A stretch of 56,001 nucleotides of DNA from an uncultured Flavobacteriales bacterium. GTDB taxonomy: Bacteria > Bacteroidota > Bacteroidia > Flavobacteriales_D > CAJJDF01. Numbering within the stretch: the stretch's first letter is position 1; each line of letters starts with the position of its first letter. Both the position numbers and the translations under genes were made by a program. The notes under the pieces were generated by a model. It did not search any database. It had not been told where the DNA came from and saw only the letters and a list, made by a program, of their open reading frames with translations. The DNA is taken from positions 1 to 56,001 of the forward strand of contig CALLII010000012.1 of the NCBI GenBank assembly GCA_938009745.1. The letters run 5' to 3'. Positions 1-56,001 of this stretch are shown one piece after another.

Positions 1-3000
1 ACTAACACTAGTGAAAGAAGAAAAGCTATTAGCTGTTTTAGGTCCACCAATTGCTTGAGGATATAAATTCCTATACAACCTGTAAGTAAATCTTTGATCA
101 ACTGTGTTGGAGGTTAATTCTCTTCCGCAGGCATTTCTAAATGGTAATGCAGCTTGTAAATGATCTCTTGCTCCAAAAGCATACCTTTTTGCTAAGGAAT
201 CCATATATACTACTACTTCATTAGAAGAAATAATTCGCACAAATCTTTTAGGCATTACTAAAGTATTTACGGTAGAAGCTATATTGATACCACCATAATA
301 GTATCTAGTAAAATAGTAGGTTTCGGTAGTGTCAAAATAATAGACCGACTCATCCCAAGAGATATAAACAGAATCAAATTCAGTATAAGGCTTATATTCA
401 GCAGGATCAAATTTAGGGGTAATAGGTGTAGCTGGATTACTTGTTGAGCCTGCATCAAGATAAGAGAAACCAATGTCCATCCAAAAAACTCTTGAGCAAC
501 TTCTCCAACCATAGTTGTCAGTTCTTCTAGATATTCTTTCTGATTCGTGATCGATTTCTATTTGTGCGCCCCTGTAAATACAAGTAGGAATAGCTGCTTT
601 AGTAGCAAGATTATCATAAGCTAAAAGTTGTGCATTTATGTTATAATCACGGTATTGATCTCCATACATTATGAATTCCAATTCAATAGTATCATTAGTA
701 AAGACAGAGCTTCCTGCGTCACCTCCAAATTGATATAATGGATTACCTGTAGCAGTTCGCATACTATTTCTTAAGGCTGATAAATCTAGCCTTAGGGTTT
801 TTTCTGTGGTACTTTGAGTACTTTTTGTTACAGTAAAGTTGGTAAAAGTGAATGTGCTACCAGAACTAACATCTTTTATAGTAACATTATTTCCAGTCGT
901 TAAATACTCTATTGGATCTACAGTTGAAGCTAAGTGTGTATAGTTTATATCAAAAAACAAATTATCCAGAGCTGTATCTTGAACAACAATAGTGGCCGAA
1001 AGCCGAATAGAATCAAAAGGATGAACTTTATCTAAAACTACACCAGGAGTGTTTTCATTTACTTTAGTGGCTCTTGTTTCATCTGTCCAACCAAACGTAG
1101 CTCTTTGCAGTTTTTGGGAAATGATATTATATCCCTTAATCCTAGAATCACAATCTTTTATAATTGTAAGTGTTCCACAACCAATAGGCGAAACATAACA
1201 AGGGTCTGTAATGTCTCCCGAATCTATCCACACAAAAGAGCTGGCTTCAATCACTAATTCAGAACAAGTATCAAGATTTAAAGAACAATCATTTACAAAA
1301 TCTAAAGTAAAATTATCATCACTATTATTTGAACCTCTCATTCTATCAGTAAATACGCTTATTGTATCAAATGTAGCTCCAGGTTTTGTAATGATGTTAT
1401 AATTTACAGCACCATTATTAGTTACTCCATTCCATACAATATTAACTGGCGAAGCAACAGAAACACCTTTCGGCACTATAAACCTTTTTTCTAAACGTAC
1501 TTTTGTCCAATCAAATCGAGCAAACTGTGCCCATTCATTAAAGTTTATGGAAAATGGTGTTCCATTTGAAGCACTTGTAGATGAGGATAAAGTCCTCGAA
1601 TTGAAATCAAGATATTGATAATAACTTTGTCTACGAAACTGGTTCATAGGTTCACCACACATATTATTGAAATCAACATATAAAGCTTTGTGAGCATAGA
1701 AATAAATTATTTTCCTTCCACTTGTTCCTGTATTACAAGTAAAGTTTGGCCCAATGTTTCGATAAAATACTTCTACTGTAATGGAGCTATCCGATTTTAA
1801 ATCGTTTATGAATCCATCCCCATTTTCATCAGTTAATCCTCCGTTACTATAATCTGCTGCAGTAAGTGAATCTACCAATGGATATAGACCAAAAGCTCCA
1901 GCCTTAAATGGAACATTTTGTCCATTGATAAGTACTGAGTCATAAATTTTTGTATTAGGAAAAGAAGCAGGATTGTACATGGTACTATTGTTCCTTACCA
2001 TAGGTAACTGAATCACTAAATCAAAGGCATAATCGGCTAAAGTACCAGTAGCATTTTGACTATTTCTTACTGTAAAAGAGTAGCTTTTATTTAATAAACA
2101 GTAATCCGTTAGGTTGGAGCTAGTAGCTACATAAGAAATCACAGGATTAGAAACCACAATAGTTCCTAGAGTAGTAATTCTAGTAGCTTGACAACTATTA
2201 CCTTCGCATCCCCATGTTAATTCTACATCAGAATCTATAGAACGTGATGTGGATGGGCAGTTTATAAATTCAACCGAATCTGAAAAGTAAAATACATTAT
2301 TTGTTGGGCTCAATGGAGAGCCTCCAAAATCAGGTATTTTAAATTTATAAAGAATACTATCTCCTGTTAAAGATAGTGAACTTGTTCCTCCTGAGACCCA
2401 AAATATATCATGGTATAATTTTTCAACTATAACTTCAACAGAATCTATATCCCCAACAAGTGAAGTATAATCTACCTTAAAAGTTCGTATATATTTTTGG
2501 CCTAGTACCAACTGAGAAAGATCAACCCCAATTTGATTTCCAGTATTAGTATTAACAAATCCAGTTAAAATAACATTAGGTTGATCAGCATTTATTTGAG
2601 CAGAAATAACAGTATTGCCAAGTGGTAAGCCAAATGAATCGAAAAGTGTGAATTGAAGCGAACTAGAAACAGAACTACAATTAGACTTAATTAAAAACTC
2701 AATAGTATCTACTCCACCAATAGGAATTGTTATAAATTCAAATTCAGGAGCATTTTTATTTGTAGTGTCTACAATTGTAATATTAGAGTTTGGAATAAGT
2801 GACACAAACTCAAAGTTGTTTGTAAGGTTTGTTTCTAACTTTACATTACTAGCCCCATTAACAGAGTAAACTATCACATAAACCGTATCCGCTTCTCCAC
2901 AAGTAACTATAGAAGTAGGTACACTATTCCCAAAAATATCTGTTTGAGAAAATGAATAACTAGATATAATAGTCATTATAGAAATAACTATTAATTGGTA

Positions 3001-3018
3001 CAAAGACCTAAAATTCAT
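1..3018 (-). CDS. Large secreted/surface protein, 5' part only (>=1006 aa, runs off the left edge); probable adhesin-like T9SS cargo
   Basis: Not in the ORF track. I read the minus frame from ATG at 3018 (MNFRSLYQLIVISIMTIISSYSFSQTD..., signal-peptide-like) to base 1 without finding a stop. The sequence is Ser/Thr/Asn-rich and beta-strand-like, with scattered Cys and a GLTDENGDGFINDL acidic loop. The C-terminus is not visible, so a T9SS CTD is inferred only. Confidence 0.85.
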   Translation of the reverse strand, partial: MNFRSLYQLIVISIMTIISSYSFSQTDIFGNSVPTSIVTCGEADTVYVIVYSVNGASNVKLETNLTNNFEFVSLIPNSNITIVDTTNKNAPEFEFITIPIGGVDTIEFLIKSNCSSVSSSLQFTLFDSFGLPLGNTVISAQINADQPNVILTGFVNTNTGNQIGVDLSQLVLGQKYIRTFKVDYTSLVGDIDSVEVIVEKLYHDIFWVSGGTSSLSLTGDSILYKFKIPDFGGSPLSPTNNVFYFSDSVEFINCPSTSRSIDSDVELTWGCEGNSCQATRITTLGTIVVSNPVISYVATSSNLTDYCLLNKSYSFTVRNSQNATGTLADYAFDLVIQLPMVRNNSTMYNPASFPNTKIYDSVLINGQNVPFKAGAFGLYPLVDSLTAADYSNGGLTDENGDGFINDLKSDSSITVEVFYRNIGPNFTCNTGTSGRKIIYFYAHKALYVDFNNMCGEPMNQFRRQSYYQYLDFNSRTLSSSTSASNGTPFSINFNEWAQFARFDWTKVRLEKRFIVPKGVSVASPVNIVWNGVTNNGAVNYNIITKPGATFDTISVFTDRMRGSNNSDDNFTLDFVNDCSLNLDTCSELVIEASSFVWIDSGDITDPCYVSPIGCGTLTIIKDCDSRIKGYNIISQKLQRATFGWTDETRATKVNENTPGVVLDKVHPFDSIRLSATIVVQDTALDNLFFDINYTHLASTVDPIEYLTTGNNVTIKDVSSGSTFTFTNFTVTKSTQSTTEKTLRLDLSALRNSMRTATGNPLYQFGGDAGSSVFTNDTIELEFIMYGDQYRDYNINAQLLAYDNLATKAAIPTCIYRGAQIEIDHESERISRRTDNYGWRSCSRVFWMDIGFSYLDAGSTSNPATPITPKFDPAEYKPYTEFDSVYISWDESVYYFDTTETYYFTRYYYGGINIASTVNTLVMPKRFVRIISSNEVVVYMDSLAKRYAFGARDHLQAALPFRNACGRELTSNTVDQRFTYRLYRNLYPQAIGGPKTANSFSSFTSVS

Positions 3019-3123
3019 ACTTAATTATTTGGTATTAAATACGAAAGTACTTCTATTTGGTTGGTTATTGAGTTAATTATATCTTATCTTTTAACTACAA
3101 GATGTTGATATAGTAAGTGTTAT

Positions 3124-4374
3124 TTACTTATACTTTTTGATAATTAAAGTGGCATTATGACCTCCAAATCCAAATGTATTTGATAGCGCATAATTCACTT
3201 CTCTTTCTTGAGCTTTATTGAATGTAAAATTCAATTTTTCGTCAAGTTCAGGATCCACTTCTGTGTGATTAATTGTAGGTGGAACAATATTTTCAGTCAC
3301 AGCTAAAACACAAGCAAGAGCTTCAATAACACCAGCAGCACCTAATAGGTGACCAGTCATTGATTTTGTTGAGCTAATGTTTAGGTTGTAAGCATGTTCT
3401 CCAAATACTTTTTGAATCGCTTTGGATTCTGCAATATCTCCAAGTGGAGTAGAAGTACCGTGTACGTTAATATAGTCAATCGCACTTGGTTCAATATTGG
3501 CCTCTCTAAGAGCTTCATTCATTGAATTACGAGCGCCTAATCCTTCTGGATGTGGAGCAGTAATATGATGTGCATCACCTGATGCGCCACCTCCAACTAC
3601 TTCTGCATAAATTTTGGCTCCTCTTGCAATGGCATGGTCATATTCTTCAAGCATCATAGCCCCTGAACCTTCACCTAATACAAATCCATTTCTATTTTTA
3701 TCAAATGGTCTTGAGGCTGTCTGTGGACTCTCATTACTTTGTGATAATGCATGCATAGCATTGAACCCACCAACACCTGTTTCGGTAACAGCAGCTTCAG
3801 ATCCACCAGCAAGAATAGCGTTAGCTTTTCCTAATCTGATGTAATTAAAAGCATCAATTAAAGCATTGGTTGAGGAAGCACAAGCCGATACCGTGGCAAA
3901 GTTTGGCCCCATAAAACCATATTTAATTGAAATGTGACCTGCAGCAATATCTGCAATCATTTTTGGTATAAAAAAAGGGTTGAATTTTGGTGTTCCATCT
4001 CCACTAAAAAAGTTTTCACACTCGTCTTGTAAAGTTTTTAGACCCCCAATTCCTGCTCCCCAAATTACACCTATTCTAGTTGTATCAACTTCTTCTAAAT
4101 TCATTCCTGAATCTAATACAGCCTCATCTGCTGTAACAATAGCATATTGAGAAAATACATCTAGTTTTCTTGCTTCTTTTCTGTGAAGATGATCTTCTAT
4201 ATTGAAGTTCTTTATTTCACAAGCAAATTGTGTTTTGAATTTCTCGGCATTAAATTTAGTAATTTTTGCTGCCCCTGAAACTCCTTTTTTCAAGGAATCA
4301 AAATAATCGGAAGCATTATTCCCAATTGGGGTTAATGCTCCGATTCCAGTTATTACAACTCTTTTTAATTCCAT
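3124..4374 (-). CDS. fabF: 3-oxoacyl-ACP synthase II
   Basis: KRVVITGIG start; catalytic Cys in SACASS; His in HGTST and GHLLGAAG; SNTFGFGGHN C-terminus; directly downstream of acpP. Confidence 0.97.
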   Translation of the reverse strand: MELKRVVITGIGALTPIGNNASDYFDSLKKGVSGAAKITKFNAEKFKTQFACEIKNFNIEDHLHRKEARKLDVFSQYAIVTADEAVLDSGMNLEEVDTTRIGVIWGAGIGGLKTLQDECENFFSGDGTPKFNPFFIPKMIADIAAGHISIKYGFMGPNFATVSACASSTNALIDAFNYIRLGKANAILAGGSEAAVTETGVGGFNAMHALSQSNESPQTASRPFDKNRNGFVLGEGSGAMMLEEYDHAIARGAKIYAEVVGGGASGDAHHITAPHPEGLGARNSMNEALREANIEPSAIDYINVHGTSTPLGDIAESKAIQKVFGEHAYNLNISSTKSMTGHLLGAAGVIEALACVLAVTENIVPPTINHTEVDPELDEKLNFTFNKAQEREVNYALSNTFGFGGHNATLIIKKYK

Positions 4375-4386
4375 AGGAAGCTAATT

Positions 4387-4620
4387 TTATTTAGCGTCAT
4401 TAATGAATGTTACTGCATCTCCAACTGTAGCAATTTTTTCTGCTTGGTCGTCTGGTATTGCAATATTGAATTCTTTTTCAAATTCCATGATTAGTTCAAC
4501 AGTATCCAATGAATCTGCTCCTAAATCGTTTGTAAAGTTAGACTCTAGAGTTACTTCAGATGCATCTACACCTAATTTATCTACTATAATCGCTACTACT
4601 TTATCTTGTATTTCTGCCAT
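4387..4620 (-). CDS. acpP: Acyl carrier protein
   Basis: [14 protein letters not shown] phosphopantetheine site; start moved to ATG at 4620 (MAEIQDKV), giving 77 aa. Confidence 0.97.
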
Positions 4621-4727
4621 TTTCTTTTTTATTTTAATGTTTAGATTGTGCAAATAAAATTAATTAATTCCTATTAACCAAGAATTCGCACACTACTTTC
4701 TTAACAAAGTCTGTTCCAAAAAGATTT

Positions 4728-5468
4728 TTATGCCTTCGCTTTAATCAGCTCTCTGTTCATTCTTGCTATGTTATCAAGGGATATCCCTTTAGGACATTCT
4801 ACTTCACAAGCCCCTGTATTTGTACAGTTTCCGAATCCTTCGATATCCATTTGGTTTACCATGTTTATTACTCTGTCTTTAGCTTCAACTTGCCCTTGTG
4901 GCAGTAATGCGTATTGAGACACTTTGGCAGAAACAAATAACATTGCTGACGAATTTTTACAAGTCGCTACACATGCTCCACATCCAATACATGTTGCTGC
5001 ATCCATTGCTAAATCAGCATCAGCCTTAGGAATTGGTAATGAGTTTGCATCTTGCGTATTTCCAGAAGTATTTACCGAAATATATCCTCCAGCTTGCTGA
5101 ATTCTATCAAAAGCACCTCTATCTACCATTAAATCCTTTACCACAGGAAATGAATTTGCTCTAAAAGGTTCAATATGGATAGTTTCTCCATCTTTGAACA
5201 TTCTCATGTGCAACTGGCAAGTTGTAACTCTTCTATCAGGTCCGTGAGCCTCTCCGTTAATGTACATAGAGCACATTCCACAAATTCCTTCTCTACAATC
5301 ATGATCAAATGCAACAGGCTCTTCTCCTTTTTCAATTAATTCATCATTAAGAATATCCATCATTTCAAGAAAGGACATGTGTCCTTCTATATTAGAAATA
5401 GGATATGTTACCATTTTTCCTGGTGACTTAGCATCTTTTTGACGCCATATTTTAAGTGTTAAATTCAT
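4728..5468 (-). CDS. sdhB: Succinate dehydrogenase/fumarate reductase iron-sulfur subunit
   Basis: [16 protein letters not shown] and CTNTGAC Fe-S motifs; third gene of the sdhCAB order. Confidence 0.95.
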
Positions 5469-5473
5469 ATCAA

Positions 5474-7489
5474 TTATTTATAAGATCTTTGCTTTAACTC
5501 AATATTTTCGTATTTCAATTCTTCTTTGTGAAGTACTGCATCTGACGGTAAACCTTTATATTCCCATGCAGAAACAAATGTATAGTTTTCATCATCTCTT
5601 TTTGCTTCTCCTTTTTGTGGACCATCAATTTCAACAGACTCTTCTCTAAAGTGTCCTCCACAAGATTCTTCTCTTGTAAGTGCATCTTTAGCAAATAGTT
5701 CTCCTAGTTCAAGGAAATCTGCTACTCTTCCAGCTTTTTCAAGCTCTCTGTTTACTTCGTGAGTTCCTCCTGGTACTCTTACGTTTTTCCAGAAATCTGC
5801 TCTTAGTTCTTGAATTTCAGCAATCGCTTCTTTCAATCCAGTTTCATTTCTAGACATCCCAACTTTGTTCCAGATAATGTTACCAAGTTTTTTGTGAAAA
5901 TAATCTACAGCTTTTGTTCCGCCAGTATTTACTAACTTATCAAGGGTATCTTTCACTGAGTTTTCTGCTTCTTCAAATGCAGTAGTATCTGTCGGTATAG
6001 CTCCAGTTCTAATATCATGAGATAAATAATCTCCTATTGTGTAAGGAAGTACGAAATATCCATCAGCTAATCCCTGCATTAACGCAGATGCTCCAAGTCT
6101 ATTTGCTCCGTGATCAGAGAAGTTTGCTTCTCCAATTGCGTAACAACCTTTTACAGTAGTCATCAAGTTGTAATCTACCCACAATCCCCCCATGGTATAG
6201 TGAGTTGCTGGATAAATCATCATTGGTGTTTTGTATGGATCCTCATCTACAATTTTCTCATACATCTGGAATAAGTTACCGTATTTTGCTTCTACAATAT
6301 CTTTTCCTAAATCATAAATTCTCTGAGCAGAAGCATTTTCTTCATTATGAATTTTTGCTTGCTCTTTTCCGTATCTTTCAATAGCCGATTTAAAATCTAA
6401 ATAAACTGCCTCTCCAGTTTTGTTTACTCCAAATCCAGCATCACACCTTTCTTTTGCAGCTCTAGACGCTACATCTCTTGGTACTAAGTTTCCAAATGCA
6501 GGATATCTTCTTTCCAAGTAATAATCTCTTTCATCTTCAGATAAATCGGTTGGCTTTTTCTTTCCTTCACGGATAGCCTTTACATCTTCTAATTTTGCAG
6601 GAACCCAAATTCTTCCGTCATTTCTTAATGACTCAGACATCAATGTTAATTTAGATTGATAATCTCCCGATCTTGGAATACAAGTTGGGTGAATTTGTGT
6701 AAAACAAGGGTTAGCAAAGTAAGCTCCTTTTTTGTGCGTTTTCCATGCGGCAGTTACGTTACTTCCCATTGCATTAGTAGAAAGGAAATATAAGTTTCCA
6801 TATCCTCCAGATGCTATTACAACTGCGTGAGCTGAGTGTCTTTCTAGTTCTCCAGTAATGAGGTTACGAGCAATAATCCCTCTTGCTTTACCATCAACCT
6901 TTACTATATCCAACATTTCGTGTCTGTTGTACATTTCAATTTTACCTCTTGCAATTTGTCTGTTCATTGCTGAGTATGCTCCGAGTAATAACTGTTGTCC
7001 AGTTTGTCCTTTTGCATAAAAAGTTCTTGAAACTAATACTCCTCCAAAAGATCTGTTATCCAACAATCCTCCATAATCTCTTGCAAATGGAACTCCTTGG
7101 GCTACACATTGATCAATTATATTAGATGATACTTCTGCAAGTCTGTAGACGTTTGCCTCTCTAGATCTGTAATCACCACCTTTTACTGTATCGTAAAATA
7201 AACGGTAATTAGAATCTCCATCTCCTTGGTAATTCTTGGCTGCATTAATTCCACCTTGTGCCGCAATTGAATGGGCTCTTCTTGGTGAATCTTGGTAACA
7301 AAATGCTTTTACATTATAACCTTGCTCGGCAAGTGTAGCTGAGGCAGAACCACCAGCAAGACCAGTACCAATTACGATAATGTCAATTTTTCTTTTGTTA
7401 GCAGGGTTTACTAAGTCAATTTTATCTTTATAAGTTGTCCATTTATCTTTTAATGGACCTCCTGGGACTTTTGAATCAAGTGTACTCAT
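5474..7489 (-). CDS. sdhA: Succinate dehydrogenase/fumarate reductase flavoprotein subunit
   Basis: GTGLAGG FAD-binding motif, AHSIAAQGG flavinylation His, HYTMGG, HGANRLG; start placed at ATG 7489 (MSTLDSK), 7 nt after the sdhC stop. Confidence 0.96.
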
Positions 7490-7496
7490 AGTCTTA

Positions 7497-8180
7497 TTAA
7501 TGTTGTAAATGATGATAAATTGCAATGAAAATGAATCCTAATGGAACAACTATTGCAAAAGCGTTTCCGAATTTTTTGATAAAGTTTTTTCCTTTGCTGA
7601 CTCCAACTGACTGGAAAGACGATTGAAATCCATGCATCAAATGAAGGGCTAATAGCACAAATGAGATGATATAAATAATTACTCTGATTGGGTCTTCAAA
7701 TTTCATGACCAACTCTTCATAATATCTATATCCACTGTTTGGGTCATTTGGATTAATCAATCCTGTCATGTCTCCACCAGCATATTTCACTGTCATTTCA
7801 TGAACCCAAAAATCGTAAAAGTGTAATCCTAAAAATGCTAACACTACTAATCCAGTAACAATCATGTTTCTTGATATCCAAGATGAATTTGTTCCTGGTT
7901 TGCTATAGGCATACTTTACAGATCTTGCACTTCTATTTTGTAATTCAAGAACAATCCCCATAATAAAGTGAAAAAACACAGCAAATATTAATACTGGTTG
8001 TAGTGCAAATTGAACAACTGGATTAGTTCCCATGAATTGAGACACTTCATTAAACATATCTGGGCTCACAACTGAGAGCATATTGATTGTTAAATGCTGA
8101 AGCAGGAAAAACATTAGAAAGAATCCTGATAGAGCCATTAATATTTTTCGGCCTATTGTAGTGAATTTTGATTTAGACAT
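7497..8180 (-). CDS. sdhC: Succinate dehydrogenase cytochrome b subunit
   Basis: [10 protein letters not shown] start, five hydrophobic segments with conserved His (QHL, FHF, LHF, HLMHG); upstream of sdhAB. Confidence 0.93.
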
Positions 8181-8260
8181 TTTTGAAATTAGTTTTTTCT
8201 TAAGTGTAGTAAAAGTAACTTTTGCTTAAATTTAAAGCAAGTATTAAACACAAAAATACG

Positions 8261-8283
8261 TTATTTATATAGATTCTTGATAA
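8261..8283. promoter_or_regulatory. Imperfect AT-rich palindrome, candidate Fur/PerR-type operator between sdhC and cvpA
   Basis: TTATTTATA-TAGAT-TCTTGATAA, a 9-5-9 inverted repeat resembling TTATTTAGA-N5-TCTAAATAA as I recall it from Bacteroidota iron-related promoters. Confidence 0.4.
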
Positions 8284-8289
8284 AAACTT

Positions 8290-8297
8290 TATCTTTG
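8290..8297 (+). promoter_or_regulatory. Bacteroidota -7 promoter element for the CvpA gene
   Basis: TATCTTTG is an exact TAnnTTTG match, 6 nt before ATG 8304. Confidence 0.7.
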
Positions 8298-8303
8298 GTT
8301 CCA

Positions 8304-8825
8304 ATGAATTTTATTGATATTTTTATTCTGGGTATTTTAATTTGGTTTGGATACAAAGGCTTTAGGAAAGGTCTTGTTTTTGAATTAGTTAGTATAATCG
8401 CTTTGGCATTAGGGATTTATGGTGGTTTAAAATTTTCTGACACCACAGCCGAGTATTTAGCATCCTATATAGATTCTGAATATTTAGAAATAATTTCTTT
8501 TACAGTCACTTTTTTAGTCATTCTTCTTTTGGTTTTTGCTGCAGGTAAAGTAGTAGAAAAAATAATAAATCTTGTTGCCCTAAAATTAGTGAACAAACTC
8601 CTTGGTGCTTTTTTTGCTATTATTAAAATAGGATTAGCATTAGCTGTACTCATTACTATAGTTGAGTCTTATGATCAAAAACTAGAATTTATTCCTAAAG
8701 AAGTTAAAAGCGAATCACTTACGTATGAGCCTTTGTTAAATGTAGCGAATACTGTTTTGCCAGAAATTGAAAAGAATAATTTATTTAAAGAGCTTAAGTC
8801 AACTTCCTTAGGAGAAACCGAATAA
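8304..8825 (+). CDS. CvpA family (colicin V production) membrane protein
   Basis: MNFIDIFILGILIWFGYKGFRKGLVFEL start and NKLLGAFF motif typical of CvpA; about 4 TM segments; start moved to ATG 8304. Confidence 0.85.
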   Translation: MNFIDIFILGILIWFGYKGFRKGLVFELVSIIALALGIYGGLKFSDTTAEYLASYIDSEYLEIISFTVTFLVILLLVFAAGKVVEKIINLVALKLVNKLLGAFFAIIKIGLALAVLITIVESYDQKLEFIPKEVKSESLTYEPLLNVANTVLPEIEKNNLFKELKSTSLGETE

Positions 8826-8857
8826 GTAATTTGGTTTTTTGTAGATTTACTTTAATA

Positions 8858-11800
8858 ATGAAAATAAAGATTACATATTATTCAGCACTAATTCTTCTTT
8901 TAGTTTTGTTGTCCTATAATTCTCGAAGTCAGTTTTATAATGGTTCCTTTCAAGAGTTTGGAAAGAACAGAGTTCAGGAAACAACTTTCTTTTGGCAATA
9001 TTATGATTTTGAAAGATTTAAGGTTTATTTCTACGGAGATGGAGCTACAAATGCCGAATATGCAGCAAAATCTATTCACAAAAACTTACAGGAATTAGAG
9101 CTTTTTTTTGAAACTCAACTCGATTCTAAGTTTGATGTTTTGGTGTTTAATAAACATACTGATTTTAAACAAAGTAATGTTGGACTCACCAATGAGCTAT
9201 CGTCAAATGTGGGAGGAAGAAACTCAATTATTGGGAATAAAATATTTCTTTATTTTGAGCAAGACCATCCTGATTTTGACAAACAAATAAGAGCTGCATT
9301 AACTGAAGCTCTAGTGTCAAGAATGGTGAATCAAACTAGTTGGAAACAGGTAGTCAGAAATTCATCTGCAGTAGAAATGCCTAGTTGGTTTGCAGAAGGT
9401 TTGTATTCTTACATGGGTGAGAATTGGAGCGCAACTATCGAAACTGAAATAAAAGATGGAATTATTTCTGGGAGATATGATAAGCTTGGAAGGCTAGAAA
9501 ATATTGATGCTAAACATGCTGGTCATGCAATGTGGAATTATATTGCTCAAGTATATGGAGATGAGGTAATACCACAAATCATTTATTTATTGAGTGTTTC
9601 TAAGAGTTTTGAATCTAGTTTTAGGTTCGTTTTAGGAAAATCAACAAAGAGTTTAAACAATGATTTTGTTAACTATTACAAAAAGTCTTTTGAAGAAAAA
9701 GATGAGAACAAAGCTCAGCCATTACAACAAGAAATTGAAATAAAAAAGCGAAAGAAAAAAGGAAAAATTACTCAATTTTCACTTAGCCCTGATGGCACTA
9801 AATTAGCATATACAGCTAATGAAATTGGGAAATATAAAGTATGGATTTATGATATTCCAACAAAAACTTACACAAAAGTAAGGGCAAGAGGATTTAAAGC
9901 TGAGAGGGCTACAGACGAATCTTTTCCTTTAATTGATTGGCATCCAAATGGCAATACCCTTGCATTTATTGAGGAAACAGATGGAGAAGTTTATTTTAAT
10001 TTTTATGATCTTGAATCTAAAAAAACTACAAAAAGAGCTGTACAAAATGTAACCAAAGTAACCAGTTTTAGTTATAATGAAACAGGTACGCAATTTGTTT
10101 TTTCTGGAATTCAAAAAGGACAAACAGACCTATATCTATATACCATTATTGGAAATGGTTATAAAAAATTAACTGACGATTTTTCGGATGACAGAGATCC
10201 TCGATTTATTGAGAATTCGACTAAAATTATATTTTCATCTAACAGAAAAAATGATTCTTTATACGTTAAAGCACCAATAAAGCCTATTGCCAATTTGTAT
10301 GATATTTATATCTACGATTTAAATAAAAAGTTCCAACCAACATTAAAAAGAGTGACAAATACTCCTAATATTAATGAGATGGCTCCTTACGAGTTAGAAA
10401 GGTTTAAGTACACATATTTATCAGATGAAAATGGACTAATTAACAGATATGTTGCTGTTTTCGATAGCGTTATAGCTTCAGTAGATACAGTTATTAATTA
10501 TCGTTATTTTTCTAAATCATCTGAAGTAACCAACTATAACAAAGGAATTTCATCAATAGATTATTCTGATGTTACTTCTGAAGTTGGAATGGTACTGAAA
10601 GAAGATAACAAGTACCTTTTTTATAAAGGAGATCTTTCAATTGATCAGATTTCAGATAAAGAAACTGATGATGGTGAGGGTAACACTGAAATAAAAGAAT
10701 CTGAAAAAAGAAAGAGTACTGTTGAAATTATTTCAATTAAGCCTAAAACAACTGATGAAGAAGTGATAGAAATATCCAACTATCAATTTGAACGGGAAAA
10801 GCCAAAAGAGGAAGTCAAAAAGAAAGAAGATTTAGTGTTTTTGAATCCTGAAAATACCCTGACTAAGAAGGAACTAATAAGTTATGAATTTAGACTTCCA
10901 ACTAGAAAATTATATAACATTAATTTTACTTTAGATGAGGTCACATCTCAAATAGATAACAATTTTTTGAATGGAACCTATCAAGTTTTTAATCCTAATA
11001 ATCCAGTCTTTAATAATCAAAATGTGAACCTATTCAACATGGTTCAAATTAAAGATTTAATGGAAGATTATAGATTAATTGGAGGGGTAAATTTATCGTT
11101 TAACCTTCGTGACAATGATTACTTGCTTTCTTTCGAAGATTTATCTCAAAGATTTGATAAAAAATATCTGTTTACAAGGCAGGTATATTCTACTGACATT
11201 AATTTTATTCCTGTTCGTACTAGAATTCATGAATTTAAATACCGTTTGAAATATCCTTTTAACGAAATTTCTTCTTTGGCAGTTACATTTAATTTGAGGA
11301 ATGATAACACGATAATTTCTGCGTTAAATAGACAGACACTAGAAGCTGAAGGAACTTCTAGAAACATGGGTGGAGCAAAATTGGAGTACGTTCTTGATAA
11401 TACATTCGATAGAGGAATAAACCTAAGAGAAGGAACTAGATTAAAACTTTTTGGTGAATATTATCAAGAGATATATGAAGCTGAAACTGACTTTTTTGTT
11501 GTTGGAGCTGACATACGTCACTATCAAAAGATTCACAGAGAGATGATATTTGCAGGTAGAGTTGCAGCAAGCTCTTCTTTCGGAAATAGGAAACTTGTAT
11601 ACTATATGGGTGGTGTTGATGGTTGGTTAGGAGCAAGGTCTAATGAATCAATTGTTATTCCAACTGATCAAGGTTTTGCGTTTCAAACAATAGCTACTCC
11701 AATGAGAGGGTTTTTACAAACTACAAGATTTGGTAACAGCTTTGCAGTGGCTAACACAGAAGTTAGATGGCCAGTATTTGAGTATTTTAGTGAGTACCCA

Positions 11801-12094
11801 GTTCAGAGTAAATTTTTATCTACGTTTCAAATTGTTGGATTTGCTGATGCAGGAACAGCTTGGACAGGAACAAATCCTTATTCTGAAGAAAATTCGTTTA
11901 ACATTACTCAAATATCTCAAAAACCAATTAATGTAATTATCCAAAACCAAAGAGAACCAATTATTTTTGGATATGGATTTGGATTAAGAGCCGAGCTATT
12001 TGGTTATTTTGTCAGATATGATTGGTCTTGGGGAGTTGAGGATGGAGTTGTACAAGGCCGTATCAACTATTTTTCTCTATCTTTAGATTTTTAA
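8858..12094 (+). CDS. Outer-membrane protein: degenerate MA-clan peptidase-like domain, PD40/TolB-like beta-propeller and C-terminal Omp85-type barrel
   Basis: Signal peptide then FGKNRVQ; PSWFAEGL segment; propeller repeats (SPDGTKLAY, WHPNGNTLAF, DRDPRF); MRGF loop motif; barrel-like C-terminus ending YFSLSLDF. Confidence 0.7.
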   Translation: MKIKITYYSALILLLVLLSYNSRSQFYNGSFQEFGKNRVQETTFFWQYYDFERFKVYFYGDGATNAEYAAKSIHKNLQELELFFETQLDSKFDVLVFNKHTDFKQSNVGLTNELSSNVGGRNSIIGNKIFLYFEQDHPDFDKQIRAALTEALVSRMVNQTSWKQVVRNSSAVEMPSWFAEGLYSYMGENWSATIETEIKDGIISGRYDKLGRLENIDAKHAGHAMWNYIAQVYGDEVIPQIIYLLSVSKSFESSFRFVLGKSTKSLNNDFVNYYKKSFEEKDENKAQPLQQEIEIKKRKKKGKITQFSLSPDGTKLAYTANEIGKYKVWIYDIPTKTYTKVRARGFKAERATDESFPLIDWHPNGNTLAFIEETDGEVYFNFYDLESKKTTKRAVQNVTKVTSFSYNETGTQFVFSGIQKGQTDLYLYTIIGNGYKKLTDDFSDDRDPRFIENSTKIIFSSNRKNDSLYVKAPIKPIANLYDIYIYDLNKKFQPTLKRVTNTPNINEMAPYELERFKYTYLSDENGLINRYVAVFDSVIASVDTVINYRYFSKSSEVTNYNKGISSIDYSDVTSEVGMVLKEDNKYLFYKGDLSIDQISDKETDDGEGNTEIKESEKRKSTVEIISIKPKTTDEEVIEISNYQFEREKPKEEVKKKEDLVFLNPENTLTKKELISYEFRLPTRKLYNINFTLDEVTSQIDNNFLNGTYQVFNPNNPVFNNQNVNLFNMVQIKDLMEDYRLIGGVNLSFNLRDNDYLLSFEDLSQRFDKKYLFTRQVYSTDINFIPVRTRIHEFKYRLKYPFNEISSLAVTFNLRNDNTIISALNRQTLEAEGTSRNMGGAKLEYVLDNTFDRGINLREGTRLKLFGEYYQEIYEAETDFFVVGADIRHYQKIHREMIFAGRVAASSSFGNRKLVYYMGGVDGWLGARSNESIVIPTDQGFAFQTIATPMRGFLQTTRFGNSFAVANTEVRWPVFEYFSEYPVQSKFLSTFQIVGFADAGTAWTGTNPYSEENSFNITQISQKPINVIIQNQREPIIFGYGFGLRAELFGYFVRYDWSWGVEDGVVQGRINYFSLSLDF

Positions 12095-12103
12095 ATCTAG
12101 TTT

Positions 12104-12505
12104 ATGGTTTTAGATACTCAAACAATAATTTATCTCATTTTAATAGGGATTACAGCAGGTGTTGTATCAGGTTTTATTGGTATTGGAGGAGGTATTATTA
12201 TTGTTCCTGCTTTAATATATTTAGTAGGATTGTCACAATTACAAGCACAAGGAACGAGTTTAGCACTCATGTTACCACCAATTGGTATTTTGGCATTTAT
12301 GCAATACTACAAAGCCGATAACGTAGATATTGATTTAAGAATGGTAGCAATAGTAGCTACTACATTTATAGTTGGAGGATTATTTGGAGCAAAATTAGCT
12401 CTCAAGATAAATGTAAACTTGGTCAAAATTATATTTGGTGTAATTATGTTATTAATCGCCTTAAAAATGATTTACAGTGGTTACAAACTATATTTTGCTA
12501 AATAA
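12104..12505 (+). CDS. Half-size TauE/SafE (TSUP) family membrane protein
   Basis: GITAGVVSGFIGIGGGIIIVPAL and AQGTSL motifs; about 4 TM segments, 133 aa. Confidence 0.85.
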   Translation: MVLDTQTIIYLILIGITAGVVSGFIGIGGGIIIVPALIYLVGLSQLQAQGTSLALMLPPIGILAFMQYYKADNVDIDLRMVAIVATTFIVGGLFGAKLALKINVNLVKIIFGVIMLLIALKMIYSGYKLYFAK

Positions 12506-12507
12506 GT

Positions 12508-13695
12508 ATGAACAAGAATTTACTTCAAAATATAAAACAACTCTCCAAAAATTATCTTGAGGAAGTAACTGCTATCAGAAGGCACATTCATCAAAATCCT
12601 GAATTATCTTTTGAGGAGCATAAAACTTCTGCTTTTATTCAGTCTAAATTAACTGAATTTGGTATTCCGTTTAAAACCGGATTCGTAAAAACCGGAATTG
12701 TAGCTTTAATTGAAGGGAAAAATCCATCAAAAAAAGTTATTGCTCTTAGAGCAGATATGGATGCACTTCCTATCATGGAAGGAAATGAGGTGAGCTACAA
12801 GTCACAAAATGAAGGAGTAATGCATGCTTGTGGTCATGATGTACATTCGTCTAGTTTACTAGGAGTAGCAAAAATTTTAAATCAGATAAAGTCTGAATTT
12901 GAAGGAACAATTAAGCTTATTTTTCAGCCAGGAGAAGAGAAATTACCTGGAGGAGCATCATTAATGATAAATGAGGGAGTACTTAAAAGTCCAGCTCCAG
13001 AAGCAATTGTTGGACAACATGTTTTTCCTGATTTACCATACGGTAAAGTAGGATTTAGAGGAGGAATGTACATGGCATCATGTGATGAAATTTATGTTAC
13101 AGTAAAAGGGAAAGGCGGACATGCTGCATTGCCACATAAGTTTGTAGATACAGTATTAATTTCTTGTCAAATAATTAATTCTTTACAACAAATAGTTAGC
13201 CGAAAAGTTAGGCCAGATATCCCTTGCGTATTATCTTTTGGCAAAATAAATACTACTGGTGGAGCTACTAATATTATTCCTGATGAAGTTAAAATAGAAG
13301 GTACATTTAGAACCATGAATGAAGAATGGCGAAATGAGGCTCATACATTAATGGTGAAAATGGCCGAAGATATCGCTAAATCTATGGGGGGAACCTGTGA
13401 CTTTGATATCCACAGAGGTTATCCTTTCCTTAAAAATGATATAAATACCACTGAAATCTCAAAATCAAGTGCTCAAGAATATTTAGGGAAAGAAAATGTT
13501 ATAGACCTTGATTTAAGAATGACAGGAGAAGATTTTGCTTATTATACTCAACACATTCCTGGTTGTTTTTATCGACTTGGGACTGGAGAAAGCTCAGGAC
13601 TTCACACTTCTACTTTTAATGTAGATGAGCAATCCTTAGAGATTGGAATGGGATTAATGAGTTGGATAGCAATAAATCAACTGCAAAGGCAATAG
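12508..13695 (+). CDS. M20 family amidohydrolase
   Basis: RRHIHQNPELSFEE, LRADMDALP, MHACGHDVH, FQPGEE, GEDF motifs. Confidence 0.93.
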   Translation: MNKNLLQNIKQLSKNYLEEVTAIRRHIHQNPELSFEEHKTSAFIQSKLTEFGIPFKTGFVKTGIVALIEGKNPSKKVIALRADMDALPIMEGNEVSYKSQNEGVMHACGHDVHSSSLLGVAKILNQIKSEFEGTIKLIFQPGEEKLPGGASLMINEGVLKSPAPEAIVGQHVFPDLPYGKVGFRGGMYMASCDEIYVTVKGKGGHAALPHKFVDTVLISCQIINSLQQIVSRKVRPDIPCVLSFGKINTTGGATNIIPDEVKIEGTFRTMNEEWRNEAHTLMVKMAEDIAKSMGGTCDFDIHRGYPFLKNDINTTEISKSSAQEYLGKENVIDLDLRMTGEDFAYYTQHIPGCFYRLGTGESSGLHTSTFNVDEQSLEIGMGLMSWIAINQLQRQ

Positions 13696-13733
13696 TAGGA
13701 ACAGTATTCCGTTACAGAATTTAAACCAATGAT

Positions 13734-16103
13734 ATGCTCAAGAGATTACTATTTTTTTCAATTTACTTTCTTATCTGTATGGCTATTCAAGCCCAAGGGG
13801 TGGGGCTTGGTAAGTGGAAAAACTATTTTCCTTTTCGTAATGTAATTCAAGTTATTAGTAATGGAGATAAGGTATACGGAGCAACACGAAACGGAATAAT
13901 CGTTAATGATTATGAAGACGGAACTACGGAGCAATTAACCGAAATAAATGCTCTTTCGGATAATAACATTTCTGCTATTGGCTTTAATACTGATAACAAT
14001 GCTCTTATAGTAGGTTATGAAAATGGTAATGCAGATATTGTTATCGATAATGAAACGACTAATCTTTTTCAAATTAAAGAGAGTAATGTAACTGGAGATA
14101 AAGGGATTAAAAGTATTTTCTGTAAAGATGATTTGGCATATCTTTCATGTGGATTTGGAATTGTAGTTTTTGATATTGCAAAAAAAGAAATTAAGGACAC
14201 CTATATTTTTGGACCTGGTGGTTCTCAAATAAAAGTAAATGCTGTTTATGTAGAAAGTGGTTTAATTTATGCAGGAACCGAAAATGGATTGTATACAGCT
14301 TCTGAAACTAGTGCTTTCCTTACTGATTTTAATTCTTGGTCAGTTCTTAGTTCAATCCCAAGTGGAAATAGAGAGATTGATAATATTTTAGAATTTGATA
14401 ATAAGCTACTGTTTAATACGCAAAACTCGATATCCTCAGATTCAGTTTATTGGTATGATGGATCTAATTGGGGAAGAATAACCTCTCTTTCTGATGAAAA
14501 GAACAATTCTATTGTCGCCTCTGAAAACGAATTGATTATTAGTCGTTTTGATTCCATTTATATATTGGATAATTCCTTTACTCAAATAAAATTATTTGAT
14601 GATTATGATGGGTTTTGGAAACCAAGATCTAATTATGTTATTAAGAACAATAACACTTATTATGTTGGAGATAGCGAAAATGGAATAATTTCTCTTACTT
14701 CCAATGGTAATGGAAGTTTTAACCAACCCAATTCAATTTTTTCGAATAACATTTTTGATATTGAAGCGGTTAATGGGAATCTATGGGGTTCATCTGGAAG
14801 CTTAGTAGGAGGAGGATGGAACAAAACATTTAATAATGATGGAAGTTTTCACTACAACATAACAGAAGATAACTGGACCATATATGGAATTGCATTTTTA
14901 AATACCCAGTTTTGTTTTCCAGAGAGTTGTAATCCAATTACCTCAACTCCAGTTAGTTGTGTAAATGATTTAGTTGGTATGGCAATAAACCCAGCTACTC
15001 CTGATAAAGGATATGCTTGTTCATTTTCTAATAAAGGAGTTTTAGAATTGCAGGATAACAAAATAGTAAAAGCTTATGATACATGTAACTCTAGTCTTCA
15101 AATTAGTTCAGTTCATAATGATCGAATTGCAATTGCGGATGCCGAGTTTGATGGAGAAGGGAATTTATGGGTAATAAATTCTTGGGCTGGTAATTCTTTA
15201 TCAGTTAAAACTGTAGATGATGTCTGGAAATCATTTGACTGTGGTGCAAGTAGTTCTAACATTATTGGATCAAAAATAATAGTAGGTGAAACAACAGGCT
15301 ACAAATGGATTATTTTTAAAGATCAGCATTTACTTGCCTATAATGACAATGGAACTATTGATGATGAATCGGATGATGAGTTTCAACTCATTAATGGAAT
15401 AGCCTCAAACGGTAGCTTAGATGAGACTCCAACTTCAGTTGCCGAAGATAAAGATGGCGAAATATGGATTGGTACCGAAAAAGGAATATTTGTAATTTTT
15501 ACACCAAACGAAATTTTTAATTCAGGTAATTTTACAGCTCAAAGAATAAAAGTAGAACTCGAGGGAAATATAGAGCTTTTGCTTGAAAATGAGTTTATTA
15601 CTTCGGTACAAATAGATGGGGGAAACAGAAAATGGATAGGTACACAATCATCAGGAGTATTTTTATTATCTGCAGATGGAACTGAACAAATCCAAAATTT
15701 CACTAAAGAAAACAGTCCTTTATTATCCAACAGTATCAATGATATTGCTATTGATGGAGAGAGCGGAGAGGTTTTTATTGCTACTGATCAAGGTTTAATT
15801 TCGTACAAAGGTGATGCGACAGAGGGAAAACAAACCTACCAAGATGTATATGCTTTTCCTAATCCAGTTACTCCAGGATATGATGGAAAAATTGGAATTA
15901 GAGGTTTAGTAGAAAACTCTGATGTAAGAATAACTGATGTTGCAGGTAACGTAGTTTTTGTGACTAAGTCACTTGGAGGTCAAGCAGTTTGGGATGGAAG
16001 AACACTAGAAGGAAACAAAGTTAGTTCAGGTGTTTACCTTGTGTTTATGACAAACGAAACTGGAACAACAGATGAAGTAACCAAAATTTTATTTATTAAA
16101 TAA
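13734..16103 (+). CDS. porZ: T9SS component PorZ (two beta-propellers plus T9SS C-terminal domain)
   Basis: Signal peptide; propeller repeats (DKDGEIWIGT, DGGNRKWIGTQSSGVF, ENSPLLSN); C-terminal VYAFPNPV...GGQAVWDG...SGVYLV...KILFIK CTD. Confidence 0.85.
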   Translation: MLKRLLFFSIYFLICMAIQAQGVGLGKWKNYFPFRNVIQVISNGDKVYGATRNGIIVNDYEDGTTEQLTEINALSDNNISAIGFNTDNNALIVGYENGNADIVIDNETTNLFQIKESNVTGDKGIKSIFCKDDLAYLSCGFGIVVFDIAKKEIKDTYIFGPGGSQIKVNAVYVESGLIYAGTENGLYTASETSAFLTDFNSWSVLSSIPSGNREIDNILEFDNKLLFNTQNSISSDSVYWYDGSNWGRITSLSDEKNNSIVASENELIISRFDSIYILDNSFTQIKLFDDYDGFWKPRSNYVIKNNNTYYVGDSENGIISLTSNGNGSFNQPNSIFSNNIFDIEAVNGNLWGSSGSLVGGGWNKTFNNDGSFHYNITEDNWTIYGIAFLNTQFCFPESCNPITSTPVSCVNDLVGMAINPATPDKGYACSFSNKGVLELQDNKIVKAYDTCNSSLQISSVHNDRIAIADAEFDGEGNLWVINSWAGNSLSVKTVDDVWKSFDCGASSSNIIGSKIIVGETTGYKWIIFKDQHLLAYNDNGTIDDESDDEFQLINGIASNGSLDETPTSVAEDKDGEIWIGTEKGIFVIFTPNEIFNSGNFTAQRIKVELEGNIELLLENEFITSVQIDGGNRKWIGTQSSGVFLLSADGTEQIQNFTKENSPLLSNSINDIAIDGESGEVFIATDQGLISYKGDATEGKQTYQDVYAFPNPVTPGYDGKIGIRGLVENSDVRITDVAGNVVFVTKSLGGQAVWDGRTLEGNKVSSGVYLVFMTNETGTTDEVTKILFIK

Positions 16104-16209
16104 AAATTGGCACATCTCGCTTTTAGTATAGATAACTATGAGACTGTGAATCATTATTTTTTCGAAAATATCTCGTAAGTTAGTCGCTTATTAAAGCAGA
16201 ATAAATAAA

Positions 16210-18027
16210 ATGAAGAACATTTCTTTTTCACTTTCCACCTTGGCGCTTATCTTATCCATAGTTTTTGTGGTAGGATATAGAAGTGCTAATGTATCTGAAA
16301 ATGAGATGTCTTGGGATGTCTTAGGGTATTACCTTCCACTTCCTGCAACTTTTATCTATGAAGATGCTTTACTTGAAAATCCTACTTGGATTAAAGAAAT
16401 AAATGAGGAAAAACAGCTTACTGGAACCTTGTATCAAATCTCAACAAATGATGAAGGCGAACCTATTTATTTCTTCTTGCTAGGAATGGCTATTCTTTAT
16501 TTACCTTTCTTTTTAATTGGTCATGGAGCAACCTATATTACTGGCTATCCACCAGATGGATTCAGTTTGCCTTATCAATATGCAATGGTTTTTGGTGCAA
16601 TGATTTACACCATTGTTGGGCTCATTTATTTACGAAAAATACTAAACCATTATTTGCCTGATAAAATTACTGCAGCAGTGATTTTAATAGTAGTTTTTGC
16701 AACTAACTACTCCCATCACCTTACTCTTAAAAACCTAGAGACCGTTAACGTTCTTTTTATGTTTGTGTGTCTTATTATTTGGAATACCATTAGATGGCAT
16801 CAAGATTTTAAATTAAAAAATTTAATAGCCATAGGATCATTTATTACCCTAATGGCAATGGTTAAACCAAGCGAAATAATGATAGTATTCGTTCCGCTTT
16901 TATGGGGAGTATTTTCTAAGGAAACTTTTTATAACAAGCTTAATTTAATAAAGCAATATCGGAAGCAGTTTATGGTTGCAATACTTTGTTGTTTGCTATT
17001 AGCTCTGCCTCAAATGAGTTATTGGTTAATACGAACAGGCCATTTGTTTTATGATAGTTACAAAAACCCGGGAGTAGGGTTAGATGTATTCTCACCTTAT
17101 TTATTTCAATCTTTATTTAGTTATAAAAAAGGTTGGCTTATATACACACCAGTAATGATTCTGGGTGTAGTTGGATTGTTTTATTTATGGAAAAAAATGA
17201 AGAAAGAGAGACTAGCTCTTTTGGTTTATTTCCTAATAGCATTTTGCATAATTATTAGCTGGACCGAATGGTGGTACGGAGCAGGATTTTCTAATCGTCC
17301 GTTAATTACTGCATATCCAATATTAGCCTTGGCAATAGGGTTTTTACTGTTAAAAATCAGTGAAAGTAAGTTTTGGATTAAAACTTCAGTAGTCGCTTTT
17401 GTTTTTGTCGCTTTGTTTTTTAATCAGTTTCAATGGTGGCAATTACGAGCAGGAATCCTTGAGCCGTATAGAACTACCAAAGAGTATTATTGGGCAAGTT
17501 TTTTAGCAACTTCGGTAACTCCTGAAGACAAAGAAAAGCTATCTCTTTACAGAGATTTTGATGGAGACCAAGCCTTTACTGATATCGATAATTACAAGTT
17601 AATTAAAACGATACTGCTAGATTTTGAAGAATCAGAGGAGGAATATGTATTAACAGATTCAACTAATAATAAATTTGCTAGTCTTTCACCAGAAATTGAA
17701 TACTCCAAAACAATACAAGTTCCCTATCGCGATCTTACATCTAAAGATCATCTTTGGGTTAGAGTTTCAGTAGATTCTAAATTACAAACAAAGAACAGCA
17801 AAAAGCCAGTTGTTATAATTTCAATGGAAAGAAAAAATGGAGCTTATGGCTATACAGGAAAAGAAATTAATAGTATTGGCCTAACATGGTCTAATTTTCA
17901 ATTTGAATACCTCACACCACCAATCCGAAGTAGTAAAGACAAATTGAAAGTATTTGTTTGGAACATGGAAAAGTCTAATTTTGATATGGACAACCTGAAA
18001 ATAGAAATTTTTGAAAAGAAAGATTAA
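16210..18027 (+). CDS. Polytopic membrane protein, GT-C-fold glycosyltransferase-like, with a soluble C-terminal beta domain
   Basis: WDVLGYY acidic motif after TM1, about 11 TM segments, KKGWLIYTP and WWYGAGFSNR loops, and a C-terminal soluble domain of about 170 aa. Confidence 0.6.
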   Translation: MKNISFSLSTLALILSIVFVVGYRSANVSENEMSWDVLGYYLPLPATFIYEDALLENPTWIKEINEEKQLTGTLYQISTNDEGEPIYFFLLGMAILYLPFFLIGHGATYITGYPPDGFSLPYQYAMVFGAMIYTIVGLIYLRKILNHYLPDKITAAVILIVVFATNYSHHLTLKNLETVNVLFMFVCLIIWNTIRWHQDFKLKNLIAIGSFITLMAMVKPSEIMIVFVPLLWGVFSKETFYNKLNLIKQYRKQFMVAILCCLLLALPQMSYWLIRTGHLFYDSYKNPGVGLDVFSPYLFQSLFSYKKGWLIYTPVMILGVVGLFYLWKKMKKERLALLVYFLIAFCIIISWTEWWYGAGFSNRPLITAYPILALAIGFLLLKISESKFWIKTSVVAFVFVALFFNQFQWWQLRAGILEPYRTTKEYYWASFLATSVTPEDKEKLSLYRDFDGDQAFTDIDNYKLIKTILLDFEESEEEYVLTDSTNNKFASLSPEIEYSKTIQVPYRDLTSKDHLWVRVSVDSKLQTKNSKKPVVIISMERKNGAYGYTGKEINSIGLTWSNFQFEYLTPPIRSSKDKLKVFVWNMEKSNFDMDNLKIEIFEKKD

Positions 18028-19456
18028 TTATATTTTAAACCAGTATTGGGAGTTTCTACTGTTTTCAGTGTTGCTTACAATTCTTGTATTAAGTTGTGGT
18101 GATCATATTTTCTTTTGGGATACTGTTCAGCTTGGAGCACGCCATGCTACTTTTTATTATGAAAATGGGTTAAGTCTTGAGTTTTTACCAAACCAAATTG
18201 ATAGTGGTCATATTCCTAGTTTTGGTTATTTACTAGCCTTATGCTGGACAATATTTGGTAAATCATTATTAGTTAGTCATTTTTTTGTTTTGCCTTTCGC
18301 AATAGGAATTGCCTGGCAAGCTCATAGATTTTTGAGTAATTTTATTAGTAAAAAAAATCTCATCTGGGCAATGCTTTTATTGCTTTTAGACACCACTTTT
18401 TTAAGCCAAGTATCGCTAGTTTCTCCAGATATCCCTCTTCTCTTTTTCTTTCTATTAGGTTTAAACTCTATCTATTCCAACAAAAGGTTGAGTGTAGCCT
18501 TAGCCTTTTCATTTCTATTTTTAGTTAGCATGAGAGGAATGATACTTACAGTTCCTTTATTTTTATTTGATGTCTATCTTAATTCAAATTTTAGTTTCAA
18601 GAAACTAAAAATCTCGATTTTAGGACTATTAAAATTGGGGATTCCTTATCTACCAGCAGCTTTTATTTTTATTGGCTTTAGTTGGTTTCATTATAATCAA
18701 AAAGGATGGATAGGTTATCATGAAGATTCACCTTGGGCTATATTTTTCCAAAGAGTAGGAGTTTATGGAGCAATAAAAAATACAGCAGTTTTTGGTTGGA
18801 GATTATTAGATTTTGGGCGAGTTTTTATTTGGATGATTGGTTTAGCTAGTCTTGTTTGGATTTGGAAAAATAAATTCAAATTTTCTGTTAAAGCTAAACA
18901 GCTTTCAGTATTATTTATACTCATTATTTCGTTTTTATCAATTCCGGCAATTATTTATTTTGATTTAAAAGGACACAGATATTTTATGCCTATTTACTTT
19001 AGCGTTACGATTTTAGTAAGCTATCTTATTTTGGAAATAGTAGATAATAATCGATTCAAAAAAATCACAGTCTCATTAGGCTTAATAGGATTGATAACCG
19101 GAAGTTTATGGGTTTATCCCAGTCATATTGCTCAAGGATGGGATTCTACATTAGGTCACTTGCCGTATTATCAATTAAGAGAAAACATGATTAAATTTAT
19201 GGATGAAGCAGGAATTGATAAATCAAAAGTAGGGTTTGATTTTCCGGGTGGATACGAACAAAGATTTCTAGATTTATCTGGGGAAACATGGTTTTTCCCT
19301 GAGGTAAATATTGATAATCAAAACTATATTTTATATTCCAATGTTGTGAATGAATTTTCTGATGAAGAGTTAATAAATTTGCAAAACAATTGGGAGATTA
19401 TTCATGAAGAAAAATCTATGACAGTTGAGTTTATATTGTATCAAAAGGTACAATAA
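18011..19456 (+). CDS. Polytopic membrane protein, ArnT/PMT-like GT-C glycosyltransferase
   Basis: FFWD after TM1, DSGHIP, SPDI and HRYFMP motifs, about 10-11 TM segments; TTG start overlapping the previous stop. Confidence 0.6.
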   Translation: MKRKINYILNQYWEFLLFSVLLTILVLSCGDHIFFWDTVQLGARHATFYYENGLSLEFLPNQIDSGHIPSFGYLLALCWTIFGKSLLVSHFFVLPFAIGIAWQAHRFLSNFISKKNLIWAMLLLLLDTTFLSQVSLVSPDIPLLFFFLLGLNSIYSNKRLSVALAFSFLFLVSMRGMILTVPLFLFDVYLNSNFSFKKLKISILGLLKLGIPYLPAAFIFIGFSWFHYNQKGWIGYHEDSPWAIFFQRVGVYGAIKNTAVFGWRLLDFGRVFIWMIGLASLVWIWKNKFKFSVKAKQLSVLFILIISFLSIPAIIYFDLKGHRYFMPIYFSVTILVSYLILEIVDNNRFKKITVSLGLIGLITGSLWVYPSHIAQGWDSTLGHLPYYQLRENMIKFMDEAGIDKSKVGFDFPGGYEQRFLDLSGETWFFPEVNIDNQNYILYSNVVNEFSDEELINLQNNWEIIHEEKSMTVEFILYQKVQ

Positions 19457-19504
19457 TCTTGAATTTCATTTTTTTTACTAAATTTACCCATTAATTCCGA
19501 TCCT

Positions 19505-20242
19505 ATGTCTAGAAAAATGACTTGCATATTAGTTGATGATGATGAAACCTCAAGGTTTATCATAACTAATTTAGCTAATAAGAATGATAATATTCAATTA
19601 GTTAAATCATGCAGTAATGCTCGTGAGGCGAGAGAAACATTAGATGAACGAGACATAGATTTAATGCTCTTGGATATCGAAATGCCTTATGAAAATGGGA
19701 TTGATATGCTCGAGAAATTAGAAAAAAAACCTCAAGTAATTTTTATTACTTCTCAAACTAAACATGCTATAAAAGCATTTGAGTTTGATGCAATTGACTA
19801 CATTGTAAAGCCACTGGATTACAGCAGATTAAATGAAGCATTGGAAAAAGCCAAACGAAGAATATTTGGTTTGCCTACTGAAAATGTGGAGAATTTATCA
19901 GATGAGTTTTTATTGATAAAAAAGAACAGAGAGACTCAGAAAATGGGTTACAATCAAGTTCATTTTATCGAAGGTTCAAGTAGTTACGTAACTTATCATA
20001 CCTCAGAAGGTAAAATAACAACAACAGGAATACTAAAACAAATCGAAGAAACTATTAATACGGAAGTTTTTGTGCGAGTTCACAGGTCTTTCTTGGTGAA
20101 TATCAATAAGATAGTAAAAATTAGTTCAGAAGAAGTGGTAGTTCGGCAACAATCTCTCCCTTTGTCTCGTAAGTACAGAAAGGAAGTGATACAAAAGTTT
20201 AATGAACTAAACCAAGCAGTAAATGAGAATAGCATTAATTGA
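19505..20242 (+). CDS. LytR/AlgR family response regulator
   Basis: REC domain (VDDD, LLDIEMP, DYIVKP) plus LytTR domain (FVRVHRSFLVN, LPLSRKY). Confidence 0.93.
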   Translation: MSRKMTCILVDDDETSRFIITNLANKNDNIQLVKSCSNAREARETLDERDIDLMLLDIEMPYENGIDMLEKLEKKPQVIFITSQTKHAIKAFEFDAIDYIVKPLDYSRLNEALEKAKRRIFGLPTENVENLSDEFLLIKKNRETQKMGYNQVHFIEGSSSYVTYHTSEGKITTTGILKQIEETINTEVFVRVHRSFLVNINKIVKISSEEVVVRQQSLPLSRKYRKEVIQKFNELNQAVNENSIN

Positions 20243-20579
20243 TGATGATGCAACTACTAATTTTATTAATAAAAGTAAATTAGTAAAACAAGTAGAAAAG
20301 TGCGAAGTGTTTCCATTTTCAAATGGAAAAGAGGCAATTGATTTTTTAGCTTCTGGAAATAAGATTGATGCAGCATTGTTGGATATGAATATGCCTGTAA
20401 TGAATGGGTTAGAGTTTCTTAAGGCTCATTCCGAGCTTCCTGAAGATAAAAAAATCACTAAAGTATTTTTGTTTGTTGAACAAAATGTAGACGAAACTTT
20501 TAAAGAAAAATTTAAGTTATTTCAAGTTTTTAAAAAGCCTCTAACTGCTGAAATCATAGATCTTATTACTAATGATTAA
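20223..20579 (+). CDS. Single-domain response regulator (REC)
   Basis: LIDDD, LLDMNMPVMNGLEFL, KKPL. Confidence 0.88.
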   Translation: MRIALIDDDATTNFINKSKLVKQVEKCEVFPFSNGKEAIDFLASGNKIDAALLDMNMPVMNGLEFLKAHSELPEDKKITKVFLFVEQNVDETFKEKFKLFQVFKKPLTAEIIDLITND

Positions 20580-20901
20580 TCCAAGTATTATCGAAGACCT
20601 TGGCGAAGATATATTCCGTCAGGCTCTTGTCATTTTTTTAAAAAATTGTGAAAATGACATACAAAGTTTAAATCAATCATTTCTTACTTCTAATTTTAAA
20701 GAAGTAGAAGCACTAAGTCATAAATTGACTGGTACTTTTGGTTCAATGAGAGTTGAAAAAATCCCTAATCTTTTACGTGAAATAAATGAAGAGGCTAGCG
20801 CCTCAAATTTAAAAATTGAAACTTTTGAAAAAGTAAAAGAACTTTATATAGACTTAAAAATCTATATAAAAGACAATTTTTCTATTGAAACTCAATCTTA
20901 A
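20572..20901 (+). CDS. Stand-alone Hpt phosphotransfer protein
   Basis: Helical 109-aa protein with EALSHKLTGTFGSM, matching the Hpt HxLKG-like phospho-His motif. Confidence 0.8.
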   Translation: MINPSIIEDLGEDIFRQALVIFLKNCENDIQSLNQSFLTSNFKEVEALSHKLTGTFGSMRVEKIPNLLREINEEASASNLKIETFEKVKELYIDLKIYIKDNFSIETQS

Positions 20902-20943
20902 AACTTAAAAAAATCCTTTACTTTGAGGTAAATATTACAAGTA

Positions 20944-21912
20944 ATGGCAAGAATTTTAACAGGAATACAAAGCACAGGAACACCTCATTTAGGTAATTTG
21001 TTAGGTGCAATTATTCCAGCAATAAAAATATCGGAAGACAAAAACAATGAGTCATTTTTATTCATTGCAAATTTGCACACTTTAACTCAAATTAAAGATG
21101 CAGAGGTTCTTAAAACAAATACGCTAAACACAGCAGCTGCATGGCTAGCATTTGGTTTAAATGTGAACAAATCAGTGTTTTATCGCCAAAGTGATATTCC
21201 TCAAGTAACAGAACTTACTTGGTATTTAAATTGTTTTTTTCCTTACCAAAGATTAAAATTAGCTCACTCTTTTAAAGATAAAGCCGATAGACTAGAAGAT
21301 GTAAATGCAGGACTTTTTGATTATCCAATGTTGATGGCTGCAGATATATTGTTGTACGATTCGGAGATTATTCCTGTCGGGAAAGACCAGATGCAGCATA
21401 TTGAGATTACGAGAGATGTAGCCAATAGATTCAACAACCAAATGGGCGAAACTTTTGTGATTCCTGAAGGAAAAGTGGAGAAAGAGACCCAATTGATTCC
21501 CGGTACAGATGGAACTAAGATGAGCAAATCAAAAGGAAATTTGATTAATATCTTTTTAGCTGACAAGAAGTTACGTAAGCAAATAATGGGAATAGAAACG
21601 GATAGTACACCACTAGAAGAACCAAAAAACCCAGATACGTGTAACTGTTTTACTTTGTATAAGTTACTTGCAAATGATGAGCAAACAGCTGAAATGAGAA
21701 AAAATTACTTAGCTGGTGGTTATGGATACGGACACGCCAAACAGGCTCTTTTTGAATTGATAATCGAATTGTTTAAAGAAGAAAGAGAGAAGTTTAATTA
21801 CTATATCGAGAACCCACATTTAGTTGAAGAACAGCTCATGATTGGAGCTAAAAAAGCTACTATAATTGCTAATGAGGTGCTTGCTAAAGTAAGATTAAAA
21901 TTAGGGTATTAA
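20944..21912 (+). CDS. trpS: Tryptophan--tRNA ligase
   Basis: TGIQSTGTPHLGN (HIGH-like), YPMLMAADILLY, VGKDQ, KMSKS. Confidence 0.97.
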   Translation: MARILTGIQSTGTPHLGNLLGAIIPAIKISEDKNNESFLFIANLHTLTQIKDAEVLKTNTLNTAAAWLAFGLNVNKSVFYRQSDIPQVTELTWYLNCFFPYQRLKLAHSFKDKADRLEDVNAGLFDYPMLMAADILLYDSEIIPVGKDQMQHIEITRDVANRFNNQMGETFVIPEGKVEKETQLIPGTDGTKMSKSKGNLINIFLADKKLRKQIMGIETDSTPLEEPKNPDTCNCFTLYKLLANDEQTAEMRKNYLAGGYGYGHAKQALFELIIELFKEEREKFNYYIENPHLVEEQLMIGAKKATIIANEVLAKVRLKLGY

Positions 21913-21929
21913 GACTTTTTTTATTCGTC

Positions 21930-22013
21930 TGTCATTCCATACTTGATACGGAATCTAAAGTTGATCCAGACTGAGCTTTTAATTAATAGATTCTGAATCA
22001 AGTTTAGAATGAC
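21930..22013. repeat. REP-like inverted dimer of two about 26-bp palindromic units
   Basis: Unit 1 GTCATTCCATACTTGATACGGAATCT (21931-21956). Unit 2 (21988-22013) reverse-complements to GTCATTCTAAACTTGATTCAGAATCT. Each unit is itself a hairpin. Confidence 0.75.
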
Positions 22014-22039
22014 TTATTTATTTTAATTCAAAACTAATT

Positions 22040-22324
22040 ATGAATTTTGAAGAAATAAAATCAAAATTTAAAACATTCACTTCGGAAATCAAAGAAGAAA
22101 ATTTTCTGATTTTCTATGATAAGTTTCATAAAGAAATTTCAGAGTATAAAAAATCTGGTGGTTTAGGTAAGCCACTACGTAATTTTCTCTATAATTTATG
22201 GAAAGAAAATGAGGGTGATATTTATAAAGATGAAGTTTTAGGAGAGATTCTAAATAGAATGGAAGGATATTGTTCGCCTCAATTTAAACTTGTTTTTAAA
22301 GATTTTAAAAAAGGAAAATACTAA
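22040..22324 (+). CDS. Small hypothetical helical protein
   Basis: 94-aa ORF with ATG preceded by an A/T-rich leader, filling the gap between the REP-like element and the rnhA stop; no family recognised. Confidence 0.65.
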   Translation: MNFEEIKSKFKTFTSEIKEENFLIFYDKFHKEISEYKKSGGLGKPLRNFLYNLWKENEGDIYKDEVLGEILNRMEGYCSPQFKLVFKDFKKGKY

Positions 22325-22803
22325 AACAACCCTTTCTCCTCTTTCTGAGAATCTTCATACCCTTTATCCACATTGTGGCTTTTTGAGTCATTGGCAGCAG
22401 CAACTGCAAGTTGGTCGCAAACCTCATTGTATTTATTTCCTGCGTGTCCTTTTACCCAAATAAATTCTACTTGGTGTTTTGGGTAAATCTCTAAAAAACG
22501 TTTCCATAAATCGGCATTTTTTTTGCCTTTAAAATTCTTTTTTACCCAGCCAAAAACCCACTTTTTCTCTACAGAATCTACCACATATTTACTATCCGAA
22601 AATATACGGACTTTATACCCTGGTTTTTTCAGCATTTCTAGTGCTACAATCACACTTAATAGTTCCATTCGGTTGTTGGTAGTGTGGCGAAACCCTTCTT
22701 TTATTTCCTTGTAATGTTTCCCTGCCATCATTACTATTCCATAGCCTCCTGGCCCAGGATTACCTAATGCAGAACCATCCGTATATACATTTACTTGGCT
22801 CAT
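22321..22803 (-). CDS. rnhA: Ribonuclease HI
   Basis: YTDGSALGNPGPGG, TTNNRMEL, SDSKYV, WVKGHAG..NE.CD.LA. Confidence 0.96.
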   Translation of the reverse strand: MSQVNVYTDGSALGNPGPGGYGIVMMAGKHYKEIKEGFRHTTNNRMELLSVIVALEMLKKPGYKVRIFSDSKYVVDSVEKKWVFGWVKKNFKGKKNADLWKRFLEIYPKHQVEFIWVKGHAGNKYNEVCDQLAVAAANDSKSHNVDKGYEDSQKEEKGLF

Positions 22804-23372
22804 TGGGTAAGTAGTTTTTCGATTACTACAGGAAAGTGCTCATGCTCCAATTGCTGAATTTTACTCTCTAAATCTTCCCAAGTATCTTTTGGGTTTATTT
22901 CACACTCAAACTGTTCAATGATATTTCCTTCGTCATAATTCTCATTTACATAATGAAAAGTAATACCCGATTTAGTTTCTCCAGCCTCTATAACTGCCTT
23001 ATGAACGTGTTTTCCATACATTCCTTTTCCGCCAAACTTTGGAAGGAGCGAAGGATGAACATTCACTATTTTGTTCTCAAAATGAGAAGTAAACTCTATA
23101 GGAATTTTAAGTAAAAACCCTGCTAGTACTATTAAATCTATGTTCAATAAATCTACTAACTCAGTTACGTTTCCATCTTCTAGTTCTTGTTTGGAAAATG
23201 TTACCGTATTTACTCCAGCTTTTTGAGCATTGATTATTCCCAAGCACTCTTTTTTATTAGAGAAAACAGATTCTACATCAATGTCAGGATTGGAATCAAA
23301 ATGAGCAATTAAATTACTCATATTACTCCCATTTCCGGATACAAAAATCACTATGTTTTTTGGGTTTTTCAT
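22800..23372 (-). CDS. purN: Phosphoribosylglycinamide formyltransferase
   Basis: IFVSGNGSN, LIVLAGF, NVHPSLLPKFGGKGMYG, YDEG; start moved to ATG 23372 (MKNPKNIVIF). Confidence 0.94.
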   Translation of the reverse strand: MKNPKNIVIFVSGNGSNMSNLIAHFDSNPDIDVESVFSNKKECLGIINAQKAGVNTVTFSKQELEDGNVTELVDLLNIDLIVLAGFLLKIPIEFTSHFENKIVNVHPSLLPKFGGKGMYGKHVHKAVIEAGETKSGITFHYVNENYDEGNIIEQFECEINPKDTWEDLESKIQQLEHEHFPVVIEKLLTQ

Positions 23373-23432
23373 TGAATTTAGGGCCTGAAAAATCATTTTC
23401 AGATTAAGTCTGATTTTCTTAACTTTACGATT

Positions 23433-23440
23433 CAAAGATA
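23433..23440 (-). promoter_or_regulatory. -7 promoter element for purN-rnhA
   Basis: Minus strand reads TATCTTTG, an exact TAnnTTTG match; a weaker plus-strand TAACTTTA at 23420-23427 could serve yebC. Confidence 0.6.
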
Positions 23441-23488
23441 AGAGATTAATCATATTCTGCCTAAAGCAGATTACAAATAAATACTAAG

Positions 23489-24253
23489 ATGTCAGGACAC
23501 AGTAAATGGTCATCCATTAAGCACAAGAAAGGAGCGAAAGATGCAAAGAGAGGAAAAATCTTTACGCGTATAATCAAAGAAATTACGATTGCAGCAAGAG
23601 ATGGAGGAAGTGGAGACCCTGATATGAATCCAGCTTTGAGAGTGGCAATCCAGAATGCTAAAGGTGCCAACATGCCTAAAGACACTATGGAACGTGCCAT
23701 TAAAAAAGGTTCAGGAGAAGAGGCAGCCAACTTAGTAGAATATACTTTTGAAGGTTACGCATCTAATGGAATTGCAGTATTTGTAGAAGCAACTTCTGAC
23801 AATAACAATAGAGTAGTAGCAAACGTAAGAGCTGTTTTTAGCAAATACGGAGGAGAACTTGGAACTCACGGTTCACTTTCTTTTATGTTTGACAGAAAAG
23901 GAGTGTTTACAATTAATAGAGAATTATTGAAAGATTGGGAATTAGAAGACTTAGAATTTGAATTGATTGACGCAGGATTAGAAGAAATTGATGTGCAAGA
24001 AGAAGATGTGTTTATCTATACTTCGTTTGATAGTTATGGAGAAATGCAGAAGAAATTGGACGAAATGAAATTGGAAGCCAAGAGCCAAGAGCTCCAAAGA
24101 ATCCCAACTACCACAATGGCTTTGGAAGTAGATAAAGCTAAACAAGTACTAAAGTTAATTGATAAAATGGAAGAAGATGATGACGTAAATGTGGTGTATC
24201 ATACGTTAGAAATGACAGATGAATTGGCTGCAGCACTTGAGGCTGAGGATTAA
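23489..24253 (+). CDS. yebC: YebC/PmpR family protein
   Basis: MSGHSKWSSIKHKK, NPALR, NMPKD, FEGY, DN.NR, DDDV. Confidence 0.93.
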   Translation: MSGHSKWSSIKHKKGAKDAKRGKIFTRIIKEITIAARDGGSGDPDMNPALRVAIQNAKGANMPKDTMERAIKKGSGEEAANLVEYTFEGYASNGIAVFVEATSDNNNRVVANVRAVFSKYGGELGTHGSLSFMFDRKGVFTINRELLKDWELEDLEFELIDAGLEEIDVQEEDVFIYTSFDSYGEMQKKLDEMKLEAKSQELQRIPTTTMALEVDKAKQVLKLIDKMEEDDDVNVVYHTLEMTDELAAALEAED

Positions 24254-24273
24254 AAACACTTTGAAAAAAAAAT

Positions 24274-24834
24274 TTGAATAACAAAGAGGTTAAAATAGCA
24301 ATAATTGGTGCATTTGCAGGAATTGTTTTTACGGCACTTTATGATTTATTTAAATCTAAACCGATTTTATCAACTTTATGGAATTGGCTAAGATGGATTT
24401 GGAATAATATTTTTGAATTTGAACTAACGTTTTGGCAAATAATACTTGGTATTGTAGTTTTAATTATCATTTCTAATTTTTTAAAGAATAGAAAAAGTTT
24501 ATCTCAAGAATTCCAAATGTATTGGGGCTCTTACTGCAAGGATAAAATTCACGATATGAATTGGAGTTGGTATTGGGAAAAAGACCCTTTAAGCGGAAAA
24601 TGGAGTATAAATGATTTAAGACCAGTTTGTGATTCATGTGAAACCAAAATGCATTTAAATGACAATAATAGTTGGGATAAAAAATTTGCTGATTGTCCGA
24701 GGTGCGGTCAAGTTTATAACGAAAGAAAAGATTTGAGGAAAGTTGAAGCGGTAATAATTGATAACCTTGAAAGAGGAATTTTTCCAAAAGGAACAGATAT
24801 TTCTATCCCAAAGAATCAAATACCTCGCAAATAA
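24274..24834 (+). CDS. Hypothetical membrane-anchored protein with a C-terminal zinc ribbon
   Basis: TTG start, two N-terminal hydrophobic segments, a Trp-rich middle, and CDSC...CPRC pairs. Confidence 0.65.
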   Translation: MNNKEVKIAIIGAFAGIVFTALYDLFKSKPILSTLWNWLRWIWNNIFEFELTFWQIILGIVVLIIISNFLKNRKSLSQEFQMYWGSYCKDKIHDMNWSWYWEKDPLSGKWSINDLRPVCDSCETKMHLNDNNSWDKKFADCPRCGQVYNERKDLRKVEAVIIDNLERGIFPKGTDISIPKNQIPRK

Positions 24835-25987
24835 CCCCACAAACAGTTTCAATTTCCTTCGTAGTAATAGTAAGTGGTGGCGCTAATCTAAAACTTGCAG
24901 GGCAGGATAAAAACCAAAAGGCAATAATTCCTTTTTCCATGCAACCTTCTACTACTTGTTGAGTAATTTCTTCGTTTTCGAGATCAATGGCAAGCATCAA
25001 TCCTATTTGCCTAATTTCTTTTACCAAGGAATGAGAAAGTAATTGGTTCATCAAAGCTCCCTTTTCGTGAACATCATCCACCAAGTTTTCTTCTTGAATT
25101 ACGTTAATGTTAGCAATAGCAGCAGCACAATTTACTGGATGTCCACCAAAAGTGGTAATGTGGCCAAGCATTGGATTGTGTGTAAGGCAATCCATAATTT
25201 CTTTACTAGAAACAAAAGCGCCAATTGGCATTCCACCACCAAGGGCTTTTGCAATTACCAAAATATCTGGAGTAATTCCGTACTGCTCAAAAGCAAAAAA
25301 GCTTCCTGTTCGTCCAAATCCAGTTTGTATTTCATCCAGGATTAACAAAGTACCCGTTTCGGTACATTTTTCTCTTAGTTTTTGAAGATAACATAGTTCT
25401 GGAATCCTAACTCCAGCATCACCTTGCACGGTTTCTATAATTACGCAAGCTGTATTTGTGGTTATTTTATCTAGCTCAGCTAATTCGTTAAATTCAATAA
25501 AATGTACATCTGGCAAAAGAGGTTTAAAAGCAGATTGCTTCACTGGATTTCCCGAAACACTTAAGGCTCCATGTGTACTTCCATGATAGGATTTGTTGCA
25601 AGCAATAATTTCTTGCCTTCCAGTATATCTTTTAGCCAATTTAAGCGCACCTTCCACAGCTTCGGCACCAGAATTAACAAAGTAACTTGTTGTTAAGTTA
25701 GCAGGCAAAATTTCATTTAATTTCTCGGCTAATTCCAATTGTGGAGTTTGGATAAATTCTCCGTAAGGCATCACGTGTAAGTGAATATCGAGCTGTTTTT
25801 TAATGGCTTCAATCACTTTTGGATGCCTGTGTCCTATATTAGTCACAGCCAATCCAGATACCAAATCATAATACGCTTTACCAGCTTTATCATAGATAAA
25901 TAAACCTTCGGCACGGCTTATTTCCAATCCGATTGGGAAAGGAGTTGTTTGCGCTTGTAGGTTATGAAATATCTCTTTGTTATCCAT
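24803..25987 (-). CDS. Class-III PLP aminotransferase (acetylornithine aminotransferase-like)
   Basis: NSGAEAVEGALKLA, SYHGST, ETVQGDAG, DEIQTGFGRTG, AKALGGG (PLP Lys), TTFGG. Confidence 0.9.
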   Translation of the reverse strand: MDNKEIFHNLQAQTTPFPIGLEISRAEGLFIYDKAGKAYYDLVSGLAVTNIGHRHPKVIEAIKKQLDIHLHVMPYGEFIQTPQLELAEKLNEILPANLTTSYFVNSGAEAVEGALKLAKRYTGRQEIIACNKSYHGSTHGALSVSGNPVKQSAFKPLLPDVHFIEFNELAELDKITTNTACVIIETVQGDAGVRIPELCYLQKLREKCTETGTLLILDEIQTGFGRTGSFFAFEQYGITPDILVIAKALGGGMPIGAFVSSKEIMDCLTHNPMLGHITTFGGHPVNCAAAIANINVIQEENLVDDVHEKGALMNQLLSHSLVKEIRQIGLMLAIDLENEEITQQVVEGCMEKGIIAFWFLSCPASFRLAPPLTITTKEIETVCGVICEVFDSLG

Positions 25988-25991
25988 AAAT

Positions 25992-25999
25992 CAAAAGTA
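25992..25999 (-). promoter_or_regulatory. -7 promoter element directly before the aminotransferase ATG
   Basis: Minus strand TACTTTTG, 4 nt before ATG 25987. Confidence 0.65.
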
Positions 26000-26015
26000 T
26001 AACTATTTTCTAAAC

Positions 26016-26059
26016 AAAAAAATCCCTTTGATAACACTTAAGGCTATCAAAGGGATTTT
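26016..26059 (-). terminator. Intrinsic terminator of the ECF operon
   Basis: Stem AAAATCCCTTTGATA / TATCAAAGGGATTTT with a 7-T tract on the minus strand, about 20 nt after the 26080 stop. Confidence 0.85.
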
Positions 26060-26079
26060 GATTAATATCTAATTAGAGT

Positions 26080-26574
26080 TTATCTATCAGAAGGCTGCAT
26101 GTTTTTTTGAGGCCTATTTCCCTCAGGTCTGTCTCCTTTTTTTCTATTTTCTTTCATGTGGTTCCACATTTTACGTTCCACCATGTATAGCTTTGCTACC
26201 TTTTTCATTGGTAATACTGCTTTAAACTTTTCGTGGTATTTCTTTTTAAGGTCAAGCTCTTTTTGTTTCATTTCAAATGAGGCTTGCATTACTTCATCAA
26301 GTTCAGCATCACTTAACTCTTCCATTTTCTTTCCTTTTTGTCTCATTGCTTTAGAAGCAGCTCTCAAAGCTCTTTTTTCTGTTTGAAACTGATCGTATAC
26401 TGGAAAGAATGCTGTTTTTTCTGCTTCTGTTAATTCTAGTTTTTCTGATAAGTAAGCTTCCATTTGAGCTTTTTTCTCAGCCATGTTTTCAGCTTTTTTT
26501 TGCCCTTTTTGAGCCATTAATCCGCTACTTGCTAAAGCAAATAGGGTAATAAGTGTGATTTTTAAAGTTTTCAT
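26080..26574 (-). CDS. Exported helical protein, Spy/CpxP-like, associated with the ECF sigma factor
   Basis: Signal peptide (…SSGLMAQ); LELTEAEKTAFFPVY motif reminiscent of LTxxQ; last gene of the sigma operon. Confidence 0.7.
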   Translation of the reverse strand: MKTLKITLITLFALASSGLMAQKGQKKAENMAEKKAQMEAYLSEKLELTEAEKTAFFPVYDQFQTEKRALRAASKAMRQKGKKMEELSDAELDEVMQASFEMKQKELDLKKKYHEKFKAVLPMKKVAKLYMVERKMWNHMKENRKKGDRPEGNRPQKNMQPSDR

Positions 26575-26609
26575 AATCGTATTGTATTTAAGTGTTATTA
26601 TTTGTTGTG

Positions 26610-26963
26610 TTAGTTCATTGCTATTTCGTCAAACTGCAATGCATCTTCTAGCTCTAAGTCTATCTCAGAGAAGTCTTCTAAGTATTCATTTACTGTCATT
26701 TCTCCAAATAATTCAGTGGTCGATTCATTATCATTCCCAAAGAAAAAAGTAGAGGAAATTCCTACAACTATCGCAATAGAGGCTGCATAAGCAAACACTC
26801 TGTAAATAGATGTTTTCTTCTGCTTAGGCTGTTCAGTTGTCTGTTCCATAATGGAAGAAGACAGTGAATCAAAAAATCCTTCAGGAGTATTCATTCCTTT
26901 AGCAGTTTTTAACTTATCCAAAGTTGGAAATTCGTTTTCTATATGTTCGTTAGTCGTTTTCAT
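26610..26963 (-). CDS. Putative single-TM anti-sigma factor
   Basis: TPEGFFDSL motif and YAASIAIVVGI TM segment; directly after the ECF sigma gene; ATG at 26963. Confidence 0.7.
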   Translation of the reverse strand: MKTTNEHIENEFPTLDKLKTAKGMNTPEGFFDSLSSSIMEQTTEQPKQKKTSIYRVFAYAASIAIVVGISSTFFFGNDNESTTELFGEMTVNEYLEDFSEIDLELEDALQFDEIAMN

Positions 26964-27001
26964 TTCGTGTTGTTTCTTTGACAATAGTTTTTGTAAAAGG
27001 T

Positions 27002-27541
27002 TTAATCGGTATTGGTTAAATGTGCTTCAATCTTCTTTTGAGCATGGTGGTAGGAGGCTTTTAAGGAGCCAACTGATCCACCAAGTATATCTGCAATTTC
27101 AGTATATTTTAATTCTTCAAAGTACTTCATGTTAAACACTAACTTTTGCTTATCGGGTAAAGTTCCAATTGCTTTATAAAGTTTAGCTTCTATTTCCTCT
27201 CCTGAGAAAAATGAATCATCTTTTCTGTTTTCAATCTGAATATCATCAATAGATTGAGCCACACGTTTTTTATTTGATTTAATAAAGTTAAGAGTTTCGT
27301 TAGTTGCAATTCGGTACATCCAAGTGAATAGGTTTGCTTCTTTTTTAAATTTAGGCAATCCTTTCCACACTTTAATAAAACTGTTTTGAGTTACATCATT
27401 AGCATCCTCATGGTTAATCACCATTTTACGAATATGCCAATATAAACGCTCTTGGTATTTGTTAACCAAGTGTCCAAAAGCAATTTGTTCTTTGCCTTTA
27501 GTTGTAAATAATGTTAATATGTCTTGGTCGTCCAAATGCAA
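27002..27541 (-). CDS. ECF-type RNA polymerase sigma factor
   Basis: Region 2 (YQERLYWHIR, DANDVTQNSF, FTWMYRIATN) and region 4 (LPDKQKLVF, EIADILG, KASYHHA). Confidence 0.93.
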   Translation of the reverse strand: MHLDDQDILTLFTTKGKEQIAFGHLVNKYQERLYWHIRKMVINHEDANDVTQNSFIKVWKGLPKFKKEANLFTWMYRIATNETLNFIKSNKKRVAQSIDDIQIENRKDDSFFSGEEIEAKLYKAIGTLPDKQKLVFNMKYFEELKYTEIADILGGSVGSLKASYHHAQKKIEAHLTNTD

Positions 27542-27573
27542 GGATAATTCGTTTTATAAATAAGTTACAATTC

Positions 27574-27601
27574 TTAGACCAAAGAAAAGATAAAAGGTTT
27601 A
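27574..27601 (-). promoter_or_regulatory. Putative ECF (autoregulatory) promoter
   Basis: Minus strand TAAACC-N16-GTCTAA, about 30 nt upstream of the sigma start; matches the general ECF AAC / GTC pattern. Confidence 0.6.
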
Positions 27602-27653
27602 ATTGACTAATAAATTTAAAATATATAATAAACCGAAAAGAGTGTCGTTATAG

Positions 27654-27881
27654 ATGCATAACCAAAACATATATATGGATAAAAAAATTACTCTAAACGA
27701 CTTAACGGAATTTTACAAAAATGAAAAGAAACTTTCTCAATTCCTTATGGATATGAAGGATTCTAGTTCATATTTTAATCCAGTAAGCAACACTACAATT
27801 TCTAACATTATGGCTTATGCAAAGGCTTTAAGTGTAAGAAATTCCAAACATTTAGGTAAAATTGATTTTGTATTAAATTGA
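27654..27881 (+). CDS. Small hypothetical protein
   Basis: 75 aa (or 68 aa from ATG 27675), ending NIMAYAKALSV...FVLN; followed by a terminator. Confidence 0.7.
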   Translation: MHNQNIYMDKKITLNDLTEFYKNEKKLSQFLMDMKDSSSYFNPVSNTTISNIMAYAKALSVRNSKHLGKIDFVLN

Positions 27882-27900
27882 TTTTTACCTTGCCCTAATT

Positions 27901-27938
27901 AAAAAGAGTGTTTCCATTTCGGTACACTCTTTTTTTTT
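27901..27938 (+). terminator. Intrinsic terminator
   Basis: AAAAAGAGTGT...ACACTCT stem plus a long T tract. Confidence 0.8.
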
Positions 27939-27952
27939 GTTAACCTTGTACT

Positions 27953-29185
27953 ATGAGTATTGTTTACGCACTTATTATTCGTTTTTATCGCATCATGATT
28001 AGCTTGGTTTCATTATGGAACCCAAAAGCTAAAAGGTGGATTGCAGGCAGAAAAAAATGGGAAAGTAACTTATCTAAAGCAATAGGAACCAAAGAAAATA
28101 TTCATTGGTTTCATTGTGCATCATTAGGAGAATTTGAACAAGCTCGTCCTCTTATCGAAAAGATAAAAAAAGAGAAACCTGACACTTCAATTTTAGTCTC
28201 TTTTTTCTCTCCATCTGGATATGAACAAAGAAACAATTACGAGCTTGCTGATTACGTTTGTTACCTCCCTTTGGATACAAAATTGAATGCTAAAAAGTTT
28301 ATTTCTGGTTTAAATATTACCAAAGCATTTTTTGTAAAATACGAAGTTTGGCCAAATTATTTTAAGCAGCTAAACAAACAAAAAATAGATTTTTACATCA
28401 TTTCGGCAACTTTCCGTAAGAGTCAAATTTACTTTAAACCAACTGGGGTGTGGTTCAAGAATTTATTGAAATTACCAACACAAATTTTTGTACAAGATGA
28501 AGCTTCTAAAACATTATTATCAATGAATAATATTGACTGTATTGTTGCAGGAGACTCAAGATATGATAGAGTTTTATCTACTGCTAAAAAAGCCGTTCCA
28601 AACAAAATTATTGAGCAGTTTTGTAGCAGTAAATTTACGCTTGTAGCTGGCAGTAGTTGGGAAAAAGAAGAAGAGCTTATTTTAAAAGCTTTTTACAACT
28701 CAGATAAGTTTTTTAAGATTGTTTTTGCTCCTCATGACATCAGTGAAAGCCATGTAAAAGGAATACTTGATAAAATAAAAAAAGATACAAAATTCATTCG
28801 ATATTCTGATGTAAAAGAAGGTGTAAATTTACAGAATTTTGATATTTTAATTTTAGATAATATTGGGCTACTTTCCAATGCGTATCAATATGGATCGGCA
28901 GCATTTGTTGGAGGAGGTTTTAATAATGCACTTCATAATATTTTGGAGCCAGCTACTTTTGGTCTACCAGTTTTTTATGGAAATAATCATGCTAAATTTC
29001 CCGAAGCAAACGACATGAAAAAGAATGGAGCTGGAGTTGATATTGAGGGTTATCTTGATTTTGAAATGGAACTAGGATTAATTCTCGAAAACAAAAAAGT
29101 GTTGGCCAGAAAAATAGATTTAAACAAAAATTTTATTCAATCTAGAACTGGGGCAACAGACCTAATTTATACCGATTGTATATAA
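27953..29185 (+). CDS. waaA: 3-deoxy-D-manno-octulosonic acid (Kdo) transferase
   Basis: WFHCASLGEFEQ, FFSPSGYE, YLPLD, KYEVWPN, AGSSW, FVGGG..HNILEPA. Confidence 0.93.
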   Translation: MSIVYALIIRFYRIMISLVSLWNPKAKRWIAGRKKWESNLSKAIGTKENIHWFHCASLGEFEQARPLIEKIKKEKPDTSILVSFFSPSGYEQRNNYELADYVCYLPLDTKLNAKKFISGLNITKAFFVKYEVWPNYFKQLNKQKIDFYIISATFRKSQIYFKPTGVWFKNLLKLPTQIFVQDEASKTLLSMNNIDCIVAGDSRYDRVLSTAKKAVPNKIIEQFCSSKFTLVAGSSWEKEEELILKAFYNSDKFFKIVFAPHDISESHVKGILDKIKKDTKFIRYSDVKEGVNLQNFDILILDNIGLLSNAYQYGSAAFVGGGFNNALHNILEPATFGLPVFYGNNHAKFPEANDMKKNGAGVDIEGYLDFEMELGLILENKKVLARKIDLNKNFIQSRTGATDLIYTDCI

Positions 29186-29272
29186 GCTAAGTGGTATAAA
29201 ATTAAGATTTATTCGCTTTGTCAATCCGTTTATCTTTAATACATTCACACTTCAAAAATTTTTATTCATACT

Positions 29273-31588
29273 ATGAGGAATTTTTTTTCAATTCTACTTG
29301 CTTTATTTATTACTTTAAGTTCTTTTACTCAAGAAGGAACAATTAAAGGATTTGTTTATGACAAAGAGTCTGGAGAGCCCGTTATTTTTACTACGGTAAT
29401 GTTGAAAGGGACATCCATTGGAATTTCTACAGATGTAAATGGGTATTACAGTATTACTAAAATTGCTCCAGGAGAATACATACTAACTGTAGCTAACTTA
29501 TCCTATCAAACTTTTGAATTTCCTGTTACTATAGGTAGTAATACTATCATTTCTAAGAACATTTATTTGACAGAAGATACTAAGATGTTGGATGAATTTG
29601 ATGTAAGTGCGGAGCAACAAGAAGCTAGGACAGAGATAAAAATGTCAATGACCAAAGCAACTGGTGATGATATAAAAGATATTCCTGCAATTGGAGGTGA
29701 TGCTGATATTGCAACCTATTTCCAAACTGTGCCAGGAGTTGTAACAACTGGTGATCAAGGAGGGCAAATGTATGTAAGAGGTGGTTCTCCAATTCAAAAC
29801 AAAGTATTACTTGATGGAATGATTATTTACAATCCATTTCACTCAATTGGTTTTTTCTCCGTTTTCGAAACAGAAATTATTCGAAATGCTGACATTTACA
29901 CTGGTGGATTTAATGCTGAGCATGGAGGTAGAATTTCTTCTATAATGGATATTACTACGCGTGATGGAAATCCAAATTCTACTAAAGCAAGGTTTTCTGC
30001 ATCACCATTTATGGCAAAGGTAGTTCTTGAAGGACCATTAAAAAAAGCGAAGAAAGAAGGAGATGGAACTATATCTTATGTTTTAACTGGTAAGCACTCA
30101 TACTTAGATCAAACTTCTAAAGTATTGTATCCATATATTGATACCACAGGGGAAGGATTACCTTTTGGATTCACTGATTTATATGGAAAACTAACTTTCA
30201 AAAGTAGAAATGGAAGTAAATTTAACTTATTTGGATTTAACTTTAGGGATAATGTAAATTACCGATCTATCTCAAACTTAAGTTGGGGTTCTTGGGGAGT
30301 TGGATCAAATTTCTTATTGGTTCCAGGTTCCTCTAGAGTATTGATTGAAGGTAAATTCTCTATTTCGGATTATAACTTAAACCTAACTGAGCTAAATGGT
30401 CAAACACGTTCTTCTGGGATAAACAGTTTTAATTTTGGGTTTGATTTTAAATACTTCATTAAGGAAAGTGAATTAAAATACGGTATTGAAGTTTCGGGTT
30501 TTGGAACAGATTTTAGTTATGTGAATTCTACCAATGCAACAATATCTCAACAAGAAAATACTACAGAGATTGGTTCATACATTTCCTACAGAATTGTAAA
30601 AGGATTGATGGTAATTGAGCCAAGTTTTAGGCTTCAGTATTATGCAACATTAAAGGAAGCTTCCCCTGAGCCAAGATTAGGGTTCAAGTATAACGTAGAT
30701 GAAAACTTTAGAATTAAGTTAGCAGCCGGGATGTATTCTCAAAACTTAATTGCAGCAAACTCTGATAGAGATGTGGTAAACTTATTTTACGGTTTCTTAT
30801 CAGGACCAGAAAATTTACAAAATGAATTTACTGACGAAGATGGAAATACTAGAGATGTAACGCACTCGCTACAAAAAGCAAATCACTTAATCGTAGGTGC
30901 TGAGGTAGATTTATCTAAAAAGGTAAGTATAAATGTAGAAGGTTATTACAAAAGGTTTACTCAGCTTACTAATATAAATAGAAACAAAATTTTTAACGAA
31001 AGTGATAATTTAGATGTTCCTGAAATCTTGGTTAAAGATTTTGTAATTGAAACTGGTGATGCTTACGGAGTAGATTTTGTTACAGAATACAACAATAAAA
31101 AACTTCGTTTGTGGGGAGTTTATTCGCTTGGTAAAGTAACAAGATGGGATGGTGTAAGAACATACGCTCCTGTATTTGATAGAAGACACTCGATTAACTT
31201 TTTGGGGACTTACAAATTTGGAAAAAAAGAAGATTGGCAAATAAATGCTAGATGGAATTTTGGAACTGGATTACCTTTTACTCAAACTCAAGGTTATTAC
31301 CAAAAGATTGATTTTGACGAAGGAACAGGAACAGACATTACACAAGCTAACGCAGACGAATTAACTGCTGTTTACGCTAATCTTAACGAAGGAAGATTGC
31401 CAACTTACCACAGGTTTGATGTAAACATCAAAAAATTGATAGAGCTAGAAAATTCTGAGTTGGAACTTAACTTTGGAATCACAAATATCTACAACCGTGA
31501 AAACATTTTTTACGTAGATAGATTAACTGCTGAAAAAGTATACCAACTACCAATACTACCAAGTTTTGGAATTGCTTGGAGTTTGTAA
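29273..31588 (+). CDS. TonB-dependent receptor with N-terminal carboxypeptidase-regulatory-like domain
   Basis: Signal peptide, IKGFVYDKESGEP, plug motifs (VRGG, YTGGFNAEHGGRISS), EPRLG, RLPTYHRFD, NIYNREN. Confidence 0.88.
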   Translation: MRNFFSILLALFITLSSFTQEGTIKGFVYDKESGEPVIFTTVMLKGTSIGISTDVNGYYSITKIAPGEYILTVANLSYQTFEFPVTIGSNTIISKNIYLTEDTKMLDEFDVSAEQQEARTEIKMSMTKATGDDIKDIPAIGGDADIATYFQTVPGVVTTGDQGGQMYVRGGSPIQNKVLLDGMIIYNPFHSIGFFSVFETEIIRNADIYTGGFNAEHGGRISSIMDITTRDGNPNSTKARFSASPFMAKVVLEGPLKKAKKEGDGTISYVLTGKHSYLDQTSKVLYPYIDTTGEGLPFGFTDLYGKLTFKSRNGSKFNLFGFNFRDNVNYRSISNLSWGSWGVGSNFLLVPGSSRVLIEGKFSISDYNLNLTELNGQTRSSGINSFNFGFDFKYFIKESELKYGIEVSGFGTDFSYVNSTNATISQQENTTEIGSYISYRIVKGLMVIEPSFRLQYYATLKEASPEPRLGFKYNVDENFRIKLAAGMYSQNLIAANSDRDVVNLFYGFLSGPENLQNEFTDEDGNTRDVTHSLQKANHLIVGAEVDLSKKVSINVEGYYKRFTQLTNINRNKIFNESDNLDVPEILVKDFVIETGDAYGVDFVTEYNNKKLRLWGVYSLGKVTRWDGVRTYAPVFDRRHSINFLGTYKFGKKEDWQINARWNFGTGLPFTQTQGYYQKIDFDEGTGTDITQANADELTAVYANLNEGRLPTYHRFDVNIKKLIELENSELELNFGITNIYNRENIFYVDRLTAEKVYQLPILPSFGIAWSL

Positions 31589-31596
31589 AGAGATTG

Positions 31597-32058
31597 CTAG
31601 TTTTCTAGATTCTTAAATATCTCTCCAAAATCATCCCAGAAATCATGGGCGCTCACAATATTTTTTTCTAGAAACTGAAAGGTTTCTTGCCAAGTATCTT
31701 TGTTAAAAATTGATACGTTATGTAGCTCCACATATATCCTTGAAACATCCCCATAATCCCTATCATAATTTGGTTCCCAAATAAGATTGTGCTCAAAAGA
31801 ATCAGTAATTACTGATTTTAATTCTTCAAACTGCTCATAAAACAAAGCACGCAAACCGTCATCATTGTGTTGAATATCAAAAGAGAAAAAAGCCTTTTTC
31901 TTGGTAACATCTAACCTAAAGTAAATGTCTTTGCACTTGGTGTTGTAATTTACCCACCTTATTTTATTTTCATATTGATGGTTGTACTTTTTCATGTATA
32001 TCCCAAATGAGGTCCAGAAGTCCTTTCGTAGTCTTTTACTTTCTTCTTTTGAGTACAT
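31597..32058 (-). CDS. DUF4268-like protein
   Basis: MYSKEESKRLRKDFWTSFG...WVNYNT pattern recalled for this Bacteroidota family. Confidence 0.65.
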   Translation of the reverse strand: MYSKEESKRLRKDFWTSFGIYMKKYNHQYENKIRWVNYNTKCKDIYFRLDVTKKKAFFSFDIQHNDDGLRALFYEQFEELKSVITDSFEHNLIWEPNYDRDYGDVSRIYVELHNVSIFNKDTWQETFQFLEKNIVSAHDFWDDFGEIFKNLEN

Positions 32059-32247
32059 AGTTCAATTATAATATGAAAACGTAAAGAAACTAATTTTTTG
32101 ATAAACATAAAATTCTTTACCAATTACCGTTTAATCAATAATGCCTCCCACTGGCTCAAAATTAGGGTAGATACACCAAAAACCATTAACAAAGCGCTAA
32201 CAATTACGTACATTATGGTATAATAACGATCTTAAAAACAACAGGCT

Positions 32248-32982
32248 ATGAAACTTAATACTATCATAATTGATGATGAAGCAAATGCTAGAGAAAATTT
32301 GCAAATACTTATAAATGATTATTGTCCAAGCCTAAATGTTGTAGGAATGGCAAGTAATGTTAATCAGGCCAAGATTCTTATTAATCAATTTAATCCCGAA
32401 GTTGTTTTTTTAGATATTGCAATGCCCGGAGGAGATGGTTTTTCTCTTTTAGACCAATATGACGACAGAAAATTTTCAGTAGTGTTTACAACAGCTCATT
32501 CTGAGTTTGCTCTTAAAGCTTACAAAGCTGATGCGATTGACTATATCCAAAAACCAATAGATATTGACGAATTACAAAAAGCTCAAGAAAAAGTAATGAA
32601 ATTGAGTAACATAGTATGGGATGACCTACATAAAAACCAAGCTACTACCGAAGATGAAATTGCTAAAATTGCAATTCCTACTCGAAGTGGATATATGTTC
32701 ATTGAGAATAAGGATATATTATATTTTAAAGCAAGTGAAAATTATACTGAAATATTTTTGACCTCTGGTAAAAAGATTATAAGTAGTAAGACGATTAAGA
32801 GATATGAAGAAAAAGTTAATCCTCATATTTTTTATAGAGTTCATAAGTCCTTCATTATTAACAAACACAATCATTTGAAAGAGCTTTCAAGACAAATGGG
32901 TAATTTTGCAGTAATGACTAATGGAGAGCACATTCCAATAGCTCGAAGACGTTTAACGGATTTCATGAAAGAAATTGCATAG
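32248..32982 (+). CDS. LytR/AlgR family response regulator
   Basis: IIDDE, FLDIAMP, FTTAH, DYIQKP; LytTR FYRVHKSFIIN, IPIARR. Confidence 0.93.
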   Translation: MKLNTIIIDDEANARENLQILINDYCPSLNVVGMASNVNQAKILINQFNPEVVFLDIAMPGGDGFSLLDQYDDRKFSVVFTTAHSEFALKAYKADAIDYIQKPIDIDELQKAQEKVMKLSNIVWDDLHKNQATTEDEIAKIAIPTRSGYMFIENKDILYFKASENYTEIFLTSGKKIISSKTIKRYEEKVNPHIFYRVHKSFIINKHNHLKELSRQMGNFAVMTNGEHIPIARRRLTDFMKEIA

Positions 32983-33037
32983 TATTAAACTCACTAATTA
33001 TTGTTATATTTAAGTCTAACAAAAAAAATAATTAGAA

Positions 33038-33529
33038 ATGAGTTTAGAAGATATTCAAAGAAAAGCAGCTGAAGCAGCTCGAAATGCACAAGCTAATTTA
33101 AATAATGCAGAAAGTGAAGTTAATTCGCAAATTGCAGAAGCACAAAATTTTATTCAAGCAAGAGGAGTAGATACTTCGAGAATGGAATTTCAATTTGAAA
33201 ACAATACTTTTCATTTAGGCGGTACTGTAGAAACAGGAGAGCAACTTCAGAAATTAGCTGAGGTTACTACTAATTCTGGCTCAACTAGTGCAATTGTAAA
33301 TAATGTAGAATTAGAAGATTTAACTCCAAGAAACATTATGATGAAGGTTGTTACTAAAGGAAGTAACCTTAATGTAAGAGGAGGTGCTGGAACTGACCAT
33401 GACGTAGTTGGAAAATTTCCTAACGGAAGCCAAGTACAAATTGTAAAAAAACCACAAAGTGATTGGTATCATGTAAAAAGTAATGATGTTGAAGGATATT
33501 GCCACACAAATTTCTTGAAAGAAATTTAG
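33038..33529 (+). CDS. BON-like plus SH3b domain protein
   Basis: LGGTV...IVNNVEL BON-like segment; SNLNVRGGAGT...WYHV...EGYC SH3b domain; no signal peptide. Confidence 0.75.
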   Translation: MSLEDIQRKAAEAARNAQANLNNAESEVNSQIAEAQNFIQARGVDTSRMEFQFENNTFHLGGTVETGEQLQKLAEVTTNSGSTSAIVNNVELEDLTPRNIMMKVVTKGSNLNVRGGAGTDHDVVGKFPNGSQVQIVKKPQSDWYHVKSNDVEGYCHTNFLKEI

Positions 33530-33554
33530 AAAGTAGTTTAAATAGTTTAGAATT

Positions 33555-33581
33555 AAAGAGGTGTTTTACACCTCTTTTTTT
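33555..33581. terminator. Hairpin between the convergent SH3 gene and recQ, overlapping the recQ stop
   Basis: AAAGAGGTGT-TTT-ACACCTCTTT plus a T tract. Confidence 0.7.
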
Positions 33582-35488
33582 GTGAGTTTTAATTGGTGAT
33601 TTTCTGTTTGGGCAAGTTCATTATTGTCTAGCTTCCATTGAATTACTTCAATAACTTCTTTTTCACCAAAAGAGCCTAGGCTGTTAACCAAATCTTTAAT
33701 ACTTTTTGATTCAGATTGTAATAGAGCAACAAGTTTTTTATCAATGAAAGAAAAAGTGTTATTGGAAATAGACTTCTTGGTTTGAGCTATGCAGATATCA
33801 CAAATACCACAGTTTTCGAATTCTGATTCATCAAAATAAGACAGTAGTAATTTACTTCTACAAATTACTTCCGACTCACAGTATTTAAACATAAAATCCA
33901 ATTGAGATTTCTTGATCTTCTTTCTATCAGCATAAATCTCTTTAGGAATTCTTAACCTGTCTTCATGAACTCTATCTTGGGTATAAGTAAGCAAAGGAAC
34001 ATCCGAAGCTGGCTGATAATCAATTATCTCTATAGAAGTTAAGTGAGCAAGCATTGTTTCTACTTCCTTTTCAGTCTTTTTAAGAGCGTTACCAATTAGG
34101 TAAGGAGATATTTTACAATAACTATCAAAAATTCCTTCATTCTTCCTCAATAAGAACTGAATTAACCCCTCGTATGGAGCATTTCTTACTTGAAACGTAT
34201 AAAGCTCCGAATTAGAAACTATAGATTTAACTCTTGGGTGACGATAAATAGCTTCTGATAAAAAAACATAATCAGCCAATGATAAAATAGATAGACAATG
34301 ATGTGCAACAATTACCTGAAAATTAAACTGATTACAAAACTCAGTAATGTTAAATTCATAATTAGTAAACTGTCCGCCACCAATTGCCAACCTAAAGTAG
34401 TTCCCAAGTGCATTATATACTTTTTTGATCATATCTAATTCTGGAAACTCCAGTTCATGAAATCTTTCTAGGCTTAGTTTATCACTTGGTTTGTAAAGTA
34501 ATGCCGCAAAAGACTTTTTACCATCTCTTCCTGCTCTCCCTGCCTCTTGAAAGTAAGCTTCAGGTGAAGCTGGTAGTTCCATATGTACAACTACACGAAC
34601 ATTCGGTTTGTCAATTCCCATCCCAAAAGCATTGGTAGCCACAATGGTTTTTACTTTTTCGTCAATCCAGTTTTTCTGTTTTTCATCTCGGTCTTGTTGC
34701 CCTAAACCACCATGGTAATAATCTGCAGAAATACCATTTTGGGTTAAGTATTGAGCAACTTCCATAGTGCTTTTTCTTGTATTGGTATACACAATGGAAG
34801 AGCTGTTTGCCTTTTTCAAAATCTTAATAAGTCGTTCTCTTTTATTCTCTTCTTGCAGAACTAAATATCCTAAATTTTCCCTTGCGAAACTTTGTTTTAT
34901 GATGTTCTCTTTTTCGATAGATAATTGCTCCGAAACATCTTCAATCACTCGCTTATTAGCCGTAGCAGTAACTGCCAAAAAAGGAACAGACTTATCTATA
35001 ACCTCTCTTAAATCCTTAATTTTTTGATAAGCTGGTCTAAAATCGTGACCCCATTGCGAAATACAATGAGATTCATCTACCGCAATTAAATTCACTTTCA
35101 TTTTAGCTACTCTGACCTGAAAAATCTCAGTTTGCAAGCGCTCAGGAGAAACATATAGGAACTTGTAATCGCCATACACACAGTTATCTAGTGCAATGTC
35201 TATTTCTCGTTTATTCATTCCCGAGAAAATAGCCAAAGCCTTTATTCCTCTTTTGTTCAGGTTCTCAACCTGATCTTTCATAAGAGCAATAAGGGGAGAA
35301 ACTACAATGCATATTCCTTCATTAAGCATTCCGGGAATTTGATAGCATATAGATTTACCTCCTCCAGTTGGCAACAAAGCTAGTGTATTATTCCCATCCA
35401 AAACGGAGTTAATAATATCTTCTTGCGAATCACGAAAAGAATCGTAACCCCAATATTGTTTTAATATGTCGTGACTATTTTGGATCAT
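33566..35488 (-). CDS. recQ: RecQ family ATP-dependent DNA helicase
   Basis: PTGGGKS, DESH CISQWGHDFRP, ATNAFGMGIDK, QEAGRAGRDG, CR...CGICDIC Zn site; ATG 35488. Confidence 0.92.
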   Translation of the reverse strand: MIQNSHDILKQYWGYDSFRDSQEDIINSVLDGNNTLALLPTGGGKSICYQIPGMLNEGICIVVSPLIALMKDQVENLNKRGIKALAIFSGMNKREIDIALDNCVYGDYKFLYVSPERLQTEIFQVRVAKMKVNLIAVDESHCISQWGHDFRPAYQKIKDLREVIDKSVPFLAVTATANKRVIEDVSEQLSIEKENIIKQSFARENLGYLVLQEENKRERLIKILKKANSSSIVYTNTRKSTMEVAQYLTQNGISADYYHGGLGQQDRDEKQKNWIDEKVKTIVATNAFGMGIDKPNVRVVVHMELPASPEAYFQEAGRAGRDGKKSFAALLYKPSDKLSLERFHELEFPELDMIKKVYNALGNYFRLAIGGGQFTNYEFNITEFCNQFNFQVIVAHHCLSILSLADYVFLSEAIYRHPRVKSIVSNSELYTFQVRNAPYEGLIQFLLRKNEGIFDSYCKISPYLIGNALKKTEKEVETMLAHLTSIEIIDYQPASDVPLLTYTQDRVHEDRLRIPKEIYADRKKIKKSQLDFMFKYCESEVICRSKLLLSYFDESEFENCGICDICIAQTKKSISNNTFSFIDKKLVALLQSESKSIKDLVNSLGSFGEKEVIEVIQWKLDNNELAQTENHQLKLTKKEV

Positions 35489-35573
35489 TACAAGGATAAA
35501 AATACGAAATGCCAGTTGTTTTTTGTTCAATTGTTTCCATTCATTCTTATCTTTGGTAAAACAAATTTTAATT

Positions 35574-36467
35574 ATGCTTACAATTACTCCTTCAGAAATT
35601 ACTGTACCAAAATTACATCACTATTTATTGGGAGCAGTTGGACCTCGTCCAATAGCTTTTGCAAGTACAATTGATAAAGATGGGAACAAAAATTTAGCTC
35701 CATTTAGTTTTTTCAATGTATTTAGTGCTAATCCACCAATTATGGTGTTTTCTCCAGCTCGTAGCGGACGAACTAACACTACTAAAAATACATTTGATAA
35801 CGTAAAAGAAGTGGCTGAAGTAGTAATTAATATTGTGAATTACAGTATTGTAGAGCAAATGTCTTTAGCTAGTTCACCTTTTGGTGCAGATGTTGATGAA
35901 TTTGTAAAATCGGGATTAACTCCAATAGCTTCGGAAACTGTGAGGCCATTCAGAGTAAAAGAATCTCCCGTACAATTTGAGTGTAAAGTAAACGAAGTGG
36001 TAGAGTTAGGAACCGAAGGAGGTGCAGGAAACTTAGTAATTTGCGAAGTAACCAAAATTCATATTGATGAATCTATTTTAGACGAAAACGGAGCAATAGA
36101 TCAGCACAAAATTGATTTAGTATCCCGAATGGGAGGAAACTGGTATTGCAGAGCAAATGCCGAATCCATGTTCGAAATTAAGAAGCCAATTATGACAATT
36201 GGAGTAGGTTATGATGCTATCCCAGAAGACATTAAAAACAGTAAAATCTTATCAGGAAACGACCTTGGTAAATTAGGAGGAATAGAAGAATTACCTAACG
36301 AAACAGACGTAAACGACCATAAATTAATTGAATTAAGTGAGTTGTTTGTCGATTTAGAAGACGAACAAGATAAGCTAGAATTGGAGCTTCACAAAAGAGC
36401 CAAACAAGAATTGAAAGAAGATAGGCTGAAAGAAGCTTGGATGACGCTTTTGGCTTTTAATGAGTAA
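35574..36467 (+). CDS. Flavin reductase family protein (DIM6/NTAB-like)
   Basis: PRPIAFAST, NLAPFSFFN, VKESPVQFEC, RMGGNWY; TATCTTTG -7 element at 35548-35555; ATG 35574. Confidence 0.88.
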   Translation: MLTITPSEITVPKLHHYLLGAVGPRPIAFASTIDKDGNKNLAPFSFFNVFSANPPIMVFSPARSGRTNTTKNTFDNVKEVAEVVINIVNYSIVEQMSLASSPFGADVDEFVKSGLTPIASETVRPFRVKESPVQFECKVNEVVELGTEGGAGNLVICEVTKIHIDESILDENGAIDQHKIDLVSRMGGNWYCRANAESMFEIKKPIMTIGVGYDAIPEDIKNSKILSGNDLGKLGGIEELPNETDVNDHKLIELSELFVDLEDEQDKLELELHKRAKQELKEDRLKEAWMTLLAFNE

Positions 36468-36564
36468 TTGTTGATATATTGTGAGTATCGGGTTAGATTA
36501 ATTATCAAAATCTTGATATGAATTAATACCTTTGTAGAATCTTAAATAATATAAAAAATAAGGA

Positions 36565-36933
36565 ATGGAATTAGCAGGAAAAGTAAAAGTGATATTTGAC
36601 AAACAAACGTTTGGAAGTGGATTTGAAAAAAGAGAAGTAGTAGTTACTACTCAAGAACAGTATCCACAAGACATTAAGTTTGAAGTGTACAAAGAAAAAT
36701 GTGCTATGTTAGATAACTTCGCAGTAAACGAAGATGTAACAGTGCATTTTAATCTAAGAGGAAACGAATACAATGGAAAGTATTTTGTGAATCTTAACGC
36801 ATGGAAAATTGATAAAGGAGCAGCAGGAGCTTCACCAGAAGGAAATGTAGTGCCAGATAATGCCGCACCATTACCAACTTCTGAATCACCATTTGATTCT
36901 GGAAGTGATGGAGGAGATGATTTACCGTTTTAA
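36565..36933 (+). CDS. DUF3127 protein (OB-fold-like with an SSB-like acidic tail)
   Basis: FEKREVV..EQYPQ..F, NLRGNEY, AWKI, C-terminal DDLPF; TACCTTTG -7 element at 36527-36534. Confidence 0.85.
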   Translation: MELAGKVKVIFDKQTFGSGFEKREVVVTTQEQYPQDIKFEVYKEKCAMLDNFAVNEDVTVHFNLRGNEYNGKYFVNLNAWKIDKGAAGASPEGNVVPDNAAPLPTSESPFDSGSDGGDDLPF

Positions 36934-36957
36934 CTAAAAAAGTAAATATTGAAAATG

Positions 36958-36986
36958 AAAGGGACGATTTTATCGTCCCTTTTTTT
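36958..36986 (+). terminator. Intrinsic terminator
   Basis: AAAGGGACGAT-TTT-ATCGTCCCTTTTTTT. Confidence 0.85.
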
Positions 36987-37017
36987 GTAACTTGTTTCTT
37001 TAAATTAACTTAATTAA

Positions 37018-38595
37018 TTGCCTCATACTATTTCAGATATAATTGATTTTTCTCCCTTCAAAAAAAAGAATGGAGTAATCTACATTTCGGAAGTTGAGCA
37101 GGAATTTGAATCACTTTATATTGATACTCGAGATAAAGAATCTAGAGTTTTATCAGATGATGAAGTTAAGCTTTTACCAAAAACCAGTTCTGTTTATAAA
37201 TTACACAATGAATGGGAATTAAGAGAAAATACCACAACTCGATTTTCATCCTATTTAGTTAAAAAAGACGTAAAAAACATATTAGATTTAGGTTGTGGAA
37301 ATGGTTGGTTTACAGCTGCAATGGCAAAAGTAAAACCAAACTCTAATGTTATTGGAGTTGATTTAAATATAACAGAATTAGAGCAGGCAGCTCGCATCTT
37401 TAGTTCAGAAAGTATTAAGTTTTTGTATCACAATATTTTTGATGAATCAACAATGTTTAATAATAAATTCGACTTAATTACATTAAATGCTTCTGTTCAA
37501 TATTTTCCTGACTTTGATATTTTATTTGATAAATTAAAAGAGTTTTTAATACCAAATGGAGAAATTCATATTCTGGATTCTCCCTTTTATGGTTCTAATG
37601 AAATTATGAAAGCTGAGGAAAGAACTAAATTCTACTACAAAAGTTTAGGTAATGAAAAACTAAGTGACTATTATTTTCATCACAACATAAACTCTACTAA
37701 AAGCTTTGATGTTCTTTATAAACCTAAAAATGGAAAATGGGCGAAATTATTTAATAGCAATCAATCACCTTTTTTATGGTTAAAGTATATCAATAATGAG
37801 CAAGAAACTTCGGTTAAAAAAGGATTCTCTAAAATTGCTCAAGAATATGAGGACTTAGAAGAAAACTCTACTTTAATTCAGTATAAAAGAAAAAAAATAC
37901 GGGCGCATTTACTCACTAGGTTAGAGCCAAATAGTTCGGTTTTAGAGATAAACTGTGGTTCTGGATTAGATGCACTTTATCTCGCCAAAAAAGGACATAA
38001 AGTTTTGGCAACAGATATTGCAGAAGGGATGCTTAAGGAGGTTGAAACTAAAATAGCTATCAATAATTTACAAGAAAACCTAAGCTGTAAAAAACTATCG
38101 TTTGAGAATTTAAGAAGCTTTGAAGAAGAACAGTTTGGAGGATTGTTTTCTAATTTTGGAGGATTAAATTGTATTGATTTTCCTGCTTTGACTGATATTT
38201 TAAAAGATGCAAGTAAGATTATAAAACCGAACGGAGTAATCACTTTAGTTATAATGCCAAAAATTACTTTTTACGAATGGTTTAAGATTTTTAAAGGAAA
38301 AAAATCCGCTTTTAGGAGATTAAAAAAAGGAGGAGTGATTGCAAATGTTGAGGGAGAAAAAGTAAGAACTTTCTATCATTCAGCCCAAGCTGTAAGTAAA
38401 ATCTTAAAAAAAGATTTTAAAGAAATTAAAGTAGAAAATGTGTTTACAATTGGCCCCTCTGGTAGCTCATATAACTTTCCTGTAAACCACAAAAGATCAT
38501 TTATTTTCCTTACTAAATTTGATGCTTTTTGCAACAGAACAGGATTTCTGAAGGGTTTTGGTGATTATTATGTAATTAGTGCCAAAAAGAAATAA
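37018..38595 (+). CDS. Tandem (two-domain) class I SAM-dependent methyltransferase
   Basis: Two SAM motif-I sequences, LDLGCGNGW and LEINCGSGLD, each followed by an acidic beta2 residue (GVDL, ATDI); FSNFGGLNC in domain 2; TTG start. Confidence 0.85.
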   Translation: MPHTISDIIDFSPFKKKNGVIYISEVEQEFESLYIDTRDKESRVLSDDEVKLLPKTSSVYKLHNEWELRENTTTRFSSYLVKKDVKNILDLGCGNGWFTAAMAKVKPNSNVIGVDLNITELEQAARIFSSESIKFLYHNIFDESTMFNNKFDLITLNASVQYFPDFDILFDKLKEFLIPNGEIHILDSPFYGSNEIMKAEERTKFYYKSLGNEKLSDYYFHHNINSTKSFDVLYKPKNGKWAKLFNSNQSPFLWLKYINNEQETSVKKGFSKIAQEYEDLEENSTLIQYKRKKIRAHLLTRLEPNSSVLEINCGSGLDALYLAKKGHKVLATDIAEGMLKEVETKIAINNLQENLSCKKLSFENLRSFEEEQFGGLFSNFGGLNCIDFPALTDILKDASKIIKPNGVITLVIMPKITFYEWFKIFKGKKSAFRRLKKGGVIANVEGEKVRTFYHSAQAVSKILKKDFKEIKVENVFTIGPSGSSYNFPVNHKRSFIFLTKFDAFCNRTGFLKGFGDYYVISAKKK

Positions 38596-38692
38596 TAACT
38601 CAATTCAATATTGTTTATCTTGTAAGCACAAATTACACTATCCCATCGGTTAGTATAAAAAACTGATAATTAGATTTTACTAAACTTATTAA

Positions 38693-39778
38693 ATGAGTAC
38701 AGCAGACGTTTTAAAAAATTTAAATAAAAAAGTGCTTCCACAGAAGTACTTATTCCCACCTGCTTATATAGTTTTAGGTGTAAATAATGTATGCAACTTA
38801 CATTGTAAAATGTGTGATGTTGGGACAAAAAATCTTGATAGTAATTTTGCTCAGAACTTAGTTGGAACCCACCCAATAAACATGCCTTTAGAGCTAATTT
38901 CTAATGTGATAAATCAAACTGCCGAGTATTTTCCTAAGACTAAGTTGGCTTATGCTTTTACAGAACCAATTGTATATCCTCATTTAATTGAATCTTTACA
39001 ATTAGCCAGAGATAAAAACTTATATACATCAGTCACTACTAATGCATTAAGTTTAAAACAAAAAGCCATTCAATTATCAGAAGTTAAATTAGATGAATTA
39101 TTTATTTCATTGGATGGTCCACAAGATATTCATAATGAAATAAGAGGGCACAAGAAATCTTTTCAGAAAGCAATTGAAGGAATAGAATTGATTTCTGCAC
39201 AAAAACATGTTCCAAAAATATCAGTAATTTGTGCAATTACTGAATGGAATATTGGGCATTTAAAAGAATTGTTAACCGCATTGAAACCTTATCCAATCCA
39301 TGAAATTGGGTTTATGCATACTCAGTTTAATACTAAAGAATCAGCTCAAATTCACAATGAATCAAAATGGGGCATAGACTATCCAACCTATGATTCAAAT
39401 GTTGATTTGATAGATTTTTCTAAAATGGACTTGGAATTATTATACAAAGAGATAAAAGAAATTAAAAGTGATTTATACCCATTCAACATATTTTTTTCGC
39501 CTGAACTCCAGTCTATGGCAGCATTGAAAAATTATTATTTCAATACAACAAAATTCATAGGGAAATCATGCAATGCAGTATTTACAAATTTGATGATAAA
39601 ATCGGATGGAAGTGTAATACCTGCTCATGGAAGATGTTATAATCTTTCAGTAGGAAATATTTATGAATCTTCATTAAAACAGATTTGGCAATCGGAAGTG
39701 TTATCAAAATTAAGAAAAGATCTTAGTTCAGCAGGAGGATTATTCCCTGGTTGTAGTAGATGTTGTAGTGCAGTTTAA
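38693..39778 (+). CDS. Radical SAM protein with C-terminal Twitch/SPASM-like domain
   Basis: CNLHCKMC (CxxxCxxC), TTNA, ISLDG..HNEIRG; C-terminal C...DGSV...RC...GNI...IW...CSRCC. Confidence 0.88.
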   Translation: MSTADVLKNLNKKVLPQKYLFPPAYIVLGVNNVCNLHCKMCDVGTKNLDSNFAQNLVGTHPINMPLELISNVINQTAEYFPKTKLAYAFTEPIVYPHLIESLQLARDKNLYTSVTTNALSLKQKAIQLSEVKLDELFISLDGPQDIHNEIRGHKKSFQKAIEGIELISAQKHVPKISVICAITEWNIGHLKELLTALKPYPIHEIGFMHTQFNTKESAQIHNESKWGIDYPTYDSNVDLIDFSKMDLELLYKEIKEIKSDLYPFNIFFSPELQSMAALKNYYFNTTKFIGKSCNAVFTNLMIKSDGSVIPAHGRCYNLSVGNIYESSLKQIWQSEVLSKLRKDLSSAGGLFPGCSRCCSAV

Positions 39779-39787
39779 ATAATTAAA

Positions 39788-41308
39788 GTGAAAAATAAAA
39801 TAATAATATTCAATCCGAGAAGTGCTAATGCAAAGCATAGAATTCCTAACTCTATACTTCAAGTTGGAGCATCTATTCATGGTAAATTTGAGTACGTATT
39901 TGTAGACGGAAACTTAGAGAAAGATCCTTATAAAACAATTGAAAACTATTTTAAAACAGGAGAATTCAAATACTTCTGTTCTACAGTAATGCCAGGTCCT
40001 CAGTTACAGCAGGCAATACCTTTCACTAAAAAAATAAAAGAACAATTTCCAGATTCAATTACAGTTTGGGGAGGATATTTTGCAGCAAACCAATATAAGG
40101 TTTCTATCAATTCTGGATATGTAGATTATATCGTGAGTGGTCCCGGAGATGTTGCTTTTCCATCCTTGATAGGGGCTTTAGAAGAAAACAAGTTGGATGA
40201 GATACCTAAAATCAAAAATCTTATTTACTTAGAAGAGAACAATACTATAACAAAAACCGTTAAAGAGGCTTTATTGAACCAAGACAAATTACCCGATTTA
40301 CCTTACGAATACCTCAATGAATTTTATCCTCTTGAAGGATATTTATCTAAGACTTTCATGGGTAAGAAAACATTTGCATATCACTCTAGTATGGGATGTC
40401 CTTTCTCCTGTTCGTTTTGTGCGGTAGTGCCAATTTACAATGCAAGATGGCAAGGAAAATCAGCAGAGTCTATTTATAAAGACGTTAAGTTTTTTAAAGA
40501 TTCATATGGAATTGATGCAATAGAATTTCACGACAACAACTTTTTTACTTCTCGAAAAAGGGTAATGGCTTTTTGTGAATTAGTAAAGGATGATGGAATT
40601 CAGTGGTGGGGAGAAGGAAGAATAGATACATTAAATAAATATTCAGATGAAGAACTGAAATTAATGCGTGAAGCAGGTTGCGTAATGATATTTTTGGGTG
40701 CTGAAACAGGAAATGATGAAGTGCTAAAGCAAATGAATAAAGGAGGCACTCAAACTGGAGCTATGATTGAGGAGTTTGTACTAAGAATGAAAAAAGCAGA
40801 CATTATTCCAGAATTATCTTTCGTTTTGGGATTACCTTTAGAAACTGAAAAACAAGTATTTGACCAAATAAACTGGGATATTAATTTTATTAAAAAGATT
40901 AAAAAAATAAACTCACAAGCAGAGATTATTATTTATTTATACAGTCCTGTTCCAACTGAAGGCTCGGAACTTTATAAAACCATAACTGAAGCAGGGTTTA
41001 ACTTTCCAGAGAAATTAGAAGATTGGATTTCGCCAGTTTGGGAAAATTTTGACTTAAGAAAAAATCCTCTTACACCATGGTTAACTCCTAAAATGATAAG
41101 TCGAATTAAAGATTTTGAAACGGTATTACAAGGAGTTTTCCCTACAGTATCGGATTTTAGAGTAACTAAACTTAAAAGAGCAATAGTAAGAACTACTGCT
41201 GTTGCAAGATATAAATTAGGATGGTATTCTTACCCCTATGAAATAAAAGCATGGCTTAAGATATGGAAATACCGTCAGCCAGAAATTGAAGGATTTTATT
41301 CTGAATAA
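39788..41308 (+). CDS. B12-binding domain radical SAM protein (class B methyltransferase-like)
   Basis: N-terminal Rossmann-like B12 domain (VWGG...DYIVSGPGD), SSMGCPFSCSFC, FHDNNF, GAETG; GTG start. Confidence 0.88.
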   Translation: MKNKIIIFNPRSANAKHRIPNSILQVGASIHGKFEYVFVDGNLEKDPYKTIENYFKTGEFKYFCSTVMPGPQLQQAIPFTKKIKEQFPDSITVWGGYFAANQYKVSINSGYVDYIVSGPGDVAFPSLIGALEENKLDEIPKIKNLIYLEENNTITKTVKEALLNQDKLPDLPYEYLNEFYPLEGYLSKTFMGKKTFAYHSSMGCPFSCSFCAVVPIYNARWQGKSAESIYKDVKFFKDSYGIDAIEFHDNNFFTSRKRVMAFCELVKDDGIQWWGEGRIDTLNKYSDEELKLMREAGCVMIFLGAETGNDEVLKQMNKGGTQTGAMIEEFVLRMKKADIIPELSFVLGLPLETEKQVFDQINWDINFIKKIKKINSQAEIIIYLYSPVPTEGSELYKTITEAGFNFPEKLEDWISPVWENFDLRKNPLTPWLTPKMISRIKDFETVLQGVFPTVSDFRVTKLKRAIVRTTAVARYKLGWYSYPYEIKAWLKIWKYRQPEIEGFYSE

Positions 41309-41971
41309 ATGAGAAATTTAATTAAAAAAATAGCTCATCCTTTTCTAAAGTTTCTTTCGTTTAAGTTCCATAGCAAACCAAGAAAATATTCATACAAAGA
41401 AATATCTGTTTTGGTCCATCCCGAAGTTTTTCCACCTCACTTTACAATCAGCACAAAGATTTTATTGGATTACATTAATGAGCTGGATTTAACTAACAAA
41501 TCAGTTTTGGAATTAGGTTGTGGTTCAGGTATTATTTCTTTGTTTGCAGCTTCTAAGGGAGGAGTTGTAACGGCAAGTGATATAAACCCTATAGCAATAG
41601 ATTTTTTAAATAAAGCTGCCAGTAAAAATGAGCTAAAAGTTAATGCTTTAGTCTCCGATTTATTTCAAAATATTTCACAAAAAGAATTCGATTATATTAT
41701 AATTAATCCACCTTATTACCCCAAGAATCCTTCAGAAATGAAAGAGATGGCTTGGTTTTGCGGAGAGGATTTTATTTATTTCGAAAATCTGTTTATTCAA
41801 TTAGCATCCTTTGTTCCCAATTCTACCATTTTAATGATATTATCAGAAGATTGTGAAATTGAAACAATTAAGGCAATTGCAAGTAAAAATAAACTTGAAT
41901 TTCTGAAAGTGCATGAGACAAAAGTTTCGTTTGAACGGAATTTCATATTTTCAATTACAAAAACAGACTAA
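41309..41971 (+). CDS. HemK/PrmC-like methyltransferase (NPPY type)
   Basis: VFPP, LELGCGSGIISL, SDINP, SDLF, INPPYY; abuts the B12-rSAM stop. Confidence 0.82.
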   Translation: MRNLIKKIAHPFLKFLSFKFHSKPRKYSYKEISVLVHPEVFPPHFTISTKILLDYINELDLTNKSVLELGCGSGIISLFAASKGGVVTASDINPIAIDFLNKAASKNELKVNALVSDLFQNISQKEFDYIIINPPYYPKNPSEMKEMAWFCGEDFIYFENLFIQLASFVPNSTILMILSEDCEIETIKAIASKNKLEFLKVHETKVSFERNFIFSITKTD

Positions 41972-41976
41972 AATAC

Positions 41977-41984
41977 TATCTTTG
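41977..41984 (+). promoter_or_regulatory. -7 promoter element for the VOC gene
   Basis: TATCTTTG exact match, 23 nt before ATG 42008. Confidence 0.7.
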
Positions 41985-42007
41985 CAACCTAATTCAAAAC
42001 CAACAAA

Positions 42008-43066
42008 ATGGAGAAGATAATTAGTGGAATCCAGCAAATGGGAATTGGAGTTCCTGATGTAGAGAAAATATTTGCTTGGTACCGAGAAATGTTTGGGATA
42101 GATATCAAAGTGTTTGAAGAAGCTGCGGAAGCTCCTTTGATGATTGATTATACAGGCAACAAAGTACAAAGTCGTACTGCAACTCTTGCATTGAACATGG
42201 AGAGTGGAGGTGGTTTTGAGATATGGCAATACACTTCTCGTAATACCGAAAAAGCTGAATTTGATATTCAATTGGGCGATTTAGGTATCTACAGCTGCAA
42301 GATTAAGTCAAGAGATGTAAAAGCAACTTTTAATTTTTTAACTAAAAAGGGAGTAGATATTTTAGGAGATATTACTAAGAATCCTGTTGGAGAAGAAAAC
42401 TTTTTTGTAAAAGATCCTAATGGAAACATATTTAACATAGTAGAAGGAAAAGGATTTTTTGTAGATACCAAGCATCCAGCAAAAACTGGTGGAGTTGCAG
42501 GAGCAATCCTGGGAGTATCTGATATGGAAAAATCATTGAAGCTATACCAAGATGTTCTGGGTTACGAAACCATTGATTTTGATGAAACAGCAGAATTTTC
42601 CTGTTTCAAAGGATTGCCATCTGGAGGAAAAACTTTCCGTAGAGTTCAATTGTCACACAAGAAAGACAAAGTAGGAGCATTTGCAAAATTATTAGGCCCA
42701 ACTACAATTGAATTAGTTCAAGAAATAGGAGGGAACCCAAGAAAAATATTTGAAAACAGATTTTGGGGAGATTGGGGATTCATTCACTTATGTTTTGATG
42801 TACAAAGAATGGATATGCTTAAAAAAGACTGTGAATCTGCAGGATTTCCTTTTACAGTAGATAGTGACAACTCATTCGATATGGGAGAAGCAGCAGGAAG
42901 GTTTTCTTACATAGAAGACCCAGATGGAGCGCTTATTGAGTTTGTAGAAACTCACAAAGTTCCACTAATGAAAAAAATAGGTTGGTACATTAATCTCAAA
43001 AAGAGAGATCCAGAAAAGAGCCTGCCAACTTGGATGCTTAAAGCCATGAAAATGAGCCGAGTTTAA
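42008..43066 (+). CDS. VOC (glyoxalase/bleomycin-resistance) family protein with two domains
   Basis: GIQQMGIGVPD, FVKDPNGN, LGVSDMEKSLKLY, HLCFDV, YIEDPDGALIEFVE. Confidence 0.85.
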   Translation: MEKIISGIQQMGIGVPDVEKIFAWYREMFGIDIKVFEEAAEAPLMIDYTGNKVQSRTATLALNMESGGGFEIWQYTSRNTEKAEFDIQLGDLGIYSCKIKSRDVKATFNFLTKKGVDILGDITKNPVGEENFFVKDPNGNIFNIVEGKGFFVDTKHPAKTGGVAGAILGVSDMEKSLKLYQDVLGYETIDFDETAEFSCFKGLPSGGKTFRRVQLSHKKDKVGAFAKLLGPTTIELVQEIGGNPRKIFENRFWGDWGFIHLCFDVQRMDMLKKDCESAGFPFTVDSDNSFDMGEAAGRFSYIEDPDGALIEFVETHKVPLMKKIGWYINLKKRDPEKSLPTWMLKAMKMSRV

Positions 43067-43070
43067 TAAT

Positions 43071-43170
43071 AAGAAAGAAACAAGAGAAAAGAAATAAGAA
43101 GCAAGAGAAAAGAATGTTACAAGAGCTAACATAACTTAAATTCTATAATTCTAGATTCTAACATTCTAAG
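43071..43170. repeat. Two short-period tandem repeat tracts upstream of gltX
   Basis: Six heptamers ending in AAG (AAGAAAG AAACAAG AGAAAAG AAATAAG AAGCAAG AGAAAAG; 43071-43112), then ATTCTA four times at 7-8 nt spacing (43140-43168). Confidence 0.7.
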
Positions 43171-43179
43171 AAGAAAAAT

Positions 43180-44691
43180 ATGTCAGAAAAAGTAAGAGTA
43201 AGATTTGCACCAAGCCCAACAGGACCACTTCATATAGGAGGAGTAAGAACAGCATTGTTCAATTATTTATTTGCTAAACAACACGGAGGAGATTTTATAC
43301 TTCGAATAGAAGATACAGATCAAAAAAGATTTGTTGAAGGAGCAGAGGAATATGTAATTAACTCATTGAAATGGGCAGGAATTCCTCATAACGAGGGGCA
43401 AGGAGTAGGAGGAGAATATGGTCCTTACAAGCAAAGCGAAAGAATGCATTTATATAAGGAATATGCAGATTTTTTGTTGGATAACGACAGAGCTTATTAT
43501 GCTTTTGATTCATCAGAAGAATTAACAGAAGCAAGAGAAAGAAGCCAGAAAGAAGGAAAAACTTTTGCTTATGATGCAATTACTCGACAGTATTTAAAAA
43601 ACTCGACAAGCTTATCGGCAGATGAGGTTACACAAAGAATTGAAAGTGGTGAGAATTACGTTATCAGAATGAAGCTTCCGAGAAATGAAGAAGTAAGATT
43701 TCATGATGAAATTAGAGGATGGGTAGTAGTTAATACTGCCAATATGGATGATAAAGTTTTATTCAAATCGGATGGATTACCAACTTATCATTTAGCCAAT
43801 ATTGTAGACGATCACTTAATGAAAATTACTCATGTAATTAGAGGAGAAGAATGGTTGCCATCTGCACCACTTCACGTATTGTTATACCAGTATTTAGGAT
43901 GGGAAGACTCTATGCCAAAGTTTGCTCACTTACCATTAATCCTAAAGCCAGATGGTAAAGGGAAATTAAGCAAAAGAGACGGAGCAAAAGGAGGTTTTCC
44001 AGTATTCCCATTAGAATGGAAAGACCCTGCTTCAGGAGAAATTTCTGCAGGTTACAGAGAAGATGGATATTTTAAAGAAGCTTTTGTAAATATGTTGGCT
44101 TTTTTGGGATGGAATCCTGGGACAGAGCAAGAGATATTTAGTTTAGATGAATTGGTTCAAGCTTTTTCTTTGGAAAGAGTAGGGAAGTCTGGAGCAAAAT
44201 TTGACCCAGTAAAAACAAAATGGTTCAACGAGCAATTTTTAAGAATGAAATCTAACGAAGAGTTAGCCTCATTATTAAAGCCTTTATTAGATGTTGAAGT
44301 AGAAGATGAATACTTATCTAAAGTTTCGGAGTTATTGAAAGAGAGAGCTGTTTTTGTTGCTGATATGACCGAAGATGACTTTTATTTTAAAGCTCCTTCA
44401 GAATTTGATGCTAAAACTATTAAAAAGAAGTGGAAAGAAACTACTCCAGCAATTATTGAAGCATTAATTGTAAAGTTCGAAGAAATAACTGATTTTTCTG
44501 CAGAAAATGTTGAGGTAGCTTTTAAGGATTACCTAACAGATAATGAACTAGGGATGGGTGCTGTGTTGCCTAATTTCAGGGTTTTAGTTACTGGTAAAGG
44601 AATGGGGCCTTCAATGTTCCAGATTGCAGCTATACTTGGGAAACAAGAGACTGTAGATAGATTAAAGTCTGGTTTACAAAAGGTTAATTAA
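43180..44691 (+). CDS. gltX: Glutamate--tRNA ligase
   Basis: RVRFAPSPTGPLHIGG, LRIEDTD, THVIRGEEW, KLSKR. Confidence 0.97.
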   Translation: MSEKVRVRFAPSPTGPLHIGGVRTALFNYLFAKQHGGDFILRIEDTDQKRFVEGAEEYVINSLKWAGIPHNEGQGVGGEYGPYKQSERMHLYKEYADFLLDNDRAYYAFDSSEELTEARERSQKEGKTFAYDAITRQYLKNSTSLSADEVTQRIESGENYVIRMKLPRNEEVRFHDEIRGWVVVNTANMDDKVLFKSDGLPTYHLANIVDDHLMKITHVIRGEEWLPSAPLHVLLYQYLGWEDSMPKFAHLPLILKPDGKGKLSKRDGAKGGFPVFPLEWKDPASGEISAGYREDGYFKEAFVNMLAFLGWNPGTEQEIFSLDELVQAFSLERVGKSGAKFDPVKTKWFNEQFLRMKSNEELASLLKPLLDVEVEDEYLSKVSELLKERAVFVADMTEDDFYFKAPSEFDAKTIKKKWKETTPAIIEALIVKFEEITDFSAENVEVAFKDYLTDNELGMGAVLPNFRVLVTGKGMGPSMFQIAAILGKQETVDRLKSGLQKVN

Positions 44692-44794
44692 TTGTTAACC
44701 TGTCAAATGTTAAAATTTGATAACTTTTGTTAAGACCATGCAATAGTTCATCTTTTTTGACGTATTTTAGATTCAACAAAAAAAGGCGATAACT

Positions 44795-44980
44795 ATGTTA
44801 GAACTAAGTAAAACTATTCTCAGTAAAATCAGTTTCGACAAATATCTTTTCAGGAAAGAGCTTAAGAAAGCAGTAAAATGGGTTAAACCAAATGAAGCTT
44901 TAGTCCTTAAAGTATGGTGCTTAGCTCAATTCGGTCACATGTACAAAGATGTGATTTTAGAAGTATTTGATGCGAACTAA
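44795..44980 (+). CDS. Small conserved-looking hypothetical protein
   Basis: 61 aa MLELSKTILSKISFDKYLFRKELKKAVKW..., a pattern I recall from small Bacteroidota proteins; followed by a terminator. Confidence 0.7.
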   Translation: MLELSKTILSKISFDKYLFRKELKKAVKWVKPNEALVLKVWCLAQFGHMYKDVILEVFDAN

Positions 44981-45002
44981 AAAATTATAAATCATTAAAA
45001 AT

Positions 45003-45040
45003 AAAAAACCCGACTCGATATTATCGAGTCGGGTTTTTTT
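45003..45040. terminator. Bidirectional intrinsic terminator
   Basis: AAAAAACCCGACTCGATA-T-TATCGAGTCGGGTTTTTTT between convergent genes. Confidence 0.9.
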
Positions 45041-45062
45041 GTACTAAATTCTTATTAGATAT

Positions 45063-47129
45063 TTAGTTGATAATTAATTTTTTCATGCTCATGTTTCCAT
45101 TTACATTTATTTGGACAAAATAGACACCTTTTGATAATTGGTTCTTTTGGATTTCAAATGTTGTATTTCCTTCATTTAATGTTTGACCTGCTGATATTAC
45201 ACTCACAGTTTGACCAACAGCATTAATTAAGTTTACCGTAACTTCTGATTGTTTAATTAAATCTAACGACAATGTAGTGTTACTAACCATAGGATTTGGA
45301 TATATAGTTGCAGATGATAAGAAATTAGTTTCTTCAACACCAACAGTAGAACTAATGTTTATATCATCAATAAAGAAATTATTTCCACCACCACTAGCCA
45401 TTCTTATTTTAAATCTAAAATTTGGAGTAAAGTAACTATTGTTAATGTTATAGTTTACAGTAGACCAATTAGATGGAAAAAACTCAGAATCAGTAGCTCC
45501 GGTAGTTTGATTTAGACCTCTGGCAATTATCCAATTCTCTCCGCAATCGTTAGATATTAATAATTGTACAACCTCTACCCCAGTAGTTGATTTTCTAGCA
45601 TATGCATATTTAAATGATAAATTTGCAGCACTCATTCCACCGAGGTTAAATGTTCTACTACCTAGTTCACTTGTTGCTCCATTAATGATATTATAGTTAT
45701 TCAACATAGCGCTTTTAGTTCCGCTTGAGCTAGAGTTACTTAGTTTCCAGAAGGTAGTGTCTCCAGAAGTATTTTCCCAATTATCTTCGAACTGAAAGTC
45801 GCTTGTTTCAAATCCTTCGCTAAATGGTGCGCTAGCACCCCAAGAAGAAACAACCCTTATATATCTTTGCTTTGCAACACTTTCTGTTCCACTAGCATTA
45901 GATACTGTTAGGCTTACAGAATGCCTTCCAGGGCTGTTGTAAACCACTATCGGATTTTCTAAATTACTTGTAGAAGGAGTACCTCCTTGGAAAGTCCAGT
46001 TCCAACTTGTAGCATTGTGATAAGAATTATCATTGTACTGAACCGGATTACCTTGGCATACTGTAGTATTTTCAGTGTAAATATCGGCTTTACAAATAAT
46101 GTCAGAAAAAATTCCTGTTGCAGCTTGGTTAGCAGCACTTATTAAATTATTTCTTCCTCCAACACCTGAAAGTAATGCAGATCTCATTCTAGTTTTTTGA
46201 CCTTCAGTAAACATTTTAGAACAATAAGAATATTCCATTACATTTTCTACGTTATCAAGGCTATTACATGTAGTACCGCCTACATTACAGCTTGTCCATC
46301 CAATTGTGTTTGGGGTATCAGATACACCATCATCACCATTACAGTTACTAGCAATACCAGGATTATTAGAGTTACCCCAAGTATGGGCTAAATTAAGCCA
46401 ATGGCCTGCTTCGTGAGCTATTGTGGTATTAAAACCTGGTTGAATAGAAGTTCCAATATTTCCTAAGTATGTATGTAAAACATGTATTCCATTTCTCATA
46501 TCAGCTTGGTATGGAGGTCCAGGTCTAAATGTATAACCTGCGGCACCAGTCGTTCCAAAACTTTTTACAATATAAATATTCATGTATTTGTTTCCAGGAA
46601 AATCTCCATGGGTAGCTTTTACTGCATCTGCGGCAGTGTTTCCACCAGTATTAGCTGCAGCAGAGTTAAAAGTTCTTGTAATTCCACTAAAGCAACTTCC
46701 ATCATTCTTTTTTTGCGCGAATCTAAATTCTATCTCAATATCAGCAGATATATTTCTAAATGCAGGAACAACATTACTTACGTTAGTATTTCTTTTTCTA
46801 AATATATCATTCAAATCATCTAAATCAGATTTTACTTGTGCATCTGATATGTTTTCTGGACCACCTTCGTGAAGTATGTGATAAACTACAGGGATGTAAT
46901 AAACTGTGGCTCTATTTGCAGAATTATTTGCAATGTAGTTAGCAATTGCTGCATTTTGAACAGCTTCAATAGAATCTATTTCTCTTTTAAATTCAGGGTC
47001 AGTTTTAACCCTTTCGTATAATTCATGATCGTGATCACAAAAATTGGATCTATCATTTTGAGAGAACCCTGTTATTGAGGTTAAAGCCAAAAAAGTGGCA
47101 GTAATAAATGTGTTAAAGTTAATTTTCAT
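45063..47129 (-). CDS. M43 (pappalysin/ulilysin-like) zinc metalloprotease with PKD domain and T9SS CTD
   Basis: Signal peptide, pro-region Cys, IPVVYHILH, HEAGHWLNLAH, DDGVSDTP, NVMEY Met-turn, PKD (WNWTFQGGTP), IYPNP...GVYFV...KKLIIN; ATG 47129. Confidence 0.9.
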   Translation of the reverse strand: MKINFNTFITATFLALTSITGFSQNDRSNFCDHDHELYERVKTDPEFKREIDSIEAVQNAAIANYIANNSANRATVYYIPVVYHILHEGGPENISDAQVKSDLDDLNDIFRKRNTNVSNVVPAFRNISADIEIEFRFAQKKNDGSCFSGITRTFNSAAANTGGNTAADAVKATHGDFPGNKYMNIYIVKSFGTTGAAGYTFRPGPPYQADMRNGIHVLHTYLGNIGTSIQPGFNTTIAHEAGHWLNLAHTWGNSNNPGIASNCNGDDGVSDTPNTIGWTSCNVGGTTCNSLDNVENVMEYSYCSKMFTEGQKTRMRSALLSGVGGRNNLISAANQAATGIFSDIICKADIYTENTTVCQGNPVQYNDNSYHNATSWNWTFQGGTPSTSNLENPIVVYNSPGRHSVSLTVSNASGTESVAKQRYIRVVSSWGASAPFSEGFETSDFQFEDNWENTSGDTTFWKLSNSSSSGTKSAMLNNYNIINGATSELGSRTFNLGGMSAANLSFKYAYARKSTTGVEVVQLLISNDCGENWIIARGLNQTTGATDSEFFPSNWSTVNYNINNSYFTPNFRFKIRMASGGGNNFFIDDINISSTVGVEETNFLSSATIYPNPMVSNTTLSLDLIKQSEVTVNLINAVGQTVSVISAGQTLNEGNTTFEIQKNQLSKGVYFVQINVNGNMSMKKLIIN

Positions 47130-47351
47130 AAATATATTCGCTTTTATAATCAAACAATTTCTGTTTTTGACTGACGTAAATGTAATAATTTAATTACACT
47201 ATTATTATTAAAAAAAAGGTAAAAAGTATACTAGCCTACCAGTAAAAAACTATCTTTTTATTATTTATCCCCAAAAACCTCCTTAAATGTTAACGTGATT
47301 AATCAATAAATGTGTACATTTGCAGTTCTAAATTCATCAGGTAATAAAGTT

Positions 47352-48137
47352 ATGGCAAAAAAAATTCAAACGGTAGAAGATAAGTTAAGAGCAATTTATA
47401 CGCTTCAACTTATTGATTCAAGTATTGATAAGATTAGAACAATCAGAGGGGAATTACCTTTGGAAGTTCAAGATTTGGAAGATGAGATTGTTGGCTTAAC
47501 AACTAGAAGAGACACTATTGAGGCTGATTTAGAGTCAGTTGAGACTAATATTTCTGATAGAAAAAACATGATTGTTGATGCTAAAGAAATAATCGAAAAA
47601 TATAAAACTCAACAAGGAAACGTAAGAAACAACAGAGAGTTTGATTCTTTATCAAAGGAGATTGAATTTCAGGAATTAGAAATCCAATTGTGTGATAAAA
47701 AAATTAAAGAATTCAAATATAAGATTGAAAGTAAAAAAGAAGTCTTGATTGAAGCTGCTGAGAGATTAAAAGAAAAACAAGATCTTTTGGATCAGAAGAA
47801 TAAGGAATTAGATGAAATAATTTCTGAAACTGAGAACGAAGAAAAAATCTTACAAGGTAAGTCTGAGAAAGAGGCTAACAAGGTAGATGAAAGATTACTA
47901 AGAACTTACAGAAGAATTAGAGGAGGGGCTAAAAACGGATTAGCAGTTGTTCCTGTTGAAAGAGGAGCGTCTGGAGGATCGTTCATTAGTATCCCACCAC
48001 AAAGACAAATTGAAATTGCTTCGAGAAAGAAAGTGATTTATGATGAGCACAGTGGAAGAATTTTGATTGATGCTGAAATGGCTGAAGAAATCAATGCTGA
48101 TATTGATAAAATGATTACCAAGTTACTGAAAAAGTAA
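47352..48137 (+). CDS. Coiled-coil plus C4 zinc-ribbon family protein (DUF164/CT398-like), Cys-less variant
   Basis: LQLIDS...RGELPLEV, VRNNREFD, Y.RIR...GLAVVPV; SGGS and DEHS at the CxxC positions; TACATTTG -7 element at 47315-47322. Confidence 0.85.
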   Translation: MAKKIQTVEDKLRAIYTLQLIDSSIDKIRTIRGELPLEVQDLEDEIVGLTTRRDTIEADLESVETNISDRKNMIVDAKEIIEKYKTQQGNVRNNREFDSLSKEIEFQELEIQLCDKKIKEFKYKIESKKEVLIEAAERLKEKQDLLDQKNKELDEIISETENEEKILQGKSEKEANKVDERLLRTYRRIRGGAKNGLAVVPVERGASGGSFISIPPQRQIEIASRKKVIYDEHSGRILIDAEMAEEINADIDKMITKLLKK

Positions 48138-48161
48138 TCTCATAATAGAAACCTTAATGAT

Positions 48162-48195
48162 AATGGCTAACTTTGCAAAAGGTTAGCCATTTTTT
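48162..48195 (+). terminator. Terminator-like hairpin containing a -7 promoter element
   Basis: AATGGCTAACTTT-GCAA-AAGGTTAGCCATT plus a T tract; TAACTTTG at 48168-48175 lies in its 5' arm. Confidence 0.7.
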
Positions 48196-48217
48196 ATTAA
48201 ATTTATCAAAAAAAATT

Positions 48218-50758
48218 TTGGGAGAAAAACTCGCACATTTTATACTAAGTTTTAGGATCCCTATCCTGCTATTCTTAGCGTTAATTACATCTTTTTTTGC
48301 ATATCATGCTACCTCTGTTGAGCTGGATTATGAAATGCCAAAGCTACTTCCTCAGGACCATCCTGACAACATTGCTTACCTTGAGTTTAAGGAGATGTTT
48401 GGTAATGATGGTTTCAATATTTTAATTGGAATAAAAGATTCTGAATTTTATACAATTGAAAAATTCAATAATTGGAAGAAGTTTGGAGAAGAATTATCCC
48501 AAATAGAAGGAATTGATTCCTCTTTTTCTGAAGCAAATTTTTATACAATTGAAAAACCAGATAGTAATAAGCCTTTTGCTATTTTGCCAATTTCGCCCGA
48601 TACTGTTAAAAATTCTGCCGAGTTAGATTCAATAAAAAAGAAAATTAGAAGTCTCCCTTTTTATAAAGGAAGCGTTTTTAATGATAAAGAGAACTTCCAT
48701 GCTATGTTACTCATGGTTAACCCAGATTTTTTCAACTCCAAGGAAAGAGGAACTTTTGTAACCAAAATTACTGAGATAGGAGATAAGTATGAAAGTAAAT
48801 TTGAAGGAGAAGTTTACTACACAGGACTTCCTTTTATAAGAGCAAACAACATGATGAAGATTAGCTCTGAGCTAGCTAAATTTATGGTTTTGTCTTTATC
48901 AATTACTATTTTAGTGTTGTTCTTTTTTTTTAGATCTATACGTGTTGTTGGAATATCAGTGCTTATTGTTATGATTGGTGTTGTATGGTCAATGGGAATT
49001 GTTGGGCTCTTAAATTATAAGTTAACAGTTATAATGGGACTTCTTCCTCCTTTAATTATTGTAATAGGAATACCCAACTGTGTGTATTTGGTAAATAAGT
49101 TTCAGCAGCTTTATCTTGAATCAAATGATAAAGAATATGCATTAAAGAATGTAATCACTAAAATAGGTCACATTACTTTTCTTACCAATGTTACCACTGC
49201 ATTTGGTTTCGGAACTTTTATTTTTACAAATAGTAGTTTGCTAGCAGAGTTTGGATCTGTAGCATTTTTCAGTATCATTCTATTGTTTTTACTTACTACT
49301 CTGCTTATTCCAATTTTGTTTAGCTTTTTTAAACCACCAAAAGAGAGGCACATGAGGCACCTCGAGAAAAACTGGATAGGAAAGTTATTGTCTATATTGA
49401 GGCATACCGTAAGGCATAAAAAAAATCAAGTTTTTTGGGCTTCAGGTATTCTTGTAGTAATCTGTATTTTTGGAATTACCTTTCTTAAGCCTTCAGGTAA
49501 AATGGTAGACGATTTACCAAACGGAGATAAGGTGAAAACTGATTTAATTGTATTTCAGGAAAACCTTGCGGGAACAATGCCTTTTGAAGTTGTACTAGAT
49601 GTAAAAACTGAAAAGAATAGGTTTAGAAGAAGTGTATTAACTAAGATTGATAGTGTTCAAAGATATTTAGAATCATTTAACGAAGTATCGAGAACAACCT
49701 CTATGGTTGATGCTCTTAAATTTGTAAACCAATCGGTTATTTATAATGGTAATCCAGAAGATTATAAAATTCCAGAGAATAGATATTTACGCGAAATCTC
49801 TAAAAGACTTGATGCGGATACTATTACTACTGTAGGTATTTCTTTAAGTATGTTTATGGATTCTACCGGAACTAAAACTAGAATTACCTCACAAATTAAG
49901 GATGTGGGAATTGATAGGTTAGACAGTATAATTAATTCGGTTGTGCCTAAAGTAGATGAAATTCTTAATCCAGATAAAGCTCAAATTTTAATCTATTTAG
50001 ATAAAGTTAAGACTGGTAACAAGGAAGAAAAGGTTGCTTACATGGATTCAATGATGTATCAATTTAGAGCAGTTGAATATTCTTATTTAGCAATTTTGAG
50101 AGAATCAGAAAGTCCTATGTATGAAAAGTACGATTTGGATGGTTTGGATTATGCTGAAATTGCATTTAATGATCTTGAAAATCTTGAACAAGCTATAGAG
50201 AACACTTTTATTGGAAACCAAGTAACTGGATTTATTGTACCATTTGCCAAGGGAACTAAGTATTTAATAATTAACTTATTAATCAGTTTGTTGTTAGCTA
50301 TTTTTGGAATTGCATTATTAATGGCATTCTTATTTAGGTCTTTTTGGATAGTTCTTATTTCGGTAGTTACAAATGTTATTCCCCTTCTTTTTACAGCAGG
50401 ATTAATGGGATATTTTGGAGTGGATTTAAAGCCATCAACTATCTTGGTCTTTAGTATTTCACTTGGAATTGCAGTTGATGACGCAATTCACTTCTTGGCT
50501 AAGTTTAAGCAGGAATTAAAACTCAATAACAATGATATCAGCATAGCAGTATACAATGCATTAAAAGAGACAGGTGTAAGTATGTTTTATACGTCAATCA
50601 TTTTGTTTTTTGGGTTCTCAATATTTATTGCATCAAGTTATGGAGGAACGCAAGCGCTAGGTATTTTAGTTTCCATAACACTATTGGTAGCAATGCTTTG
50701 TAACTTGGTTTTATTACCTTCTTTACTTTTAAGATTTAAAAAACGAATAGAAAGATAA
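48218..50758 (+). CDS. MMPL/RND family transporter
   Basis: Two 1+5 TM halves with periplasmic loops; IGIPNC, SISLGIAVDDAIHFL; start placed at TTG 48218 (MGEKLAHFIL), downstream of the hairpin. Confidence 0.88.
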   Translation: MGEKLAHFILSFRIPILLFLALITSFFAYHATSVELDYEMPKLLPQDHPDNIAYLEFKEMFGNDGFNILIGIKDSEFYTIEKFNNWKKFGEELSQIEGIDSSFSEANFYTIEKPDSNKPFAILPISPDTVKNSAELDSIKKKIRSLPFYKGSVFNDKENFHAMLLMVNPDFFNSKERGTFVTKITEIGDKYESKFEGEVYYTGLPFIRANNMMKISSELAKFMVLSLSITILVLFFFFRSIRVVGISVLIVMIGVVWSMGIVGLLNYKLTVIMGLLPPLIIVIGIPNCVYLVNKFQQLYLESNDKEYALKNVITKIGHITFLTNVTTAFGFGTFIFTNSSLLAEFGSVAFFSIILLFLLTTLLIPILFSFFKPPKERHMRHLEKNWIGKLLSILRHTVRHKKNQVFWASGILVVICIFGITFLKPSGKMVDDLPNGDKVKTDLIVFQENLAGTMPFEVVLDVKTEKNRFRRSVLTKIDSVQRYLESFNEVSRTTSMVDALKFVNQSVIYNGNPEDYKIPENRYLREISKRLDADTITTVGISLSMFMDSTGTKTRITSQIKDVGIDRLDSIINSVVPKVDEILNPDKAQILIYLDKVKTGNKEEKVAYMDSMMYQFRAVEYSYLAILRESESPMYEKYDLDGLDYAEIAFNDLENLEQAIENTFIGNQVTGFIVPFAKGTKYLIINLLISLLLAIFGIALLMAFLFRSFWIVLISVVTNVIPLLFTAGLMGYFGVDLKPSTILVFSISLGIAVDDAIHFLAKFKQELKLNNNDISIAVYNALKETGVSMFYTSIILFFGFSIFIASSYGGTQALGILVSITLLVAMLCNLVLLPSLLLRFKKRIER

Positions 50759-50759
50759 T

Positions 50760-52397
50760 ATGGGAAAACGTTTCGCCCTATCTATATCAAGTGGTTTAAT
50801 CCTAGGATTATCGTGGGTAGAAATAACAGGGTTTTTTCCTCTAGTTTTTATTGCTTTAGTTCCTTTTTTAATTTTAGAAGAAGAGATTCTTACAAAGAAA
50901 TTATCATCAGGTAAAGTATATGTTCATGCTTTAGTAATTTTTATACTCTTCAATTTTGTCTCTACTTGGTGGATTTACCACTCGTCTCCAGAGGGATCTA
51001 TTTTAGCTTTTTTATTAGGTTCAGCTCTTGTTGCAATTCCGTTTTGGTTTTTTCATTTAACAAGAAGATATATTGGAAAAAAAGAAGGGTACATAGCTTT
51101 TGTTGCTAATATATTAGCCTTTGAGTGGATTGATTATAATTGGCCACTTTCTCATCCTTGGCTTCCTTTTGGAAATGCCTTTGCTGGCTTCCCCGATATA
51201 ATTCAGTGGTATGAGTATACTGGAACAGAAGGAGGTTCGCTTTGGGTCATTTTAATTAATTTACTAGCTTTTTCTATTTGGAAAAAATATAAACAAGAAC
51301 GAACTATCAAAGCCATAAAAGGACAATTAGTTTTAATAGCTGCTTTATTAGCATTGCCTATTTCTATATCCTATATTATTTTGAATGCTGTTGATACTGG
51401 TGAAAATAATCCAACAATTGGGGTTGTTTTATCACAGCCTAATATCGATCCTTATACAAAGTTTGTTGGTGGTCTATCCGCTTTAGAGCAAACAAAAAAT
51501 ATATTGAAAGTAAGCCAAAGCTCTATTGATGATAACACAAGATTAATTATAGCTCCAGAAACTGCTTTGCCTTCTTCTTTGGAAGAAACGAATATTCAAT
51601 ATTCTGATGAGGTCCAAATGTCTCAAATTTTCCTGAAAAAACATCCCAATGTTAGCTTGTTGACTGGAGCATCTACTCATGAGTTTTTTGATAAAGAAAA
51701 CTCCTCCGCTTCTAAAGCAATGGAGAGTGGTGGTTTTTACGAATCATATAATTCTACTTTACTTATCAATCAATCTGATTCGGTTTCTATTTATCATAAA
51801 ATGAAACTTGTATTAGGTACCGAAACTTTACCCTTTCAGTTTATAACTAAACCTCTAGAAGCTTTTTTCGACTTAGGAGGAACTAGTGGAACTTTGGGGA
51901 CAGAAAAAGCTCCAAAGAACTTTAAAATAGGAAATGCAGTTATAGCCCCTACTATTTGTTACGAATCTATTTATGGAGAGTTTATGGGTGAATTCTCTGT
52001 AAAAGGAGCTAATATGATTTCGGTAAGTACCAATGATGCTTGGTGGCACAATCATAATAAATGCATAGCAAATGGAGGAGATAACAATCAACCATGGCAC
52101 GATACGCCAGGTTACAGACAGTTATTGGCCTATACTCAATTGCGAGCAATAGAAAATAGAAAGTGGATTGCAAGATCCGCTAATACAGGTATTACTTGTT
52201 TCATTAACCCCAAAGGGGAAATAGTTAAATCTGCAGAGTGGGGAATAGCTAATTCTATTGGAATGGATGTTCCATTAATGGAAGGAACTACTTTTTATGC
52301 CCGTAACGGAGATTATATTTCTAGAATAGCATTATTTATAGCTCCATTCCTACTTTTACTTACTTTTGTAAGGCGATTTAAAAATGGTAAAGTTTAA
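50760..52397 (+). CDS. lnt: Apolipoprotein N-acyltransferase
   Basis: N-terminal TM domain, QPNI, nitrilase-fold triad E (APETA), K (YHKMKLV), C (ICYES), NDAWW, RAIENR, RSANTGIT. Confidence 0.93.
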   Translation: MGKRFALSISSGLILGLSWVEITGFFPLVFIALVPFLILEEEILTKKLSSGKVYVHALVIFILFNFVSTWWIYHSSPEGSILAFLLGSALVAIPFWFFHLTRRYIGKKEGYIAFVANILAFEWIDYNWPLSHPWLPFGNAFAGFPDIIQWYEYTGTEGGSLWVILINLLAFSIWKKYKQERTIKAIKGQLVLIAALLALPISISYIILNAVDTGENNPTIGVVLSQPNIDPYTKFVGGLSALEQTKNILKVSQSSIDDNTRLIIAPETALPSSLEETNIQYSDEVQMSQIFLKKHPNVSLLTGASTHEFFDKENSSASKAMESGGFYESYNSTLLINQSDSVSIYHKMKLVLGTETLPFQFITKPLEAFFDLGGTSGTLGTEKAPKNFKIGNAVIAPTICYESIYGEFMGEFSVKGANMISVSTNDAWWHNHNKCIANGGDNNQPWHDTPGYRQLLAYTQLRAIENRKWIARSANTGITCFINPKGEIVKSAEWGIANSIGMDVPLMEGTTFYARNGDYISRIALFIAPFLLLLTFVRRFKNGKV

Positions 52398-52433
52398 TCA
52401 AATTTAAATTCTATTAAATGCACCTCTAAAACT

Positions 52434-52463
52434 TTTGCATTTTATAAATAAAGTATATATTTG
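52434..52463 (+). promoter_or_regulatory. -33/-7 promoter for tRNA-Phe
   Basis: TTTG (52434-52437), an 18-nt spacer, then TATATTTG (52456-52463). Confidence 0.65.
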
Positions 52464-52495
52464 CACTCCTTATTGCAAAATAAGGGAGCAAGGCT

Positions 52496-52568
52496 GGTTC
52501 CTTAGCTCAGTTGGTAGAGCAATGGACTGAAAATCCATGTGTCCCCGGTTCGAATCCGGGAGGAGCCA
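52496..52568 (+). tRNA. tRNA-Phe (GAA)
   Basis: GGTTCCT/AGGAGCC acceptor stem, TAGCTCAGTTGGTAGAGC D arm, ATGGA-CTGAAAA-TCCAT anticodon arm, GGTTCGAATCC T arm; CCA not encoded. Confidence 0.97.
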
Positions 52569-52578
52569 CAAGTCTAAT

Positions 52579-52615
52579 AAAAAATCCCTTCCACGAAAGT
52601 GTGAAGGGATTTTTT
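52579..52615. terminator. Bidirectional intrinsic terminator between the tRNA and sprA
   Basis: AAAAAATCCCTTC-CACGAAAGTG-TGAAGGGATTTTTT. Confidence 0.85.
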
Positions 52616-52713
52616 GGTTTTATAGGTTTATCTTATAATATGAGTTTAGTTGGGTGGTTTAATTACCTTAACACCTTAAGTTGCGTGGGATCTTCTAAAC
52701 TCATTTTTTGTTC

Positions 52714-55700
52714 CTACTGAAACAAATTCACTCTCACTGCGAAACCAACATTCTGGTTCATAGTTGGGAAAGAGGTAGAGATATAAGGAGTATTCATTAC
52801 TCTGTCGTAAAAGAAACGTAAAGTAAATTGCTTGTTAAGTACATAAGTAGCATTTGCTTTAATCGCAATATATCTTTGTCCTGCAGTAATCAAGGTTTGT
52901 TGTTGATCAATTTTTCTGATGATTGTTTTGTTGTTTCTAAATGAAACATCAATTCTACAGTCGATATCACTAATCGGTTGTTTTTTACCAATTTTAATAG
53001 GGAATTTTACATTTTGAAATCTGTATCCTGTTCCAATAGTAATGTCCGTTCCTTTTAATTCGGTAATTTGATTGTTGGTAAGCGATAGCGAAATGTTTCT
53101 GTTAGATCTGTATTCAAACTTAGTAATTAAACTATTTTGCCATGTTGCATCTACTCCAATCAATGGATTAAATTGCTCGGTAATTGCTGCAGCTAATATT
53201 TGTTGTTCTGGTCTAAAGTTATTTGATGCATCACGAGCTTGAGCAGAACCATCTGTATCAATTACAGCTTCTAAATCAGTAGTAAATGATGCAACAGTAA
53301 ATGTAGAGTTGTAGGCATGCTTAAATACAATGTTTCTGAATACTTTTTGTATTGCAGGAAGTCTAGTTAAACCGTCAAAAGTTAATCTCCAGTTTAAGTT
53401 TGGTAGAGCTTCTAATGGATTTAAACTTCTTTTTCCTATCTCTTTTCCAGAATAGGCTGATATAAAGGCAGCTAATATTACTTCTTGCTGATTTCCTCCA
53501 TATCCATCAAAAAATCCATCAGTATCAGTAGCTCTAGTTGAATTTAGATTTCCTCTACTTAGCTCATTAGATGCAATTAGCCTGTTGGCTAATAAATCAG
53601 AAAATAAACTAGATATTCCGTTAGAATCTTCTCTTACAAAAGCAGTTCTTAATGAGTTAAATGAAGAACTAACATTTCCGGATCGCATTGTATTAAAGTT
53701 TCCATAACTTCCTGCAGAGTCATTCCAAATGAAATTCTCATTCATATTTTCGGAATATAAATAGTTAGCAGAAAGTTCTAGTCTTATTCCTTTAAATGGC
53801 TCCAATACTGCTGTTCCATTAAAGTTTTTAGAGTGATTTGTTGTTCTTTGAACGTTTATGAATTTACTTGTTTCACCTACAAGCCATCCGTTAGCAGCAG
53901 CTTGCTGAGCAAAATCACTACCAGTTTGGTTCCCAAAAAAGTCTCTTTCTTGCTCCCCTCCAAATACAAATCCTAGTCCAGGTGTATTCAAATTAGCAGA
54001 TCCAAATAAGTTTGATTCTTGCGCATATCCAGGAAGGAATTGTCCATCAATTGTGCTGTAGCTTAAAGATACTGTTTGAAGCGACATTAATACCTTAGCA
54101 AAATTATCAGCAACCGTCAATTTGTTCGGATCCTTTTTCTTCTTTTTCTTTTCATCTTCCTCACCTTCTTCAGTTTCTTTCCCTTTATCAGTTTCAGAAT
54201 TAGACGAAACTGATCTTGTAGGTCTTTTTCGTGCGTTAGCTCTACTTTTCTGATTTACTTTTTTAAGATATGCTGACTTATTATAAAGTGTACTCATTCT
54301 TAATTGAGCATTCCAAGAGATATTTCTTGAGTTTTGGATAGTATTTCCAAGAGAATCTTGAGACAAAGGAGCTCTTTGCCAATCGTAAGTTGCCTGATAT
54401 TTTGTAGTTAAATCTAAGAAACTAAGGACTGGGATTTTTTTCAATGGCCAAGTATAAGTGATGTTAGCCGATTGTAAGTAGTGGTTGTTTTCACCAAAGT
54501 TTCTTATACTTTCCATCACACTGTCTTTCACAATTTGGAACTCATTAGGATACTTTTCTCTGTCAACTTTTAAGTCACCCGGTTCAGTAATAAATGCTTG
54601 GTTATTGGCAACAAAGTTTAATCTCAATCCCTGCATTATATTCCAATTCACATTGTAGTTTCTGTCCCAAGTAAATGTTTTGGTAAACTGAGGTATTATT
54701 AATGCGTTTCCTGTAATGTCTCTGGCACTAGTTTCTGTATAGGTTCGGTTGATGTTTGTGTTAAAGGCAATCTCTTTAGGTAAGGGATTAATATTTATAT
54801 CTCTTATTATTTGAAACCAAGGAGATGACCTTAAAGATTTAGTATTTCTAAACGGAGTGTAGGGTTTTAGTTTTGTTTGATACGTATAGTTTAAAGCACC
54901 ATTATAGGTTCTACTAACGTTATACTCAGTTTGTATATCTCTCATATACAATTCGTTATAAGCATATGAAAATCCAAAGTTCTGTATGTCCCAAGGGAAC
55001 ATTTTCTTCGATTTCTTAACTGGAGATATCCTCACATTAGTTAAGTTCATACTTTTCCTAACAGTTAAGTCTCGGGCATCTCTAATTCTTTGTAGCTGAT
55101 CCTCCCGTGAGTCGTTTGCAATAGATTGATCAAACTCAATATCTGGGTTAAGTGGATCAAATTGTGGGTCAATTACTCCTTCAGAAAAACCAAGGAATAA
55201 GGGCAATTGAACTCCTGCATTTGGACCAAAAAACTTACCCAATTGGATTGCAGTTGTTGCATCTACTTGTCTAATCGTTTCTCTTTGTCTTTCACTTACT
55301 CTGTCTTCAATTCCTCCAAAACCTGGTGTGCTTAATTGCCCTGCCAAAGAAACCACTGCAAAATCAGCTAAGTTTGCTTGTACTCTTGATTGAACAGCCC
55401 AACCACCTTGGTTATCAAAATCAGACATTCTTAATTCATTCACCCACACCTTTACACATTTATCAGCACCATCATCCGGTTGCCAAGGGTGGTCATTGTC
55501 ACTATTAGGATTTCTTACACCAATCATAATAGTTTTTAAATCTCTTAAGTTAGGATTACCAATTACCTTAATTAAGTGATCTGGTTTTCCAGGAACTGCT
55601 TGTTCAAATACCGAAAGAATATTTGCTGCAGATGAACTTAAAGCATTGTTTCTAGCGATTTTTAAATTCTTTAAATCTTGAAGTATAATTACTAATTCGT

Positions 55701-56001
55701 TTTCATCTGGCCAAACAGTTTCAGTTGTTGACGAACCGTAAGCACTCATTTTAATTGGCATTTCGTACTCGTAGTAATTATTCTGGAAATCTGTTCCTAT
55801 TCTTACAAAAATAGTTACATCATCATCCTGCACTAATTCGTTAGTAATAGTATGTTGCTCTCCGTGAACATACATTTTAATTTTTTTGTAGTTAAGTACA
55901 TCAAAATCTACTGTTCTAAAAGCTGCTTTGGCAACACCATCTTCAAGTCCACAAACTTCTAGTTCTAAAGACTGCTCATTAAGCTGTGCACCAACTACTG
56001 A
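52714..56001 (-). CDS. sprA: T9SS translocon SprA/Sov, 3' part (continues beyond the right edge)
   Basis: The frame stays open past the track's ATG (…QLNEQSLELEVCGLEDG…YKKIKMYVH); RIGTDF..NYYEYE.P, GNPNL, VWVNELR, GFGGIE, EQFNPLIG, STSFP motifs typical of SprA. Confidence 0.93.
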   Translation of the reverse strand, partial: SVVGAQLNEQSLELEVCGLEDGVAKAAFRTVDFDVLNYKKIKMYVHGEQHTITNELVQDDDVTIFVRIGTDFQNNYYEYEMPIKMSAYGSSTTETVWPDENELVIILQDLKNLKIARNNALSSSAANILSVFEQAVPGKPDHLIKVIGNPNLRDLKTIMIGVRNPNSDNDHPWQPDDGADKCVKVWVNELRMSDFDNQGGWAVQSRVQANLADFAVVSLAGQLSTPGFGGIEDRVSERQRETIRQVDATTAIQLGKFFGPNAGVQLPLFLGFSEGVIDPQFDPLNPDIEFDQSIANDSREDQLQRIRDARDLTVRKSMNLTNVRISPVKKSKKMFPWDIQNFGFSYAYNELYMRDIQTEYNVSRTYNGALNYTYQTKLKPYTPFRNTKSLRSSPWFQIIRDININPLPKEIAFNTNINRTYTETSARDITGNALIIPQFTKTFTWDRNYNVNWNIMQGLRLNFVANNQAFITEPGDLKVDREKYPNEFQIVKDSVMESIRNFGENNHYLQSANITYTWPLKKIPVLSFLDLTTKYQATYDWQRAPLSQDSLGNTIQNSRNISWNAQLRMSTLYNKSAYLKKVNQKSRANARKRPTRSVSSNSETDKGKETEEGEEDEKKKKKKDPNKLTVADNFAKVLMSLQTVSLSYSTIDGQFLPGYAQESNLFGSANLNTPGLGFVFGGEQERDFFGNQTGSDFAQQAAANGWLVGETSKFINVQRTTNHSKNFNGTAVLEPFKGIRLELSANYLYSENMNENFIWNDSAGSYGNFNTMRSGNVSSSFNSLRTAFVREDSNGISSLFSDLLANRLIASNELSRGNLNSTRATDTDGFFDGYGGNQQEVILAAFISAYSGKEIGKRSLNPLEALPNLNWRLTFDGLTRLPAIQKVFRNIVFKHAYNSTFTVASFTTDLEAVIDTDGSAQARDASNNFRPEQQILAAAITEQFNPLIGVDATWQNSLITKFEYRSNRNISLSLTNNQITELKGTDITIGTGYRFQNVKFPIKIGKKQPISDIDCRIDVSFRNNKTIIRKIDQQQTLITAGQRYIAIKANATYVLNKQFTLRFFYDRVMNTPYISTSFPTMNQNVGFAVRVNLFQ

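Follow-up and report, generated by a model that had tools for sequence, protein, structure and literature searches.

The window, a 56,001-nucleotide stretch of contig CALLII010000012.1 from an uncultured Flavobacteriales bacterium, holds at positions 37018–41971 an island of four intact genes, all on the + strand and separated by intergenic gaps of 97, 9 and 0 nt. The genes and their flanking features are:

36958..36986, no strand: hairpin (36958–36982) followed by a T run at the 3′ end of the upstream DUF3127 gene (sequence scan)
37018..38595, + strand: MT2x, a fused double class I SAM methyltransferase (525 aa, TTG start)
38693..39778, + strand: radical SAM enzyme with a Twitch/SPASM-type C-terminal auxiliary-cluster domain (361 aa)
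39788..41308, + strand: class B radical SAM enzyme with a B12-binding domain, the “anchor” (506 aa, GTG start)
41309..41971, + strand: small NPPY (HemK/RsmC-like) methyltransferase (220 aa), its start abutting the anchor stop codon
41977..41984, + strand: TATCTTTG motif, 24 nt upstream of a glyoxalase-family gene

Analysis of open reading frames and domains agrees with the initial annotation on the four co-directional SAM and radical SAM genes of these types, and on the gaps of 9 and 0 nt, which indicate co-translation. Both flanking sequences are likewise present where it had placed them. The hairpin and T run bound a variable insertion site on the left, and the sequence from the hairpin through to the TTG start is conserved in genomes G000, G004 and G002; the TATCTTTG motif bounds the site on the right and lies outside the system. 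The region shows no excess of terminator-like sites (2 against an expected 2.7), nor does the window show one of TAnnTTTG (99 against an expected 89.6), and a promoter role for TATCTTTG at 41977 is therefore only putative. A sigma-70-type promoter scan returned fewer sites than shuffled sequence (21 versus 27.7) and is consequently uninformative for this phylum. A look-up of RNA sequencing runs covering the region listed none. The intergenic gaps of the island contain no open reading frame of at least 25 aa, so that the island is, as previously noted, without a precursor peptide, cyclase or transporter. Its GC content (0.30–0.32) is no different from that of the flanks, and no convincing direct or inverted repeats marking a mobile element were found around it. 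The cargo between the DUF3127 and glyoxalase-family genes varies among species: G005 carries a T9SS-tailed protein, G002 and G004 carry other cassettes, and the site is empty in G007, G009 and G010. All enzyme-bearing cargo variants at this hot spot come from the same system.

The second gene of the island matches the Pfam profiles Radical_SAM (7.5e-16) and SPASM (1e-9; 39 bits, cut-off 21.5). Its CxxxCxxC motif (C34/C38/C41) is invariant across orthologs, as are five C-terminal cysteines (C293, C315, C354, C357 and C358). A full SPASM domain has a seven-cysteine pattern and two auxiliary clusters, while a Twitch domain has one. The solved structure nearest to the AlphaFold2 model of this enzyme (pLDDT 87.7) is the Twitch-type enzyme BlsE, with Z 25.6, Foldseek E 6.8e-14, TM 0.67/0.73 and an rmsd of 2.9 Å over 293 aligned residues; the peptide-acting enzymes SuiB (Z 23.7) and SkfB (Z 22.5) follow close behind.

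The anchor matches Radical_SAM (3.8e-15), and its CxxxCxxC motif (C204/C208/C211) is invariant in 38 orthologs. The B12-binding match is weak here (19.6 bits against a cut-off of 32.1) and passes the cut-off in orthologs at 63–64% identity (46.2 and 40.4 bits), while the anchor profile matches TokK over residues 74–355. Judged by sequence, the anchor thus has the makings of a class B enzyme, combining the radical SAM motif with a predicted N-terminal B12-binding domain. The genome carries a cobalamin riboswitch. With 79% mean column identity across the 38 orthologs, the anchor is the most conserved gene of the system, and 472 relatives occur in species genomes across Bacteroidota. All 25 of its NCBIfam matches fall below the curated cut-off, the best being BchE (113.2 bits versus 481.35); the families not reached are BchE, HpnJ, PhpK, HpnR, ApyD, BzaD, the MCR glutamine C-methylase and RiPP C-methylases. 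A search at E ≤ 1e-30 found no longer fused forms of the anchor, which is weak evidence. MgmA (9CCB) was considered as a lead and set aside; its abstract identifies it as the methyl-coenzyme M reductase glutamine C-methylase, unrelated to glycans.

The NPPY methyltransferase contains an MTS domain (2.6e-18) and the motif INPPYYP, in which N133, P134 and P135 are invariant. Its profile matches MJ0882, RsmC, METTL5, N6AMT1 and HemK, and it scores below the equivalog cut-offs of NF011529 (105.8 versus 162), TIGR00537 (70 versus 87), TIGR03534 (64.3 versus 199.1) and RsmC (51.4 versus 295). A predicted complex of anchor and NPPY methyltransferase gave a score of 0.00 and a mark of 0.32, values that say nothing on binding.

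In MT2x, a domain search places the two class I methyltransferase domains at about residues 88–181 and 306–410. The N-terminal half resembles genes that we call MTn and the C-terminal half genes that we call MTc, which in other genomes are separate genes adjoining paralogs of the B12 enzyme; in loci L012–L015, the two halves match separate genes. Fused homologs form 33 clusters of 501–536 aa, and in G002 and G003 this site holds orthologs with 58–60% identity.

We surveyed 86 loci, the window and 85 others, using heuristic gene calls (longest ORF) and clusters (≥38% identity, ≥70% coverage). The anchor and the NPPY methyltransferase form a tight pair: the latter lies directly downstream on the same strand in 77 of the 86 loci, with a median gap of −1 nt, and the pair is found at 60–93% identity in Flavobacteriales, Cytophagales, Chitinophagales and Sphingobacteriales. 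Two Lewinellaceae loci have the anchor alone. The distribution of anchor orthologs is patchy: 6 of 40 relatives have one, and so does 1 of 12 genomes within the genus. The Twitch/SPASM gene, present in 26/86 loci, is an optional member of this right-hand module; it occurs together with the MTS gene in 23 of the 85 other loci, and three of the four genes thus recur as a unit. It is rarely found with FkbM, a sulfotransferase or MT275 (1, 1 and 0 of the 26 SPASM loci, respectively), as expected if these are interchangeable glycan modifiers.

MT2x behaves differently, the fused gene lying beside the anchor in none of the 85 other loci. It belongs to a second module, made up of a nucleotidyltransferase (NT), a paralog of the B12 enzyme (B12a) and two methyltransferases. 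MTc is tied to B12a, which is present in all 51 MTc-bearing loci. The recurrent locus plan runs NT–B12a–MTc–B12a–(MTn), then variable glycosyltransferases and modifiers, then (SPASM)–anchor–MTS. Searches of the Protein Atlas with NT and with a 376-aa unknown protein matched only Bacteroidota hypothetical proteins, and Foldseek gave no match to the NT model at E ≤ 0.001. A wide structure search turned up nothing beyond a winged-helix domain and a nucleotidyltransferase domain resembling ANT(4′) (Z 8.7); NT has a Pol-beta-type fold, with a winged helix at its N-terminus.

We therefore find that the island is a composite of a (Twitch/SPASM)–B12–NPPY module and a relocated, fused methyltransferase pair. 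The initial annotation had proposed one dedicated, self-contained four-gene pathway, to be tested by co-occurrence of the genes across genomes and by their distance from characterised isofunctional families. Co-occurrence as a unit fails, with homologs of all four parts in just 2 of the 85 other loci. The distance from known families stands: none of the enzymes reaches the cut-off of a curated isofunctional family, and no characterised pathway is matched.

Neighbourhoods of the homologs, which the initial annotation had suggested inspecting, are rich in genes of glycan assembly. At least one non-ABC glycan-type gene lies in the fetched flanks of 72/85 other loci, compared with 27 of 344 background windows of 21.5 kb, all taken from one small genome (this one). 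By Pfam name, these neighbours include GT4, GT2, GT87, PMT_2, Wzy_C, Wzz, Wzx and phosphoglycosyl transferase, and further deacetylase, sulfotransferase, carbamoyltransferase, FkbM, AlgX and NKWYS. Among the candidate substrates first named, it is the surface glycan that these neighbourhoods favour. Thirteen of the 86 loci, the window included, have no glycan-type gene in the fetched flanks, and neither the island nor the remainder of the 56-kb window yielded a glycosyltransferase, flippase, polymerase or initiating phosphoglycosyl transferase by BLAST. Another contig of the same genome, C70, carries Wzx (Polysacc_synt), Wzy_C, a Wzy_C/Bac_transf fusion and two GT4 genes, together with NT and B12a. 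The island itself thus does not belong to a Wzx/Wzy cluster of this kind but is accessory to one. By synteny, the C70 locus lies ~40 kb upstream of the island, a link that here rests on G001 and G004 across a contig break; in G004, Wzx/Wzy locus and island share one contig, 38 kb apart. The “missing substrate” of the island is thus explained by genes outside it, since the partners of MT2x (NT and B12a) sit in the C70 locus.

The genus shows a complementary distribution of the methyltransferases. In sister species, the two class I methyltransferases follow the NT–B12a pair inside the Wzx/Wzy locus. G001, G006, G008 and G011 are arranged in this way after B12a, with no island (4/4), whereas in G000, G002, G003 and G004 no methyltransferase follows B12a and the hot spot holds them instead (4/4). 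None of these eight genus members has them in both places. We note that, the members being kin, the 8/8 pattern may stand for no more than two or three events.

Given the observed gene content, conservation, linkage, glycan context and complementary distribution, we consider it probable (roughly 60%) that the island consists of two detached tailoring modules of an uncharacterised, Bacteroidota-wide cobalamin/radical SAM system that decorates a surface glycan. The substrate would most likely be a sugar chain of the cell surface whose assembly is encoded elsewhere in the genome; its identity and all chemical steps we infer. Module R (38693–41971) comprises the Twitch/SPASM and class B radical SAM enzymes and the predicted NPPY N-methyltransferase, and MT2x is the fused, relocated version of the methyltransferase pair that the C70 locus has lost in this genome. 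The enzymes probably work in the cytoplasm, on a glycan precursor that is lipid-linked or nucleotide-activated, with a sugar or a non-sugar substituent as the target. Hydrogen abstraction by the Twitch enzyme could lead to oxidation, decarboxylation or epimerisation; the class B enzymes could perform C-methylation or another rearrangement at an unactivated carbon; the NPPY enzyme would methylate the nitrogen of an amino or amide group, and O- or N-methyl groups would come from the class I domains.

By analogy, the nearest solved relatives support such a substrate, as they act on sugars: BlsE for the Twitch enzyme, AprD4 for the anchor, an apramycin N-methyltransferase among the matches of the NPPY enzyme, and ANT(4′) for NT. 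AprD4, a radical SAM dehydratase not known to use cobalamin, gives the anchor its best sequence match to a solved protein (4.3e-13; profile 1.9e-11), and the NPPY profile matches include an apramycin N-methyltransferase (8.5e-8); in both systems a radical SAM enzyme is paired with an NPPY (HemK-type) N-methyltransferase, there with a sugar as substrate. However, the AprD4 match is confined to the radical SAM core (residues 197–375), the NCBIfam AprD4 model scores the anchor at 61.5 bits against a cut-off of 500, and an antibiotic cluster there contrasts with a surface-glycan assembly context here. In gentamicin biosynthesis, the class B radical SAM C-methylases GenK and GenD1 and the N-methyltransferase GenN act together on sugars. 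With the same enzyme classes and a carbohydrate substrate, they offer the best functional analogy for C- plus N-methylation, although GenK and GenD1 gave no match in any search and the gentamicin N-methyltransferase is weak among the NPPY matches (3.4e-4). BlsE, the cytosylglucuronate decarboxylase of blasticidin S, is a radical SAM enzyme of Twitch type and acts on a sugar acid; its reaction type is nevertheless not transferable, as identity to our enzyme is 13–14% and peptide-acting SPASM enzymes lie within 2–4 Z units. In the fosfomycin pathway, the cytidylyltransferase domain of Fom1 activates a small group that the class B radical SAM enzyme Fom3 then C-methylates, a pairing matched by NT–B12a of the left-hand module. 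Here, however, NT is Pol-beta-type and ANT(4′)-like, not a cytidylyltransferase of the Fom1 kind, and phosphonate genes were not seen.

The same relatives could be read in favour of a diffusible, sugar-derived secondary metabolite of the aminoglycoside or nucleoside type, without a surface polymer, as AprD4, the apramycin N-methyltransferase, BlsE and the ANT(4′) to which NT is similar all come from antibiotic pathways and some loci contain an ABC exporter. Yet the best scores of that ABC protein are those against PglK and MsbA, the loci hold an initiating phosphoglycosyl transferase as well as Wzx, Wzy_C and Wzz, the neighbour clusters showed no enzyme that would form a scaffold, and the system is common in small-genome marine flavobacteria, beside ribosomal-protein genes; we regard a metabolite as improbable. 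Tailoring of a lipid, for example a membrane lipid such as a polyprenyl-phosphate carrier or a glycolipid anchor, is marginally less so, though still unlikely. HpnJ, a class B-type radical SAM enzyme of bacteriohopanepolyol side-chain formation, remodels a lipid-attached sugar and ranks high in the NCBIfam matches for both the anchor (1.6e-28) and the B12 paralogs, but its scores of 99.9–140.9 bits stay far from the cut-off of 577.6, and the neighbourhoods lack hopanoid genes. The B12 paralogs also match HpnR and a ladderane-associated family weakly, all far below cut-off, and many loci have GT-C enzymes (GT87, PMT_2) and GT2 of the type using polyprenyl-phosphate sugars. Fatty-acid, isoprenoid and sphingolipid genes are, however, absent from the 44 largest neighbour clusters, the neighbours being glycosyltransferases, Wzx, Wzy, Wzz and sugar modifiers, in keeping with the sugar-acting solved relatives.

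SPASM enzymes and class B C-methyltransferases are also typical RiPP maturases, SuiB, SkfB, ChlB and anSME are close structural neighbours (Z 21.9–23.7), and there are weak NCBIfam matches to ApyD and RiPP C-methyltransferases. A cassette in which SPASM cross-links, and the B12 enzyme and methyltransferases methylate, a peptide encoded elsewhere is nonetheless very unlikely: the island has no small ORF, none is conserved beside the module in the 86 loci, and peptidase and leader-recognition genes were not seen among the neighbour clusters, where the context is glycan. The best small-ORF family encodes a 52-aa membrane peptide, is found in 7 loci and accompanies carbamoyltransferases; next comes ribosomal protein L34. 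Resemblance of the NPPY protein to RsmC, METTL5 and HemK/N6AMT1 raises the thought that it methylates RNA or protein in a housekeeping role, as the class I domains would, and merely adjoins radical SAM genes, for which the strict adjacency to the anchor, the patchiness of the anchor orthologs and scores below the curated PrmC, HemK2 and RsmC cut-offs leave little room. Similarly slight is the chance that the four genes are accidental neighbours at a recombination hot spot without shared function; the site does bear different cargo in different species, but the recurring three-gene unit, the common origin of the enzyme-carrying variants and the tight spacing of the last three genes speak against it.

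Decoration of a surface glycan thus remains our preferred reading. A wider version of it, which we hold tentatively and at somewhat less than even odds, sees phylum-wide exchangeable cassettes that install C-alkyl groups, N-methyl groups and radical oxidations or decarboxylations on a surface glycan or its nucleotide-activated substituent, and that are shuffled between loci like serotype determinants. To our knowledge, radical SAM chemistry of this type is undescribed for any bacterial surface polysaccharide. A full-text literature search found no description of this gene set, and in the accessible portion of a 2025 review of Bacteroidota O-glycosylation, “radical” and “cobalamin” have 0 occurrences. 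If the reading is correct, many Bacteroidota from marine, freshwater and soil habitats would carry, on their surface glycans, radical modifications at unactivated carbons that standard glycan analysis and genome annotation overlook. Such modifications would affect phage and predator recognition, antigenic diversity and the slowness with which these bacterial polysaccharides are degraded, and would link cell-surface structure to vitamin B12 supply. The genus offers a natural experiment, with sister genomes in which the methyltransferases sit within the polysaccharide locus, occupy the hot spot or are missing.

The four open reading frames, strands, gaps and domains described in the initial annotation were confirmed by ORF calls and Pfam:

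37018-38595, +, MT2x, a fused double methyltransferase with two class I methyltransferase domains (Pfam)
38693-39778, +, Twitch/SPASM enzyme, Radical_SAM and SPASM (Pfam)
39788-41308, +, class B radical SAM enzyme (B12 enzyme, here the anchor), Radical_SAM and a weak B12-binding match (Pfam)
41309-41971, +, NPPY enzyme, a small MTS methyltransferase domain (Pfam) with INPPYYP in its sequence

These genes, all on the + strand, are spaced by 97 (38596-38692), 9 and 0 nt, and the gaps between them contain no ORF of at least 25 aa. Both proposed edge signals were also found, with a hairpin located at 36958-36982 and TATCTTTG at 41977; they are no more than plausible as island boundaries, since neither terminator-like sites (2 vs 2.7 expected) nor TAnnTTTG motifs (99 vs 89.6 expected) are enriched. 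The GC content of ~32% and neighbours with T9SS tails place the genome in Bacteroidota. To the left of the island, a RecQ-family helicase ORF (33566-35530, -, TTG start as listed) and a divergent flavin-reductase-like ORF (35523-36467, +) overlap at their starts by 8 nt, and at least one of the two listed starts is probably too far upstream.

A whole-genome search found true orthologs of the B12 enzyme, at 63-93% identity, in 6 of 40 relatives, including only one of 12 same-genus genomes. In these six loci the NPPY gene always follows the B12 gene, and the Twitch/SPASM gene is present in two; in four, MT2x is represented by two separate genes, one for each half and each adjoining a B12 paralog. 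We then scanned species genomes, which yielded 472 relatives, and kept the best 80 for locus comparison, calling ORFs by a greedy longest-ORF rule and clustering proteins with ≥38% identity and ≥70% coverage. Among the resulting 86 loci with the anchor, the window included, an NPPY gene is present in 80 and lies immediately downstream of the anchor on the same strand in 77 (median gap -1 nt). The four genes do not recur as one unit: homologs of all four genes occur together in only 2 of the 85 other loci, and a fused MT2x adjoins the anchor in none of the 85. The remaining components are a B12 paralog (B12a, 58/86 loci), a methyltransferase resembling the C-half of MT2x (MTc, 51/86), a nucleotidyltransferase-like protein (NT, 29/86), the Twitch/SPASM enzyme (26/86) and a methyltransferase resembling the N-half (MTn, 14/86). 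MTc goes with B12a and not with the anchor, because every one of the 51 MTc loci also holds B12a.

Gene-order strings reveal a recurrent plan: NT-B12a-MTc-B12a-(MTn) forms one flank, (SPASM)-anchor-NPPY forms the opposite flank, and the genes between them vary. Cultured strains that carry the full locus include Flavobacterium terrae DSM 18829 (L038), Winogradskyella echinorum KCTC 22026 (L033) and Crocinitomix catalasitica ATCC 23190 (L084). In the 44 largest neighbour clusters, Pfam identified glycosyltransferases (GT4, two kinds of GT2, and the GT-C enzymes GT87 and PMT_2) together with polysaccharide deacetylase, sulfotransferase, carbamoyltransferase, FkbM, GNAT, AlgX/SGNH, NKWYS, Wzy_C and Wzz, and an ABC protein scoring highest against PglK and MsbA. 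In a BLAST test applied uniformly (E < 1e-6, ≥100 aa, ABC reference left out), 72 of the 85 other loci contained one or more glycan-type genes vs 27 of 344 21.5-kb windows of the window's own genome (G000), the single genome supplying this background rate. The test found none in 13 of the 86, one of these being the window, and the anchor stands alone in two Lewinellaceae loci. The 26 SPASM loci include FkbM once, the sulfotransferase once and a 275-aa methyltransferase never; such rare co-occurrence fits interchangeable modifiers. Beside carbamoyltransferase genes, a 52-aa membrane peptide ending in ...PF(I/V)YS(L/I)F is conserved in 7 of the 86 loci (L012:13894-14052, L018:12187-12345, L037:13309-13467, L054:12232-12393, and others). 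In many Flavobacterium-type genomes rplM-rpsI-rpsB-tsf borders the locus end 3' of the NPPY gene (L020, L022-L026, L028, L029, L031, and others), a fixed chromosomal place beside housekeeping genes.

The sole multi-gene glycan cluster detected in the G000 assembly lies on another contig, C70. Its gene order is a 277-aa uncharacterised protein, Wzx (Polysacc_synt), Wzy_C, two GT4, a Wzy_C/Bac_transf fusion, NT and B12a, the last 57-66% identical to B12a genes elsewhere. In the same-genus genome G001, orthologs of window genes 3124-8825 come directly after the same locus, and a single G004 contig holds both the B12a gene and the island, 38 kb from each other; from these arrangements, the C70 locus and the island of G000 are very probably ~40 kb apart across the break between C70 and the window's contig (C12). 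The fusion (L097:7433-9244, +) is a 603-aa protein in which a Wzy_C membrane domain of O-antigen ligase/polymerase type is joined to an initiating phosphoglycosyl transferase domain (Bac_transf), and it keeps the same position in G001, G006, G008 and G011. The polysaccharide locus is separated from the end of the contig by the gene for a 1861-aa protein with HYR repeats and a CHU_C type IX secretion tail (L097:12576-18161, -); at the corresponding place G004 has only a 139-aa remnant. Scattered pieces that elsewhere accompany the system are found in G000 at C123:18742-21183 and C87:11050-11790: one Wzz-like and Wzy_C pair, and one GT2 that is 71-73% identical to 'GT2a' inside related loci.

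None of the four island proteins reaches a curated NCBIfam cut-off. The best matches are BioC for MT2x (97.8 bits, cut-off 184.95), a tungsten-cofactor maturase for the Twitch/SPASM enzyme (78.4, cut-off 380), BchE for the B12 enzyme (113.2, cut-off 481.35) and NF011529 for the NPPY enzyme (105.8, cut-off 162); close homologs of the B12 enzyme carry generic public names. The Twitch/SPASM model (pLDDT 87.7) has its nearest structural match in BlsE, a cytosylglucuronate decarboxylase from the blasticidin S pathway (Foldseek E 6.8e-14; Z 25.6, rmsd 2.9 Å, 293 residues aligned), followed by SuiB (Z 23.7), SkfB (22.5), ChlB (22.4), anSME (21.9), DesII (21.8) and BtrN (19.5), and five cysteines in the enzyme's C-terminal part are invariant. 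The anchor is unusually conserved (mean column identity 79%); among solved structures it matches AprD4 best, followed by TokK and OxsB, so that it might catalyze a non-methylating radical reaction. The NPPY enzyme matches MJ0882, RsmC, METTL5, N6AMT1/HemK2 and HemK; an apramycin N-methyltransferase is a weaker match. The NT model (pLDDT 92.9) combines a winged helix at the N terminus with a nucleotidyltransferase domain that resembles ANT(4') (Z 8.7, 113 residues aligned), and NT keeps the invariant G-S...D-x-D motif. MT2x-type fusions form a modest family (33 cluster representatives, 501-536 aa, 34-72% identity). A cobalamin riboswitch is present in G000.

Gene linkage, conservation and genomic context form the established part of our reading, and we infer that these cytoplasmic enzymes would act on a lipid-linked or nucleotide-activated precursor of the glycan that the C70 locus assembles, modifying one of its sugars or a substituent carried by that sugar. 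The Twitch enzyme would perform radical H-abstraction chemistry, the class B enzymes C-methylation or rearrangement, MT2x O- or N-methylation and the NPPY enzyme N-methylation; the substrate preferences of NPPY enzymes and the reactions of GenK/GenD1, Fom1/Fom3 and HpnJ provide background to this scheme.

A RiPP maturation cassette is unlikely, as the island lacks small ORFs and the 86 loci show no conserved one next to the module. Lipid tailoring is a possible minority reading, and so is a diffusible sugar-derived metabolite as the product. Both housekeeping methylation and a chance juxtaposition of the four genes fit poorly with the observed distribution. The earlier proposal, with a surface glycan among its candidate substrates, is partly supported. 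We read the island as a composite cassette that is accessory to a radical-SAM system for glycan tailoring, widespread and uncharacterised; in G000 this system is split over two loci and includes a fused methyltransferase. Full-text searches of one literature collection found no description of this gene set. According to a 2025 review (PMC12871550), Bacteroidota O-glycans are commonly methylated, and the stage at which such modifications are introduced is unknown.

The island occupies a cargo hot spot between a DUF3127 gene and a glyoxalase-family gene (window 36934-42007). Comparison with 11 genus genomes shows this site empty in three genomes, with ~1.2 kb of filler in five and with enzyme cassettes in four:

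G007, G009, G010: empty (~130 nt)
G001, G006, G008, G011: ~1.2 kb filler
G005: ~1.2 kb with a T9SS-tailed protein, opposite strand
G002: MT2x and GT4
G003: MT2x, the locus ending inside the gene
G004: MTc, B12a, a 374-aa uncharacterised protein, GT87, FkbM, anchor and NPPY
G000: MT2x, Twitch/SPASM, B12 and NPPY genes

No flanking repeats were seen at the hot spot. G000, G002 and G004 share a conserved left junction that extends to the first gene's TTG start. Where the polysaccharide locus lacks methyltransferases after B12a (G000, G002, G003 and G004), methyltransferase genes are found in the hot spot (4/4); where it carries MTc and MTn (G001, G006, G008 and G011), there is no island (4/4). 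These genomes are kin, so independent events are few. The pattern was first seen in six genomes, and G003 and G011 were then checked as predictions. Two features are particular to this window: the split of the system with its fused methyltransferase, and the either/or location of the methyltransferases among genus members, which is ready-made for a comparative experiment.
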